Shown piece by piece: positions 1 to 64,000 of a DNA stretch of 64,000 nt. This DNA is from an uncultured virus (IMG/VR IMGVR_UViG_3300005458_000016). Taxonomy: Duplodnaviria > Heunggongvirae > Uroviricota > Caudoviricetes. The translations under genes were made by a program, and so were the position numbers. The stretch is taken from IMG/VR virus record IMGVR_UViG_3300005458_000016. One strand, 5' to 3'. Numbering within the stretch: position 1 is the first letter of the stretch; every line of letters begins with the position of its first letter. The notes beneath the pieces were generated by a model that did no database searches, was not told the DNA's origin, and saw only the letters and a program-made list of their open reading frames with translations.

Positions 1-3000
1 AGTCGCCAGCCTTGATGTGACCGCACCCGGAAGCCCCGAGAACTGTCGCGATGACAGCGGCAGATGCCGCGATTACTGTCTTGTTCATTTTCCTTTACCT
101 TGCCGGTTTATCAGTTTTATGGCTGCGATGAGGATTGCCAGCCCGAGGGCTGCGGCAATCCAGTAGAACGTCACTGTGTGAGCCTGCGAGCCTTGCGCCT
201 GCGGATCCTGCGGACGATCGTGGAGACGATCTCATCCCCGATGACCCCGATGACGATGCCTGCCCCGAGGATTCCCAGGATGATGTGGATGAGGTGATGA
301 ACGAGATGCATTGTTTTCTCTTTCTTTTCTCTTTGTTATCTCGGGAGGGAGACAGCCAGCAGGAATGTCGCCAGGCATAGCGCAACCCCGATAGCGCTGA
401 TCTTCCATTTCTTGCTGTAAGGAACCGGGAGGAGAATTGAGAGGACGATAAGCAGAGTCCCCGCGACCAGCGGGATACCTGCGATAATGTCATTTGCGGT
501 CATGTTGCACTCAATCTATGAAAGCGAGGATCGTCCCGATAGCACACAGGACAGTCCCTATCCCGTTTACTATGATGCGTGTCTGTACCTGTCCTGCGAA
601 AACGATCGCCCAGAAAATGCACAGGAATCCCGTTATGATGAGGATCAGTGCCGCGACCCCCATTACTTGCCTCCCGTGATCATGACAAAAAAGGACAGGA
701 AGCATACGATCGACCCTGCCCCGAAGAGGAATATCCTGAGCCCGGGGGTCTTGACACGCACGATAGCCGCGAACAGGATCAGAAGGCAGCCTGCGGTAAG
801 CAGGATCAGGGACGTGAGCAGCGTATCACTCATGCCGGTCCTCCTCGTGACTGTATCCCGGGGGGAGGTTGACCACGGGGCAGGTCAGGTAGTGTATTCC
901 GTTCACCCCCGTGCACTTGACGCACGGGGGTGTGAAATCGCCAGGCTGGATCACGGGGTTTCCTCTGGCTTTGCGGTTTCCCTGGTTACCTTGATCCAGG
1001 TTTCGAGGAGGGTGAAAAGCTTCGGGAGCGGGTCCCCTTCCATCATGATGCGCTCGGTTTCCGTCTCGATGAGCGCCTCAACCTCGTCAGCGGCTTTCAG
1101 CGCGGTTTCGGTGATAGCATAGTCGCGGATGAGGTTGGCGCGGGCTTTCACCCACGAGTTTTTCGAGATGGTGCTTACCAGGGTCGCGCTGGTAACATCC
1201 TCCGGGTTGGGGAGTGTCATTCTTTTCCTTCCTTGAACGGGTCACCTTCTCCTGCGAGAATCATCCGGAACCGCTCGATCCTCATGCATGCAGCTGAGCA
1301 GGCAAGCAGGCGAGCGGGACACGGGTCCCCGCAGGACGGGCATTCTTTCATCGCGCAGCCTCCTGAGAGGCTGCTGGAGCCATCGTGAGCGCTAGCGCGG
1401 GGTGAACTGAGCACCCTGGGTGCGGGTGGCTCCGCGTCCATCCTGCGCTCCCGAGGCGATGACTCCACTTGCAGACGCACTTAGAGTCAAGAGTCTCCGT
1501 GGTTACCGCAAGGATCAGTGCCTCGCGTAGAGTACGATCACTAGTGCTGCTGCCGTGAGCACGATCAGCACGCACAAGGTTTTCACCCATGGTCCGCTCC
1601 ATAGTGACTTGGGTTCTGGCTTGGGCTTCCTTCGCGGCTCGGACATCTACCCGATAACCTCGGAGAATTCCACTTTGACGTATTCCACGTCCCCGCTGTC
1701 ATCCTCGTACGTGGACACCTCGAACCCTGAGACCTCGTTTTCCGCGTACTCGTCCAGGAGTTCGTGATCCTGGGGCATCCTGAGCAATTCTGCTACCGCT
1801 TCGTGTACTTTCACAGTTCGTTCCTCCGTGAGAAGATGTACTTTTTCGATGCCGTATAGTTACATTTAAGACTGGAGCACACCCATGCTCTCCAGAGCCC
1901 TAGCTTGCGCGCCATGCGGCGCATCCGCATCAGCCTTGCTCCGCAGCGCGGGCACTTACTCATCGGTAACCTCGTTCGTTTCGAGACACTCATCGATCTC
2001 GTCTAGGATGTACGTGATGTCTGTGATACCTGGTGACTGGGTAGTGTAGACTGGTTCGATCGTGGTGTCAGGGGTTTTACGATTCCGTGACCTGATCTTG
2101 CGGATGAGCTGCAAGTTTCCCTCCCTGGAGGCTGATCCTGGGCAACGGTACCAGCCAGGGAGAGGCTTGTCAACGGTTACCGTGAATGTTCTTCCAGGAA
2201 AATCAGGAGCGCAGGCAGACCTGGCTTTTCGAACAAAGCTCCGCATGTACAGAGAATGTGCGTTCCCTCGGGGAGCTGCTCTACCTGGATCCTGTGCTCC
2301 CGGTGCTTGCCTGCTGTCTCTTCCGTGTGATCGGTCATCGTCATTCCCCTAGCCTGCTGATCAGGTCGGAGAATTCGCCTTCCCATTCGACTGTCTTCGT
2401 CCGCTGGTTACCCCCAGTGCGGTAGCTTATCTCGACTACCGTGACCGAGTATGCGCACGTATCGCAGTAACCGCGCTCCTGCCTGTCAGGCCGGAAGTCC
2501 ACTATTTCTGTCGCGTCAGTCTTGCCCATCTCTTCTTTCAGGAACTTCAGCAAGGCTGCGTTGAGCCCGTCTTTCCAGCTCATTTCCTACCTCCCCAGCT
2601 CATCACTCTCGTATGCGATGCTCAGCTTCCCGATATTGAGATGGAACGCGTAGATATCCCCCCCGAAGGAAACCCACACTTTCCAGTTCGGGGACTGGTA
2701 AACGGTTTTCTTACGCTGCTCCCCTCTCCAGTAGTAATTGTCGTACTGGTGATCCCTCCGGGGAATCCAGTCCCGAAGGGCCTCAATCAGCTCGATGTTC
2801 ACTGCCCCATCCTCTGCACGGGTATCAGCTCCAGTTTCGTCACCCCGAGGGTGTTGAGATGCGCCAGGACAGCTCCCGTCATCAGCTGTTGCGAGGCGAC
2901 ATCATCGTTGTACGTTGCGTAGAACGTACTCCCGTCCGCGTCATAGCGGATCAGCAGGATTTTCATCATTCTCCTCTGGCGGTTTGTTTCGTACCATCCC

Positions 3001-3405
3001 CCAGAACCACAATAGCGTGTACAGGTTAGGGGCGTTCGCCGCTATCCAATAGTCAGTCCTGCGGGGGAGCCTGATCACTGACGTTCCCGTCATTGTCGCG
3101 AACCATCAGCCGCGCCTCCCCGTACGGGAAGGATGCTTCCACCCAGGAATGCCCGCTGCGGGTCTGTTCCAGGAGTTCTACCATCCTGGTGCATTTCTCG
3201 CACATCAGATCTCACATACTTTCACGAATCCCACGTCACTGCCCGCGATCCGCGCAGACGTGACCTTAGCGAGATGCTTTCCGCATGTCCCTACGGCATC
3301 TTCCGGTTTGATATACACCGCGAAAACTGCCGGGTTTCCGCAGGGATATCCGTGCTGCAACCCCGAACAAAGACTACGTGGCAATCCTTTTCCGCTACGT
3401 GGCAT
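1..3405 (-). CDS. Block of short leftward hypothetical phage genes (e.g. 511-705, 951-1220, 2341-2583, 2587-2802), several membrane or Cys-motif peptides
   Basis: Abutting or overlapping minus-strand ORFs with AGGA/GGAG Shine-Dalgarno sequences; no recognisable domains. Confidence 0.6.
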
Positions 3406-3428
3406 TTCTTTTCCTAAGCTTGTATAGT
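3399..3428 (+). promoter_or_regulatory. Putative sigma-A-like promoter for the isolated rightward gene
   Basis: GTGGCA-18 nt-TATAGT in an AT-rich divergent gap. Confidence 0.4.
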
Positions 3429-3475
3429 GAACATAGCTTTCCCCGTACTTATTCGATTGCATGTTCAGGAGTTGT

Positions 3476-4072
3476 GTGCCGAAATCCAAAGACCTTGACC
3501 TCGCGGACCGTAACCGCATGATCCGCGAGATGCGGGATGAGGGACGCACGATGCAGGTGATCGCGGACACTGTAGGACTGAGTAAAGCCCGCGTGTCTCA
3601 GATCCTGGAAGAACTGGACGATGAAGTTTCCCTCGGGGGATACCGTGCGTTTCTCGCATCTCAGGGTGAGCTGGCACTCCGGGAGATCACGAAAATCCTC
3701 CTGAAAGACTCCCCGATCAAAGTGTCCGCTGGCGGGAAAGTCATGTACTACCCGGACCCTGACGACCCCAGCGGCAGGACATCCGATTTCGACAACCCCA
3801 TTTACGATGACACGATTAAGCTTGATGCCGCGAAGGCAATGTCCCCGCTGCTGGACAGGCTGTCCAAACTGCGCGGTGCTGATGCCCGTCCGCAGCGTGA
3901 CATGATTGACGAGGACGCGGTAAACGAGGAGATAGCGTACGTCCAGAAGCTCATCAGCGATCGTCAGCGGCTCGCTGACAAGCTCCTGGAGCACGGGGAA
4001 GTCCTTGATCTCTCGTCTTATGAGGGGTATTACGAGGCGGAGGTTATCTCCCAGGAGGATTCCCCTGGATAA
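3476..4072 (+). CDS. HTH DNA-binding protein, probable terminase small subunit-like
   Basis: N-terminal HTH (RDEGRTMQVIADTVGLSKARVSQIL); LLDRLSKLRGADA resembles the RRAKLLGLDAP motif of actinophage TerS-like proteins; SD AGGAG before GTG 3476. Confidence 0.55.
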   Translation: MPKSKDLDLADRNRMIREMRDEGRTMQVIADTVGLSKARVSQILEELDDEVSLGGYRAFLASQGELALREITKILLKDSPIKVSAGGKVMYYPDPDDPSGRTSDFDNPIYDDTIKLDAAKAMSPLLDRLSKLRGADARPQRDMIDEDAVNEEIAYVQKLISDRQRLADKLLEHGEVLDLSSYEGYYEAEVISQEDSPG

Positions 4073-4073
4073 C

Positions 4074-5275
4074 TTACCCCATCACCTTCAGGGGGCGCTT
4101 CGGGTAGTCCAGATGCGTAATCGCGTTGCTCCCGAACACTGCCCACCCGTTACTGAACCTGCGATACCAGACACCATCCGCGTCCATCACGACGGTGTTG
4201 GCAGGATACGCAGGCTCCCGGTGTTCGAGGACGAACTTCTTGACTGCGGGAATCCTGTTCGAGGAATACCCGAAAGTATCGGCATAGTACTTTTCCAGCT
4301 CCTCCCAGGAAAGGTACCCGTTGTCCGAAGCAGAATCCGCAGCTTTGCGCAGGGCTTCCACCTCCTGCATGATCGCCCGGAACGAGGTGCTCCTCGCTAG
4401 CCTCCTGGCTGCCGTTTCCAGCTCACTATAGGTGTATATCTGCTCGCTCATATCCTTACCCTGAATCTCGTGATTTCTGTTCCCGTGTCTTTCGTGACCA
4501 CGCGGTACTCCTGGTCAACGCTATCAAGCTCAGGAATATCCCGGAGGTGTTCCAAATCGAGTTCCCTGACTTTATCGCTGCTGTTCCACTGCCACATCCC
4601 CCTGAGTAGCGGTCCCAGTCCTGAGTAGTGATTCAGCAGGATGAGATGCGTCAGGTACGCGACCAGCTTCTGCTCATTGGTCATGTTCCTGAATCCGTCA
4701 TCATCATCAGTGAACATCGTGAGCCTGCTCGGGAAATGCGGGTCAGCCTCAGTCCTGACCAGATAGGTGCTCATGTGTTTTTCCAGACTAGCTCGAAAGT
4801 GTTCTCATCGATCTTGAGCGTGTGATATCTCCCCTTGAATCCCCTGCGCCCCATCGCGTTGCGCAGCGCCTGCCTGAATGTGCTCATGCTGCTGTCCGGG
4901 AAATCGGTGTCCTTATGGAATTCGACACGCTGTCCCGGGATCAGCCAGTCATCCCAGGGGAAATCATCCGCGCTTACCTTAGCCCGGATAGGGGCGTCAT
5001 CGGGTATCCTGACTGGCATCGGCAGTCCTTTCCGTGTGCTCAGGTGACTGAGCCTCTCGATCATCCGCGACCTTCGCAAGTGCTGTGTAGCGGTGATCCC
5101 CGTCAATGGTGTTAGGGAAATACACCTCGAACAGGGAGCTGTCGCGTGCCTTGCGGATCTTATCCGCAATCCTCTCCCACGGGGTGAGGATACCGCGATC
5201 AGCCGCAACCTCATCCGCGATCTTGAGTATGACTATCTGCTCATCCTCATCCAGGGTGATATTCACCAGGGTCAT
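4074..5275 (-). CDS. Four hypothetical genes (4074-4451, 4448-4774, 4771-~5019, 4997-5275)
   Basis: Overlapping start/stop junctions, SD sites. Confidence 0.65.
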
Positions 5276-5405
5276 TTATTTTTCTCCTTATGATCGCGGA
5301 AATTCTCCTGACATTCATCAGAGCAGAAGACCCGCTGCATAACGGTGAGACTGTGCCGTTCTGCGGGGATAGGCTCCCCGCAGAACCAGCACGGTTGACC
5401 GCAAC

Positions 5406-6509
5406 TCATGCAGCCACGAGCTTCTTGCGCAGCACCTCGCTCAGCGCGAGCAGCGCCTGCGAGTCGCTCTCGGCACTCTTCCCCAGCAGGGCGTGCGTGT
5501 AGTTGCGCTCCATCCTGCCCCCGTCAGCGCCACGGACAAGCCCGTTCCAGGTGTCCCAGGTGTTCGCCACCTGCAGCACCCCGAAAGCCGTCCCGTTCCA
5601 CTTGGACGCCTTCTCGTCGCTGCTCCACAGCGTGGACAGCTCGTCGCGCTTCTTCTCCGCGATGGTCAGTCCGTTCTTGACCTTGGGGGTCCCGTCGTCA
5701 TTCACGAGCGGCACCATCTTGTCCAGCCACCGCCCGAACTGGCGATCCGTGACATCGACCTTGACGAGATTCTCGATCCCGAGGGCAGCCTCCTCAGCGG
5801 TCTGAGCCAGCTTAATCCCCAGGCGATCCCGCAGGGTTGCGACAGTGGGGAGGGAATTCTTGGAATGCCGCACCCCGGCAATCGTGTATGCCCCGAGGAC
5901 GGAGCTGTTGTAGGTATTGTCGCAGATGGGGGCGATGATCCCGGTGTGGAACGTGGTCTTCCTGGTGCGGTCAGCGGACGTGGCGGCATTCACGTAAGGG
6001 ACGTATCCGAACCCTTCCACCTCGTATGTCTCGGGCATGACCACGGACAGGAACGCGACACCCCCGCTGCGCAGCAGACCTGCGCTCCCGACACCCACGG
6101 AGTCATCGTCTAGGATCTTGTCGATGAATCCCTTGAGCGTGGGGAGGTACGGGTGAATCGTGTACCCTGACTTCGGGTACCCGAAGATCTGCCCGGAACG
6201 CTGATTGACGATCGGGAAATTGCTGTCGTCTTTCACGACCTGCTTGTGACCCTCGTCATCCTCGTACTCAACGTACGCGACACCCTTGGTCAGCTTGACA
6301 TCAAGCAGCCTGATGACCCTCCGCATGGGGACCGCCCCCGGGAAATGACTTTCCTTAGGCATGTTTCCCTGGTCGAGCTGTGCCCACCACGCGGGTCCGC
6401 GCTGGTCCGTGTACCCTACGAGGATATTCTCGCGGAGCCAGCGCATCGTCTCCTGCGACTTCTCCGCGATGTCATAGTTCGTGGGGGCAGTGAGCTTCGG
6501 TAGTGCCAT
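5406..6509 (-). CDS. DUF932-family phage protein
   Basis: SAGLLRSGG, ATSADRT, ICDNT, RHS and WNGTAFGVLQVANTWDTW motifs typical of DUF932; strong codon bias; SD GAAGGAA. Confidence 0.8.
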   Translation of the reverse strand: MALPKLTAPTNYDIAEKSQETMRWLRENILVGYTDQRGPAWWAQLDQGNMPKESHFPGAVPMRRVIRLLDVKLTKGVAYVEYEDDEGHKQVVKDDSNFPIVNQRSGQIFGYPKSGYTIHPYLPTLKGFIDKILDDDSVGVGSAGLLRSGGVAFLSVVMPETYEVEGFGYVPYVNAATSADRTRKTTFHTGIIAPICDNTYNSSVLGAYTIAGVRHSKNSLPTVATLRDRLGIKLAQTAEEAALGIENLVKVDVTDRQFGRWLDKMVPLVNDDGTPKVKNGLTIAEKKRDELSTLWSSDEKASKWNGTAFGVLQVANTWDTWNGLVRGADGGRMERNYTHALLGKSAESDSQALLALSEVLRKKLVAA

Positions 6510-6559
6510 GATTTTTCCTTCCTTCGTGTTCTTGTGCTGCTGCAACCTGCATGCTGCTG

Positions 6560-6589
6560 AGTTTATTCCATCGCAGCAGGTTTTGTCTA
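6560..6589 (-). promoter_or_regulatory. Sigma-A-like leftward promoter upstream of the DUF932 gene
   Basis: TAGACA-18 nt-TAAACT on the minus strand. Confidence 0.65.
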
Positions 6590-6597
6590 GGATTCCC

Positions 6598-7376
6598 CTA
6601 GACTACTTCTGGTGGTTCATCCGTGACTGTGAGTGACTGGCGGCGAACCCTGGCGATCATGTACATGCGATTCCCGAACTTCCTGAGAACCCCCTGCCTC
6701 CAGATTACATACATCACTCCATCCGGGTAGCTCTCGTCTAGCTTGACGCTGTTCTCTTCCATGATCCGCATCTCGCTTTGACTGAATAGCTCGGGAGTGA
6801 CCGTGTAGTGATCGGTGACCACGTACCGTCCGTGTGTGTGACTCCCGTGATAGTCCACGACAGTCCCGATAGGGATCGGTTCCATTTATCCTCCTTTCCG
6901 CACCTGATCCCAGAGTCCCGCGAGCTTCGTGATAAGATCAGCTACGTCATCCGTGGTCAGCCACACGCCCTTACCCTGGGGCAGCTTGTCCGCGTCCGTG
7001 ATGAACCGCAGGAAGCCACCCTCTTCGAGAGTGACCTCCAGCGCGGTCTCGTTCGTGTCTACGATGCGGATTTTCCCGGTCATCCGGTTGCTGTCCTTAC
7101 CGGGAGGTAGATTTTCAGCTCATCGATTTCCTTGTCGCTGAAAGTACCTTTCGCGGCAGGGTAGATACCCTGCGTTCCCTCCGGGTAGTTAGCGGTCCAG
7201 GTGAATGCGTCAGCCTCGGAGTAGCTATCGAACAGCAGCCCTCCCGCTTTCTCCACGCGCTCCTTTTCCCCGAGATTACGCACGGCACGCACCTCAACTG
7301 CGTGACGGAAACCGTCCTTGCCCGCGTATCCGTACCCGGAGTGCTGGACGATCGTCCACAGGTTAACTGTCGTCAT
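6598..7376 (-). CDS. Three hypothetical genes (6598-6885, 6886-7083, 7080-7376)
   Basis: Abutting ORFs with SD sites. Confidence 0.65.
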
Positions 7377-7385
7377 GTTTCCTCG

Positions 7386-8627
7386 TCATCCTTTCGCTCC
7401 CGAACTCCGTGACTTCGTGACAGCCGCAGCTGGCGGCGAGATTTCGAACACCAACTCCGAGTCATCTCCGAGACCGTCTGTGACATCGAACGGATCCTCG
7501 ACTGCTGGCTCTTCGAGTGCCCGCAGCTCTTCGGGGGCGATCCGCTCCCACAGAGCCCGGATATCATCCGCGTAGTACCCGCGTGTCCTCGCCTGCCCGA
7601 TACGGACCTGCACGGGGGACATGTCGGGGCGCATGTTCCGCGCCACCACCTGAGTCATCCCCAGGTCCCCGTACCGCTCCGGATCCAGGTGCCGCATCTC
7701 ATCAGCGAGCGCCTCCCCGCCTGCGAACATCCTCCCGTCAGGGAGCGTGAACGCGACCTTATCGAGGATGCTGGTCACGTCCTGGAGGAACCGCTGGCGC
7801 GGGGTGAGCACCACCTGATCCGTGGACAGTGCCAGCTCCATGAACGCGTCCATGCACATGTTCAGCCAGCGCTGCCCGCCCAGGGCTTTCGCAACCGCCA
7901 TCAGCGGCTCCCAGACTTCCAGCCTGCGCATCGTCAGCTTCGGGTGATACCCGCGTCCGCGAAACTCCCTGATCTCGCTGAGATGCTCACGGACAGCACC
8001 CCCCAGCAGGGATGCGTAATCCCCTGCTTCGCTTTCCGATTCGCGGGCATCGAAATACCTTTCCGGGGTGCCCGCGATCATCCGCACGACGATGGTGCGA
8101 CCACGGATGTCCACGGGGATCGCGACATTCCTCCCGGTCATGATCAGCGGGAAGAATATCGAGAACTTGCGGGAAACTCCCTGGCGGGACCTCCCGTCCA
8201 TCGCGCCCAGCTTGTATCCCTTGCGGAGCAGCTTGTTGAGCGTCCGGTTGCTGCCCTTGTTGGTCCCGTCATCCCCGTACACCTCCCCGATCTCATCGAA
8301 GAAGAAGATCCGCAGGGAATCCTCCGGGGTGTTGGCTGCCTCCGCGAGAGCCGACTTGAGATCATCAGCCGTCCCGTCCGCGTCAACAGGGTTGGGTCCG
8401 AGTGCCGCTGTCACGTTCATCGCGGTTGTCTTGCCCGATTCAGGTCCGGACAGCAGGATCATCCGGGGCATGGTGATCAGAGCCCCGTTCACGCCTCCTG
8501 CCCATGCCGCTGCCGCGTAGAGTATCATCGCGGTGACCTGGTTCCTGCCCGCGACGACATGAGCCTCGAACCACGTGCGGATTTCGTCTAGCAGCGCCGC
8601 ACTCGCTGGCTCGTTCTGTTCGTTCAT
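7386..8627 (-). CDS. P-loop NTPase / DUF3631-like replication-associated protein
   Basis: Walker A-like GPESGKTT, Walker B FFFDE, plus RTIVVRM, EVWEPLMAVA and C-terminal RGYY motifs. Confidence 0.7.
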   Translation of the reverse strand: MNEQNEPASAALLDEIRTWFEAHVVAGRNQVTAMILYAAAAWAGGVNGALITMPRMILLSGPESGKTTAMNVTAALGPNPVDADGTADDLKSALAEAANTPEDSLRIFFFDEIGEVYGDDGTNKGSNRTLNKLLRKGYKLGAMDGRSRQGVSRKFSIFFPLIMTGRNVAIPVDIRGRTIVVRMIAGTPERYFDARESESEAGDYASLLGGAVREHLSEIREFRGRGYHPKLTMRRLEVWEPLMAVAKALGGQRWLNMCMDAFMELALSTDQVVLTPRQRFLQDVTSILDKVAFTLPDGRMFAGGEALADEMRHLDPERYGDLGMTQVVARNMRPDMSPVQVRIGQARTRGYYADDIRALWERIAPEELRALEEPAVEDPFDVTDGLGDDSELVFEISPPAAAVTKSRSSGAKG

Positions 8628-8660
8628 CGTTCTCCTTCCTGCAAGCATCCTAACACGCTC

Positions 8661-10720
8661 TCATCCAGACTCCAAACCTCCAGCTTGAGGAGTGTTTTCG
8701 CTTTTGCTTTCGAGTCGCTGCTCCTCGATCCGGATCAGGGCTTCCAGATGAGCCCTGGCGACATACAGCCAGCTCAGCGCCTCCGTGTCGGGGTCTGGCT
8801 TGGTCTCCCGGATATGCGGGCGCAGCCAGAGCGCGTACTGCGTGACTGCGGAACGCACATCGCGAGAACGCTGCTCCCGCGATGTGCGTGACTCGCTCAC
8901 TTTTCCGCCAGACGCGTGGCGCGCTCCGTGAAACGAGCCCACCCGCGCTCAGGAGTCCCGTGATAACCTCCGTCACTCGCAAGCCAGGTCTTTCCCCCGT
9001 CCCGCGTGTACGCCTCCCACGTGACGTACGGGTGCGGGTAATGGTCCGGACGGTACACGAGCACGATGCCGCTCGGGTATTCCCCGTCCCGGCGCTTCTT
9101 CTCAGCCCACGCGAGGACACGGAACCCGTTGACGTGACTCGGGGGAGCTGAGATCGTGATCGGGTAATTCTCCCAGGAACCCGACAGCTCCTGGGGCTCT
9201 TTCAGGGTTATCGACTTCGGGCAGTAAAACGAGTACATGATGCCCAGATTCGCTTCCCCGTCGATGATAAAATTCGTATACCCTCCCGTGGTCGGCTGCG
9301 CGATGTAATGCGCGGTCACCTCGTGGCGGTCACCATCCTGGTCGATGACGATCCAGGTGTGCAGTTCATTGTTCTTTTCCATGATCCTCACTTTTCCTTT
9401 TTCCATTCAGCGAATGCCCTGATGAAGCATTCCGCAGCGATGATACTGAATCCCGTGGTGACTGCCCAGCCCCCGAAGAACTGGATTATCTCAGTCACGT
9501 CATGAGAGTGGGTGAGCATGTTGACCCCGATTGAGATCAGGGAAAGGCAGATCACGACCTCCCAAGCGTTTCTGTTCACCCTCGCCAGTCCCTTCCGCAT
9601 CTAGTGCACGCGAATACGAGCACCTCGCAGATGCCTTTCTCGCCTTTGTTCATAGTGTCGAACCCGAGGCACATCCAGTCGTGAATGCGCTGCTTTTTCG
9701 GGAGATCCCTGCGATTCCCGCAGGAGATCAATCCGCCTTCGAGGGGGAACCATTGCGATGTATACCCGTCAAAGTAACGGTCATCGTACAGCGATTCCCC
9801 TAGGATGACCAGGGGCAGCCCGAATCCGGAGTCCCTGTCCTGTTCCGCATCCGCGACCCCTAGCAGGAACATATCTGTCATGCTTTCCTCCTCAGTACGC
9901 AGATATCCCGGAACCTCGCCCCGAAGATGATCTCCAGGAGGATATCAGCGCAGTCATCACAGATATCACTGCGTCCAATCGAGGACATGATGGCGAACCT
10001 CTTGCCGCAAGTGTTGCACCTGCACCTGATCCTGACTGGCTTGATATCCATGAATCCTCCTATCTGGTCTCCTCCACGGTGAACGACGCGACCAGCGAAC
10101 TCCCGTCACTGGTGAACGTAATGGCGTCATCAGGTATCTCGGGACCCGGGAAGTGCAGCAGGTATTCTGCCTTGATGCGGTCCACCAGCATCTGCACCTG
10201 ATAATAACTCCATTCCCCGTCGTCCTGATTGGTCAGGATTTTCCTGTGCTTGATGCGGGTGGTGGTAATCTGCTCACCGAATATCATGTTCTTCCCATCA
10301 GTGCATCGAGTAGGGATTCCGCGATAGCTCCCAGCATCAGCGGATGCCTGTCTTTCACTTCATCCGCGATGAATCCGTAAATCCACATTTCCGCATCTGC
10401 GGTTTTCAGGGAGTCCGCAGTTTCCCTTGCTACAGGATCCCCGTGAGCTATCTGCTGAATGGCTCCTGCGAGAGTCCAGTCGTTGCGTGCTGTCATCGCC
10501 GTCGTGCTCCTTCCGGGAGGGTGAATACGGACCCGGGGCGGTGCTTCCTGTGCGGATACTCTCGCGGGATCCCGTCAGCATCCATCCACTTGCGACCGGA
10601 GGTGTCACAGAATGTGCTACTTCCGCGATCCAGCCAGCCTGCAGCTTTTCCGTGGAATTCGATATCACTCTGGCACGTCCCGCAGGAACGCTGATCCCCG
10701 AACCTGCGCCTCTCGCTCAT
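8661..10720 (-). CDS. Block of small hypothetical genes (8897-~9382, 9576-9881, 10060-10287, 10284-10496, 10493-10720 and others)
   Basis: Coupled minus-strand ORFs, several with CxxC pairs. Confidence 0.55.
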
Positions 10721-11163
10721 CGCGTCACCACCCAGTATGTGCCCCCACGGAGGGACACCGAGGCGTAGTTCCCCCGGTAGTTGTCGTCCGCGACCCTCTT
10801 CCAGTCCACGTACGGAGACAGGGGACTGTCAGCAGGCAGCTCGCTGTCTCCCTCAGCGTACTCTTCCAGGTAGTCATCGTGGACCAGGTAGGAGTCATCG
10901 CTGATGTCTCCCAGCTCGTTCAGGAGCGCTTGCAGCGCGGTCAGCTCATCGATCTCGTCGCTGTACACCACCGCGACCAGGTGTGACCTCTCCCCGATGA
11001 ACCCGATCGCCCCGCGCTCAGATGCGAACGAACCCAGGTCGCGACCAGCCTCCTGGTCTTCCACGTGCCAGGGCTTCAGTCTCCTGATCCGCTCTTTCAC
11101 GTCCGAGACATTGATGATGTTTTCGTCCCCGAGGATCTCGTAGTTCGGGTCTGATACGTTCAT
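10717..11163 (-). CDS. Acidic antirestriction (ArdA-C-like) protein
   Basis: Very acidic; YVDWKRVADD...YASVSLRGGTYW resembles phage ArdA-like proteins. Confidence 0.5.
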   Translation of the reverse strand: MNVSDPNYEILGDENIINVSDVKERIRRLKPWHVEDQEAGRDLGSFASERGAIGFIGERSHLVAVVYSDEIDELTALQALLNELGDISDDSYLVHDDYLEEYAEGDSELPADSPLSPYVDWKRVADDNYRGNYASVSLRGGTYWVVTR

Positions 11164-11450
11164 GACAGCTCCTGCGCTACCTCGCGGATAGCGTTCATGT
11201 AGGGACGATCCCACTCCTGTGTCTCCTGGCTGAGCTGGGAGAACCACACTAGGTCCTTGTGATCCGGTCGGGTTTCTGCCCGCCAGATAGCCCAGGCGTC
11301 GTGAACGTTTTCCAGGGTGGTCCCTGTGCCCGTGGTGAGTACGAGCAGCGTGTAGAGACGCAGCAGCTCAGGAGGGCATTCAGCCTGTTGCGGGGGTAGT
11401 TCTGCAATCCTCTCCGCGAGTAGTGCGGAGGTCTGGTCGATGTAGTTCAT
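11160..11450 (-). CDS. Small RyR-domain-like protein
   Basis: VHDAWAIWR...HKDLVWFSQLSQETQEWDR pattern. Confidence 0.55.
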   Translation of the reverse strand: MNYIDQTSALLAERIAELPPQQAECPPELLRLYTLLVLTTGTGTTLENVHDAWAIWRAETRPDHKDLVWFSQLSQETQEWDRPYMNAIREVAQELS

Positions 11451-11599
11451 TTACTGTGATATCCTTTCTGTTACCAGCGCTGAGATGCGGCAACCCTAAC
11501 CCGCAGGCAAGAACCTCGTCCCGTGACAGTGGCGAGGTTCTTTGCTTTACCGCTATCATTAAGTTGTATTTCCTGTCAAGAGGGCGGTGACCTCTATAA

Positions 11600-11933
11600 A
11601 AACTCCCCGCCGTGAGTCGGGTCCCTCGGAAGGTAGCTTCTCACTCTCCAGCGAGAACAAGCGATGTCGGCTGTTCGCTGGCGCTTAGTGCAGCCTGAGC
11701 GAAACCATAGGCGAGCCTGTACTGATGCGAGACGGCACTCCCTTAGCATCTGCGGAACCCTCACGTTACGAGGGAGGAACAGGCACTGTCACCCGAGTGA
11801 AAGCTACCTGGCGACCGCAAGCGTCCTCTTGCGGCAGAGCTACCCCATACAGAGCAACCCCGTAGGATAGTCCCTGGTAGTCCCCCTGAGATGATTAGCA
11901 ATAGTCATCCCAGGGGGATTGTTCTGTCTTTTT
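11600..11933 (+). ncRNA. Candidate structured ncRNA in a ~500-bp intergenic gap
   Basis: Closing helix 11631-46/11795-809 encloses nested hairpins, followed by a terminator-like hairpin. Confidence 0.55.
11879..11933 (+). terminator. Strong hairpin with T-rich tail (possibly bidirectional terminator)
   Basis: AGTCCCCCTG...CAGGGGGATT followed by GTTCTGTCTTTTT. Confidence 0.6.
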
Positions 11934-12103
11934 CTCAGGAGACCCGCCAGGAGACCCGAGGATAGCTCATACCGGGACCATATCCACGGTGTAACCCATC
12001 CTGGTTTCCAGCATGTCAGCTAGAGCACTAGCCTCCGCACAGGTCCAGGTATCATTCCCGTCCCCGTCAACCCAGGGGATCCCGTCTGCGATGAGCCGGT
12101 ACA

Positions 12104-12875
12104 TCACAGCCACTTTTTCAGTTCAGCCCGATTGGTCTCGGTCAGCTCGAAGGAGGCGAGACGTTCCCCCAGGTTGGTAGCGGGACCGCCTGTGCTCTCG
12201 AAGATGTCGATGAACGGGTTACGCTGCCCGTCGATCTGGCTGAGCGTCAGGACGACCTTCCTGCCCGCCCGGTCTTGTCCGCTGAGTAGTATCATGATTC
12301 CCCTTTCAGGTATTTCCTGGCTAGCTGGAGCCAGTCCACGAGCCCCATCCCGTATTCCAGGATCGTGGAGGCTACGCTGTCATCGTTCCCGGTGGCTTCG
12401 AATGTCGCGGTCATCGACCTGCGCACATACCGCTCCAGCCATTCGGAGAACCGCGCCTCCCCGTATTCTTTCCCGGAGTGCGTGCTGATCACGCGGAAGT
12501 ATTCCACCTGACCGCGTACCGCATCGTGGTGCTTGCGGTTGTTATCAAACCACAGCGCTACCATCGCGGTCAGGTAGTTGGAGTATCCGAGGTGCATGGT
12601 CATCAGTGCTTCACGATCCGGAAGATAGCCAGCAGCCCGCTGGGGACGAGGGTTCCGACCTCGCACAGCCCTTCCAGGTGCATCCGCTGCATGATGACGA
12701 TCGCGATGACCGCGATGAACACGGTTCCCAGCTCGATTTCCACCAGGTGACGCTCAAGCAGGGATTCATCAGCCTTGCGCTGCGTCTCCTCCTCGTGCCA
12801 CGCCTCCCTGATCTCAGTGACCAGATCAGCGCGGATGGCATCAAGGGAGATAGCGTTCGTCTCGTTCTCTTCCAT
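12104..12875 (-). CDS. Three hypothetical genes (12104-12295, 12292-~12603, 12603-12875; the last has one TM helix)
   Basis: Coupled ORFs with SD. Confidence 0.6.
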
Positions 12876-12887
12876 GTGCTTTCCCTC

Positions 12888-13646
12888 CTACAGCATTTCC
12901 ATGTCGATGGCGATAGCCTGAGCGGTTTCGAGCAGGGGCATGTTCCGTAGATGCGCATTCGGGACCTCGTACGTGACCGGGACACCCCGGGGGGCGGTGA
13001 TCCTGCTCACCCATCCCCGCGTGTCGTACATCGAATCCGCGAGCAGCGGTCGGTCCATCGCGGCTTCCTGCAGCGGGGTCCCGTCAGGGAAGCTCACCCC
13101 GGAGACCTCGATCTTCGCGAGGGAGGGAACGTAGTACCGCTCGGAGATAGTACTCCCGTACACGAGCTGCCACAGGTCGTAACAGACACCCACGTCGCTA
13201 CGATTGTCCACACCAGCAGCGCGCATCAGGGCGAGGGTATCACCCAGGGACGGGGCTGAACCCCACGCTACAGGCTCCACAGCCACGGTCAGACCGCATG
13301 TAGCCGCGAACCCCATGAGGTCGGTCAGGTTGCGGGCAGCGTCGTCCAGGGGGAACCCAGCGGCGCACAGCCCTGTCTTGATCATGGTGACCCCGTAGTC
13401 GTTCCGGAGCACCCGCATCGCGTCAATCATGGCAATCCCGGGGACCTCGGACAGGTCGAACCATTCAGCTTCCGGGACCTGCACGTACCTGAGGATGGCA
13501 GGGTCAAGCGGCTCGTTCCACAGGACCCCGATGCTGGGGATGCCAGCGGCGTGGGCTGCTTTCGCCCTTTCGATCGCGGAGAACCTGGGGAGTTTCCCGT
13601 GAGGGTTGCCCGCGAGACTGAGGTAGGAGGCGCACATCTTTGACAT
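12888..13646 (-). CDS. Sugar-phosphate isomerase/epimerase-like TIM-barrel protein (xylose-isomerase-like/AP-endonuclease-2 family)
   Basis: VAVEPVAW, VGVCYDLWQ and TYEVPN metal-site motifs. Confidence 0.7.
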   Translation of the reverse strand: MSKMCASYLSLAGNPHGKLPRFSAIERAKAAHAAGIPSIGVLWNEPLDPAILRYVQVPEAEWFDLSEVPGIAMIDAMRVLRNDYGVTMIKTGLCAAGFPLDDAARNLTDLMGFAATCGLTVAVEPVAWGSAPSLGDTLALMRAAGVDNRSDVGVCYDLWQLVYGSTISERYYVPSLAKIEVSGVSFPDGTPLQEAAMDRPLLADSMYDTRGWVSRITAPRGVPVTYEVPNAHLRNMPLLETAQAIAIDMEML

Positions 13647-13852
13647 TACATTTCAGTTCCGATCCGTGAGATTTTCTTTGTTCTTGCGCGGATTCACCTG
13701 TCAGTGGTTACATGCCCACTGCCTGTAAACCCATGGTCCGAGGAAAACCCGCCAGTTGAACGGGTGACATTCCCGGAAAGTCAGGGACCAGCCCATGACC
13801 ATCCCCGCCTCGATGGCAAGAATGACCGCTGCTATCGTGAGCAGCGTGACGA

Positions 13853-14551
13853 TCACGGGTTGCTCGCGAGGATGTGCCGGGTCCGGGGTGCGGCCTTGGC
13901 GCTCTCGTAGTCATCGAACAGCAGCCCGTTGTCCGCGAGGATGCGGTTCTTCCACGCATCGTGATGCACCGGCTTACCGTCCCAGTACGCGAGGAGGTCG
14001 ATATACCTGGGGGCAACCTCGTCACCCTCATGCATCGTGGGAGGTCCGATCTCCGCGATTTTCTGCCCGAACACCATGAAGTGAATCTCACGGGAACGAC
14101 CTGAATGCGGGTGATCGTGAATGGTAACCCCGGTCACCAGGGTTGCCGTAGCACCCTCGTTGGTGACCGTGCTGTTCCGCCCGTATTCAGCCAGATGCTT
14201 GTTCAGGTTCTCGTACGTCAGAGGGAACGGGGCATCCGCCATATGTAGCGGGTGAGGACCAGGATCGTTCGGGTTGTGCATCAGGGGGGTGATGACCAGG
14301 GTATCCGTGTACCCGCCTTTGACGAGGGGGAACGCCTCGTACCTGTCCCGCACCCACTGGGAGCTGGGAGCGGTCCACAGCGCCACGTGCCCGTGGTCAC
14401 CTTCGTGGTTACCCCAGGAGCGCCACGCCCGGGTGAACTCCCCTGACTCCAGGTAGGGCTTCGCGGCAAGAGCTTCGGATTCGAGGAGCCGCACGATCTG
14501 GTCATGCGGAACCCCTGGGAAGCGGATGTTCATCTGTGCCAGGAATTCCAT
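13853..14551 (-). CDS. Muconolactone delta-isomerase (CatC)-like domain plus C-terminal unknown domain
   Basis: MEFLAQMNIRFP...RAWR...LW...FPL...ITPLMHNPNDP matches the MIase family pattern. Confidence 0.7.
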   Translation of the reverse strand: MEFLAQMNIRFPGVPHDQIVRLLESEALAAKPYLESGEFTRAWRSWGNHEGDHGHVALWTAPSSQWVRDRYEAFPLVKGGYTDTLVITPLMHNPNDPGPHPLHMADAPFPLTYENLNKHLAEYGRNSTVTNEGATATLVTGVTIHDHPHSGRSREIHFMVFGQKIAEIGPPTMHEGDEVAPRYIDLLAYWDGKPVHHDAWKNRILADNGLLFDDYESAKAAPRTRHILASNP

Positions 14552-14720
14552 GTCACATTCCCAGCAGGTAGGCGTTGTACTGCGGGTGACTGCGATCAGT
14601 GATGATCACCCCGTGGGACACGTTCCCGAGGTCGATGATCACCTCGTTACTCTCGTTGGATTCATCCCCGCAGAGGATGTCCGTGAGAATCTCCAGCTCT
14701 TTCTCGTTCATCGTTTCTCC

Positions 14721-15083
14721 TTACTCGAAGATCAGCTCAGGGTCATCCCCGAACTGCCAGTGCATCCCCCGGTCATCGATGTACTTGCGTGCCAGCACCT
14801 TCCGGTTTGTCACCAGCACATACCCACCCAGGAACACAGGGGGAATCTTGTACTGCATCTCGTGATCGGGGTAGCCAAGAACCCCGTGCCTGTAGAGAGC
14901 AGCCGCGACATAGCCCACGTCGTTACAGGTCATCACCGCGACCTGCAATCCACGGGACAGGGCCATTCTCACCGGGGTGAGATCGATGCTCACTCCCGGA
15001 TTGTCACGCCCGACGGGGGCAGCACCCGCTGAGGTGAGTGTCCCGTCCCAGTCGAATGCCAGGTCAAACTGTGATTCGCTCAT
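14721..15083 (-). CDS. HAD-superfamily hydrolase
   Basis: AFDWDGTL (DxDGT) and YIDDRG motifs. Confidence 0.75.
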   Translation of the reverse strand: MSESQFDLAFDWDGTLTSAGAAPVGRDNPGVSIDLTPVRMALSRGLQVAVMTCNDVGYVAAALYRHGVLGYPDHEMQYKIPPVFLGGYVLVTNRKVLARKYIDDRGMHWQFGDDPELIFE

Positions 15084-15829
15084 GGCTGGTGATTCTCCAT
15101 GTACCAGTTGTTGTCATAGCGGGCAGGAGCATTCGCCAGCACATGCCGCCCGATCCGTGCCCCGATCTTCGCAGCCCCGATCGCGGAGGGCTCGATGGTC
15201 AGCTCGTAGTCCTCGGGGGAGGTGAGCAGGGAGCGCAGGTCAATCACGGGGAGATCATGCTCGTCCGCGAAACGGATGATCACGTCATTGAACAGCGAGA
15301 GCGCGGTGAGGATCGCGTCCTTCTCCGCGTCGCTCCAGTCGCAGTCGTAGATGGTGCATACCGTCACGGGGATTCCCAGCTCCAGGATGGGGAGTACCAC
15401 ATCCTCGTAGCTGTACTTGAACATCTCCCGCATGAGCGCCAGCTCGTAGAGGGAATCCACGATCCTCATCTCACGCTTGTCGGTGAGGATCCCCGACTCC
15501 CCCATCGCGTCATTCCCCCCGATGGAGAGGATGATCCGGGTGGCATCGGACGGGATGTCCTTCATCTGCCACCCGAGGGAGCGCGTGGTAGCTCCGTCAA
15601 CTGCCGTGAGGGTGACCTTCCAGTCTTCCCCCAGCTCCTCGTAGACCCGCTGCGCCACGTCCGGGTCATTCTTCGTGTAGTGCTTGCAGTCGAGGATGGA
15701 GTCACCCATCAGGACAACATGCCCCAGGTTCCCGGTCCCGTAGTCCCTCGGGTAATCCAGCCATTCCGGGGGAGTGGTGATCGTCGCGGACCTGCGGTGC
15801 TTACGTCCGCGACGCCTGAACTTGCCCAT
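15080..15829 (-). CDS. SGNH/GDSL hydrolase
   Basis: LMGDSILD, AVDGA, SIGGND blocks; catalytic His position reads IEPS. Confidence 0.85.
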   Translation of the reverse strand: MGKFRRRGRKHRRSATITTPPEWLDYPRDYGTGNLGHVVLMGDSILDCKHYTKNDPDVAQRVYEELGEDWKVTLTAVDGATTRSLGWQMKDIPSDATRIILSIGGNDAMGESGILTDKREMRIVDSLYELALMREMFKYSYEDVVLPILELGIPVTVCTIYDCDWSDAEKDAILTALSLFNDVIIRFADEHDLPVIDLRSLLTSPEDYELTIEPSAIGAAKIGARIGRHVLANAPARYDNNWYMENHQP

Positions 15830-18800
15830 TTCTTATCTCCTCTATGAAGTGGTACCCCATGGCAGCAGTGAGGACAGCACCCACCCACGGGCGTTTCCGT
15901 ACGACTGCTGTTATCGGGGGAATCTTTTCTGTCCGTGCCAGGATCGCGGCAACCTCGTACGAGCAGAGCGTTACCGTGATCCACTTGTTACGGAGTATTG
16001 CTGCGAACATGATCCTTTTCCTTACAGTCCTAGTTCTTTCATTCTTTCGGAGAGGGATTTATGTATCACCTCTGTGACTGGCACGGGACAATGCCCGCAT
16101 CCGCATGGCGGCTCGTGGATGCTCAGCACCAGGCATGCGGGGCAGGGCTGACCAGCGGGAGCATGAAACACCCACTCGATACCTGACTTTTTCCCGTACA
16201 GCCTGCGCAGGGTGCGCCTTAGCCTGAAGCGTCGCATCACTTGCAGCTATGCGAGTTGTGGGTGACCTGCAGGCAGATCACGTGAGTGTCGTGATGGATG
16301 TCATCGATGTGCTCGAAAGCCTGCGCGATCCCGTAGCAGCCCGCGATGATCCCCGCGAACTTGACAATGACCAGCAGCCACAGGAAAAGCTCTTTGGCTG
16401 ATTTCCAGAATGTCATGTTTCCCTCCTGGGTAGGGGTGAGCAGGAGTAGGCGCGCAGAGTCGCCTCGTTCTTAAATCCCAGCCTGACTGTCAAGCACAAA
16501 CCCGACAGCTATGACCTCGCCCGCTCGGTATGCAACGTTCTGCACGTGCCGGGCTGGGATCTCCCGCTCACCCCTGGCTTATCAGAGCGCTATCGCCAGG
16601 GCGATAAGCCCGAACATGATGAACAGACCCGCGAAGAACGCGCCCTGTCCGGGGGTGACCCTCCGGAACGAGTTGCGGGGGATCGTGTACAGCTTGCTTT
16701 TCATCGTCACTCCTAACTGACGCAGTGATCCGTGATCCCGTGAGCCATCCACCGGAACCTGCGGAAGATCCCGTGGAATCTCCGGGAACACTCAGGGCAG
16801 GTCACGGGCGTGCCGTGGGGCGTCCCACCCCGGGGACGAGTTCTGCCAGCTCCGACTCGGGAACCCGGATGACCTGGTACGGGGTCTGGTTCTCGTAGTA
16901 CTGCCTGGCGCTGCTCTGGGTGAACCCGTTCCGGCGCATCCACTTCCCGAACTTCTCCCGGAGCTGCTCCTCGGTCAGCTCGGTCACGAGGATCCCCGTG
17001 AGATCCACGTAGAACTGGTTCTGCTTGGGGGTCTCCGGGACGTACGGGGGGAGACCCGCGTAGGACAGGAATTCGTTCGCCTTCTGCAGGGAGAACACGT
17101 CGGTCCGGTCGTTCGCATACTTGAGGATGCGACCACGGATGTCCCGCAGGTCCATCCCGCGAGACTCGTCCGTGTGATACGCGGGGATGACCTCCATGTG
17201 CCCGTCATACCCGGAGTACCACCCGCTGGCGTCCGGGTCCCAGTGGAACGAGCGGGTGAGCGGGGAGACCGTCAGGTACAGGTCGGTGCACCAGTGGTTG
17301 TCCTGCCGCCACATCTCGAACGCATCCAGCAGCTTCTCCAGCACTGTCCGGTACTGCTCCTCGGAGACGCCACCAGAGATGTCCAGGGTCTGCGTCATTT
17401 TCTTTTCCCTTCCTTCAGAAATCCCGTGAACCGTTCACGGTGACCTCACCTCAGCTCCGGGTTACGCTGCACTCAGGGGTCCCGGAGCTGGGTCAGGTCA
17501 CTTGGCGGTGGTGAGGACCACGCCCTGCCCGTCGAACCGGGCATCCACGACGCGCCGGGTCTTCCCGGTGCGGGTGATGACGGTCACCTCGACGTTCCCG
17601 TGGGAGGTGACGGACATGCTGCTGTCTCCGCCCGCCTGACGGACGATCTGCTCCACGGTGAGGGTGCTGGTGTCGCTGTCGCCCCCGGTACGGAGGACCA
17701 GGCGCGACCCGAAGCCAGCCCCGGTCACGGCGCGGACCTTCCCGCTGGGGGTGACGACCCGCACCGGGTACTGAGCAGCGCTCTGCATCGTCGCGTACCG
17801 GTCTCCCGCAGCGGTCGCGACCTGCTGTACGGTCATGGTGCTCATTTTCTGTTCTCCTTCGATTTAACCGCTCTCGCGTTCTGGGTACGGTACCCATAAC
17901 ACCGTGTCCCTGTTTCCCGGGACACGATGTTAACGGTACGTGTCCCTTCGTTTCCTCCAGCTCCACCACATTCCCGCGAGCGATACCCATATCGCGAGGA
18001 TTGCCAGGGAGATCACGAGTGCCATTACGGTCCCGTCGTGCTGGTCACCGGGATATCGGTCACGGTGCACGTGTTCAGCACCGGGTTGCAGTCGTAGCTC
18101 TGCACGGTCTGATGTGTCCCCGCGTACCATCCGATGACCGCGATGACGAGGATGACCAGCCCTATCACCCTCGCCGCGATGATCCCGCTGGACGCGGGGG
18201 ATTTCTGCTGTACGGACATCATTCCTCCGGATAGGACACATCGAACCACGCCCCGTGCAGCGCGGTATGCTCAAGCGCCTCCGGGGTGGTTGCGGTGGAT
18301 GACGAGGTTTCCGGGTCGTTCGTGTGGGCCACCTTCTCGTCATAGGTGAGCCCTTCCGCGATAACCTCATCGCCCTTGTTCTCGTCCGCGTACTTGCGGA
18401 CGATCTTGTACAGGTACGTGCTCACATTTCCTCCCTGATCATTCCTGCTACCTTGAGTGCCACCTGGACAGGCAGGTAGATGTCCAGGTGAACCGAATCC
18501 GAGGATGCCCGCCAGGTCCCGTGAGGATGGGCATTGATCTCCGTACTGCCCCGGGGGTCAGCCCCCAGCACAGCCCCGAGTGCTATCGCAACCGCGTGAG
18601 CCTCATTATCGGCATCCTCATAAGCCTTGATCGCGGCTACCTGCCGTGCCACCTTCGCCGCGTAATCCTGTCCCACCAGGATCCTGCGGTTAATCTCCCT
18701 GGCGAACGCCTCCGCTCCCCGGGTCTCCCCGATGTAGATGGGACGAGTCTTGTTCTCCTCACGCTCCCCCACGTTGCGGTCACTGGGGATCTGCGGGGAT

Positions 18801-21800
18801 ATCCGCACCATCCCGGGACGATATCCCCACCCTGTCTGCGCGGACAGGAACAGGCTCATGTCCCCGCTAACCAGGAACGCTCCGACTGTGTGCTCCTCCC
18901 ATCTCGCGGACCATTCCCCAGGGAGATGGGTGGCGATTGCGGTTGCCAGCATCCGGACTTGATTCCTGTTCACCATTCCTCCGATGAGCACATGAGATCA
19001 CCGTAGGTCATCTCGTTGTCTTCCGAATCCCAGGGGATGTCGATCGTGTCATTCCCCGATTCGATGCTTGCGCAGAAATCCGTGATTGACTGGAAATCTG
19101 CGGCGTGCGTATCCAGCCACGACTGCACGGATTCACGGGTGATCCTGCCTTCCCCGTGCATGCGGATGGTGTCCACGTCGTGATTGGTCAGCGTGAGCTG
19201 GCTTGCGGCGGGTACCGGGGGCATCCAGATCACCCCGAGTACATCAATCAAAGACGTTCTCATGGTGTACCTCATGTCATCACCCCAGGATTCCTGTGCA
19301 GTCATTACAGGTGATCTCACGCTGATGGATCACGTAGGGTCCCGCTTCATCCGAGGACACCCCGGTAGCTGCACCGCAGACCGGGGTCTCCCGCCACAGT
19401 GGACGATCCTCGGACAGCTCACCGAGGTCGATGGCATGCACGACACCATTGTCATGCTCAACCCCGTCATATCCTTGCGGCGTTCTCACTTCAGCATCCT
19501 TTCCGGGACCTGTATCCAGTTCCCGTGCTCACACACTTCCCCATCTTGACTGAGGAACCGGTTGACCACGATGTTTTCCCGCTGATGCTCGCAGGCTTCC
19601 GGACCGCACGCCGCGATCACTCCGCACTGCGCACAGTACGCGTTGTAATCCGGGGAATCAATGTCACTGCGACCCTCGTACTTGAGTCCGCGTTCACGAT
19701 CGTAATCGAGGTGACACGAATTCGAGCACAGCGGGATGATATCTACCAGGTCACCGTTGCTCGCGTTTATCGCATGGCAGTGCATCACTCATCACCTGCG
19801 AATTCAGACAGCCTGTCGTTCTGATCCTCGGGGACATACCCCTCGGTCAGGAACCCCGCGACGATACGCGCTGCCTGCTCATGCGTCTTAGCGGTCCCGG
19901 TATACAGGTCCGCTCCGAACATCACAGGCTTCCCGTCACATGTCGCGTTGTACTCCCACAGACCTTCGTAGGATTCCCCGAGGGTGCCGCCTCCCACCTT
20001 GGACACGCTGATCGTGATCCTCGGTTCCGAGAATTCCGGGAGCAGCATCTTGGGGACTATGACGGTGTATTCGTAATCGCTCATGTTCCCTCCTTACAGG
20101 TTCACGTTGTGGGGGATAATGTCTGACTGTCCCTCCACCTGGCGGATACGCTGCGTCATCCTGAGGGCGAGTGTCTCGTCACTCACCGATGGATAGAGGA
20201 TCTTGTAGATGCTGGGAAGCTCACCCATGAGCTGCCGTCGCTGCTCACTCGTCATGTGCGTGAGCATCCACATGATGAGCATGTCCTTCTCGTGACTGAC
20301 CAGCTTGCGCATGTCAGACCTCCATCCATTCACTCTGCAGCGTGTCCCCGTCCGATTCGGTATACTGCCACCGTGACAGGTCCACCGCGTACAGGGAATT
20401 GTCATACTCAGGGGATTCCAGTGCCACGTTCGCCTCGGAGAGCAGTTCTTCGAGGCGTTCCGTCATCGACTCCCACGCGTCGAAGCTGTTCCCGGGAAGC
20501 TGCCAGATGCGTTCCGCAGCATCGAACCACCGTAGTGGAGGCATCATTGCGTTCCCCGTGACCCACGCGATAGGGTCACCCCCGGAGTTACGGGCAGCCT
20601 CGATGATCTCCCGTGCGATCTCGCTAGCGGCTCGCTTGGCTGTGTTCCGTGTCATGATCACTCCTTTCGAGGGTGACTCTAGTACGTGTTGCCGTGCTTG
20701 TCTAGACGGTGGGGAGAATGTCCTCCGGAGAGCAGATGAACGAGGGACACTTGTCCTGGGTGAACGAGCAGCCGCAGCGGGTGCATGTCTTGATAGGGAG
20801 CCCCTGATATTCCAGACCTGTATCCCAGGAGGCCACCCCGAACCATCGCAGCCACCCCTTACGGGACCGCCATCTGAGGATCTTCATCACCGCACCAGCA
20901 TCATGCGGGACAGGTTCGTGTACCCGCTGGAACGCCTGCGGACGCGTGCCAGATGCGCAGGCACCGGGACATCAGCCTTCGGGACCTTGCGGTTGAACCG
21001 CGTGCTGCGGAGCTTCGGGGGAGTCTCGCGGAATTCCCGCTGGGGGCGCGACTCCGTGACGATGGACAGGTCATCCACCGGGAGAGCGCGGACCTGCCCG
21101 GTGTTGTCCATCTTGACGTGGACCAGCTTCCTTGCGGGGTGATCCACTGTCCCGTGCGTCTTGTGCTTCGCGGAGTAGACGCGGGTCCCGTCCGGGAAAT
21201 CGGAGAGTTTCACTGGCTCATCCTTTCGTAGAACTGAATGCACTTGTCACACGCGGGGATGATCCCCACGGGACCGCAGTCGATGGTGCCCGTTGCGAGG
21301 ACACCTTCGTGGTTGTGCCGTGCCGAGTACTGGCATAGCTCGTTCACTAGTGGTACCTCCTGCGCGACTCATCCCCGATGACCTCCGGGGGGTTCTTGTC
21401 GAAGTCGATAACCCCGGGGAGGTACCCGAACCCGTGGTAATTGCCCGTCTCCATCAGGATGGTTTCGAGGAGACTCGCCACCATCAGGCGACTGTCCGGG
21501 GATACGTCATCCGCTGAGCGTTCCAGCATCCCGTTGACGAGTTCTTTCACCCGTTCCACCGGGATTGTCTTACGCGGCATGTTTCCCTCCTTTAGCTGGG
21601 ACGACCGGGGACGATGTGCCAGGCTCCCCCGTAGTAGTCCACGTTGCAGGAGTCTTCCGTGGGACAGGCAACGGATGTCACCTGACTGCGGGTGACTTGC
21701 GCTATCGCGTATCCCAGGGTGACCCCCAGAATTCCCGCGATAAGCGCCACGATCACGATCTTCTTCATCACTTCTCCTTAACGAACCGCCATAGTCCGCT

Positions 21801-22000
21801 GACATACCGGAATTTGTACATGGCTCCGCTACCGTCCCGCGTATTCACCCACAGCGGGTGACCTTCGGAGTGACCGCCGCGCCCGTAGTTGCGGAGCCAG
21901 TTCTCGATGGCGGCATCACTCAGCCACGTACGCTCCCGGAGGAGTATCGCAGCGGTAGCAGGGAACAGGTTCATTCTTCCTCCTCGGATATGGCATATGC
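15801..22000 (-). CDS. Long run of small early hypothetical genes (e.g. 16802-17398, 17498-17845, 18219-18425, 18422-~18976, 18970-~19275, 19280-19489, 19486-19788, 19785-20084, 20887-21243, 21347-~21580)
   Basis: Tightly coupled minus-strand ORFs with GAAGG/GGAG SDs. Confidence 0.65.
20676..20704 (-). promoter_or_regulatory. Sigma-A-like leftward promoter
   Basis: TAGACA-17 nt-TAGAGT on the minus strand. Confidence 0.65.
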
Positions 22001-22139
22001 GAATCGGGGAATGCGGAGAGTACCCGTGGGGGGTTTCTGTGACTACTCTCCACAAACCTCACATTCATTTATGCCTCATCGGCTAATCAGAGTCGGATCA
22101 GGTATAGGCACCTTTGGCTAGCTGTGCACCGCGATATCC

Positions 22140-22820
22140 TCCTTTCCGTGATACCAGGAATGGCGAGAGTAATTGACTCTCGCCAAACCTAGGACAACGG
22201 ACCGGGCAACCTAGCTATAAACCCGCTAGCAGGGAACACTCTCATTCCCGGTTAATAATCAAGGAATGAGAGATCACCGTGTTACATCAGGATAAATAAC
22301 TCACCGCTATTTCCCTTTCTCTTAGAGTCAGATATCCCGTAAGATGGCTGAATCGCGTGGGGATCACGATGAATCACGATGCACTACCGCACAGAGGTGA
22401 TGTCACGGATCGTTCAGGCAAAGCGATTAAAGCCATTGTCTTACGGGATGTCTCACCCTAAGAGTGAGCGGACTCGCGAACGCACGGTCTTCCATCCTTA
22501 CCCGGTAGGGATGCGCATCCCGCGCTACTCCCCTTTGCGTTCCAGCCCTCTGGGGACGGTTCCAGCTTGCCAGCCGCGTATTACCGCTGGCTTTCCGGGA
22601 ATTCCGCCAGAGCGTATGTGCCCTGGAGTCTCGCTTTCCGGAACAATGGTTTCACGGTTAATCTTCATTCTTAAGACGAGTGTTATCCGTGATCACACGT
22701 CATACTCCCGGATCGCTTGCGCCGGTAGGTTGGCGGCTGTCCGGGTCTTGGCTCGCATATCTGCTTGCCATTAACTGAGAACAGACGGTAAGCCCCTGAC
22801 TGCTAGTCAGAGGCTATGTT
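22140..22820 (-). other. Non-coding, hairpin-rich region
   Basis: Long imperfect helices such as 22319-22356/22424-22464, GGCGAGAGT-AATTG-ACTCTCGCC and CTCTCATTCC...GGAATGAGAG; no convincing ORF. Confidence 0.55.
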
Positions 22821-22913
22821 CGAAACCGCATCATGATTCCTGACTGAATAGTCGTGAACATATGATGACTAATCTCAGATGCATGCAAACCGCAGACTGC
22901 CTAGACGTGGTTG

Positions 22914-23171
22914 TTACTCTGTCAGGTCCGACTTGTGGATCACCAGGGAGAGATACCGTACCCCGACTAGCCCGGGGGTACGGGACGGTTCCAGTTGCCC
23001 GGAACCCCGCCCGATCTTCAGACGTGGCTCGGCAACCGCCATGATCGCGTCATAGATCTTCTCGGTGTACTCGGGGTGACCTTCCAGCGTGATCGTGCAG
23101 AAAGTGTCACTATCGGGCACCGTGAGAGATACGGGTGAACGCTCTTCACGATTACTGTTACGAGGAGGCAT
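22914..23171 (-). CDS. Hypothetical protein (85 aa) inside stem 1
   Basis: ATG with CAGGAAA SD; ORF fits between the arms. Confidence 0.7.
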   Translation of the reverse strand: MPPRNSNREERSPVSLTVPDSDTFCTITLEGHPEYTEKIYDAIMAVAEPRLKIGRGSGQLEPSRTPGLVGVRYLSLVIHKSDLTE

Positions 23172-23259
23172 TGTTTCCTGCCTATCCCTAGGCAGCCTGC
23201 GGAATGCATGCACCGTTGAACACACATGCTGTACGCGCTTAGGTGACGGATGATCTCAG

Positions 23260-23508
23260 CTAGTTGTTACGGTAGTGGTTCACTACCCGCAGCACGGAAA
23301 GCTGGAAGTTGACGGTACCCTCACCCGTGCTCAGGGAAACCCCGTCACGGGTGAGACAGGCGTAACGCCCGTTCTTCTTGTGCAGAACGTAACCCACGAT
23401 CATGTGGTTGACCGTGACCTCAAACATCTCCTCGCTTATCGCGGAAACCCCGAAAGCGTAGGGAGCGTTCATAGCCAACCCGGATATCTTGTATTCCTCA
23501 CCATGCAT
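23260..23508 (-). CDS. Hypothetical protein (82 aa) inside stem 2
   Basis: AAGGAGA SD; ORF fits between the arms. Confidence 0.75.
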   Translation of the reverse strand: MHGEEYKISGLAMNAPYAFGVSAISEEMFEVTVNHMIVGYVLHKKNGRYACLTRDGVSLSTGEGTVNFQLSVLRVVNHYRNN

Positions 23509-23750
23509 GATGTCTCCTTAAAGAGACATCCGTCACCTAAGTACGTACAGCATGTGCTTTTGCCCGTGAGTGCCTATGGAAGACACGGTTTACGTTGGGT
23601 CACTGTGCTTTGGGCGGCTACCATAGCTCAACCGAGAGTTAGTGCTCACGCCTACTCACTACCGTATACAAGCGTATTACCGTGCCTTTCAAAGGCACTC
23701 ACAGGCAAGAATGCATGTGCTCTCATTTGATCCCACGGGAATGCGGGTTG

Positions 23751-24110
23751 TTACTTGTCGTTGTTCTTCGGGTTGACCAGCTGGGGGTTGTTCGTGTCCC
23801 CGACCGTCGCCTTCCGCATGAGCGTGAGCGACAGGGTGTTCGTCCTGTCGATGCGCTCGAACTGGGCGTTGGCGCGGATGACCGTCTTGCCCGTGGACGA
23901 GACGTGCATGTCCTGGGCGCGCAGCGCCACGAGGATCACGTCGCTGGGGAGGTCTTCGGGCTCCAAGATCGCGTAGTGTCCCGTGTCCCACTCGTCATCG
24001 CTGGGGAGCGTGACGGCGAGGACCGTGGGAGCCTGCACGGGCGGGGGAGTCTTGACCTGACTCCCGTTGCTGCGACCCGTGCGACCGTTGTTACCTGACT
24101 GCTGTGCCAT
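23751..24110 (-). CDS. Hypothetical protein (119 aa) inside stem 4
   Basis: AAGGA SD, high GC3 codon bias. Confidence 0.75.
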   Translation of the reverse strand: MAQQSGNNGRTGRSNGSQVKTPPPVQAPTVLAVTLPSDDEWDTGHYAILEPEDLPSDVILVALRAQDMHVSSTGKTVIRANAQFERIDRTNTLSLTLMRKATVGDTNNPQLVNPKNNDK

Positions 24111-24228
24111 GGGATTGTCCTTATCCTTGAGTTTCTGTTCTTGTGGTAGTGGATATCCCATGGGACCAAAAGAGAGCACATGCACCCTGTGAATGCATGC
24201 ATGCACGCTAACCTACCGGGAGTGGTTG

Positions 24229-24486
24229 TCACTTACTGGCGACTAGTTCAATCAGGTCCGATAGTGCCACGATCCCGGGGGTAACCGGGAGATGTTCCGG
24301 GGCGTGATGCTTCCCGATGCGTTCGATCCGGAATTCCGCAGGGAATCCCGAATTGGTCGTGATGACCTTGAATCCGTGATACCCGTTGGAATTCCCGTGT
24401 ATAAGCGCTTCCGCGATCATTCCCGCAATAACGCTGTGCCCTACGTTCTCACTGAGCAGGTACTGATACACGCTACTCTCAAGCAT
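24229..24486 (-). CDS. Hypothetical protein (85 aa) inside stem 5
   Basis: AAGGGAG SD; ORF fits between the arms. Confidence 0.7.
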   Translation of the reverse strand: MLESSVYQYLLSENVGHSVIAGMIAEALIHGNSNGYHGFKVITTNSGFPAEFRIERIGKHHAPEHLPVTPGIVALSDLIELVASK

Positions 24487-24738
24487 GGTGTCTCCCTTGC
24501 CCCGGTAGGCAAGTGTGCATGCATGCACCCGTAAAGCGCGTCACCCGATGTGTTCAGGCAAACGGTGAAATCTGCTGGTAAATCGTCCCGACCTATACCA
24601 GGTAAACATTGGATTTAGGGACACAGATAATCACCGCATGCACAGAGCACATCAGGTAATGCGCTTATCCGTCACCGTAAAGCGAACGGTTCCGTAAGTG
24701 TAATGGTGCATGCCATCTGACTAGCGGAATTAGTGTTC

Positions 24739-24897
24739 TTAGTTAGCGTTGTGGAGAATCAGCGGGAACGTGACGCGTATAACGTCAGGTTCCAGGGTCT
24801 GGATTATCCAGCCTTTGTCGTTAATGCGCTGCTCTACGATGCCGTTATCGTGCTCAACGACAGCTAGTACAACTTGCGAATTAGCCAGTGCATCCAT
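24739..24897 (-). CDS. Hypothetical protein (52 aa) inside stem 7
   Basis: ATG 24897; ORF fits between the arms. Confidence 0.55.
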   Translation of the reverse strand: MDALANSQVVLAVVEHDNGIVEQRINDKGWIIQTLEPDVIRVTFPLILHNAN

Positions 24898-25932
24898 TGA
24901 TGACTCACTTTCTCCGCTAATCAGATGGCACGCACCATCACCCATTCTTGGTGACGGGATTCCCACTCGCGACATCTGTCAACTGTCGCGTTGGGTGCAT
25001 GCTGACAATGAGCTAGGGCGTAGCTCAATCGTCGCTGGCGCGTTCAATGCCAGCCTACATATCGTCGCTCTCACTCCCGTGACGCATACTCCACCGTGGT
25101 TACGCTGGCAACTTGTGATTTCTTGGACGCGAAACATCTCGCGTTGCAACGCGTATAGCAAGCTATTCGCGCATCGCTTACCCTCACCCAATTCGCAGGA
25201 TCGGCAAGCTTTGCCAATTGCAACGATATGCTTTTAGTGACTAGGCATCTCGCCTAACGGGAATTACCCGCAACCCAACCGTTTTCCGTATGTCCCCCAT
25301 TCCCACTAGCGCGAGATGACACGTTTACCGGGGATACGGTTCACCAGCGTCAAAGTGCTGGCTACACCGTTGCTAAAGTTGTCCCCGACGTGTCACCCGT
25401 TGCCTCACAGAGCATTCTTCTGAATCCCGGTATCCCTACCGTGAGACAGATGCCCATCAAGGTCTGGGGCGGACTGTCGTCGCTTTACGCATCCACGTGT
25501 TACTCAGTGATTACCGACTGATACCTAGGATCAGGTACCGATTTTGGGCATATAGCCAAGGTAATCGCGTGCCTGGCACGTGTTACGTGGTTGTCTAGAG
25601 GTCACGGGACCGTCCCGCACATCACCCTCCAGTGTCCCCCAGGCGTGGATATAGATGCCTGGGTCTGACCTACGGGCAGAGTTCACCCGTAGCGTGTCCA
25701 CTGCGCCAGCCCATCGGGGCGGTGGCACGTGGACCATGTACATCCACGTGGCGCATGTTCTCCTGAGGCGAGCGGCGTATCCGCTCCCGCCGTGCTGGCG
25801 GCCGTGCTGACCAACACCCCAAACACTATCAAACCCAAGCACCCCACCAAAACGCGCTGACCTGCTGAAACGTAAATGATCATGCTCTGACCAGCACGTT
25901 TGCCTCTCTGCAAGTTTTCCCGTCCTTTTTCA

Positions 25933-25948
25933 TGTGACCTAGATCACA
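25933..25948. promoter_or_regulatory. Consensus CRP/GlxR binding site
   Basis: TGTGA-CCTAGA-TCACA. Confidence 0.65.
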
Positions 25949-26634
25949 CCCTCTGACCTGCGGAAACTCCGAAAAGTAATCGCTTGGATACGCTGTCCTT
26001 AGCGAGGCTAACTGTTAACGGCGTTAGCAGTGTCCGTTTTGTCTACGGACATTCCGGATATTTCGGACATGCCCGAATTGCCTGAATTGCCCTAGTTTTC
26101 GCCCTGGAATCCGAAATTCCGTTACCATTCCGTTACAATTGACGCCCGATATGTCCGTTTTGTCCAGGTCACCCCCTGTCCGAAATGCCGGGAATGTCCG
26201 AATTCAGATGTCCGTTATGTCCCCTGATGTCCGAATTGAGGCATTGACTGAACAGTCAGTCAGACTTTACTCTCCCTTTACCTTGGCTTTACGTTCTTTA
26301 ACATCTAGCGCTTTGGTAGGAAATAGGGTCTGACCTGCGGAAACACCCTAGAACCAGAATGGTAGGGAAACAGCTGAGAAGCTTCCCTATAGGAAAACTA
26401 GGGAATGCATTTATCCGCATATATCCTGAATGTCCTAGTACAGGCAGACTAGTTGCATTGCAACCAATCCTCGCCCTGGTGAGCGATCCTGTGACCTGCG
26501 ATCCTGGGACGATGCCTCTAGCTGGCTCTCAGAGAGCCACCAGGAGGGTTTTGGTACCTCTCAGGCACAATCCCCAGGGTCATTCGAACAAAGCCGTTTC
26601 AGACTCTCTCAGATGCCTCGTTCGAAAGGTACGC

Positions 26635-26651
26635 ATACCCCTACGGGGTAT
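26635..26651. promoter_or_regulatory. CsoR-type operator
   Basis: ATACCCC-TAC-GGGGTAT palindrome with C/G tracts. Confidence 0.55.
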
Positions 26652-27271
26652 GGTACTAGAACCCTATTTCGAATTTCACCCACAGAATCCCTGGTCACAG
26701 ACCTGGAATAGGCACATTGCACATGGTAGTAGTTGAAATTCGAAAAAATGTATGCTACCCTGTGATGGTGCCCCGGTGCTAGAGAAAGAGTTCGAATTAC
26801 CTCGACAACCAGGGTACACGTACAGTGTACAGGTAGCGTTCGAACACAACAGAGTGTGCCATGCTACGCTGTTCGATATTGAGTTCGAATTCTACGCGCC
26901 TCCAGAAACTCGAAATAGTGTTCGAGCGTTCGAACGTTAGTCACGCTAACGATATCGTATATGACCAGCTCAGAGGATCGTTAGCACTGCTAACCAAAGT
27001 AGTTTCCCTAGCTAACAGTAGGGATATACGATGTAGTTAGCTAGACTAACGTTACTGTGTTCGAATTACGTAGCCTGAGCTGAATTCGAACACAGGTTAG
27101 TTAGCGAGGCTAAAGATTCGCTTAGATAGAGCTGATGTTCGAAAAATGCCGTCAGACCACCAAGCGAATTTCTAGAAGTTTCTCAGCACGTAAGGTTGTT
27201 GTCTCAGTTTCTGAGTTCAGATTTTAGTAAAGTAAAATCCCTCGTACGTAAGGAATTCGAATGCAGGAATA

Positions 27272-27305
27272 CAGAAAACCCCCTAAGAGACTCCCAGGGG
27301 GTTCT
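27272..27305 (-). terminator. Intrinsic terminator of the leftward 27.3-29.5 kb genes
   Basis: CAGAAAACCCCCT...AGGGGGTTCTG hairpin with a T-run on the minus strand. Confidence 0.6.
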
Positions 27306-27321
27306 GTGTTACTCTTTGAGA

Positions 27322-27552
27322 CTAGTCTTCTAGCTGCTCATTCATCTCTTTCAGTGCCTCGAAATGCCCTGTGTCCTGGAGTTCGCAGGTAGCGCATTTC
27401 CTCCTGGTGCACATGTCCTCGTCATGCCCTGGGTTGGTGAGGATTCGTTTCAGTATCCGGATCATTCCAGGACGCCTCTCCAGTTCTGATCCTTGTGGGT
27501 AATCCTCCACCACCAGGGCTGGTGCAGGTAGTAGTGTCTCTGTCTCCCGCAT
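27322..27552 (-). CDS. Hypothetical protein with His/Cys motif
   Basis: ORF with SD; H..C...CxxC. Confidence 0.55.
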   Translation of the reverse strand: MRETETLLPAPALVVEDYPQGSELERRPGMIRILKRILTNPGHDEDMCTRRKCATCELQDTGHFEALKEMNEQLED

Positions 27553-28594
27553 GTATCGCAGAACTTGTATCTTGGTCTCGCCATGCTCCTAGGGGAAGGG
27601 GTGAATCTGTGAGGCTTGTCTCTTTTCAATTCCTGTACAGCTCCTTATGGAATATCCTCCACCATAGCGGCTGGTGCATTCTGTAGTGGCTCATCCTGAG
27701 ACAGGTTTCGCAAAACCTGTATTTAGACTGGGGGTGAGTATGCGGATCGGGGATGAACTTGTGTGCCCGTTTCTTTTTCGGGGTTCTCGTTACCATGGTC
27801 CTTCTTCCTGGTATTTATTCTCCCAGTAAGCGCGAGGATCGAATACTTCCTCGGACTGTCCTCTCAGCGGGATAGGCTCTTTCCTCCTTCTCGCGGGAAT
27901 CTCCGCCCTCGGGGTGAGGATGATCATCCCTGACAGGGTTTCCTCCGCCTCGTAGAAGACATGCTCCTGATGGGCTCTCCAGGTGACATCAATGCTCCCG
28001 TTGAGCACGGCTACCTCATGCGTGTTCAGCGGGTCCTCCTCCGGTTGAGCCCGCAGGGGCAGGTGCAGTTTTTCTTTACCCGGAACGGGTGATGCATCAG
28101 CAGTACCCTGCACCGGAAGCACGGGCGCAGTCTTCCTCTCATGGTCCCTCCTCTGGGAATAAGATCGCGGACTGTGGTGTTGCACGAGGCATGAACAGAA
28201 CTAACCTGCCATCCTACCGCAAGATCCAGTCCGGGGAGAGCAGTTATATCCTGCATCTCACTGTCGCGATAGCAGTGTTTGTCACTTGCTGCTGGCCCTA
28301 CTTTATCTGGCATGGGACAGATCAGTCTGGGGGATGGGTGTGGGATACCTCCTCCTGGACCGCGTGTCTCCTGTGGTGGCTGGGAGTGTCCCTGCTCCTC
28401 GGGGTGATCGCGGTGCTGAACAAAGCGAGAGCAGATTCTCGTCACCTCCCGTACGTCCGGAGCAAGAGGGATGCCAGGGAGCTGTCCCGCTTGAAGAACC
28501 GCCTGCTCCAGCTGAGACTGGAGGAGATGCGCTATCGCCAGGGTCTGAGGAAAGACGATTTGCGGTCTCAGGAGGACATGATAACCACCCTCCC

Positions 28595-29023
28595 TCAGGA
28601 TTTCACTTCCTTTCCCTGACTGCCTCTGTGCTCTCTTACCTCTATCCCTGCTTTCCTTGCGGCTTTCACGGTTATCGCGGTCCCGTGGGAATCATGCGGA
28701 GTCTTGCGGATGCAGTCTTCTTTCGCGCATTCATCGATGAACGCGAGCCAGCAGTCCGCGTGCATCCCCACGTACACCATCGCGGTATCCCGCATATACC
28801 CAGCGGCTTTCCCGTAGTGTCCCCACAGCGGCATCATCTGCGCGGGATGCCATCCCCTGCGAATAGCCTCTGCCTTGCACATCCCGTCAGCCCCGCCTGC
28901 ACTCCCGACGATCACCACATTCGGGTACGCGGGGTCCCCGAAATCATGGAAGGCTTTATCGAACGCCTCAGTGATCATCTCCCAGTTGTTCCAGGTGCGG
29001 GAGCCAGTCACCCCGATTATCAT
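28595..29023 (-). CDS. SLOG / YspA-like (DUF2493) protein
   Basis: VTGSR, GGADG, YGKAAGYMRD, SHGT motifs. Confidence 0.8.
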   Translation of the reverse strand: MIIGVTGSRTWNNWEMITEAFDKAFHDFGDPAYPNVVIVGSAGGADGMCKAEAIRRGWHPAQMMPLWGHYGKAAGYMRDTAMVYVGMHADCWLAFIDECAKEDCIRKTPHDSHGTAITVKAARKAGIEVREHRGSQGKEVKS

Positions 29024-29560
29024 GATTTCCCGTCATTTCCGGTAATCACCCGATAGCCCCCAGTATGAGCAGAAGGATGTAAGATACGCCAGCAATGGCG
29101 ACTGCCACGACGAACAGTATCGCGATCCCGCTGACCAGCGCCGCGAGCACGTCCATGATCGTGTTGCTATTCCTTCTCGTCACATCAGCGACAGCTTTCG
29201 GGCGCAGGTTGTTTTTCGTCCTGACGACCTTGCTCATAGTGCGTTTCTCGCTCACTACAGGTACCTGTCGATCCCGCGTACTTTCAGGCAGATACCGCAT
29301 TCGAACCCGTGCAGCACCCCGTCCTCGTGGCACCGGGCGCAGATGAACCCGATGACACGAGAGTTGCAGTGCGGGCACGTGGAGACGATCCGCCAGGAGC
29401 TGAGGTTCCGGCAGCGCATTCTTTTCCACAGGCACATGCAGGGAGGGGTCTCCTCGGAGATTCCTTCGATCAGTTTTTCGAGGACAGCAGGCATCACAGT
29501 TCCCTTCTGCGGTTGTTCGCTGGCAGCATACCCTAGTATGCCCCCAGGTGAGCGTTAGGT

Positions 29561-29588
29561 TTGACAAGATCGGCATCGCTGGTAGAGT
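29561..29588 (+). promoter_or_regulatory. Strong sigma-A-like promoter driving the ncRNA
   Basis: TTGACA (29561-66), 16 nt, TG-G-TAGAGT extended -10; predicted TSS ~29595-97. Confidence 0.7.
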
Positions 29589-29595
29589 AGTCGCT

Positions 29596-29931
29596 GAGCG
29601 CAAGCCGAAGCCGAAGTCTAAGACCAGAACCGCCAAGCTCACTATGCAGCTGCGCGGAGAAAGACGAAGACTGCTCGCTTAAAGCCTAAGCTCAGCCTGT
29701 GCTGTCATATCTACCGCAGGTGCGCAACTCACTGAGATGGGGGTTCGAATCCCCCGGGGACGGCTCATCGTCCTCTGGTCTAATGGCTAGGACGCTTCGA
29801 GACAAGACAGACGCACCTCGACCGCCGATGACAGTGACGGGCTTGTCAGCGAACCGCAATTCGCATCAGCCTGTGAAGCTGTGACAAAACACTTTTCGCC
29901 CCCCCGGGGCAAGGCTAGGTCTCGGGGGGGC
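29596..29931 (+). ncRNA. ~335-nt RNA with circularly permuted tRNA-like domain (YrlA/Y-RNA-like) and hexamer-repeat 5' arm
   Basis: T arm GGGGG-TTCGAAT-CCCCC (29739-55); 7-bp acceptor-like stem closed by a loop (29756-75); D arm TG-GTCTAATGGCTAGGAC (29776-93); enclosing helices; terminal 13-bp GC hairpin 29898-29931. Confidence 0.8.
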
Positions 29932-29953
29932 ACCTACATGGGATGAGGAAAGA

Positions 29954-30721
29954 ATGGCACGCGCACGCACGCTTTCCCAGCTGGTTTCCACGATCACGGG
30001 TATCCGAGCCCGGGATAACGATTTCGGGAAGGAAATGATCAAGAGGGTTCAGAACGAATCCCTGACCACGGGTCTGGTGAAAATTCACCACCCGCTTGAG
30101 GAGCTGACTGAGGAACAGCGCAGGGGCATGCTCCTCGGGACGCAGCCTGACGTTAACAAGCAGGTTGCGCTGACTGTTCCTGACGCGCTCCGCCAGGCAA
30201 TGGAGTACGCGATCCCGGCGCTGGACGCGGTTGCCACCAACGACCGTACCAACCAGGACGCGAACGCGGATGTCGTCCTCCCGGACGGGACGGTACTGCT
30301 TGCGAACGTCCCAGTCAGTCACCTGCTGTGGCTGGGCAAGTACCTGTCCGAGTGGCGCAAGTTCATCGCGGTCCTGCCTGTCCTCGACCCGACGAAGAAC
30401 TGGACCGCAGGGGACTCTCACGTGTACAAGGCTGACATGGAAACCCGCGTGAGCAGCACCAAGAAGGTCGTTCCCCTTGTCTTGCACCAGGGGAACGACA
30501 AGCACGCGCCCCAGGTCCAGGCAATCGAGGACACCATCCCCACGGGACACTACCAGTCGGTTGCCCTGTCTGGCGCGGTCTATCCCTCGCGGAAGCGGGA
30601 GCTGATGGACCGGTTTGATATGGTGATCGCGGCGGTGGATGACGCGACTGCCCGCGCTAACCAGACCCCGCTCGTGGACGTGAAAGAAGGGGAAGCCCTG
30701 ATGAGCTTCCTCCTGGCATAG
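29954..30721 (+). CDS. Uncharacterised 255-aa helical protein (recalled as a DUF7873-like family) directly downstream of the ncRNA
   Basis: VPVSHLLWL, LPVLDP, TKKV, KHAPQV, SGA motifs; GAGGAAAG SD; family name from memory and unverified. Confidence 0.75.
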   Translation: MARARTLSQLVSTITGIRARDNDFGKEMIKRVQNESLTTGLVKIHHPLEELTEEQRRGMLLGTQPDVNKQVALTVPDALRQAMEYAIPALDAVATNDRTNQDANADVVLPDGTVLLANVPVSHLLWLGKYLSEWRKFIAVLPVLDPTKNWTAGDSHVYKADMETRVSSTKKVVPLVLHQGNDKHAPQVQAIEDTIPTGHYQSVALSGAVYPSRKRELMDRFDMVIAAVDDATARANQTPLVDVKEGEALMSFLLA

Positions 30722-30733
30722 GAAAGGACAGGA

Positions 30734-30997
30734 ATGGCTGCCCCAGCCACGAAGGAAAACGAGAAAGCAGTAGCGGAGACGGAGCTTCTCCCCGCGATCC
30801 TCGGGGATTCCCCGATATTCCGCACAATCAGGGATGAGCAGATGGGCGCAGTAAAGGATCTCGCGGAAGCAGGTCTCACCCGGGTGGCATTTATCTCCAT
30901 GGACCGCAAGGGGAAGATGCTAGTCGATGTGAGGCTCGTCTCGTTCGAGACGCGGGACGCAGTTCTCGGGCTTCTCAATGACGAGCACATCGGATAA
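30734..30997 (+). CDS. Hypothetical protein
   Basis: AAGGA SD, coupled ORF. Confidence 0.6.
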   Translation: MAAPATKENEKAVAETELLPAILGDSPIFRTIRDEQMGAVKDLAEAGLTRVAFISMDRKGKMLVDVRLVSFETRDAVLGLLNDEHIG

Positions 30998-31175
30998 CTA
31001 CTACGACGAAGACCCGTATGAGGACGGCGAGTACGTCCCCATACGGGTTTTCTGGGATTCAGCAAGGGGGAACTGGGGATGCAGGTGCGCCAGTTTCACT
31101 CTTCACGGGAAATGTCATCATCTCGTACAGTGGAGGAGAAAAGAGGACGTTTTCCCGCTGGAAGAATACCTGTAG
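30978..31175 (+). CDS. SWIM zinc-finger protein
   Basis: WGCRC...CHH (CxC-xn-CxH). Confidence 0.7.
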   Translation: MTSTSDNYYDEDPYEDGEYVPIRVFWDSARGNWGCRCASFTLHGKCHHLVQWRRKEDVFPLEEYL

Positions 31176-31184
31176 GGAGGAATC

Positions 31185-31562
31185 ATGAAAGCTGACAGCG
31201 ACAGTATCACCGTTGACGCGGTAGCCAGGATCGTGCATAACGCGCAGCGTGACCTCGGGTACTGGCTGGACGACCCGTATCCGCCAGCCCCGTATGACGC
31301 CATCTCCGAGGTGGCACGAGCGCCTGTGCAGTCCCTGGTGCGGCTGATCGCGGCAGGATATCCCACGGAGTACGTGCAGGAAATGTGGGTGGAGAAAATG
31401 GCGCAGGATGGCTGGTGCTGGGGTCCGAGTAAAGACCCGGTAAGAAAAACCCACCCGTGCATGGTGGAGTGGAGATTCCTTCCGGAGTGGGAGAAGAGGA
31501 AAGTCCAGCTCGCGTACAACATAGTCCAGGGGGCTTTCACGGGCTCTATTGACCTCTCGTAA
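31185..31562 (+). CDS. RyR (ryanodine receptor repeat)-domain protein
   Basis: W...K...GWCWGPSKDPVRKTHPCMVEWRFLPEWEKRK. Confidence 0.8.
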   Translation: MKADSDSITVDAVARIVHNAQRDLGYWLDDPYPPAPYDAISEVARAPVQSLVRLIAAGYPTEYVQEMWVEKMAQDGWCWGPSKDPVRKTHPCMVEWRFLPEWEKRKVQLAYNIVQGAFTGSIDLS

Positions 31563-31598
31563 TTGCGGATCATCCCTGGGTAATTTATCCTAGGGGAT

Positions 31599-32225
31599 AT
31601 GCCCCCGATTATTCCCGCGCATGTCGCGATCCGCATGAGACTTAAAGACTCCGCGCAGCACGCATGGAAGCTGAATGAACGACTGGAATGCGTGATCGCG
31701 GTGAAATCCCAGACAGGACAGGGAGGGTTTCACGGGAAGATTGACCATTCCCAGCCCCCGTGGTGCGCAGCGGTCGCGCACGCGATCATGGACCTGCATG
31801 CTCGCAGCAGGGACGCGGAAGCCTGTCTGCGCATCTCCCTGAGGCTCCCCAGGAGGGAACGGGGCGGGAGTAACGGGAATACTCTCAGGGCGCTGGAGAA
31901 TATCGTGCGGCTGTCCCAGGGAGCGCAGGATAGCTATGTGATCTCGAATACGAAATGGCTGGACGGATGGTCACGGAAAGCCTCGATCGCGCTGAACGAG
32001 ACAGAACTGCCCCGGAGGCTCCCCCGGATAGAAGGTTCCCCCGAGCCCCCGTGCCCCTGGTGTCAGGGACGCACGTTGCGGATGTTCCCGCTGCACGGGA
32101 CAGTGAAATGCCTCAACCCGGAGTGCAAGGACGAGGAGGGACGACGCCCGGTGGCAAGACTGGAGTTCTTTGAGCAGGAGATGGTCCTGCGCTGGCAGGA
32201 TAGCATCATCGGGGTTCCTGCGTGA
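31599..32225 (+). CDS. Actinophage conserved protein with C-terminal Zn ribbon (possible late regulator)
   Basis: SQPPW motif; CPWC...CLNPEC. Confidence 0.55.
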   Translation: MPPIIPAHVAIRMRLKDSAQHAWKLNERLECVIAVKSQTGQGGFHGKIDHSQPPWCAAVAHAIMDLHARSRDAEACLRISLRLPRRERGGSNGNTLRALENIVRLSQGAQDSYVISNTKWLDGWSRKASIALNETELPRRLPRIEGSPEPPCPWCQGRTLRMFPLHGTVKCLNPECKDEEGRRPVARLEFFEQEMVLRWQDSIIGVPA

Positions 32226-32500
32226 GCGATGACGAGCTGCCCCGGGGGAAGGGCTGGACCGGGGTCCCTCTCGTGGAGCTGGACGGGACGAACTGGACTC
32301 TCGCGTTCGCGGCTAAACACCTGGAAATCCCCGAGGGACTGCTCCGCGAGGTCGTGAAGTATACCGGACTCTCCCCGAGCGGGACCATGAACCTCCGCGA
32401 GTACCGCTCCCAGGGGCGGGCAGCACGGGCGTATCCTGCGAAAACGCTGATCGACATCGCGGAGGCACTCATGTCCCTGAAAGAGTCACAACTGACCTGA
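32222..32500 (+). CDS. Small HTH-like DNA-binding protein
   Basis: WTLAFAAKHLEIPEGLLR, GRAARAYP. Confidence 0.5.
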   Translation: MSDDELPRGKGWTGVPLVELDGTNWTLAFAAKHLEIPEGLLREVVKYTGLSPSGTMNLREYRSQGRAARAYPAKTLIDIAEALMSLKESQLT

Positions 32501-32653
32501 AACTTTTTTCATCATCTTGCTGACAGTCCTGGTAGCGCATGTCATCCTGAGTCTACCCCAGTGGGGAGGGAGTCACCTTTCCCATGGGACGACAGGCTCA
32601 CGTCCTTCGATTCCTGAGGACCCGTGTGAGCGAACTGCAAACTCAGGAGTCAT

Positions 32654-33382
32654 ATGTCATGCCGAGGGAAGCATCGTAAAGCCAAGCGTCCCGTAAGACT
32701 GATCGCTCCGGGAGTGACAGCCGCGACAGCGGCACTGGGAATGATCCTCCCCGCGACAGCAGCAAACGCGGTAGTAATCCCCGATCCTCCGCAAGCTCCC
32801 GACCCGGGACTTGCGTCTATCACGGCGGTTATCCAGCGCTACGTCCCGAAACACCAAGCAGAAACCCTGGTTGTTCATAGCGGCGATACCCTGGGGAGTA
32901 TCGCAGCGAAATCCTGCGGAGACCCGAAATACTGGACGGGGCTCTACGAGGAAAACCAGAAAGTCATCGGGGGGAATCCTGATGTTATCCTCCCCGGGCA
33001 GAAGTTGGCGAAAACCTGCCACGAGGCAGTCGTTCACCGCCCCAGGATCACGGTGGCTGCGGATATCCAGCCCCAGGGCAAGCATCATCGCCTTCACGGG
33101 AGCGTCAGCGGAGGGAACTTGTCCTTCGCGGGACTGGAGCGCCTGTGGATCGCGGCTGGAGGTGACGCATGGGCGGCGTCTGCCGCTGCCACGGTCGCGG
33201 AATGCGAATCCGGGGGGAGGCAGTACGCGAAAAACCCCACCTCGGACGCTAGCGGGTACTGGCAGATCCTCGGGGAAGTAGTCCCCGGGAATGTCTTTGA
33301 CCCGATGGTGAACGCGCTCAACGCGGTATCCAAGTGGAGAGCGTCCGGGAAGACGTTCGCGCAGTGGGTGTGCAAGCCGTGA
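32654..33382 (+). CDS. Secreted LysM + lysozyme-like transglycosylase protein
   Basis: GKHRK + signal peptide; LysM (VHSGDTLGSIA...NPDVILPGQKL); ECESGG...ASGYWQI. Confidence 0.8.
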   Translation: MSCRGKHRKAKRPVRLIAPGVTAATAALGMILPATAANAVVIPDPPQAPDPGLASITAVIQRYVPKHQAETLVVHSGDTLGSIAAKSCGDPKYWTGLYEENQKVIGGNPDVILPGQKLAKTCHEAVVHRPRITVAADIQPQGKHHRLHGSVSGGNLSFAGLERLWIAAGGDAWAASAAATVAECESGGRQYAKNPTSDASGYWQILGEVVPGNVFDPMVNALNAVSKWRASGKTFAQWVCKP

Positions 33383-33876
33383 GGGGGCGGCATCGTAAGC
33401 CACGGAAGATAGCTCCCCGTGCCTCCGTGTTCGCTGTCGCGGTAACTGCGATGCTGGGGGTGGGTACTGCCCTGGCTGCCCCCGCTGACGCATCCCAAAC
33501 CCGTGCGGTGCACATCTCCAACGCAGCCCTCAACTGGGCTGAGTCTCACGCGATAGGGCACTGGTACTCCTGGGGAGGGGCGGGTCCGTACGGGTATGAC
33601 TGCTCAGGGCTGGTTATGTCCTCGTTCGCGCACGTGGGAGTGAACCTCCCGCACAACACCGTCGCGATGGTGCATTCAGGGAAGATGGTGCAGGTGACCA
33701 ACCCCCAGCGGGGTGACCTCGCATTCTGGGGTCCCGTGTCAGCCCCGTATCACGTCGAGTTCGTCACCAGGTGGCATCATATGACGTTCGGGGCTCAGCA
33801 GTCAGGGACGCGGGTGTGGTGGCATCCTTATGGCGGGGGATACGCCCCATCCTCCTTCTGGCGTGTGGTAGGGTAA
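33379..33876 (+). CDS. NlpC/P60 peptidoglycan endopeptidase
   Basis: YSWGGAGPYGYDCSGLV, GDLAFW, HVEF. Confidence 0.9.
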   Translation: MRGRHRKPRKIAPRASVFAVAVTAMLGVGTALAAPADASQTRAVHISNAALNWAESHAIGHWYSWGGAGPYGYDCSGLVMSSFAHVGVNLPHNTVAMVHSGKMVQVTNPQRGDLAFWGPVSAPYHVEFVTRWHHMTFGAQQSGTRVWWHPYGGGYAPSSFWRVVG

Positions 33877-33935
33877 TAGTCTCGCCTCGCGATCCCCCGC
33901 GAAGGCAAAGGAACGGGATGACTGCCCCGCTCCTG

Positions 33936-33975
33936 GCAAAAACCCCTGGACCATGGGCGTCCAGGGGTTTTTGTT
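33936..33975 (+). terminator. Intrinsic (bidirectional) terminator
   Basis: GCAAAAACCCCTGGAC-CATGGGC-GTCCAGGGGTTTTTGT. Confidence 0.8.
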
Positions 33976-34018
33976 ATGCTAGAATCTAAGATTCGAACTA
34001 GCATTCCCCAGGGAGCGT

Positions 34019-35710
34019 GTGGGCAAAGATTTCTCGAAACTATCCCCGGAAACGCGGGCACGTATCCGGGAGGCGATCCTCGCGAAGAAAGCCGAGGTCG
34101 AGCCCCGCCCGTGGGAAGTCCAGGCGTACAACAAGCAGCTCCCCCCGGACCATCCGAGGCATCACCTCCCCGACCCAAGGACAGGCAAGTCGTGCGGCTG
34201 TGAGCGTCCCTATCCCGACTGGGAGACCTGGCTGCTCATGACGGGGCGGGGGTTCGGGAAAACCCTCACAGGAGCCAACTGGGCGCTCTCCAGGGGGCTC
34301 TCCGAGCCGGGCATCTGGGTCGCGGTCTGCGCTCCAACGTTCGCGGACGTGAAAAACACCTGTTTCGAAGGTCCCTCCGGGATCAAGAACGCGGCGCAGC
34401 CAGGCGAGATCATCGACCACAACAAAAACGATCTCCGTATCACCTTGCGCAACGGGAGCATAATCCAGGGGTATTCCGCTGAGAAAGCTGAATCTATCCG
34501 AGGCGCTAACCTGGGTTACTGCTGGTTTGACGAGCTGGGGATTATCCGCTACCCCGAGTTCTACGAGGCAGGTCTCCTTCCTGCGCTGCGAACCTCTAAA
34601 GGTCAGCTGATGATCACCACCACCCCGAGAAACACGAAACTCCTCCGGGAAATCATCAAGGAAGCGGAAAGAGACCCGAGCAGGTTCCATTTCACCCGCG
34701 CCACCAGCTCCGAGAACTGGAAAGCCGAAGGCGTCGGGAAGATGATCGCGAAAGTCACCTCCAAATTCGGGGAGGGGACGTTCCTGGAACGGCAGGAGCT
34801 GCAGGGTGAGTTTATCGCGGAAATCCCCGGGGCGCTATTCCAGATGGAATGGTTTGACGAGTACCGGGTGGAAGAACACGAGGTCCCTGATTTCAGGAGA
34901 GTCGTAGTAGCGGTAGACCCGGCAAGCTCCTCCAATATCAAAAGCGACGAAACCGGGATCGCGGTCTGCGCGGAAGGGGAAGATCATCACCTGTACACCC
35001 TCCAGGATTGCTCTATGCAGGGAACCCCGGATAAGGTCATGGACGCGCTGGTAGATGCTTATTACCGGTGGGATGCCTCCCTCGTGGTTGGGGAGAAAAA
35101 CGGGGTCGGGGACTATTTCAAGGGAATGCTGTACCAGAAAGACCCTTATATCCCCCTGAAACTGATCCAGGCGATGAACTCAAAGAAGATCAGGGCGCAG
35201 CCAGTGTCTCCTCTTGCAGAACAGGGGAGGATTCACATGGTGGGGGATCGTGGTCAGTTCGAGGAACTGGAGCGGCAGCTGTGCGCCCTCACCTCCTATG
35301 ACGACCGGGTGAAAGCCCATGATGACAGGGCAGACGCATGGGTGTACGCGATGCGGGAACTCTGCGGATTCGGGGCAGTCAACTACAAGGAAATCTACGG
35401 GTTTTCCGCGTGTAAAGGCTGCGGGGAAGACGTTCACGTCTATATCGACAAAAGATGCAAGCATTGCGGGACCCCTGTGGTTGCGGAGGCGAAAGAGCCA
35501 GATAATACGAGGAGAAAGTCCGCGATCCGCTGGTCAGCTGCTTATTATCGGAACTGCCCGCAGGGACACGAGTACCCGATGAAACTGAAAACCTGCCCCG
35601 AGTGCGCCCCTGACCCGAATGTGTATATGGCACAGGTGATGAAAGTCTCAGGAAATGCTACAGGTCCAGGGTATACTCCGAGGAACTGGCTCGCGGGCAG
35701 GAAGCTGTAA
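34019..35710 (+). CDS. terL: Terminase large subunit with C-terminal zinc-ribbon extension
   Basis: GRGFGKT Walker A, WFDE Walker B, TTTP coupling motif, VAVDPA and DDRADA nuclease motifs. Confidence 0.95.
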   Translation: MGKDFSKLSPETRARIREAILAKKAEVEPRPWEVQAYNKQLPPDHPRHHLPDPRTGKSCGCERPYPDWETWLLMTGRGFGKTLTGANWALSRGLSEPGIWVAVCAPTFADVKNTCFEGPSGIKNAAQPGEIIDHNKNDLRITLRNGSIIQGYSAEKAESIRGANLGYCWFDELGIIRYPEFYEAGLLPALRTSKGQLMITTTPRNTKLLREIIKEAERDPSRFHFTRATSSENWKAEGVGKMIAKVTSKFGEGTFLERQELQGEFIAEIPGALFQMEWFDEYRVEEHEVPDFRRVVVAVDPASSSNIKSDETGIAVCAEGEDHHLYTLQDCSMQGTPDKVMDALVDAYYRWDASLVVGEKNGVGDYFKGMLYQKDPYIPLKLIQAMNSKKIRAQPVSPLAEQGRIHMVGDRGQFEELERQLCALTSYDDRVKAHDDRADAWVYAMRELCGFGAVNYKEIYGFSACKGCGEDVHVYIDKRCKHCGTPVVAEAKEPDNTRRKSAIRWSAAYYRNCPQGHEYPMKLKTCPECAPDPNVYMAQVMKVSGNATGPGYTPRNWLAGRKL

Positions 35711-35711
35711 G

Positions 35712-36072
35712 ATGCTGTGCGGCAAGACGATCCGGGCGGCACTCGAACCGGGGATCACGGACATTTCCTGTACATTGGAAGAACATGAGGGAAACAAGCA
35801 CTACGATGAGGTGTTTTCAGTAAGCTGGACGGAATATGACCAAGCTGACTCCTGAGGAACGGACAGCGTTCCGTTCTTCCGGGATTTTCGACACCCGCCC
35901 TGAATCCCTATGCGAGGATTGCGGAGGGTATCACCTGAGAGCATGTCCTCGCATTAAGCGCGAGGTGAAACTCGGGAACGGTAACCGCACCGAGGTGGAA
36001 TACTGGGCGCAATGGGACGAAAGTAACACCATCTATCCAGAGGATGTGTACGATGACTCTCCCGAGGACTGA
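35712..36072 (+). CDS. Two small Cys/His proteins (35712-35855, 35836-36072)
   Basis: CxxCGGYH...CPR; overlapping ORFs. Confidence 0.55.
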
Positions 36073-36621
36073 ATGAGCAATCACTGTCGCGACCTCGCTG
36101 GGCAGCGGTTCGCGAAACTTATCGCCATTGAGCGTTCTGGTACACGCTCCAATATGGCTCTATGGCGTTGCATGTGTGATTGCGGCAATGAAACTTTTGT
36201 CACTAGCGGAAACTGGGGAAGAATAAAAAGCTGTGGTTGTCAGCGAGACTTGGGTCGCGCACTGGGAGAGGCTGCGCGGTGTGCGATTCTTCGAAGCTAC
36301 ATCTCTGGCGCAAAGCGAAGAGGACACGCCTGGGAGCTTTCCGAGGGTGATTTTGACAAGCTGACTTCCGCTGACTGCTTCTACTGCGGAGAACCACCAG
36401 GTAGAACTATCCGGGTAGGAAAAAACAACGGAGATTTTACTTACAACGGGATAGATCGAGTTGACAACCTTGAAGGTTACACCTCTGGTAACGTAGTTAC
36501 CTGCTGCTGGAAGTGCAATAATGCCAAGAAGGACATGACTTACCCGGAGTTTGCAGACTGGATCACCAGACTGGCTGAACGTCAGTTTACGATCTGGGAG
36601 CGATATGAGGAGCAGGATTGA
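36073..36621 (+). CDS. HNH homing-type endonuclease
   Basis: WRCMCDCG...SCGC N-domain; CFYCG...GIDRVDN..GY...NVVTCCWKCN. Confidence 0.85.
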   Translation: MSNHCRDLAGQRFAKLIAIERSGTRSNMALWRCMCDCGNETFVTSGNWGRIKSCGCQRDLGRALGEAARCAILRSYISGAKRRGHAWELSEGDFDKLTSADCFYCGEPPGRTIRVGKNNGDFTYNGIDRVDNLEGYTSGNVVTCCWKCNNAKKDMTYPEFADWITRLAERQFTIWERYEEQD

Positions 36622-36958
36622 TGATTGACAATATCCCGGACCCGTTCGGACCCCCCGAAGACATGATCGAGATAATGAAATCCCTGGCTCAGCTGCATAC
36701 TGCCGCGATCATGTCAGGGCTTTCCGAGTCCACTGCAACCAAGTTTATCGCGGACGTTTTCATCGGGTTTTCCACGATGAATATGCAGAACACTCCCGGA
36801 GACAGCGGGAATGCGGTAGAATAAAACTGCCATCGTCAGCACGACCTGGGGTAATTTTTTATCAGCCAGGCACACGTCGCGGGCATGGTGCTTGATTAAA
36901 GTTTTAAGCTGTGCTATATATAAGACGATGGGTCTTTTGTGCCCACCTGGAGATGATC

Positions 36959-38110
36959 GTGTCGCTAAGGATTCTCTGGCACTCGAATAGCCCTTTCCTG
37001 ACCTCTGCGTACGCACATCAGACGGCACTATTCACCAGGCGCATCAACGAGCAGACCGATCACGAGATCGTCGCGATATCCGCACCCTATTCCGGGGCTG
37101 GCACCTGGCTGGAATGGGAAGGGATTCCCATCCTCCCGGCAGTCAGGGATGCAGCAGGCTGCGACATCCTCCCGCAGCATTATGAGTATTTCAAGGCTGA
37201 CATCCTCATCTCCCTGTGCGACCCTTTCGGATTGCTGAAGTGCGCAAGCGCACTGTCAGCAATAAACTGGTTTCCCTGGTTCCCCGTGGACTGCAACCCC
37301 CTGGGCGAGGGAGACGTGACAGTCCTCCGGGAAGCGAGATGCACCACCCCGATAGCGATGTCCCGCTTCGGGGAGATGGTCCTCCAGAATGAGGGTGCGG
37401 AACCCCTGTATATCCCGCATGGCGTGGACACCGCCGTTTATCGCCCGGGGGATCCCACAGAATATCGCAAGACGGTCCCTTCAATTGATCAGGACACGTT
37501 TGTCATCGGGATCGTCGCGATGAACCGGGGAAGACGGAAGGCTTTCGATCAGCAGCTCCTCGCGTTCTCCAGGTTTCACGCACGACACCCTGACACGCAC
37601 CTGACCATCCACAGTGCCCAGGTATCCCCGGGAGGAACGAATCTCCCGGGACTCGCGGCACGACTGGGTATCAGCGGTGCCGTAAGTTTCCCCGATGCGT
37701 ACATGTACGATACGGGGCAGGTCACGAATGAGCAGATGGCGATCTGGTACAACGGGCTGAACATTCTTTCCCTGTGTTCCTACGGGGAAGGCTTCGGAGT
37801 TCCCCTGATCGAGGCTCAGGCTTGCGGAATCCCCGTGGTCACCACTGATGGCTCAGCAACATCAGAACTGTGCGGTGCAGGCTGGCTTGTCTCCGGGACT
37901 CCTGACTGGGAGGACGGACACGGGGCATGGTGGACTCGTCCTGACGCTCCTGATATCGAGAATGCTTTCGAGGCTGCATATCAGGCATGGGAGCAGGACA
38001 GGATGCCACGGAAACCCGCGTACGATTTCGCGCAGAAGTTCGACGTGGAGAAAGTGTTCACCGATTACTGGGTTCCCGCGCTTGACCGTATTGAGGAGTC
38101 CCTGACGTGA
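36959..38110 (+). CDS. Glycosyltransferase, GT-B (GT4-like)
   Basis: IPHGVDT, GEGFGVPLIEAQACGIPVV. Confidence 0.9.
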   Translation: MSLRILWHSNSPFLTSAYAHQTALFTRRINEQTDHEIVAISAPYSGAGTWLEWEGIPILPAVRDAAGCDILPQHYEYFKADILISLCDPFGLLKCASALSAINWFPWFPVDCNPLGEGDVTVLREARCTTPIAMSRFGEMVLQNEGAEPLYIPHGVDTAVYRPGDPTEYRKTVPSIDQDTFVIGIVAMNRGRRKAFDQQLLAFSRFHARHPDTHLTIHSAQVSPGGTNLPGLAARLGISGAVSFPDAYMYDTGQVTNEQMAIWYNGLNILSLCSYGEGFGVPLIEAQACGIPVVTTDGSATSELCGAGWLVSGTPDWEDGHGAWWTRPDAPDIENAFEAAYQAWEQDRMPRKPAYDFAQKFDVEKVFTDYWVPALDRIEESLT

Positions 38111-38280
38111 CCTCGTGGACGCCCCTCCCTGACGATGATCGCATTCCCTGCGTCTGGAGATGGATAGGAACAACCTGCCCAGGGGAGCACCGGGAGAACT
38201 GCGGATGCCCCGGGACTGATTCTTTCCGTCATTACGCAGGGTGTAACTGCTACACTGCCAATGAGGAGGATTCAAAGTGA
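38107..38280 (+). CDS. 57-aa Cys-rich peptide (not in the ORF track)
   Basis: GTGA overlaps with both neighbours; MTSWTPLPDDDRIPC...CGC...CNCY. Confidence 0.5.
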   Translation: MTSWTPLPDDDRIPCVWRWIGTTCPGEHRENCGCPGTDSFRHYAGCNCYTANEEDSK

Positions 38281-39194
38281 GCAACATCGCTTATGTTACT
38301 TACGAAGTAGATCACGATGTGCAGGATCTCAACTCTTACTGGCAGCAGCTACCGCCGACCGTGGGAACAGCTGTAAACACTGCTGAGAATACGCTTCAGA
38401 TTTCCGTTCCCGGAAGTGGCGGCGGGAACGAATGGGCAGGGCTTTGTACTCAGGGTTCTATACCCGCGATGATGACCATAGGTTTTGCGGCAACTCAGCT
38501 AGACCCCGGTGGTGCATCTAGTGGCTCCAATAACATGTGGGCTGGTATTCAGCTAAGCTCTGTCGTTCCTAACCCGTCGTTCACTAACGGTGACCCCACG
38601 CATAACTTCTACATAACTTTGAGGCTCGCGGTTGAACAAGGTTCGCTGTTGTTTGGTTACAACGTAGGATCAGGGTTCGTTACGGTTGGCAGTGGAACTT
38701 ACGATCCCATAAACCACAAGTTTATTCGTATCTTCGCGAACTTTAACAACAGTAACTTCCAGGCGCAGACATCAGCTGACGGGATTACGTGGGCAAACCA
38801 GTGGACCGGGGCGGGGGCTGCATTCACCGCCTTTGGTTCGTCAGCACCTTATGTCGAGCTAGTGAATTACTCAGCTGGCAGTGTTGCTTCGACGGCAGTC
38901 TTTAGTAATTATACCATCGGTTTCCAGTACCCGGGTGGTGCTGGAGCTGCGGCAGCAGGGATAGAAGTTCCATTTACTTACGACTCTTCGGTTCCTGCCA
39001 CATCGCTTGTGTCGGCATCGGTCGTAGTTCTGTCTAGCACGAACAGTGTTGTGGCTGCTACAGGCGATGGACTGCCGGTTCGTATCACATCTCCTATCAA
39101 CTACGGAGATTCGCCTGAGCTTATCCGCGAAAACCTCGCTAACGCGGTTCGTGCAGCACTAGGTGACTACTCGACGGAGATAATCTTTGTCTGA
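38277..39194 (+). CDS. Putative virion beta-sandwich (lectin/ConA-like) protein
   Basis: G/S/T/N-rich, TSADGITW motif; lower GC than neighbours. Confidence 0.5.
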   Translation: MSNIAYVTYEVDHDVQDLNSYWQQLPPTVGTAVNTAENTLQISVPGSGGGNEWAGLCTQGSIPAMMTIGFAATQLDPGGASSGSNNMWAGIQLSSVVPNPSFTNGDPTHNFYITLRLAVEQGSLLFGYNVGSGFVTVGSGTYDPINHKFIRIFANFNNSNFQAQTSADGITWANQWTGAGAAFTAFGSSAPYVELVNYSAGSVASTAVFSNYTIGFQYPGGAGAAAAGIEVPFTYDSSVPATSLVSASVVVLSSTNSVVAATGDGLPVRITSPINYGDSPELIRENLANAVRAALGDYSTEIIFV

Positions 39195-39936
39195 GTCAGC
39201 GATGACAGATAATGAACTCCGTGAAACTATCAAGAAGCATTTCTGGTTTCACTCCATCGAACTGCGCCCGGGAATTATCACTCCAGGGCGATCCGGAGAG
39301 CAAAATACGCTCCCGCATCTCTTGCTCCCGGAGAAAATGACAGGACTGTCCGTACTGGACGTGGGATGCTGGGACGGGTTCTTCTCTTTTGAATGCGAAC
39401 GTCGCGGCGCAAAGCGAGTTGTAGCGGCAGATATCTGGGAGTCTGCCGGTAGGGATGCATTCGACCTGGCTCACGAGACACTCGGGTCTAATGTTGTTCC
39501 TGTTGAGGCAAGCATTTACGATCTCCCGGAGAAGCTTCAGGGTGAGCGTTTCGACCTGGTGCTTTTCCTTGGGGTGCTATATCACCTGCGCCATCCGCTC
39601 CTCGGATTGGAAAAGCTTGCGGAATGCACCCGTCCCGGGGGTGTCGCCGTCGTGGAAACTGTTGTGGACACGGAAAAGCTCTTGGACGCCCCGAGGATGG
39701 CATTCCATCCCGGGGGAGAGCTGAATAACGATCCCACCTCATGGTGGACCCCGAATATTCCCTGCCTGTCTGCGATGCTGAACGTTGCGGGCTTTAATCC
39801 CGCGCTGAGCGTCGTGCAGTTGCATGCAGGGAATAGGACGATCTTTCACGCGAAGAAGATTTCCGACGAGGAATATCAGCGTCAGGCTGACGAGGATTTC
39901 CGGTATCGTCACGGTGCTCAGTTGAAAGGGCTGTGA
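39187..39936 (+). CDS. SAM-dependent methyltransferase (CmoB/DUF1698-like)
   Basis: VLDVGCWDGFFSF, FDLVLFLGVLYHLRHP. Confidence 0.85.
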   Translation: MSESAMTDNELRETIKKHFWFHSIELRPGIITPGRSGEQNTLPHLLLPEKMTGLSVLDVGCWDGFFSFECERRGAKRVVAADIWESAGRDAFDLAHETLGSNVVPVEASIYDLPEKLQGERFDLVLFLGVLYHLRHPLLGLEKLAECTRPGGVAVVETVVDTEKLLDAPRMAFHPGGELNNDPTSWWTPNIPCLSAMLNVAGFNPALSVVQLHAGNRTIFHAKKISDEEYQRQADEDFRYRHGAQLKGL

Positions 39937-40544
39937 TGGCGCTCCGCAGGGTGTATGACATCGCGCTGGACGCGATCACGAGCACTCTCCACGACGGGTA
40001 CATGGACCGCCTGGGAAGATGGAGCGATATCCAGGAATATCTCCCGTACCTGTATGAGACCGCGAAATCTTACGAGCACGTGCGAGTGCTGGAACTCGGG
40101 TCACGGAAAGGGAATTCTACTCTCGCTTTCCTTGCGGCAGCTGTCTATTCTGACGGGCATGTCGTATCCGTGGATATCGATCCTGTCGCGGATGACCCTG
40201 CGGGAATGCGTCCCTGGCGGAAAACCCCGAGATGGACATTCATCCAGGGTGACGACATGGATGAATTCGTTCAGGCGCAGCTTCCCCCCCAGGTGGATGT
40301 CCTGTTCATAGACACCTCCCACGAGTATGAGCATACTCTCGCTGAGCTATACGCGTACATGCCTAGGCTCTCGAACAAAGGTGTCGCGTTGTTCCACGAC
40401 ACGAACCTTATCGGGTGGCCTGGGTACGACTGGAAGGGTACCGTCCCCCCGGTTCAGGAGGCTCTCGACGTGTACTGCGCCGCTACGGGGAAGACCTGGG
40501 AGAACCTCCCCGGGAGGTACGGGCTTGGTATAATCCGGGCATGA
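39933..40544 (+). CDS. Class I SAM methyltransferase (Methyltransf_24-like)
   Basis: LELGSRKGNST, LFIDTSHEY, FHDT. Confidence 0.85.
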   Translation: MMALRRVYDIALDAITSTLHDGYMDRLGRWSDIQEYLPYLYETAKSYEHVRVLELGSRKGNSTLAFLAAAVYSDGHVVSVDIDPVADDPAGMRPWRKTPRWTFIQGDDMDEFVQAQLPPQVDVLFIDTSHEYEHTLAELYAYMPRLSNKGVALFHDTNLIGWPGYDWKGTVPPVQEALDVYCAATGKTWENLPGRYGLGIIRA

Positions 40545-40833
40545 TCAACACGAGATGCCGTAAGACCCGTGGATGCCGCGCCCTGAACGGGCACACGGGT
40601 GCCTGCTATGACAGAAAAGGGAATCTTATCCCGAAGAACCGACCGGTGACAGTGCTAAAGGTTGTCAAACGTGACAAAAAAGGGAACCCGCAATTTGGGA
40701 GATATCACGTCTAACCCGAGGTTGAGGCAGCTCCTGGAAGACGACGATCTCGACTGGGATAACCCGCATCATCGGGAGATGTACCTGAAAGAATGGGTTA
40801 AAGCCCCGAGAGAAGCAGAGGAAGACCCCGCAG

Positions 40834-41526
40834 ATGAGTGACCCTATGGGTGACCTGCTCGTAATCGTCCCTTCCCGTAATCGTCCGCAGAACATCGCGA
40901 GGCTGCTTGATGCGGTGCATGATACCGCGAAAATGAAAACTCATCTCCATGTATGCGTGGACGATGACGATCCTGAGCTTGAGCGCTACAAGTTCATCAT
41001 GAGCAAAGCGGGACGCGACGGGGATTTCCTCGATGTGGGTCAGAGAATGGGACTGACCGCGTGGACAAATGAGATCGCGAGATTGCGGTACAAGGATTAC
41101 CCGTATCTCGCGTCCCTCGGGGATGACATGGTTCCGGAAACCCCGGGATGGGATCGTGCCCTCATCCGGGGAATTATCCGCATGGGGGGGGTCGGGTTCA
41201 CTTACCCCTGGGACGGAGTGCGGGAAGACATCCCTGAGGCTGTCTGCGTGTCCAGCAATATCGTAGAAGCCCTCGGGTGGATGGCACTCCCTGACCTGGA
41301 TCACTGGTACATCGATAACGTATGGGCTGACCTGGGAATGGGTGCCGGGTGCATCCGGCATCTACGCGCCATTTCCGTGAAACATGTATGGAAAGCAGAT
41401 AAGACATCAAAAGATTCCGGGGAGAAACTGATCGCTGATCGCGACAAGTATTATTCCTGGCGCAAGACCTGCATGGCTGACGATATCAAAACAGTCCTTG
41501 CGGTGCGGGGTACTGTCTCCGTATAA
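40834..41526 (+). CDS. Glycosyltransferase, GT-A (GT2-like)
   Basis: IVPSRNRP, LGDD, HWYID motifs. Confidence 0.75.
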   Translation: MSDPMGDLLVIVPSRNRPQNIARLLDAVHDTAKMKTHLHVCVDDDDPELERYKFIMSKAGRDGDFLDVGQRMGLTAWTNEIARLRYKDYPYLASLGDDMVPETPGWDRALIRGIIRMGGVGFTYPWDGVREDIPEAVCVSSNIVEALGWMALPDLDHWYIDNVWADLGMGAGCIRHLRAISVKHVWKADKTSKDSGEKLIADRDKYYSWRKTCMADDIKTVLAVRGTVSV

Positions 41527-41587
41527 TTGTTTAACCACCAATCCCGGCTGTGCCGGGGAACTTATCTCGGCATAAGAAAGAGGCTGT

Positions 41588-42109
41588 GTGGCTGTTGCCA
41601 GAACCTACAACGTAGATGCGGAGCAGACCACGGGAATCTCCATCGGAACTGGTGGCGTCCCGGGTACTGAGTACGTCCTGATGTACGGGGGGAGTGCTGG
41701 GGAGTTCAATGTCTCCGCAGTGCGTGTCTCCACCTACTCCGGGTCGAGCGCGTCTTACCCTTCTAACGGTACGATCACCTGGCGTCTGCGCAGGGTGTCG
41801 TCCACGAACACCGCGATTCTCGCAGGAACCGCGACTGCACGTCCCATTTCGCAGTCTACCACTGCGGCATCCTCCGTGTGGATTTACTCCACGGCTAACG
41901 GATCCGGGACCGCGACATTCGCAACCCCGGGTGCGGTTGTCTGGAGCCAGACAATTCCCTGCACCGCTGGTGCTAACTGGGGCGAGTGGTTCACTCCTGG
42001 TTTCGAGCTTAACCAGACGAACGGGACCCTGGCGCTCACCTACGAGCTGGGTGCTGCGGGTACCACATCTGCCGTTAACCTGATGGCGGAACTGGTTATC
42101 TCCGAGTAA
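41588..42109 (+). CDS. Ser/Thr-rich putative virion structural protein
   Basis: Composition and position in the late region. Confidence 0.6.
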   Translation: MAVARTYNVDAEQTTGISIGTGGVPGTEYVLMYGGSAGEFNVSAVRVSTYSGSSASYPSNGTITWRLRRVSSTNTAILAGTATARPISQSTTAASSVWIYSTANGSGTATFATPGAVVWSQTIPCTAGANWGEWFTPGFELNQTNGTLALTYELGAAGTTSAVNLMAELVISE

Positions 42110-42149
42110 ACAGTGGAACCGGTGCTGTCATAGTTAAGGAGATTATCTT

Positions 42150-42869
42150 ATGGCAGCACCGGTTTTGCAAACCAGCACGACCTCGGCTGGTGCCACCTCG
42201 GCTAGCGTGGCGGTCACTTATCCTGCCAGCATTGCCGCGAATGACATCGTTATTGTCTCCATTTACAAGGAGAACGCGAACGCGGTCACTCCCCCTGCCG
42301 GGTTCGCGGAAATCCCGACTGCACCGCAGACGACAGCGGTCCAGGAGCAGCATACTTTCTGGTACCGCGCAGTCGGAGGGGAAACCGGGACGGTCACGTT
42401 TTCCTGGACGGGGAGCGTGTTCCATGCTGCCGCCGCTCACCGGATTTCCGGGTGCACCACCTCGGGTAACCCGTACGAGAATACTCTCTCTGCACCTTCC
42501 ACCAACAGCAGCAACACCAGCGTGGCAACGCTGAACGTCTCGATTGCTTCAACGAGCGCGAACACGCTGCTGTACTGGGCGGGTACCGACTTTACCGGTG
42601 GTAACGTGTGGACTGTTCCCGGTGGGTTCGGCAACCTGACTGATCTTGACGTTCTCGGGGATGCGTTCAAGACGAATGCTGCGGGCGGGGCAACAGGAAA
42701 CGTCACCGGGACAGCGAATATTTCCGGTCCGATGACAGCGATACTGCTGTCCCTGATATCCACCCCTCCGGTGGCTGCCGGTCCTCCGCTAGGTCAGCTG
42801 GACATGCCGCAGCGAGTGGTAACCCTGGTCAGTAATGCAGGCTGGAGGAACGCAGGACACTCCCGGTAA
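42150..42869 (+). CDS. Thr/Ala-rich putative virion fibre/decoration protein
   Basis: VTPPAGF...FWYRA..GE..TVTFSW beta-domain pattern. Confidence 0.6.
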   Translation: MAAPVLQTSTTSAGATSASVAVTYPASIAANDIVIVSIYKENANAVTPPAGFAEIPTAPQTTAVQEQHTFWYRAVGGETGTVTFSWTGSVFHAAAAHRISGCTTSGNPYENTLSAPSTNSSNTSVATLNVSIASTSANTLLYWAGTDFTGGNVWTVPGGFGNLTDLDVLGDAFKTNAAGGATGNVTGTANISGPMTAILLSLISTPPVAAGPPLGQLDMPQRVVTLVSNAGWRNAGHSR

Positions 42870-42897
42870 AAGGTTAGCGGTCCACTGAAAGGAGCGC

Positions 42898-45855
42898 ATG
42901 GTGGCTATTGCGCTCGTCGGGGCCGTAGGAAACGCTACCCGGGTTACTGCTGGCACTACCATTACCAGCACGTACGGTCAGACTCCGACTGCCAGAAACC
43001 TGCTGGTCGCGGTTGTCTCCCGAGTCGGAAGTACGGCTACTGCAAGCCCGACAAGCACTGTTTCGGCTGGGTGGACGCGACTGCTCCCAACCAACTTCGT
43101 TACCAATATCGGAGTCGGCAGCGCTACGGCTTGCACCAACCTTGTTGACATCTGGTACAAGGTAGCCACCGGTACTGAGTCTAACGGCGACACGACGTTC
43201 ACGATGACGAACGCGGGCGGTACTACGACGTTCGCGATGACTTGCACTATTTACGAGCTGTCCGGTGCAAGAGGACTGAATCCGCTTGATGTTTCAGGTA
43301 CTCAATCTAGCGGTGCCAGCACTGCCACAATCACGACCACTACGACCACCACGAGTGCTAATGTCAGCAGTGCTGGTCATTTTGCCATATCAGTTGCCTG
43401 CCGCGAACGTACTGCTGGTACCACGACAGTAACTTACAGTGCTTCGTGGACGAATGGCGCAAATGATGGGGCGACTAGCAGCGTCGCTCACACTGGAACC
43501 GCTTACCTTGCAAACGTTACCAGTGGTGCGACTGCAAGTGACGTAACAACCTGGAGCGGTACTGGCACGCTTGCCTTCGGGGCGGGTGCAATCGTCGTCG
43601 TTGCCGCTGCCCAGTCCGGACCGACGCTGAACTCCGCATGGTCCCATCCGGTCGGAAACATCTCCGTCCCGGTCCGTGTCGGGCTGGGAATGGCGACATT
43701 CATTCCCAGCGCCACTGTCGCCCCTCCTCCGACCCCCACAGTCGGACCCCCGTTCTACCCGTTCCGCTGGGCTGTCCGGGCAAAAATCACCCTGTTCCAG
43801 TCACAGTCCGGGGGGGTTTTCGCTGAGCTGCCGGTAGGGACAGGGAACATTTCCGGTCCCGTATCAGGGGGTCGCCCTGGTGGGGGAATGGGATGCGGCG
43901 GTGCTCCCGTACGCAATCCCACTCCGGGTCCTGTCTTTATCCAGCGGAAAACCCCGGTACGGTTCATCATCCCGAACTGGCAGCCTAGAGCTGGTCGTAT
44001 CGGGAGCAGCTTCGGTGCCCCGGTAATCAACCCGCATCGCGGACCTCCTGTATACCCACTAGAAGGTCCCGTACGCGGGAGGCTGCCCCAGCTGGCACCC
44101 CGCGCTGGTCGCATAGGGTCGAACCCTGGCGCTCCAGTCAGGAACCCTTCACGCGGTCCTGTATTTTATCCGCAGAAATACCCGATTGCGGCTGCTGATC
44201 CTCTCCCTCGCAAGGGACGAGTCGCGTCCAATCCGGGTACTTCCGTAACCGTCACTCCTCCTGCGGTTGGTCCTCGGATTTACCCCCTTGAAGGACCAGT
44301 TCGTAGCAGAATCCCGCAGACTTTCTCCAAAGGACGCATAGGGTCTAATTCTGGCGCTCCCGTACAGAATCCCTCGACTGGTCCCCAGTTCCGTCAGGTA
44401 ACTGACCCGGTTCGCAGTGAGATTCCCCAGACGTTCTCAAAGGGGAGAATCAGCTCCAACCCCGGAGCGCCGGTACGCAATCCATCTACAGGTCCGCAGT
44501 TCCGGCAGCTTCCCCGTCCTGTCCGTGCCCCGATTCCGCAGACATTCTCCAAAGGCAGGGTAAACTCCAGCCAGGGGACTATCAAGACTACCGGTCCGGT
44601 ATTCTATCCCGCAGTCCAGGCGCTGCACGCTAAGCTGCCATTGCAGCCTTTGCTTCGCGGCAGGACATATTCTAACGACGGGGCTCCCGTACAGAACCCG
44701 AGCACGGGTCCTGTATTCCGCCAGAAGACTTTCCCTGTCCAGGCGACTGATTCGCTGCCACGCAGGGGACGCACTTACAGCAACCCCGGTGGTCCAGTTC
44801 AGAACCCGCCTCCGGTTGTCGTAGGACCAGTTTTCTACCCGAAGAATTACCCTGCGAGAATCCGCCCGAGTCTTCCCATTCGAGGCAGAACATACGGGAA
44901 CGCGGGCGCTCCGGTACGCAACCCGAGTGCTGGTCCGGTATTCCGGCAGAAGACATTCCCGGTACAGTCTGCTGATCCGCTCCCGCGTAAAGGTCGGGTT
45001 TACTCCAACCCGGGCGGTCCCGTCCAGAATCCGCCCCCGGTTGTCATCGGTCCGGTATTCTATCCGAGACACGACCCTGCGCGTATCCGTATCACGCAGC
45101 CTCCACGCGGACGTGTCGCAGGTAACAGCGGAGCCCCGGTCAGGAACCCTTCCACGGGTCCGCAGTTCCGCCAGGCAACGGATCCGATCCGGTCGCAGAT
45201 ACTGCAAACCTGGAGCAAGGGTCGTACCTACGGTAATCCTGGTGCCCCGGTAAACAACCCGCCAAGCCAGGGTCCCCGTTTCGTCCCGCTGAACCACCCG
45301 GTACAGGCAAGAATCCCGCTGCCCATGCGGGGTCGGGTCTACTCCGATAACGGGGCACCTCTGGTCACCTCCGGACCAGTGTTCCGCCAGGTAAATGAGC
45401 CAATCCGGGCTCGCCAGCCGCTCCCCGTACGAGGAAGGGTTTACCGTAACCCGGGAACCCCGGTTGCCGTCACCCCGACGCCTGTAAGGTTTATTCCCAG
45501 GAATGCGCCTGCGAGAATACGCCCCTCCCTTCCGGTCAGGGGACGGACGTACTTCAATAAGGGTGCCCCGGTTCACAACCCCACCAGGGGTCCGAGGTTC
45601 GTCCAGGCGGTTCATCCCATCCGGGGGATCATCCCGAAGAATGCGCCACGCGGGCGTACCTACGGGAATCCTGGCGGTCCCGTCGAGAATATCCCGGTAC
45701 GGCAGGGAACGTTCACCACGGGGGACGTATTCACTAACTGGCTGGCGGGGAATCCGTTCGTCAACTGGTCAACCGGGGATGTTTTTGTTCTCTGGGAGAC
45801 TGGCGCTCCGTTTACCGACTGGTCAACAGGAGACGTGTTTATCACAGAAGGATAA
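42898..45855 (+). CDS. 985-aa protein: Thr-rich head domain + ~17 Pro/Arg-rich 34-39-aa repeats + five 9-aa C-terminal repeats
   Basis: Repeat unit GPxFxx..PVR..P....GRxxSNPGAPVxNP. Confidence 0.8.
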   Translation: MVAIALVGAVGNATRVTAGTTITSTYGQTPTARNLLVAVVSRVGSTATASPTSTVSAGWTRLLPTNFVTNIGVGSATACTNLVDIWYKVATGTESNGDTTFTMTNAGGTTTFAMTCTIYELSGARGLNPLDVSGTQSSGASTATITTTTTTTSANVSSAGHFAISVACRERTAGTTTVTYSASWTNGANDGATSSVAHTGTAYLANVTSGATASDVTTWSGTGTLAFGAGAIVVVAAAQSGPTLNSAWSHPVGNISVPVRVGLGMATFIPSATVAPPPTPTVGPPFYPFRWAVRAKITLFQSQSGGVFAELPVGTGNISGPVSGGRPGGGMGCGGAPVRNPTPGPVFIQRKTPVRFIIPNWQPRAGRIGSSFGAPVINPHRGPPVYPLEGPVRGRLPQLAPRAGRIGSNPGAPVRNPSRGPVFYPQKYPIAAADPLPRKGRVASNPGTSVTVTPPAVGPRIYPLEGPVRSRIPQTFSKGRIGSNSGAPVQNPSTGPQFRQVTDPVRSEIPQTFSKGRISSNPGAPVRNPSTGPQFRQLPRPVRAPIPQTFSKGRVNSSQGTIKTTGPVFYPAVQALHAKLPLQPLLRGRTYSNDGAPVQNPSTGPVFRQKTFPVQATDSLPRRGRTYSNPGGPVQNPPPVVVGPVFYPKNYPARIRPSLPIRGRTYGNAGAPVRNPSAGPVFRQKTFPVQSADPLPRKGRVYSNPGGPVQNPPPVVIGPVFYPRHDPARIRITQPPRGRVAGNSGAPVRNPSTGPQFRQATDPIRSQILQTWSKGRTYGNPGAPVNNPPSQGPRFVPLNHPVQARIPLPMRGRVYSDNGAPLVTSGPVFRQVNEPIRARQPLPVRGRVYRNPGTPVAVTPTPVRFIPRNAPARIRPSLPVRGRTYFNKGAPVHNPTRGPRFVQAVHPIRGIIPKNAPRGRTYGNPGGPVENIPVRQGTFTTGDVFTNWLAGNPFVNWSTGDVFVLWETGAPFTDWSTGDVFITEG

Positions 45856-45887
45856 CGCGGGCATCCAAATCAATATAAAGGCGGAAT

Positions 45888-46229
45888 GTGGCTAACAATA
45901 GCGTGATTTCCATATCCCACCTGTCGTTGCAGTATGTTGGCGTGCCGGTGAAACCCCTGCTGCTGAACGGGGAACCTTTCAATCCGACTTCCGATCCGGT
46001 GGCGATGGCATTCATGCCGACCGCTTACCAAGTTCCGGGACCTTCCGACTGGAATACCGCAATCTGGGCGGTCAGGAGCAGTAATGTCATCGAGCCGTAT
46101 GCCGCTGCCTGCCTGGTCGGTCCTGGCGGAACCATTCAGCTGGGAATCGGAACGTATATCATTTACCTTAAGATCACGGACAATCCAGAGATCCCCGTGC
46201 AGACAGCAGGACAGCTCCAGATTTCGTAA
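45888..46229 (+). CDS. Small BppU-like beta-sandwich virion protein
   Basis: CLVGPGG...GTYIIYLKITDNPEIPV. Confidence 0.55.
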   Translation: MANNSVISISHLSLQYVGVPVKPLLLNGEPFNPTSDPVAMAFMPTAYQVPGPSDWNTAIWAVRSSNVIEPYAAACLVGPGGTIQLGIGTYIIYLKITDNPEIPVQTAGQLQIS

Positions 46230-46240
46230 GCGAGGCTACC

Positions 46241-49200
46241 ATCGCAAGAACCGGCGCTATCGTTAATGCGCTCAAGTCAATCCCCGGGGGTGCGCGCCCC
46301 ACGTATGCTCCTCAGTCGAGCGGCATGGGTCGCATTTCCCCTGTCCAGGCGAACGCCATGTACGCGAATCCGTACCAGGATTCCTATGGTCCGTTCCTGC
46401 CTCGCCCGAGCAGCGTGTTCACCGATGGCGCTTTCGCCCCGATGTCCCCGATCCAGCCTGTTCCGCTGGACACTCCTCCCCCTGGCGGGCTTTTCGCGGA
46501 CCCCAGATGGTGGCAGTACCCCGTTGGGTGGAACCTTCCCACCCAGCCGGGATCTGAAGGGCTGAAACTATGCTCATTTGAGCAGCTGAAAACCCTTTCT
46601 GAGCGTTATTCTGTCGCACGGCAGTGCATTGAGCTGCGGAAAGACGAAATCCTGGGGCTGAACTGGGAAATCACGATGACCACGGACGCCGCGAAGGCTT
46701 ACCAGGGTGATCGTAAGGCTATGCGGGACTTCGGGGAGCGGAAAGCAGAGGTTACCAGGTTTTTCAAGCGCCCGGACCCTGATTACTGGTCATTTTCCTC
46801 GTTCCTGGACGCGCTGCTTGAGGAAATCTTCGTTTATGACGCGCTCGCGGTCATTTACCGCCCGAAATACGGAGCTTCCATCGGAATGGGAGGGAGAGGG
46901 CTCCTCGGGAGTGACCTGGACTCCCTGAATCTCGTCTCCGGACCGACAATCCGACCCCTTCTCGACCTGCATGGCGGGAGACCCCGCCCTCCAGCCCCCG
47001 CGTACCAGCAATATCTCTACGGGGTTCCCCGTAGTGACTATATGACGATGGCTACTGGCAGGGATATCGATGACGCGGGGCTTGCCGGGGCTGAAGTCAA
47101 CGAATTCTCCTCCGATATCATGCTGTACGCGCCCCTGGTGAGCAGAAGGGAGACTCCGTACGGATTCCCGTTCATCGAGAGGGCGCTCCTCCCGATTATC
47201 TCCGGGTTGCAGAAGCAGGAATTCCAGCTTAACTACTTCACTGAAGGCACAGTTCCAGCGGTTTACATTTCGCCTGGCGATACGAACATCACTCCCACGC
47301 AGATCGGGGAGCTTCAGAACGCGCTGAACGCTATCGCAGGAGACCCCGCGTATCACCTGAAAGTAGTCGTTCTCCCTCCAGGGAGCAAGGTTGAGCCGCA
47401 GCGCCCCGTTGACCTTTCTGACAGCTTTGACTTCCTGGTCATGAACCAGGTATGCATGGCAGCGGATGTGCAGCCTGAGGAGCTGGGGATCATCCCGAAC
47501 GTCGGGGCAACCCCAACGGGACCTTCTGCTTCCGGTATCAGGATGGCAGGACAGGAATCACGGAGTATCCAGTCCCGGAAATCCGCGAAGCCTCTCCTCA
47601 AGTTCATCTGCAATATTTTCAATTACGCTATTCAGGACATCTGCCAGCAGCATGACATGCAGTTCCAGTTCGAGGGGCTTGTCAACGACGAAGACAAGCA
47701 GGCTATCACTGAACTAGGCGTACAGCAGGTCCAGAATGGCATCGCGAGCATTGATGAGGTCCGCGAGCGTCTCGATCTTCCCCCGTGGGGACTTGACGAA
47801 ACCGGGGAGCCTGTTGTCTTTACCGCGCAGGGTCCCGTGCCTTTCAAGATGGCAGCCGAACTGATCATGATGGCAGCACAGGGCGGTGCTGCTGGCGGTC
47901 AGGGTACTAACGGCGGTCAGAAAGCAGTCAAGAAGAAGCCAAAGCCGCGTAAAGGCGGGGGAACCAAGCCGAATGGCAGCCACCCAGCCCCGTTGTCTCC
48001 TCATCGCGAAGGCGTCGGCACTCCGCAGCACCAGGCTGCCCAGGGTGCCGTCCAGTCTCCCACTCCAAGGACAGGCGGGACCACTAACAGGACAAGCACG
48101 GCAGGGAGCCGCAAGAAAGCTGCTGCCAGCGAGCTGGAATCCCTGAAACGACACCTCCGCAAGGGCAGGGAGATTACTTCCTGGGAGCCAGTGCATATCA
48201 CGAACCGCATTCTCGGGATGATCGCGGAGGATATCGCGAAAGGCGTCATGCTGGACACCGCGATAGACCGCGCTCTCGACATGACCGAGAAGTTTGCTCC
48301 CGAAATCCCTATCGCTCCTGTTCCTGTTGACGAGAACACGGTAAATGCTCTCGACCCTACCTGGTGGAAGTACCCGGTGGGATGGAACCTGGAGAAGTCT
48401 GATGCCCCCTTTCCAGGATGGGAGCATGACCTAGGTCTCATCGGGAGATACAAGCAGGAGATCGCCCAGGGTTTCGCGAAAGCAGAAGAGGCGGGTTCAG
48501 AAATCCGCCAGCAGGTCGCGGTGGGGAAGCTAATGATCCCCAACCGGGTGATGTACGACCTGATCTCGGAGAAAGTCCGGGAGGTTCTCACTGAGGTGAT
48601 GACCCCGCTCTGGGAGAAAGCATGGAATCTCGGATACAGCTCCGCGAATCAGCTTCTAGGGAAAGACGCGGGAATCCTGGGGACTACTGATAATCTCCAG
48701 GCGTTCCTCGACACCGAGGGTGCTCACTGGCTGGACCAGGTTGCCCGCACAGGACTGAAAAACGCGAACTCCCGCAGTGAGGTCATCGCGAGGACCGAGA
48801 TTGCCCGCGCCCTGAACGCAGGGGTTATCCAGTGCTACCGCGATAATGGGGTAACGCACAAGCACCTGGGGATTGCCCCTGATGACGCCTGCAAGATCTG
48901 CAGGAAGGTAGCGAACGAGGGACCGATCCCCCTGGACGCCCCGTTTTCCAGCGGGGGTCTAGGGGGTCCCTGTCACGTACAGTGCAGGTGCGTCCCGCTC
49001 CCCGCTGGGATGAATATCGTCCCTCCTCAGTCTCACCTGGGAAAGTCGGACTCTAACGTAGAAGACAGTACCCGTACCGCGTGGCTGCTCATCCGGGCAA
49101 AGGATGAGAAGGGAAAATGGCGGTATCTTCTCCAGCAGCGTCCTGATGGTTCCTGGGGAATGCCCGGGGGCACCACTCATATTGACGAACCCGGGTGGAG

Positions 49201-50569
49201 TGCTGCTTACCGGGAGACGGAAGAGGAAATCGGGGCTCTCCCCGCGCTCACTGTGATCCGTGATTTCACCCACCAGGACCCGGACGGAAAGACTGCATAC
49301 CTGTACTTGTGCGAGACGAACATGTTCAAGCCGCTGATGAACGGGAGCACCCCGGAGGAAACTCTTTCCACCGCGTGGTTCCGCAGGGGCGAGATCGAAG
49401 ATCTTGATCTTGTCGGGAAGTTCCGCGACGACTGGGTGAAAGAAATCCACCTGCGTGACCAGCTAGGGGACATGAAATCTCCGCAGAATCTCGTCAACGA
49501 AAACGGCGAATGGATGGTCCTAGACGACCCTGACAGGCACGGAGCCGGGATGGGTTCGCGCTGGGTATATCCTCACCACGCTAACGGTGAGGAGTTCGGG
49601 GATGCGGGTCCTGGCGGCTATCCAGGGGCAACCCCGGGAGGTAATCCTCCTCATTTCGAGGCGAACAGGATGGACGCTCCCCCGCAGACCAGGGTGTATC
49701 CGCGTGGTCACGAGGACGAGTTCCCGGAGGAACGGGAAAAGCCCCCCGCGAGGAGACGTAAGACTCCTGCTGGCGGTTTCCCGGTGGTGGAAGATCCAGA
49801 GGAGCAGGAAGTTAACTCCACCGGGATTCAGAATATATCTGCGAACACAGGAGTTCCCCCGAGCGGGAAAGGCGTACATCCTGTAGTAGGGTCAGTTCCC
49901 GCGAGAACCCCGCGTCCCATGTCTCCGCATTCAGAGCCTCCTGAGGTGTTCAACCCTGCGGATACTGTTGAGCAGTGGGACCCTGACAGGGAAAGCGATG
50001 TTGTTCACGATCTTTCGGGCGTGAAACTGTCCGCGAAGCAGATCGAGCAGCTGACCAGGAAAATCCAGGAAAATCTCCTCAAGCAGGCTCGCCGCAACAA
50101 CAGGACAATGCTTACCCTCCCAAAAGGGGCGGCTGACATAGGCGATCCTAACCCGGTTGAGTGGCGTCATGTATACGCCCAGCTAGAAGGGAATTTCCCC
50201 GATAAAGCTCTCGAATGGGTGAAGCACAGCACCTGGATCGGTCCAGTCAACGTCCCCTGGGAGAGAGTGGATGATGACGATATTGATTCCTGGGCGGCAT
50301 CACATCAGCCTGAGGCTGTTGCCAGGTTCGCGAAAGAGATCGCTAAAGGCGGGGCACACACTGATCCGTCCATTCTAGTCCAGCGAGCCGATCATCCTGA
50401 CGGTCGTGCGATCGTGATTGACGGACATCACAGGGCAATGGCACGGCATTTCAAGCTGAACAAGCCGGTACTTGCGTATGTTGGCACCGTGCCCGAACGA
50501 TGGATGCAGCAGGCACTTGAGACGCATTCATCTCAGATACACCAGGGCAGTGATCCCGGGAATCGCTAA
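46241..50569 (+). CDS. Portal protein fused to MuF (gpF-like) head-morphogenesis, Nudix hydrolase and ParB-N-like domains
   Basis: Portal motifs (YGFPFIE, YFTEGTVP, SIDEVRERLDLPP); MuF ARTE...CKIC...HVQCRC; Nudix box GG..HIDE......YRETEEEIG; IDGHHR; start is ATC 46241 or ATG 46325. Confidence 0.88.
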   Translation: MARTGAIVNALKSIPGGARPTYAPQSSGMGRISPVQANAMYANPYQDSYGPFLPRPSSVFTDGAFAPMSPIQPVPLDTPPPGGLFADPRWWQYPVGWNLPTQPGSEGLKLCSFEQLKTLSERYSVARQCIELRKDEILGLNWEITMTTDAAKAYQGDRKAMRDFGERKAEVTRFFKRPDPDYWSFSSFLDALLEEIFVYDALAVIYRPKYGASIGMGGRGLLGSDLDSLNLVSGPTIRPLLDLHGGRPRPPAPAYQQYLYGVPRSDYMTMATGRDIDDAGLAGAEVNEFSSDIMLYAPLVSRRETPYGFPFIERALLPIISGLQKQEFQLNYFTEGTVPAVYISPGDTNITPTQIGELQNALNAIAGDPAYHLKVVVLPPGSKVEPQRPVDLSDSFDFLVMNQVCMAADVQPEELGIIPNVGATPTGPSASGIRMAGQESRSIQSRKSAKPLLKFICNIFNYAIQDICQQHDMQFQFEGLVNDEDKQAITELGVQQVQNGIASIDEVRERLDLPPWGLDETGEPVVFTAQGPVPFKMAAELIMMAAQGGAAGGQGTNGGQKAVKKKPKPRKGGGTKPNGSHPAPLSPHREGVGTPQHQAAQGAVQSPTPRTGGTTNRTSTAGSRKKAAASELESLKRHLRKGREITSWEPVHITNRILGMIAEDIAKGVMLDTAIDRALDMTEKFAPEIPIAPVPVDENTVNALDPTWWKYPVGWNLEKSDAPFPGWEHDLGLIGRYKQEIAQGFAKAEEAGSEIRQQVAVGKLMIPNRVMYDLISEKVREVLTEVMTPLWEKAWNLGYSSANQLLGKDAGILGTTDNLQAFLDTEGAHWLDQVARTGLKNANSRSEVIARTEIARALNAGVIQCYRDNGVTHKHLGIAPDDACKICRKVANEGPIPLDAPFSSGGLGGPCHVQCRCVPLPAGMNIVPPQSHLGKSDSNVEDSTRTAWLLIRAKDEKGKWRYLLQQRPDGSWGMPGGTTHIDEPGWSAAYRETEEEIGALPALTVIRDFTHQDPDGKTAYLYLCETNMFKPLMNGSTPEETLSTAWFRRGEIEDLDLVGKFRDDWVKEIHLRDQLGDMKSPQNLVNENGEWMVLDDPDRHGAGMGSRWVYPHHANGEEFGDAGPGGYPGATPGGNPPHFEANRMDAPPQTRVYPRGHEDEFPEEREKPPARRRKTPAGGFPVVEDPEEQEVNSTGIQNISANTGVPPSGKGVHPVVGSVPARTPRPMSPHSEPPEVFNPADTVEQWDPDRESDVVHDLSGVKLSAKQIEQLTRKIQENLLKQARRNNRTMLTLPKGAADIGDPNPVEWRHVYAQLEGNFPDKALEWVKHSTWIGPVNVPWERVDDDDIDSWAASHQPEAVARFAKEIAKGGAHTDPSILVQRADHPDGRAIVIDGHHRAMARHFKLNKPVLAYVGTVPERWMQQALETHSSQIHQGSDPGNR

Positions 50570-50572
50570 ACT

Positions 50573-50803
50573 GTGAAAATGCCTTTCCTGGCTTGGCGTC
50601 CCAACTATGAAGCACTTCCCGACCCTCCCGAGGAGATTCCCGTGGCTGTCAAAACTCTGAGCGTCGCTGCTGCTATCACCCAGAATCCTGCTGGTGCCCC
50701 CAGTCCGCAGGCAATCATGGCAGCGGTAACCCAGGCGCTGTCTGACCCGGTGTTCGCGACTGCTTCCCCGTGGACTGCGGTTGTCACTATCACGACAAGC
50801 TAG
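50573..50803 (+). CDS. Small hypothetical protein
   Basis: ORF in the structural operon. Confidence 0.45.
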   Translation: MKMPFLAWRPNYEALPDPPEEIPVAVKTLSVAAAITQNPAGAPSPQAIMAAVTQALSDPVFATASPWTAVVTITTS

Positions 50804-50808
50804 CATAG

Positions 50809-51282
50809 GTGAGTGTGGAGAAAGTCAGCAAGGAAAGCGTCAACTACCGCTCTGCTGATTCTTCAAAACACTGCGGAAACTGCGTCATGTTTCACCCGAA
50901 ATCTCACCGGATGAACAGCGGAGGATGCGATCTCGTTGAAGGTAACATTTTTGCTAACGATGTCTGTAATCGCTGGGAAGCGGTAACGGAAAAGTCAGAG
51001 CAGACTCCTGCCCTGTCCAGTACCCATAATCCCCTGGGAACTCACGGGCTGTGGAATACCCCGGACAGGCATACTGCAGAACGACAGCAGCTTCCAGCGT
51101 ACATACAGAATATCGCTCATGCCCTGATCCGCAACGGAATGGAAGAGGGTCAGGCTATAGCAACAGCTATCAATGCGACCCGCAGATGGGCATCGGGAAA
51201 AGGTAACGTACACCCCGAGGTGATTGAAGCCTCCAGGAATGCCCTTGCTGAATGGGAGAAGCTGAAAGAAACACATGAGTAA
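50809..51282 (+). CDS. Two-domain head-associated protein with HiPIP-like Cys motif
   Basis: NYR...CGNCVMF...C..VEG.I.....C..W followed by an LPAYIQNIAHAL domain. Confidence 0.6.
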   Translation: MSVEKVSKESVNYRSADSSKHCGNCVMFHPKSHRMNSGGCDLVEGNIFANDVCNRWEAVTEKSEQTPALSSTHNPLGTHGLWNTPDRHTAERQQLPAYIQNIAHALIRNGMEEGQAIATAINATRRWASGKGNVHPEVIEASRNALAEWEKLKETHE

Positions 51283-51436
51283 GAGAAAGAAAAGAAAACA
51301 GGCACTGCTGCTGCATGACCTTGCCTGCGCCATGCAAGCCTGCGAGCGCGCTGGACTTGACCCAAAATTCCATCACGGGATTATCGTCACCTCTATCGGG
51401 TTTATCCTCCCGGTGAAAGACAGGTGGCAAGTGCGC

Positions 51437-51465
51437 TTGCTAAGGCATTTTAAATAGTATATAAT
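51437..51465 (+). promoter_or_regulatory. Consensus sigma-A-like promoter for the scaffold/capsid operon
   Basis: TTGCTA-17 nt-TATAAT. Confidence 0.75.
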
Positions 51466-51512
51466 CCCAGCAGGGGTCCTTTGTGTTATCCCAGCTGAGA
51501 ACCATAACCTCT

Positions 51513-51537
51513 GCCCGTCCTTGTACGGGCTTTTTTT
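51513..51537 (+). terminator. Intrinsic terminator/attenuator in the leader of the protease gene
   Basis: GCCCGT-CCTTGT-ACGGGC-TTTTTTT. Confidence 0.65.
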
Positions 51538-51557
51538 ATGCCTGAACAAGGAGATGT

Positions 51558-54311
51558 ATGGCTACTACGCTAGCTGCCCCTGCGGAGACTGCACAGGATC
51601 TTGTGCACATCTCCATCCCCATTCTCAAGTGGGAGCAGGATGATGACGGGGACCTGATTATCAAGGGGATCGCGACCGATGGCACCGTAGACTCGGACGA
51701 CCAGATCGTAGATCCGGTTTGGTCCGCAAAAGCCCTCGGGGACTGGCTCGCAACCGGTGGTAATGTCCGGATGTCCCACGATGCTCACCGCCCCATCGGG
51801 AAAGGTCTCAAAGTCGAGATCAACAAGGATGGCACGGATAAGCACTGGCTGACCGCCGTCATCGTTGATCCGCTGGCGCAGAAGCTGATCAAGAAGGGCG
51901 TCCTCCAGGCTTACTCCGTGGGGATTTCCCGTCCGGTTATCAAGCATGACCCTCGGGTCCGCAACGGGCGCATCTGCGGCGGGGATTTCGCGGAAGTATC
52001 CGTGGTTGACCGTCCCAGCAATAAGTCCTCGTACCTGGATATCGCTAAGTCCGCTGGCGACTCCTGCGAATACGTCCAGGAGATGCACGCGGATGACGAG
52101 ATCATCGCCAAGTTCTCCGGGGAAGACCTGGTAACGAAAGACGAAAGTGCCCAGGTTCCTTTCGCGGACGACATGAGCCTCACGTTCACCCCGAATGATC
52201 TCGCTAAAATCCTCAAGTCGAAGATCATCGACCAGCATTACGACGAGCTTGCCCTGAAAGCCCTGTACGAGGCCGAAGAGGCAGTATATAAGCGTGACAT
52301 CAACACCGCTACCAGAAGGCGGCTTGCATCCGAGGGGCATGCTCTCCCGGATGGCTCGTATCCCATTGAGAATGCCGGGGACCTGCATAATGCCGCACAT
52401 CTGGCAAGAACCGGTCACGGTAACGTTGCGGGCGCACGTCGCCTTATCGCAAGCGAAGCAGAAAGGCTTCATGTGCCCAATCCACTTAATGACTCCGAGG
52501 ACTCGGAGAAAGGAATCACAAGTGTGGTCGAAGAGACTGCTGCTCCGGAAGTCCTCAAGGATGACATGACGGGCATGGGCATGGGTGCGGACAAGGATCT
52601 TGACGCTGCCATGCTGAAAGACGGGGACGATGACGCCGTTACCGATTCTGTCGGTGAGGAGAAGGCTAAGAAGCCCAAGGGCAAGAAGATGCCCCCGTGG
52701 CTGAATGGCGACGATGACAAGAAGCCCTCCGGGGATGACGATGATTCCTGCAAGATGGATCACGTTCACTCCGAGAAGTGCTCCGGGACTCCCCAGTCTG
52801 CCAGCGGTGCCAGTGATGCTCAGGCTATGAATGAGATCCCCAACACCGGACCGGCGCTGGAAACCCCCGCCCCGAGTGGTATCCGTACTGCTGACCTTAA
52901 GACTGTCGGGGGTTCCCCTGAGACCGCAGCACTCATGCGGTTCAAGTCTGTCGGGGTTGACACGGACCTGGGTAAGCTGCACGACCTGACCTGCCCCGCA
53001 TATCACCCGGACGAGGTTAGCAAGTATCACCCGTACGCGGATCTGTCCTCGGTGATTGACCTGGACGTGTGGCAGCGCAAGGCTGTTGACGCGGCTTGCG
53101 GTCCTATCGAGACCGCACTGGAGCTGACGAAGGCATGGAGCGCGGCGCAGACCCTTAAGTCCGCTGATGCTGCTGAGCTGAACGACTACCGGCTGGAACT
53201 GCACAAGGCGTTCAGGGATGCTAACCCTGGTCCCACCAGCTATCCTTCCCCTGGTTCGGTTACCCCGAACGGGTATAACCGCCCGGTGATCACCGCAGGG
53301 CACGCCGCTAACTCCCCGGGGTATGACGGACCTAACTCCTCCCCGGATGTTGCCAGCGGCTCCCCCAACGCGCATTCGTTTGACCGTCCCCCGCTGGCGT
53401 CGGGACATCAGTCTCCAAGCCCCTCTCACATGAAGGGCGGAGCTGAGTACCCAGACGCACAGGGAGTTCCCACGCGGATCGATTACGCGCACGTGGAAAA
53501 GGAGAAGGCACGCCAGGCGCTCTCCCTGATCCACGATAACGTTTCGCGGATGTTCCCCCCGCTGTGCCCGATGACGCAGAATGTGACGCAGCCCGAGTCT
53601 CGCCCCATTCCGCCTGCGGCTGGTCTGGGCAAGCAGGTTGAGGTCGCTGAGACTGACGCGGCTCTCTCCAAGACTGTCGAGACCCCCGAGGTTTCTGCTG
53701 AGTTCCTTGCTCTCGCTGAGAAGGGGATGAAGAAGAAGCTGGGCAAGAAGGTGCTCGCAGGCAAGATGACTGTCGATGAGGCTCGCACCAAGCTGGGTCG
53801 CAGGGTAACCCAGAAGGCACTCGAATTGCAGCAGGCTGAGCTTGTCAAGACGCAGTTCGAGAGCGGGATCATCACCCGCGAGGAAGCCCTTAAGATGCTC
53901 GGGTTCGAGACTGAGGCTCCCGTCGTGGCTCCTGTCGAGAAGGCTGCGGAGACTCCCGAGATTACCAAGAGCGCCCCCGAGGTTTCCTCTGAGGACATTA
54001 TCAAGTCTGCCATCGCGGATGCTATTGCTCCGCTGGTTGAGCAGATCAACAAGCAGCAGGCAACTATCAGCGAGCAGGAAGCCCGCTGGGAGGCTGCCGC
54101 TAACGCTGCTGACCCCAAGACTACTTCATGGGCAGGTCTTGCCATGAAGTCGGTACAGCCGGTGGCTGTTACCAAGCAGGCTGAGATCGCGGAGCGCACT
54201 CAGCAGATGATTAACCGCCAGCTGCATCACGTCTGGCGTACGAGTGAGAACCCGCATGAGCGGGAAGCAGCCCGTAACGAGCTGGACAAGCGCGGCGGGA
54301 TTACAGAGTAA
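51558..54311 (+). CDS. Prohead protease / scaffold polyprotein
   Basis: N-terminal HK97-type protease (VRMSH, YSVGI, EVSVVDRPSN), ALPDGSYPI domain, acidic linkers, C-terminal coiled coil. Confidence 0.85.
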   Translation: MATTLAAPAETAQDLVHISIPILKWEQDDDGDLIIKGIATDGTVDSDDQIVDPVWSAKALGDWLATGGNVRMSHDAHRPIGKGLKVEINKDGTDKHWLTAVIVDPLAQKLIKKGVLQAYSVGISRPVIKHDPRVRNGRICGGDFAEVSVVDRPSNKSSYLDIAKSAGDSCEYVQEMHADDEIIAKFSGEDLVTKDESAQVPFADDMSLTFTPNDLAKILKSKIIDQHYDELALKALYEAEEAVYKRDINTATRRRLASEGHALPDGSYPIENAGDLHNAAHLARTGHGNVAGARRLIASEAERLHVPNPLNDSEDSEKGITSVVEETAAPEVLKDDMTGMGMGADKDLDAAMLKDGDDDAVTDSVGEEKAKKPKGKKMPPWLNGDDDKKPSGDDDDSCKMDHVHSEKCSGTPQSASGASDAQAMNEIPNTGPALETPAPSGIRTADLKTVGGSPETAALMRFKSVGVDTDLGKLHDLTCPAYHPDEVSKYHPYADLSSVIDLDVWQRKAVDAACGPIETALELTKAWSAAQTLKSADAAELNDYRLELHKAFRDANPGPTSYPSPGSVTPNGYNRPVITAGHAANSPGYDGPNSSPDVASGSPNAHSFDRPPLASGHQSPSPSHMKGGAEYPDAQGVPTRIDYAHVEKEKARQALSLIHDNVSRMFPPLCPMTQNVTQPESRPIPPAAGLGKQVEVAETDAALSKTVETPEVSAEFLALAEKGMKKKLGKKVLAGKMTVDEARTKLGRRVTQKALELQQAELVKTQFESGIITREEALKMLGFETEAPVVAPVEKAAETPEITKSAPEVSSEDIIKSAIADAIAPLVEQINKQQATISEQEARWEAAANAADPKTTSWAGLAMKSVQPVAVTKQAEIAERTQQMINRQLHHVWRTSENPHEREAARNELDKRGGITE

Positions 54312-54344
54312 TTATTGAGTTCGCTCCAAGATCGGAGAATTCGT

Positions 54345-56258
54345 ATGGCTGACGTTCTTACAGCCGATGAGGTTACCGCCCCAGGAATGGGCGGGTCCTC
54401 TGCTGGCAGTGCGAGCGCTTTCGGTGAGCGCGTAGCTCGCCGGTCCGACTACGAGGGTACGATGACTACCCTTACCAAGTCCCTTGTCAAGGGTGTCGGG
54501 CACATTACCAATGACGGGCGTCCCCTCAGTGAGGGAGCCCACAGCACCCAGATCCTGTCCAAGTCGCATCAGGCGATTCTCGATACCAGGGCTGCTGCTT
54601 TTGACGGTCGGTGGAATTCCGCTGACACCGTATCCCGGATTAACCCTGAGCTGTGGCGGCAGGCACCCCAGCAGTACAAGGGTCTGGGAATGCAGCTGAA
54701 CAATGACGCGGAAGTCCGCAAGTCTCAGGACGCTGCTCTCGGGAAGTCTTTCACTGCGGGAAACCTGGGGCTTAACGGTGCTCCCTATGGGCTGGTCCCC
54801 TTTGACCTGCTCGCACCGTCGAGGCTCATCTACCCGGTATATACCCTTTTCCGCAACAAGTTCCCCCGTCCTGCCGGTCAGGGTGCTTCCCGCCAGGTCT
54901 ACGGTCTGCTCGGGGTCAGCGGCTCCCAGACCGGGGGTCAGGGCGTTATTGACATCTCCATTCCTGAGCTGGTCCAGGCAGGCGGGACGATGGCGAGCAC
55001 TCAGTGGCCCATGAACCTCCCGGGTTCTGGTAAGCAGACTGAGTTCAAGCTGAATGTCCCTTACCGTTTCTTCGGGCTTACTGAGTCGCTCTCGTGGCTC
55101 GCTCAGTTCGAAGGTCAGGGATTCGAAGATATTTCTGCCCTGGCAAACCTGGTGCTTCTCCAGGAGATGATGTTGGGTGAAGAGTACCAGATGATTGCTG
55201 GGTCTTCCCAGCCTCTGGCTACTCCCAGCGCCCCCACTCTGGTTGCCCGTACTGCAGGATCGAATGAGACTGCTGTCGGAACCACTGGTACTGCCCGTGT
55301 CAGGGTCTCCGCGCTGAACTACTTCGGGGAGACTGCCGCTAGCACTGCCGCGACTGTCACCACTTCCGCTGGTCAGGTTATTGACGTAACCATTGCGCCA
55401 GTTACCGGAGCCCAGCAGTACAACCTTTACTACGCAGGTAACTCTGCCACCGTATTCCTGATGGCAGGAACCACCGTGCAGGCAGGAGTCACCACCAGCG
55501 GTGCGCAGACCGCGAACGCTGTCGGTGGTATCCGGTTCACTATCCAGGGTGCTGACCCCACGTCCGCTAACGGTTCTTTCCCGACCACAGACACCGGAAC
55601 GGGTTCCGGAAACCGGATGGAGGGGCTTATCCCCACTCTCACCGGGCTTTCCGCAACCGGTAGCGGTCCCTACTCTAACGTCGGGTTCGGAGGCGGGAAC
55701 GTCTGGAAGGGCGGATATGTCAACCAGAGCGTCGGAACTCACCTGAGCACTAACGTCATTTTCACCGCACTGGATGCCCTGTGGGAAAACAATGGCATGA
55801 ACAATGTCACCCCGGGCGTGTTCAAGGCTGATCCTTCTGAGATTGTCGCTGATGGTGGCGACCTCATGAGGCTCGCAAATGACATGCTCAACCAGGGTAG
55901 CGCTCTTAACTACCTGCTGAACATCGACCAGTCGCAGATCGGCGGCATTCGTGCTGGCGCTGCGGTTGCAGAGTTCGTCAACCCGGTCACCAGGAGCACT
56001 GTCAAGCTGACTGTCCACCCGTGGATGAGCCAGGGCACCGCGCTGCTTATGAGCTACCAGCTCCCGCAGACGTGGAGCCACGTTGACAATGCGTGGGAAA
56101 TGACCTGCGTGCAGGATTACGTTAGTGTCGCATGGCCTGTCATTGACGCTTCCTTCCGCTACTCCATTTTCCTCCTCGGGACTCTCGTTGCGCATGCTCC
56201 TATGTACAGCGGAATCCTCCAGGGACTCCAGGTCAGCGATATTACGCCTTTCAGTTAA
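54345..56258 (+). CDS. Major capsid protein with Thr-rich inserted Ig/FN3-like domain
   Basis: Follows the scaffold; PFDLLAPSRLIYPV, VHPWMSQG; strongest codon bias; terminator downstream. Confidence 0.85.
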   Translation: MADVLTADEVTAPGMGGSSAGSASAFGERVARRSDYEGTMTTLTKSLVKGVGHITNDGRPLSEGAHSTQILSKSHQAILDTRAAAFDGRWNSADTVSRINPELWRQAPQQYKGLGMQLNNDAEVRKSQDAALGKSFTAGNLGLNGAPYGLVPFDLLAPSRLIYPVYTLFRNKFPRPAGQGASRQVYGLLGVSGSQTGGQGVIDISIPELVQAGGTMASTQWPMNLPGSGKQTEFKLNVPYRFFGLTESLSWLAQFEGQGFEDISALANLVLLQEMMLGEEYQMIAGSSQPLATPSAPTLVARTAGSNETAVGTTGTARVRVSALNYFGETAASTAATVTTSAGQVIDVTIAPVTGAQQYNLYYAGNSATVFLMAGTTVQAGVTTSGAQTANAVGGIRFTIQGADPTSANGSFPTTDTGTGSGNRMEGLIPTLTGLSATGSGPYSNVGFGGGNVWKGGYVNQSVGTHLSTNVIFTALDALWENNGMNNVTPGVFKADPSEIVADGGDLMRLANDMLNQGSALNYLLNIDQSQIGGIRAGAAVAEFVNPVTRSTVKLTVHPWMSQGTALLMSYQLPQTWSHVDNAWEMTCVQDYVSVAWPVIDASFRYSIFLLGTLVAHAPMYSGILQGLQVSDITPFS

Positions 56259-56268
56259 TCTCCAGGTT

Positions 56269-56312
56269 CCCGGAGGGGGCGGGACTACAATGACCCCTCC
56301 CCTCCGGGTTCT
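56269..56312 (+). terminator. Hairpin terminator after the capsid gene
   Basis: CCCGGAGGGG...CCCCTCCGGG followed by TTCT. Confidence 0.6.
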
Positions 56313-56379
56313 GGGTTACGTTCTTTAACCCGCAAAGCGGCAGCTTAGCCGCATCATTTCAGATACAAAAAGGAGTTTT

Positions 56380-56700
56380 GTGGCTATCGCTACCTCTTAC
56401 CAGACAGTCGTTACTGCTGCTGCTACTACGTCAACAGCGCTTTACACGACTTCGACAACTGGCTACCAGCGTGATCTGGTCGTGACCAATAGCGGTGCGA
56501 GCACATGCTTCATCGCCCTCGGGACCGGGGTTACCAGTGCAGCTACGACCACCAGCTTCGGGCTTCCGACTGGCTCTTCTGTAGTACTTACCGAGTGCCA
56601 GGTCCCGAACAGCACTATCCTTTACGGGTTTGCTGCCGCATCGCCTGCTGGCGGGCTGAACGTGTCCATTGGGTATGGCTCGGTTGTCTCCGTTATCTAA
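56380..56700 (+). CDS. Thr/Ser-rich capsid decoration-like protein
   Basis: AGGAG SD; composition; directly after the major capsid gene. Confidence 0.6.
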   Translation: MAIATSYQTVVTAAATTSTALYTTSTTGYQRDLVVTNSGASTCFIALGTGVTSAATTTSFGLPTGSSVVLTECQVPNSTILYGFAAASPAGGLNVSIGYGSVVSVI

Positions 56701-56737
56701 ATTAAATAAGAGGAAACTTTCTCTTTAAGGAGACATC

Positions 56738-57259
56738 ATGGCTAACCTTCCTCCAGGCTCCCCGAACTGGGTAAACCTGTCTTACACCCCGACGTGGCTG
56801 TTCACCCCGTCAACGAGTGCCCCGAACACGGTTGAATTGCACAACAACGGGAATAACACTGTTTACGTGGGGCAGGCAAACGTCACCACCACCAGCGGAC
56901 TCCCCATCCCCCCGAGGACGAAGCCGGTGTTCCTGACTAATGTGCTCACCCCGCTGTACGCGATTTCTGCGATCAGCCAGGGTACATTGCTCGGGACGGT
57001 GAGCAGTGCCTCCACTGCGGGCAGCACCACTCAGATTTTCTCTGCTGGTGCGGTCACGGCACTCCCCCCGGGGACGCAGTTCATTATCGCGAACACTCAG
57101 TGGACCTCCAACCTGGAGGTTCTCAATGTTGCCACCTCGGTCGGGACAACCACGGTTTCCACGTCCACCCCTGCACTGTATGCGCACGGGACAACGGACC
57201 TGATTTACGCGGTTGCCCCCACTTTCGGGCAGATTTCCGTTCGCGGCGGCGTTCTCTAG
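56738..57259 (+). CDS. Thr/Ser-rich virion decoration-like protein
   Basis: N.G..TVYVG...VT...GLPI motif; AAGGAG SD. Confidence 0.6.
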   Translation: MANLPPGSPNWVNLSYTPTWLFTPSTSAPNTVELHNNGNNTVYVGQANVTTTSGLPIPPRTKPVFLTNVLTPLYAISAISQGTLLGTVSSASTAGSTTQIFSAGAVTALPPGTQFIIANTQWTSNLEVLNVATSVGTTTVSTSTPALYAHGTTDLIYAVAPTFGQISVRGGVL

Positions 57260-57317
57260 TATCCTGTAGTTCACCGGGGGCGCAATGCCCCCGGTGAACT
57301 CAGGAAGGTAATCGCAG

Positions 57318-57893
57318 ATGGCTTACTTGTATCCGTATTCCGCAGGAATACAGGTGCCCAGCTATATCGAGACAGATAAGATCGAACCGCACGGATACTT
57401 CCGGGAGTACCTGAAGATTGCCGCAGATATCGGTCCTTTCGGGAACGTCTGTGAAGTAGGGGTTTACGAGGGGGAATCCCTGCGGATGTGGCAGGGGCTT
57501 TTCCCGCTGGGAACAATCACCGGGGTGGATTGCAACCAGGCGGCTATATGGCCACAGGGAACAGTGAAAGTTGTCAAGAACCAGGATGACCTTTCACTTG
57601 CTGAACTCGGTCCCTTCGACCTGATCGTTGAAGATGCCAGCCATAACGGGACACTCTCGAAGAGAACCTTCGAAATCCTGTGGCCCCAGGTTGCCCCCGG
57701 TGGTTACTACGTTATCGAAGACTGGTACGTAGGGTTCCACGGACTGGTCCCCACCCAGTACGAACCAGAGATGATCAGCACGATGACATCCCTGCTGGAG
57801 CTGCTGAAAACCCGGGACGGGGAGTGCGATTCAGTCCTGTTCCGCTACGGACTCGCGATCGTCCATAAGGTTCCTGCTAAGATAACCCCATGA
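57318..57893 (+). CDS. Sugar O-methyltransferase-like class I MTase
   Basis: TDK...HGY, EVGVYEGESLRMW, DLIVEDASH, GGYYVIED. Confidence 0.8.
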   Translation: MAYLYPYSAGIQVPSYIETDKIEPHGYFREYLKIAADIGPFGNVCEVGVYEGESLRMWQGLFPLGTITGVDCNQAAIWPQGTVKVVKNQDDLSLAELGPFDLIVEDASHNGTLSKRTFEILWPQVAPGGYYVIEDWYVGFHGLVPTQYEPEMISTMTSLLELLKTRDGECDSVLFRYGLAIVHKVPAKITP

Positions 57894-58555
57894 CGCGGAT
57901 AGCTCTCTATGGCGCATCCAACCCTCACGTGGAGCGGCTGCTCCGCAGGGTTACGGCAGCTGACCCGAACCTGGAGATCCTCGGGTTCATCGATGACGAT
58001 CCTGCCAAACGGGGAACGATGTTCGCGGGATATCCGGTAACGGGGATTGATGTCCTCACAGTTCTCGATTTGTTCGATGTGTCGTTCGTCAACCTGGTCA
58101 GCGGTAACTGCGCGAGTCGCTACAAGACATCGCGGGTGCTCGCGGATAAAGGCTGCCGGTTCGCGAACCTGATCGACCCGGGGGTTGACCTGGAAGGCGT
58201 GCAGCTCGGGGTCGGGTTGTATGTCCAGGAAGGCGTGCATATCCAGCAGTCAGCAGCTATTGGTGACAATACAAGTATCCATATGGCTGCCCTCGTCTCT
58301 CACGAGAGCTGGGTCGGGGACTCATGTTTCATCGCGCATGCCGTCTCCATCTCAGGATGCGTGGACATCGAGGACGGAGTTTACGTCGGGACGAACGCGA
58401 CGATCCTCCCGAACCTCACCCTGGGGAGATGGTCGATTATCGGGGCTGGCTCGGTGGTCACGAAAGACGTTCCCGAATACACGGTGGTCGCGGGTAATCC
58501 TGCGAAAGTTATCCGCGAAGTCGAGCACGAATACGAGTCGGGTGCGATCCGGTGA
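57890..58555 (+). CDS. NeuD/PglD-like sugar acetyltransferase (hexapeptide repeat)
   Basis: GFIDDD, left-handed beta-helix repeats, IGAGSVVTKDVP...VAGNPAK. Confidence 0.9.
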   Translation: MTRIALYGASNPHVERLLRRVTAADPNLEILGFIDDDPAKRGTMFAGYPVTGIDVLTVLDLFDVSFVNLVSGNCASRYKTSRVLADKGCRFANLIDPGVDLEGVQLGVGLYVQEGVHIQQSAAIGDNTSIHMAALVSHESWVGDSCFIAHAVSISGCVDIEDGVYVGTNATILPNLTLGRWSIIGAGSVVTKDVPEYTVVAGNPAKVIREVEHEYESGAIR

Positions 58556-59589
58556 TCCCGCTTTTCAAGCCCAGCTGCTCTGACCTTGAGATTCAGAATG
58601 TCACCAGGGTTCTCCGCAGCGGATTCTGGTCGATGGGTCCTGTTGTTGAGGAACTGGAAGAACAGTTCGCGAAATACACCGGTTCCCGGCATGCAGTTGC
58701 CGTGAGCAACTGCACTGCAGCCCTCCAGCTCGCTCTGGAGACTCTCGGGGTACGCGACGGGGAAGTTATCATGCCCGCGCTGACATTCGCCGCTACGGGA
58801 CTCTCAGTGCTGCACAGCGGGGGTAGGGTCGTTCTCGCGGACATCGATGAGAATACCTTGTGCATCGACTGGGATGACGTGAAAAGCAAGGAAACCCAGC
58901 GGACTGCCGCGATCATCCCGGTATGGTACGGGGGGACCGTGAACTCCCCTCGTTCTTTCCCCTCCGGGTGGATTATCGAAGATTGCGCTCATGCTGCTGG
59001 CAATATGCTTGCAGGGCAGATCGGGGATGTCGCCTGCTGGTCGTTCAATGCAGTGAAAAACCTCGCCTCCGGGGATGGCGGGATGATCACCACTCCTGAC
59101 GGGGAACTTGCCGCGAGACTACGGAGACTCCGCAGGTTCGGGATTGACCGCAAAGGCTGGGATTACAGCATTCCCGACCCTGGCTGGAAAGCGGACATGA
59201 ACGATATCACCGCAGCTATTGCCCTGGCTCAGCTCCAGCGGCTGGACGAGATGAACGAGCTGCGCAGGAAGATCGTGCTGACCTATATGAAAGAATTCAG
59301 CGACCTGGACTGGCTGAGACTCCCCGAGTGGGATGAGAACTCCTCCTGGCACATGTTCGTGGCGAGAACGCAGCACAGGGACAGCCTGATCACTCACATG
59401 TATTCTCGCGGGGTATCAGCAGGAGTGCACTACAAGCCACTCAACCTGCACAGGATTTTCGGGGAACACAAGAAACTCCCCGTCACGGACAGGGTATGGA
59501 AAACCCTGGTCACGTTCCCCCTGTATCCCGATATGACTGACGATGATCTCGGGCAGGTCATTGATGCGGTCAGGAGTTTCCTTGTTTGA
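58552..59589 (+). CDS. DegT/DnrJ/EryC1/StrS sugar aminotransferase
   Basis: SNCTAALQLAL, IEDCAHA, SFNAVKNLASGDGG (PLP Lys). Confidence 0.95.
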   Translation: MIPLFKPSCSDLEIQNVTRVLRSGFWSMGPVVEELEEQFAKYTGSRHAVAVSNCTAALQLALETLGVRDGEVIMPALTFAATGLSVLHSGGRVVLADIDENTLCIDWDDVKSKETQRTAAIIPVWYGGTVNSPRSFPSGWIIEDCAHAAGNMLAGQIGDVACWSFNAVKNLASGDGGMITTPDGELAARLRRLRRFGIDRKGWDYSIPDPGWKADMNDITAAIALAQLQRLDEMNELRRKIVLTYMKEFSDLDWLRLPEWDENSSWHMFVARTQHRDSLITHMYSRGVSAGVHYKPLNLHRIFGEHKKLPVTDRVWKTLVTFPLYPDMTDDDLGQVIDAVRSFLV

Positions 59590-60151
59590 CGAGCACTGGA
59601 TCAGCGAAGGTCAGCTCAGCAGGACTGCGGAACTGGCGGCATCCACGAATGACCTCCCTGGGGAGGTTATTGAGATAGGGGTGCATCAGGGTCTCTCCGC
59701 GATCCCCATCGCGAACGCTGTTTACCCGAAAGTCTTGCACGCAGTTGATCACTGGGACTGGCAGCAGGTGCTCAACGGAGATGAGAGATACGATCCTCAT
59801 GACCACGCAGGGAGTCTCTCCGCGATCGGGCTGACACAGGAAATCATCTCCAGGGACAATCACGGGATATTCCAGGAGAACGTCAGGGAAGGCACCCAGG
59901 GTAACGTTCAGATCTGGAAGATGGGATGGCGGGAGTTCGCGGCACAGTGGACGAGACCTGTCAGGTTTCTTCATATTGACGCGATGCACACCGCTGATGA
60001 GGTTGCGGATAATATCAGGGCATTTCTCCCGTTCGCGGTCGAGGGCGCTATTTTCTGCGGAGATGACTATCAATATCCCCCGGTTTCCGAGGGTGTCGCC
60101 CGGTGTTTCGATGCCAACGACGAGTCTGCGCTGTGGTGGGTGAGGATATGA
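59582..60151 (+). CDS. Class I methyltransferase (Methyltransf_24/TylF-like)
   Basis: IEIGVHQGLS, FLHIDAMH, CGDDY. Confidence 0.8.
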   Translation: MFDEHWISEGQLSRTAELAASTNDLPGEVIEIGVHQGLSAIPIANAVYPKVLHAVDHWDWQQVLNGDERYDPHDHAGSLSAIGLTQEIISRDNHGIFQENVREGTQGNVQIWKMGWREFAAQWTRPVRFLHIDAMHTADEVADNIRAFLPFAVEGAIFCGDDYQYPPVSEGVARCFDANDESALWWVRI

Positions 60152-60591
60152 TCCGCGTCTGTTTCGTCTGCCTGGGTAACATCTGCCGCTCCCCGCTGGC
60201 TGAAATCGTATTGCGTGCTGAGCTGGCTCGTGCCGGTATCAGGGATGTCATCGTGGACAGCGCGGGTACTAACACGGGACATGCTGGTCTCCCGATGCAC
60301 ATCGAATCCCAGAAAGCACTGGCTGATCGAGGTTACGACGGGTCAGGGCATATAGCTAGGCAGTTCCAGTCTTCGTGGCTCACCGAACGGGACCTGCTTT
60401 TCGCCATGGACAAGAAGAACCTTGCAGATCTCCGGGAGCTTGGCGGGGATGACAGGGTGCACCTGTTCTGCGATGAGGAAATCCCTGATCCTTTCTTCGG
60501 GGGACCTGCTGATTTTGCTCATGCGCTTGACATGATCGAGGCTGGAACCCCCGCTGTTCTCGCTAGGATTTCTGCTATGCTAGCGGAATGA
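60148..60591 (+). CDS. Low-molecular-weight protein tyrosine phosphatase
   Basis: VCLGNICRSP P-loop, DSAGT, IPDPF. Confidence 0.92.
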   Translation: MIRVCFVCLGNICRSPLAEIVLRAELARAGIRDVIVDSAGTNTGHAGLPMHIESQKALADRGYDGSGHIARQFQSSWLTERDLLFAMDKKNLADLRELGGDDRVHLFCDEEIPDPFFGGPADFAHALDMIEAGTPAVLARISAMLAE

Positions 60592-61166
60592 ATCAAACGC
60601 TAAGCGAGCAACTGAATGACCTGACTTCCGGGGTTGACATCGCCTGCAAGGCAATGGACCCCGCAGACCTGGAAAGAGCAGCAGGAATGCTGCTGAACAC
60701 CCGGAGGATGGGCAGGTTCGTGTTCCTTTGCGGGAATGGCGGGTCCGCAGGGCTGGCGAATCACGCAGCCAACGATTTCGCGAAAGCGGGACTGCATGCC
60801 ATCTCCCTGGGGCAGAGCCCGGAGCTGATTACCGCCGCAGGAAACGATGATGGATACGAGAACGTGTTCTCCAGCCAGCTGGAGATGCTTGCCCGAACTG
60901 GCGACATGCTGCTCACCATCTCCTCCTCGGGGAAATCCCCGAACATCATCCGGGCACTGGAATACGCGAGCGACAACGGGCTGAAGTCGGTCTCGCTTAC
61001 CGGGTTCACCGGGGGCAAGGCGCGTGAACGGGCTGACGTATCGGTGCACGTGGAAGCGGACGTGCATGATTACGGAGTGGTGGAAACCGCGCATCAGGCA
61101 ATCCTGCACGCTTTCGCTGCTCACGTGAAGGCAAGATGGTCTGCCTCCAGCGAGGCTGCACGTTGA
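60588..61166 (+). CDS. gmhA: SIS-domain phosphoheptose isomerase
   Basis: CGNGGSA, TAAGND.GYENVFS.QL, ISSSGKSPN, E..H. Confidence 0.85.
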   Translation: MNQTLSEQLNDLTSGVDIACKAMDPADLERAAGMLLNTRRMGRFVFLCGNGGSAGLANHAANDFAKAGLHAISLGQSPELITAAGNDDGYENVFSSQLEMLARTGDMLLTISSSGKSPNIIRALEYASDNGLKSVSLTGFTGGKARERADVSVHVEADVHDYGVVETAHQAILHAFAAHVKARWSASSEAAR

Positions 61167-61939
61167 TTTACGACTGCTTCCTGTTTCATAATGAGCTTGA
61201 CCTCCTGGAATGCAGACTGAGGGAACTGGAAGATATTCCCCTTAAGCATGTCCTGGCGGAAGCTGCCGCTACCCATCAGGGTGCCCCGAAGCCTTTCTAT
61301 TACGCTGAGAACAGGGAACGTTTCGCGGCATGGGAAGACAAGATCATTCACGTCATGCTCCCTGCGAAAGACCTGGATGTCCCCGGGGATAATCATCGTC
61401 GTGCTATCGCGCATCGCAGGCATCTCATGCAGGGGCTCGGGGATGCGGATCGTGATGACCTGATCATGCTTTCCGATGTGGATGAGATTCCCCGCAACGA
61501 GATCGTCGCAGAATTCCTCCCTCCCAACCGGGCGCTGGAAATGTCATTCCATAATTTCGCCGTTGACTGGCTGCATCCGCTCCCCTGGTGCGGTCCGGTG
61601 ACCGCGAAGATGAAAGACATCACTGATTTCGAGAGAATGCGCAACATGAGGAATTTCTTCCCGCGCATTCCCGGGGCGGGATGGCATTTCTCCTGGCTCG
61701 GGGGAGTGGAAGCCATCAAGGAGAAAGCTCTCGCAACCTCTCACACTGAAACTACCAGCCAGATGCTGGAATGGGCTGACGCGGGCCTGCTGTACGAGCA
61801 GGGACGCTCCTGGGAGGACGGGAAGCCTTTCGGGCTGACCACCCAGATGCGTCCTACGGGAACTGGCGATCTCCCTTTGTGGATTCAGGAACGTCACTGC
61901 CCGCAAGAATGGTTCCGTCCTGAAGGGGAACGTAAATGA
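61163..61939 (+). CDS. GT17-like glycosyltransferase (beta-1,4-GlcNAc transferase family)
   Basis: IYDCFLFHNELDLLECRL, SDVDEIP, GWHFSW. Confidence 0.85.
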   Translation: MIYDCFLFHNELDLLECRLRELEDIPLKHVLAEAAATHQGAPKPFYYAENRERFAAWEDKIIHVMLPAKDLDVPGDNHRRAIAHRRHLMQGLGDADRDDLIMLSDVDEIPRNEIVAEFLPPNRALEMSFHNFAVDWLHPLPWCGPVTAKMKDITDFERMRNMRNFFPRIPGAGWHFSWLGGVEAIKEKALATSHTETTSQMLEWADAGLLYEQGRSWEDGKPFGLTTQMRPTGTGDLPLWIQERHCPQEWFRPEGERK

Positions 61940-62844
61940 AAGGCTCACGGTGCCTGATCACCGGAGGAGCAGGACTGATCGGGAGTCATATCGCTGATCA
62001 GCTCATCGAGGCAGGGGCGGAAGTTTTCGTCCTGGACAACCTCTCCGGGGGAGACAGGAAGAATGTCCCTCCGGGAACTCAGTTCTACCTGGGTGATATC
62101 CGCGATGAGAAACTGCTTGAAAGCCTGATGTACGGAGTTGATTACGTTTTCCATCAGGCTGCGGTGAAAATCAAGCAGTGCGCGGAAGACCCCCAGCTGG
62201 GGATTGATGTGATTGCGACAGGGACTCTCAACGTTTTCCAGGCTGCGAAAAGAGCGAAAGCCAGGGTCGTAGCCGCGAGTTCCTCCAGTATCTACGGGCT
62301 TGCGGACGAGTTCCCCACGAACGAGAAACATCACTCGTACAACGATACGACGCTATACGGGGCAGGGAAAGCGTTCACCGAGGGGATAGCACGCAGTCTT
62401 GACCTGGACTGCGTGATGCTGCGGTATTTCAGCGTTTACGGCCCCCGGGTGGATGTCAGCGGGATTTACACGGAGGTTCTCCCCAGGTGGATGGACAGGA
62501 TTTCCGCTGGACTCCCCCCGTATATCGAAGGTGACGGAACTGCGACTCGCGATTTCGTGTATGTCGGGGATGTGGCGAGAGCTAACATCCTCGCAGCGCA
62601 AAGCGATGTCGTGGGTGCGTTCAACATCGCCTCAGGGATAGAGACAACTCTCACTGACCTGGCAGGGATGCTGCTGGAGATCATGGGATCGGATTTGCAG
62701 CCAGAATACGGTCCGGTCAGGAAGATCGACCCATGTCCCCGGAAAAAGGCAGACATCTCCCTCGCGAGAAAGCAACTCGGGTGGGAGCCTCAGGTTGACC
62801 TGAAAACAGGATTGAAAGAACTCGTCTCCTGGCGGTACTCATGA
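61936..62844 (+). CDS. NAD-dependent nucleotide-sugar epimerase/dehydratase
   Basis: ITGGAGLIGSH, YGAGK (YxxxK), LRYFSVYGP, RDFVYV.DVA. Confidence 0.93.
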   Translation: MKGSRCLITGGAGLIGSHIADQLIEAGAEVFVLDNLSGGDRKNVPPGTQFYLGDIRDEKLLESLMYGVDYVFHQAAVKIKQCAEDPQLGIDVIATGTLNVFQAAKRAKARVVAASSSSIYGLADEFPTNEKHHSYNDTTLYGAGKAFTEGIARSLDLDCVMLRYFSVYGPRVDVSGIYTEVLPRWMDRISAGLPPYIEGDGTATRDFVYVGDVARANILAAQSDVVGAFNIASGIETTLTDLAGMLLEIMGSDLQPEYGPVRKIDPCPRKKADISLARKQLGWEPQVDLKTGLKELVSWRYS

Positions 62845-62902
62845 TCTCGATTCGCTGCCAGCTGGGGGAGCATGCCCCTAAATGCAAGTCGAAGACCTGT
62901 GA

Positions 62903-63580
62903 ATGCTCATGCCACAAGAGGACGTGAAAGTGTCACTACCAGAAGAGACGTTTCCTCCTAGTATTTTCACCTACGATACGCGGGAATACAGGTTTCGTGA
63001 GCTGCTCTGCGAGATTTTCAGTGTAGGCAAGCTGGAAAACCTCGGGGTCGGGGATGATATTGATGTCCTGTCCTGCAAGACGGATCAGTCCACTGAGTTT
63101 CACCGTAAATTCTATGATCATTTCAGTGAGATCAGGGCTGATTACCTGAAGCTCATAGAGAATATCATCGCCCCGCGCATTGATGAGCCTTTCTGTTACC
63201 AGAATGTCCCCACGTTCCGGGTTCACCTCCCGGGGAATGTCGCGGTCGGGGAGTTTCACACGGACGAGGATTACAACCACTCCCCCGGGGAGATCAATTA
63301 CTGGGTTCCGTTCACTCAGGCTTTCGAAAGCAACTCGGTGTACATCGAATCCTCCTGGGGGAGCCAGGAATTCATCCCTATCCGGGCAGACTACGGGGAT
63401 ATCGTCACGTTCGATGCGGTCCAGTGGGAACACGGGAACAAGCTGAACACTACCGGTCAGACCCGGGTCAGCTTTGACTTCCGGTGCATCCCGGAAAGTC
63501 TTTACCGCCCCAAAGGGCTGAAAACTGTCCACGCAGGGAAATCGCTAGAGGTTGGCGATTACTTTGAGTGGTGGAATTAG
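62903..63580 (+). CDS. StrG-like / 2OG-Fe(II) oxygenase-fold protein
   Basis: PTFRVHLP, FHTD.DYNH, HGN..N.TGQTRVSFDFR. Confidence 0.7.
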   Translation: MLMPQEDVKVSLPEETFPPSIFTYDTREYRFRELLCEIFSVGKLENLGVGDDIDVLSCKTDQSTEFHRKFYDHFSEIRADYLKLIENIIAPRIDEPFCYQNVPTFRVHLPGNVAVGEFHTDEDYNHSPGEINYWVPFTQAFESNSVYIESSWGSQEFIPIRADYGDIVTFDAVQWEHGNKLNTTGQTRVSFDFRCIPESLYRPKGLKTVHAGKSLEVGDYFEWWN

Positions 63581-63589
63581 GAGATGATC

Positions 63590-64000
63590 GTGTCAGATCT
63601 GACCTTGCTTGTCATGGTTACCACCCGGGGTCGCCGGAAGCAGGTTGAGCGCCTGCTGGATTCTTACAGGGAGAACACGGACGCTGCGGATGTCGTGTTC
63701 ATCATGGACCCTGATGATGAGGATACGTACAACGGGATTGACTGGGGAAGCGCTCTTACCAGCACCCTGTCCCCGAGAGGGACGAACGTCGAGAAGCTGA
63801 ACAGGACTGCGCAGGCATTCTGGGATGATTACGACGCGCTGATGTTCGTAGGAAATGACCATGTATTCCGCACCCCGCACTGGGATACGATCATGCTCCG
63901 CAAGCTGGAAAGCATGGGCGGAACAGGGATGCTTTACCCGGACGATAAGCGCAGGAATGACATCCCTGAGATCATCATGATTTCCAGCGATATCGTAAAG
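63590..64000 (+). CDS. GT2-like glycosyltransferase (truncated by window end), paralog of 40834-41526
   Basis: LLVMVTTRGR...RLLDS...DPDD...GNDH.FRTPHWD; open to the end of the window. Confidence 0.75.
   Translation, partial: MSDLTLLVMVTTRGRRKQVERLLDSYRENTDAADVVFIMDPDDEDTYNGIDWGSALTSTLSPRGTNVEKLNRTAQAFWDDYDALMFVGNDHVFRTPHWDTIMLRKLESMGGTGMLYPDDKRRNDIPEIIMISSDIVK

Follow-up and report, generated by a model that had tools for sequence, protein, structure and literature searches.

The minus-strand transcript 24941-22878 of an uncultured soil phage is predicted to form seven long helices in a row, and on balance we consider it likely that host RNase III cuts this transcript into separate units, in a manner resembling pre-rRNA. 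The polycistronic transcript would fold so that each of seven private helices holds one gene or one non-coding stretch in its loop, host RNase III would cut the helices and so split the message into units, and the arms would then be removed by trimming. The array lies at the head of a leftward gene block in the window, by which we mean the whole 64,000-nt stretch of DNA that was analysed; the whole phage record (G001) comprises 135 kb and is 88% complete. The genes of the array may be early genes, judging from their position.

When the minus-strand RNA 25060..22780 (2281 nt) was folded as a single molecule, the global MFE structure contained all seven long-range helices, each made of 26-37 pairs with an energy between -52 and -61 kcal/mol, and a repeat search of the window returned the same arms (Table 1). 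The seven inverted-repeat pairs of the original prediction were thereby all recovered. Five of the loops hold a single ORF preceded by an SD (52, 85, 119, 82 and 85 aa), as had been claimed, and the other two pairs are indeed non-coding, with loops of 47 nt (U6) and 71 nt (U3) in place of the 60-80 nt given before. The spacers between neighbouring units are mostly short as well, although their lengths of 33, 3, 2, 0, 3 and 7 nt replace the earlier values of 3-10 nt with one of 36 nt. The SD stands just 3' of the 5' arm, and the stop codon is followed by the 3' arm after 7-10 nt. Pairing takes place across the gene and not across the junction, where neighbouring arms are complementary only in a shared palindrome of 6-8 nt; a single weak junction hairpin is found in the array (24201-24177).

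Apart from a GCAUGC motif, the arms are unique to each unit, in agreement with the claim that every pair has its own sequence. The UGCAUG reported at the outer ends is real: the array contains six of the nine TGCATGCA copies of the genome, against an expectation of 0.14. Moreover, a GUGCAUGC motif is common to the arm bases. A motif said to be shared by the spacers is clear at three of the six junctions but is not kept at the matching junctions of a relative, and we dropped it as a feature. Helix U7 is extended by an outer 8-bp helix (24957-24950 / 24676-24669), and the two G-U pairs ascribed to it are in fact three.

A scan of the whole phage record found eight inverted repeats with a score of at least 16, of which seven fall within G001 902-3521, which is the array. 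Ten dinucleotide shuffles of the record gave no such repeat in nine cases and one in the remaining case, and a score of 18 was never reached. Hence, chance can be excluded as the origin of the array.

Table 1. Helical units of the array and neighbouring RNA features (positions in the window).
Feature	Coordinates	Strand	5' arm	Content	3' arm	Pairs
U7	24700..24941	-	24941-24913	52-aa ORF 24897-24739	24728-24700	29 (3 G-U)
U6	24534..24666	-	24666-24623	non-coding long hairpin, 47-nt loop	24575-24534	37
U5	24191..24530	-	24530-24501	85-aa ORF 24486-24229	24220-24191	28
U4	23708..24188	-	24188-24156	119-aa ORF 24110-23751	23740-23708	32
U3	23561..23707	-	23707-23669	non-coding long hairpin, 71-nt interior	23597-23561	34
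U2	23222..23557	-	23557-23527	82-aa ORF 23508-23260	23252-23222	30
U1	22878..23214	-	23214-23187	85-aa ORF 23171-22914	22905-22878	26
U0	22303..22480	-	22480-22437	eighth helix, non-coding, downstream of the reported array	22346-22303	
Abundant structured RNA	25053..25807	not given by contigs		contigs 25053-25807, 25058-25806, 25061-25686		

The helices favour the coding strand. Among the seven helices U1-U7, 22 G-U pairs form on the minus strand versus 6 on the plus strand, and with U0 included the window has 24 versus 9. Taking the window together with its relative L027, we counted 43 versus 23 G-U pairs, although L027 on its own shows only a slight asymmetry (19 versus 14). The summed duplex energies of both genomes are -1069.9 kcal/mol for the minus strand and -997.7 kcal/mol for the plus strand. 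In the window, the minus-strand duplex is the more stable one in each of the helices U1-U7, whereas U0 is about equal on both strands. Together with compensatory changes and a matched indel in L027, these values bear out the proposal that the minus-strand RNA is under selection.

L027, found with alignment A1 and carrying an anchor protein with 75% identity, is the one relative found that has array DNA. It has 11 helices in about 3.3 kb, and seven of these are homologous to helices of the window. We followed 220 window pairs in L027: 163 are unchanged, 17 have changed on one side and 10 on both sides with pairing retained, 12 are broken and 18 are gapped; as the comparison rests on one relative, the compensatory changes represent few events. 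The 12 broken pairs, out of 39 changed ones, belong mainly to U6, U0 and the helix ends. Judged from this alignment, pairing is maintained in the relative by compensatory change. The same comparison indicates that the arms change at about a quarter of the rate of synonymous sites: in the arms of U1, U2, U4, U5 and U7, about 25 of 300 nt differ (about 8%), against 26 of 80 aligned codons with a differing third position in U1 and 42 of 120 in U4, that is 33-35%. According to the original prediction, relatives that keep the genes without compensatory changes in the arms would speak against it; L027 has 10 double changes and a matched indel.

The individual units differ in what has been kept. The arms of U7 carry two double and three one-sided changes without any break, while the sequence of the loop cannot be aligned. 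In U5, A-C and U-U mismatches are conserved, the 3' arm is 96% identical and one pair has changed from U-A to C-G, and yet the 85-aa protein is unrelated to the protein held by the same stem pair in L027 (BLASTP E 0.23), which is the exchange of cargo that the original prediction had suggested looking for in relatives. U4 shows one pair changed from C-G to U-A and encodes a protein with 73% identity, its differences by codon position being 25/15/42, and an excess of third-position changes is seen in the ORFs of both U1 and U4. U1 has a conserved 2x2 U-rich internal loop and an 84% identical protein, and in L027 a matched GC (2-bp) insertion is present in both arms. The helix of U2 has 37 pairs in L027, with a protein identity of 43% over 67 residues. 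Among the non-coding units, the U6 helix is kept with four double changes, three one-sided changes and six breaks, and its loop is much more conserved than its arms. U3 has a homologous interior, but the outer ~25 bp of both arms have been swapped for an unrelated complementary pair (28 pairs in L027), and the homologue of U0 (L027 1266-1133) shows two double changes.

Further relatives contributed little to this comparison. A DNA search of the phage collection with 22500-25300 and 25000-25900 gave no match, three single-protein queries, two alignments and one DNA pattern retrieved only the same phage from viral contigs, and a search of genome contigs returned nothing. Alignment A1 added distant relatives among the viral contigs, and array DNA is absent from their contigs. 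Relatives with 91-93% identity (L023-L026 and L028) break off in the repeat-rich region or, in the case of L025, at window position 24765, just short of the 3' arm of U7. At the protein level, two more relatives of the U4 protein were found (P0055 and P0056), one of them encoded on a 95.6-kb contig.

The positions of the G-U pairs and the internal loops are conserved in both genomes, and this is difficult to reconcile with neutral inverted repeats whose arms are kept alike by gene conversion, a process that would erase mismatches. The phage does have a Rad52-type annealing protein, which fits such a process, but the clustering and tiling of the repeats and their fit to gene borders would be left unexplained, and we find this origin of the array hardly credible.

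Whole units including both arms (Ua, Ub and Uc) are present in one of the two genomes and absent from the other, with boundaries exactly at the spacers. Such gain and loss, and the unrelated cargo between conserved stems, agree with the suggestion of the original prediction that the units are exchangeable cassettes. Integron cassettes and the PeSL-type mobile regulatory cassettes of T4-type phages likewise consist of one gene each and are gained or lost within the arrays of related genomes. Mobility at the DNA level would then mean that each arm supplies half of one folded recombination site, which is completed on excision of a circle as in integrons, and the cargo, which consists throughout of promoter-less single ORFs in the same orientation, would suit it. 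However, we regard this as improbable. A search of the 135-kb record (88% complete) detected neither a tyrosine nor a serine recombinase (no match to PF00589 or PF00239), and the integron core GTTRRRY, expected in attC hairpins between ORFs, was seen by eye at one of six junctions. Integron and PeSL arrays use one shared intergenic element, whereas here each unit has repeats of its own, placed on both sides of the gene. Arms would have to travel with their cargo, but the cargo differs inside the conserved stems of U5 and U7; in addition, G-U pairs are commoner on the strand that is transcribed, and the arms are set tightly against stop and start signals. Insertion sequences or MITEs do not match either, because the arms are unique instead of forming a shared terminal repeat, and the ORFs scanned included no transposase.

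Under the reading we prefer, with RNase III cutting the folded transcript, the stems may double as homology slots of about 30 bp for the swapping of cargo genes, and the Rad52-type annealing protein of the phage could catalyse this exchange. This would explain why unrelated ORFs are found between near-identical stems. The cargo itself gives few clues, as none of the five proteins matched a Pfam or PHROG family. The gene content of the phage is actinophage-like, with WhiB, 35 tRNAs and RtcB, and WhiB points to an actinobacterial host. Since no RNase III gene was found in G001, the enzyme of the host would be needed.

Three rhizosphere metatranscriptomes (X8-X10) contain the region, and no cover is present at 25914-27083 or at 21000-22400 in the same runs, so that the signal is not due to DNA carry-over. 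The array region is transcribed in nature. These data are assembled contigs and not reads, and contigs do not give true ends, strand or level. For U4, contigs from three runs (23750-24152, 23754-24156, and 23744-23940 with 23916-24151) contain the loop without the arms, and the same is true for U1 with one contig of X9 (22910-23187). Of eight distinct clusters of contig ends, seven are no more than 11 nt away from an arm edge (p ~4e-4 in a binomial test, with a threshold picked after the data had been seen). As contigs were used instead of reads, ends at the arm edges are only a hint of cutting, and their source could also be trouble of reverse transcription or assembly at the duplexes. Upstream of the array, the contigs of an abundant RNA reach a depth of 29-33 versus 2-9 in the array, and a contig of X8 (24915-25084) covers the 5' arm of U7 and joins this unit to the abundant RNA, which is probably the leader of the array transcript. 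This contig, and one of X8 that spans U6 and the 5' arm of U5 (24490-24698), count against cutting.

Helices that form in the RNA and stay uncut would account for the structure and the covariation equally well. They could act as clamps that define folding domains of the cistrons, shield against decay of the RNase E/J type, or bring the stop near the start for re-initiation on the same cistron; the short distances from stop codons to 3' arms and from 5' arms to the start regions would fit, and one contig of X8 (24490-24698) passes all of U6 and the entire 5' arm of U5 intact. On the other hand, contigs of U4 and U1 that lack the arms are not what persistent clamps would leave behind. Moreover, near-perfect duplexes of 26-37 bp are generic substrates of RNase III, which is established knowledge and is in line with PMC11780869. 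Uncut helices are therefore in our view possible but rather unlikely.

Contigs that start at the inner edge of the 5' arm and stop before the 3' arm could also be produced if every unit were transcribed separately, from a promoter within its 5' arm to an end ahead of its 3' arm; the two arms would then never occur in one RNA. The GUGCAUGC motif shared by the arm bases could be read in the same way. We consider this very unlikely, since the complementarity of the arms, the compensatory changes and the matched indels would be left without reason, and since the arms of U6, like the 5' arms of U5 and U7, are present in contigs. A search of the minus strand from 21500 to 27600 gave no sigma-70-like promoter, although this is a weak test for actinobacterial hosts.

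The original prediction also raised end-paired, stabilised or circularised mRNAs as products. End-paired messages are not favoured by the RNA contigs of U4 and U1, which come without any of their arms. For circles, the gene loops would be excised at the stems and sealed by the RtcB of the phage into exonuclease-proof mRNAs, so that each early gene would become a small circular mRNA with ribosomes cycling on it. We regard this outcome as far-fetched. Sealing requires cyclic-phosphate ends, which RNase III does not leave, and an additional nuclease that recognises the GUGCAUGC stem base would have to be assumed. None of four RNA runs contained a back-joined contig in the array, which lends no support to circles but is not strong counter-evidence because rare forms get dropped from contigs; the only joint across these runs (25696/25786) lies outside the array. 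A search for self-cleaving ribozymes with Rfam in the window and in 21800-27400 found none. Rfam gave no match in the window at the gathering score, and in 21800-27400 at E values up to 5 it gave two chance-level matches only.

Several known systems share parts of the layout. In phage T7, host RNase III divides the early polycistronic RNA into individual stable messages at sites that are local hairpins between genes, whereas the arms of the array pair across a gene and not across a junction. In 23S rRNA, intervening sequences can form a long stem, removed by RNase III, with a small ORF in its loop; these are single elements inside an rRNA gene, while the units described here are tandem and part of a phage message. 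Pairing between the ends of a single mRNA is known from the fbi element of hok, and the 5' and 3' ends of icaR mRNA of S. aureus reportedly pair over a long range and control the fate of the message (PMC3868564). There, a single gene has its ribosome-binding site masked by the pairing, whereas in the array the SDs lie close to the stems but not within them, and the arrangement recurs gene after gene.

The closest likeness is to the leader-trailer helices of rrn operons, which enclose 16S and 23S rRNA and are cut by RNase III. There, as in the array, flanks pair over a long range in one transcript to give tandem loops on stems of a length suited to RNase III. All seven array helices are long-range flank duplexes of at least ~20 bp, as is typical of processing stalks, and the compensatory pairing expected of these is seen with the one relative (10 double and 17 one-sided changes, with 12 breaks). 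In contrast to rrn stalks, which enclose a stable RNA, five of the loops are protein genes with an SD and the others are short non-coding RNAs, and no Rfam match was obtained. Furthermore, seven to eleven such loops follow each other in a phage, each with private arms and a putative cut. The maturation of rRNA is described as a crude cut followed by trimming (PMC6144821). For mRNA, a map of RNase III sites in Bacillus subtilis reports cleavage inside long-range intramolecular duplexes, with paired positions on opposite sides of the stem that are up to 1 kb apart (PMC11780869). The B. subtilis sites are scattered, single and mostly involved in decay, whereas the array is tiled and every cistron is bracketed (PMC11780869).

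No description of this layout was found in the published literature that we searched. If the proposed processing is true, the first genes of these phages would be laid out as RNA modules, each complete with a stem, a ribosome site, a gene and a stem, and the design of rRNA processing would extend to messenger RNA. Many tiny genes for taking over the host could in this way be made from one promoter and still be processed, kept in balance and protected. The layout would also be a natural insulator part for synthetic operons. Moreover, the stems would permit the swapping of genes without disturbing their neighbours, and may thus give a physical basis for modular evolution in the most variable part of the phage genome.

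The stems of the array are best read as helices formed in the RNA of one long transcript and subject to selection. On the minus strand, the coding strand here, seven consecutive units (U7 to U1, 24941-22878) are separated by spacers of 33, 3, 2, 0, 3 and 7 nt. In each unit an interior is flanked by a 5' arm and a 3' arm that pair solely with each other. All seven helices were recovered in one minimum-free-energy fold of a 2281-nt minus-strand RNA (25060-22780), and the same arms were reported by an inverted-repeat search. The 5' arms closely precede ribosome sites and the 3' arms begin 7-10 nt past the stop codons.

Array units and other features (window coordinates unless a contig is named; helix pairs from the minimum-free-energy fold of the minus strand; SD, Shine-Dalgarno)
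Feature	Position	Helix pairs	Interior	RNA contigs or remarks
U7		29	one ORF with SD, 52 aa	24915-25084 (5' arm; one run)
U6		37	non-coding, 47 nt	24490-24698 (unit and flanks; one run)
U5		28	one ORF with SD, 85 aa	
U4		32	one ORF with SD, 119 aa	interior, 3/3 runs: 23750-24152; 23754-24156; 23744-23940 with 23916-24151
U3		34	non-coding, 71 nt	
U2		30	one ORF with SD, 82 aa	
U1		26	one ORF with SD, 85 aa	22910-23187 (interior; one run)
U0	22480-22303		non-coding	eighth helix
U7/U6 spacer	24667-24699			33 nt
Segment pairing with U7/U6 spacer	24957-24950			CCGUCACC, upstream of U7
U5/U4 junction	24201-24177 (minus)			
Downstream RNA	22435-22779			contigs of three runs
Conserved block in downstream RNA	22650-22710			61 nt
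Abundant RNA	25053-25807			about 750 nt
Core of abundant RNA	about 25655-25205			about 440 nt
GTTTC(C/A)GCAGGTCAG copies	25852-25871, 25948-25967, 26325-26344 (minus)			upstream of abundant RNA
Repeat-rich region	25900-27300			ORF-poor
Duplicated small ORFs	27320-27800 (minus)			adjoining
DUF7873 protein	29954-30721			anchor of metagenome scan
Portal fusion protein	46325-50569			1414 aa
RtcB, PTH2 and tRNA genes	L044:16582-17751, L045:8302-8760, L045:2429-13402			G001 outside the window

Such repeats are rare in the rest of the genome. A scan of the whole of G001, the 135-kb record identical to the virus record of the window, for arms 40-900 nt apart gave eight inverted repeats with a score of at least 16, seven of them in the array (G001 902-3521). 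Nine of ten dinucleotide shuffles gave none and one gave a single repeat at this score; none reached 18. Moreover, six of the nine genome copies of TGCATGCA lie at array stem bases, where 0.14 would be expected. The helices are also strand-biased, with 22 G-U pairs in minus-strand against 6 in plus-strand RNA for U1-U7 (24 against 9 with U0). The minus-strand duplex is the more stable in 7/7 of these units, and about equal in U0. Together with the helices of the relative L027 the totals are 43 against 23, L027 alone giving only 19 against 14.

L027 was found in a metagenome scan with the DUF7873 protein as anchor (75% identical) and carries 10 kb of upstream DNA. Within about 3.3 kb, its minus strand gives eleven helices of this kind, of which seven are homologous to U0, U1, U2, U4, U5, U6 and U7. 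Compensatory arm changes in a relative, a test set by the original prediction, were found: of the 220 pairs of the window, 10 are changed on both sides and still paired in L027, the one informative relative behind all these counts. A further 163 pairs are unchanged, 17 show one-sided changes with pairing kept, 12 have lost pairing, chiefly in U6, U0 and at helix ends, and 18 fall in gaps. In U1 a GC insertion is matched in both arms, and in U3, around a homologous interior, each arm has had its outer part exchanged, the unrelated new pair being again complementary. Neutral gene conversion is a less favoured rival reading of the stems. Divergence is about 8% in the arms of U1, U2, U4, U5 and U7 and 33-35% at the third codon positions of the U1 and U4 genes, which show the third-position excess that real genes should have.

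The U7/U6 spacer, the only long one, differs from L027 at 2 of 33 aligned positions, a closer match than the U6 arms show; pairing between its GGUGACGG and CCGUCACC can give an outer helix. At the U5/U4 junction a terminator-like structure is possible, in which the GCAUGC palindromes common to the adjacent arms pair into a local hairpin with a U-rich run behind it. Such a hairpin would be in competition with the long-range helices and could serve as a switch.

Whole units come and go. Three L027 units are absent from the window. Ua lies upstream of U7, Ub and Uc separate U5 from U4, and all three are whole insertions at a spacer, both arms included. The cargo proteins, enclosed by the stems, are homologous in U1 (84% identity), U4 (73%) and U2 (43% over 67 residues). 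Cargo swapped between conserved stems, which a comparison of related phages was proposed to look for, is seen in U5: its stems and ribosome site are nearly identical in the two phages, and the proteins between them are unrelated (E 0.23). The U7 interior cannot be aligned. Thus, stems are kept while cargo changes. A rival reading takes the units for DNA cassettes; a search of the 135 kb of G001, which is 88% complete, turned up neither a tyrosine nor a serine recombinase.

In three rhizosphere metatranscriptome runs, 31-39% of the sampled words of 22000-26000 are present. The RNA data are Logan contigs, from which neither genuine ends nor strand nor level can be read. Contig cover is absent from 25914-27083 and 21000-22400 in the three runs, which speaks against carried-over DNA. 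Of eight distinct clusters of contig ends, seven fall at most 11 nt from an arm edge (p about 4e-4, for a threshold picked after the fact), the exception being an overlap break within the U4 ORF. This hints at breaks in the continuity of the RNA at the stems; promoters of the individual units are a rival explanation. One contig passes uncut through U6 and the U5 5' arm, and a further rival sees the stems as uncut clamps. The RNA downstream of the array is probably another non-coding RNA; its conserved block is 96.7% identical to L027, and the overlapping 47-aa ORF is unconserved as protein.

Upstream of the array, an ORF-poor stretch gives an abundant RNA with a contig depth of 29-33 in three metatranscriptomes, 5-10 times that of the array. 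Its folding is much stronger than that of shuffled sequences (z about -5.2 for each strand). Its core differs at one position from another relative, L025, and the flanks are about 80% identical. No Rfam family and no match in the phage collection were found, and it is absent from L027. Possible identities are the leader of the array transcript and a new, large non-coding phage RNA. A further AGGTCAGACCC lies at the start of the conserved core, and the GTTTC(C/A)GCAGGTCAG repeats are a candidate promoter or operator. The repeat-rich region holds many short repeats (TTCGAA-containing, GTTAGC...GCTAAC palindromes, GGACAT runs), and contigs of several other assemblies start or end there (G001, G002, L020, L023-L024, L028). 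Possible explanations are a genome end, an origin or a mere assembly trap. In each of the duplicated ORFs, reading by eye shows a C-x2-C motif and, after it, a tryptophan-rich stretch.

The phage encodes a terminase, a portal-MuF-NUDIX fusion (portal, MuF-like head-morphogenesis and NUDIX domains), a WhiB regulator, DNA polymerase III beta clamp, SSB, a Rad52-type annealing protein and the lysis domains NlpC/P60 and LysM, and carries 35 tRNAs. This gene profile is actinophage-like. The array heads a leftward gene block directly after a 2.3-kb ORF-poor, repeat-rich region; from position only, we infer that its genes are early. An RtcB RNA ligase (E 1e-107) and the peptidyl-tRNA hydrolase PTH2 lie beside the tRNA genes, a setting in which RtcB is usually read as serving tRNA repair. 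In a circular-RNA model, RtcB would be the ligase required.

A full-text literature search found no paper on phage genes each enclosed by a long-range stem of its own. With 26-37 bp of near-perfect pairing and conserved central mismatches, the duplexes are generic substrates of RNase III; no RNase III domain was found in the 135 kb of G001. RNase III of B. subtilis is documented to cut long-range intramolecular mRNA duplexes (PMC11780869), and in rRNA maturation a cut is followed by trimming (PMC6144821). We infer that the long transcript would likewise be cut at its stems and then trimmed to arm-less, unit-sized RNAs, which fits the observed contigs. The stems may double as short homology slots for cargo exchange.
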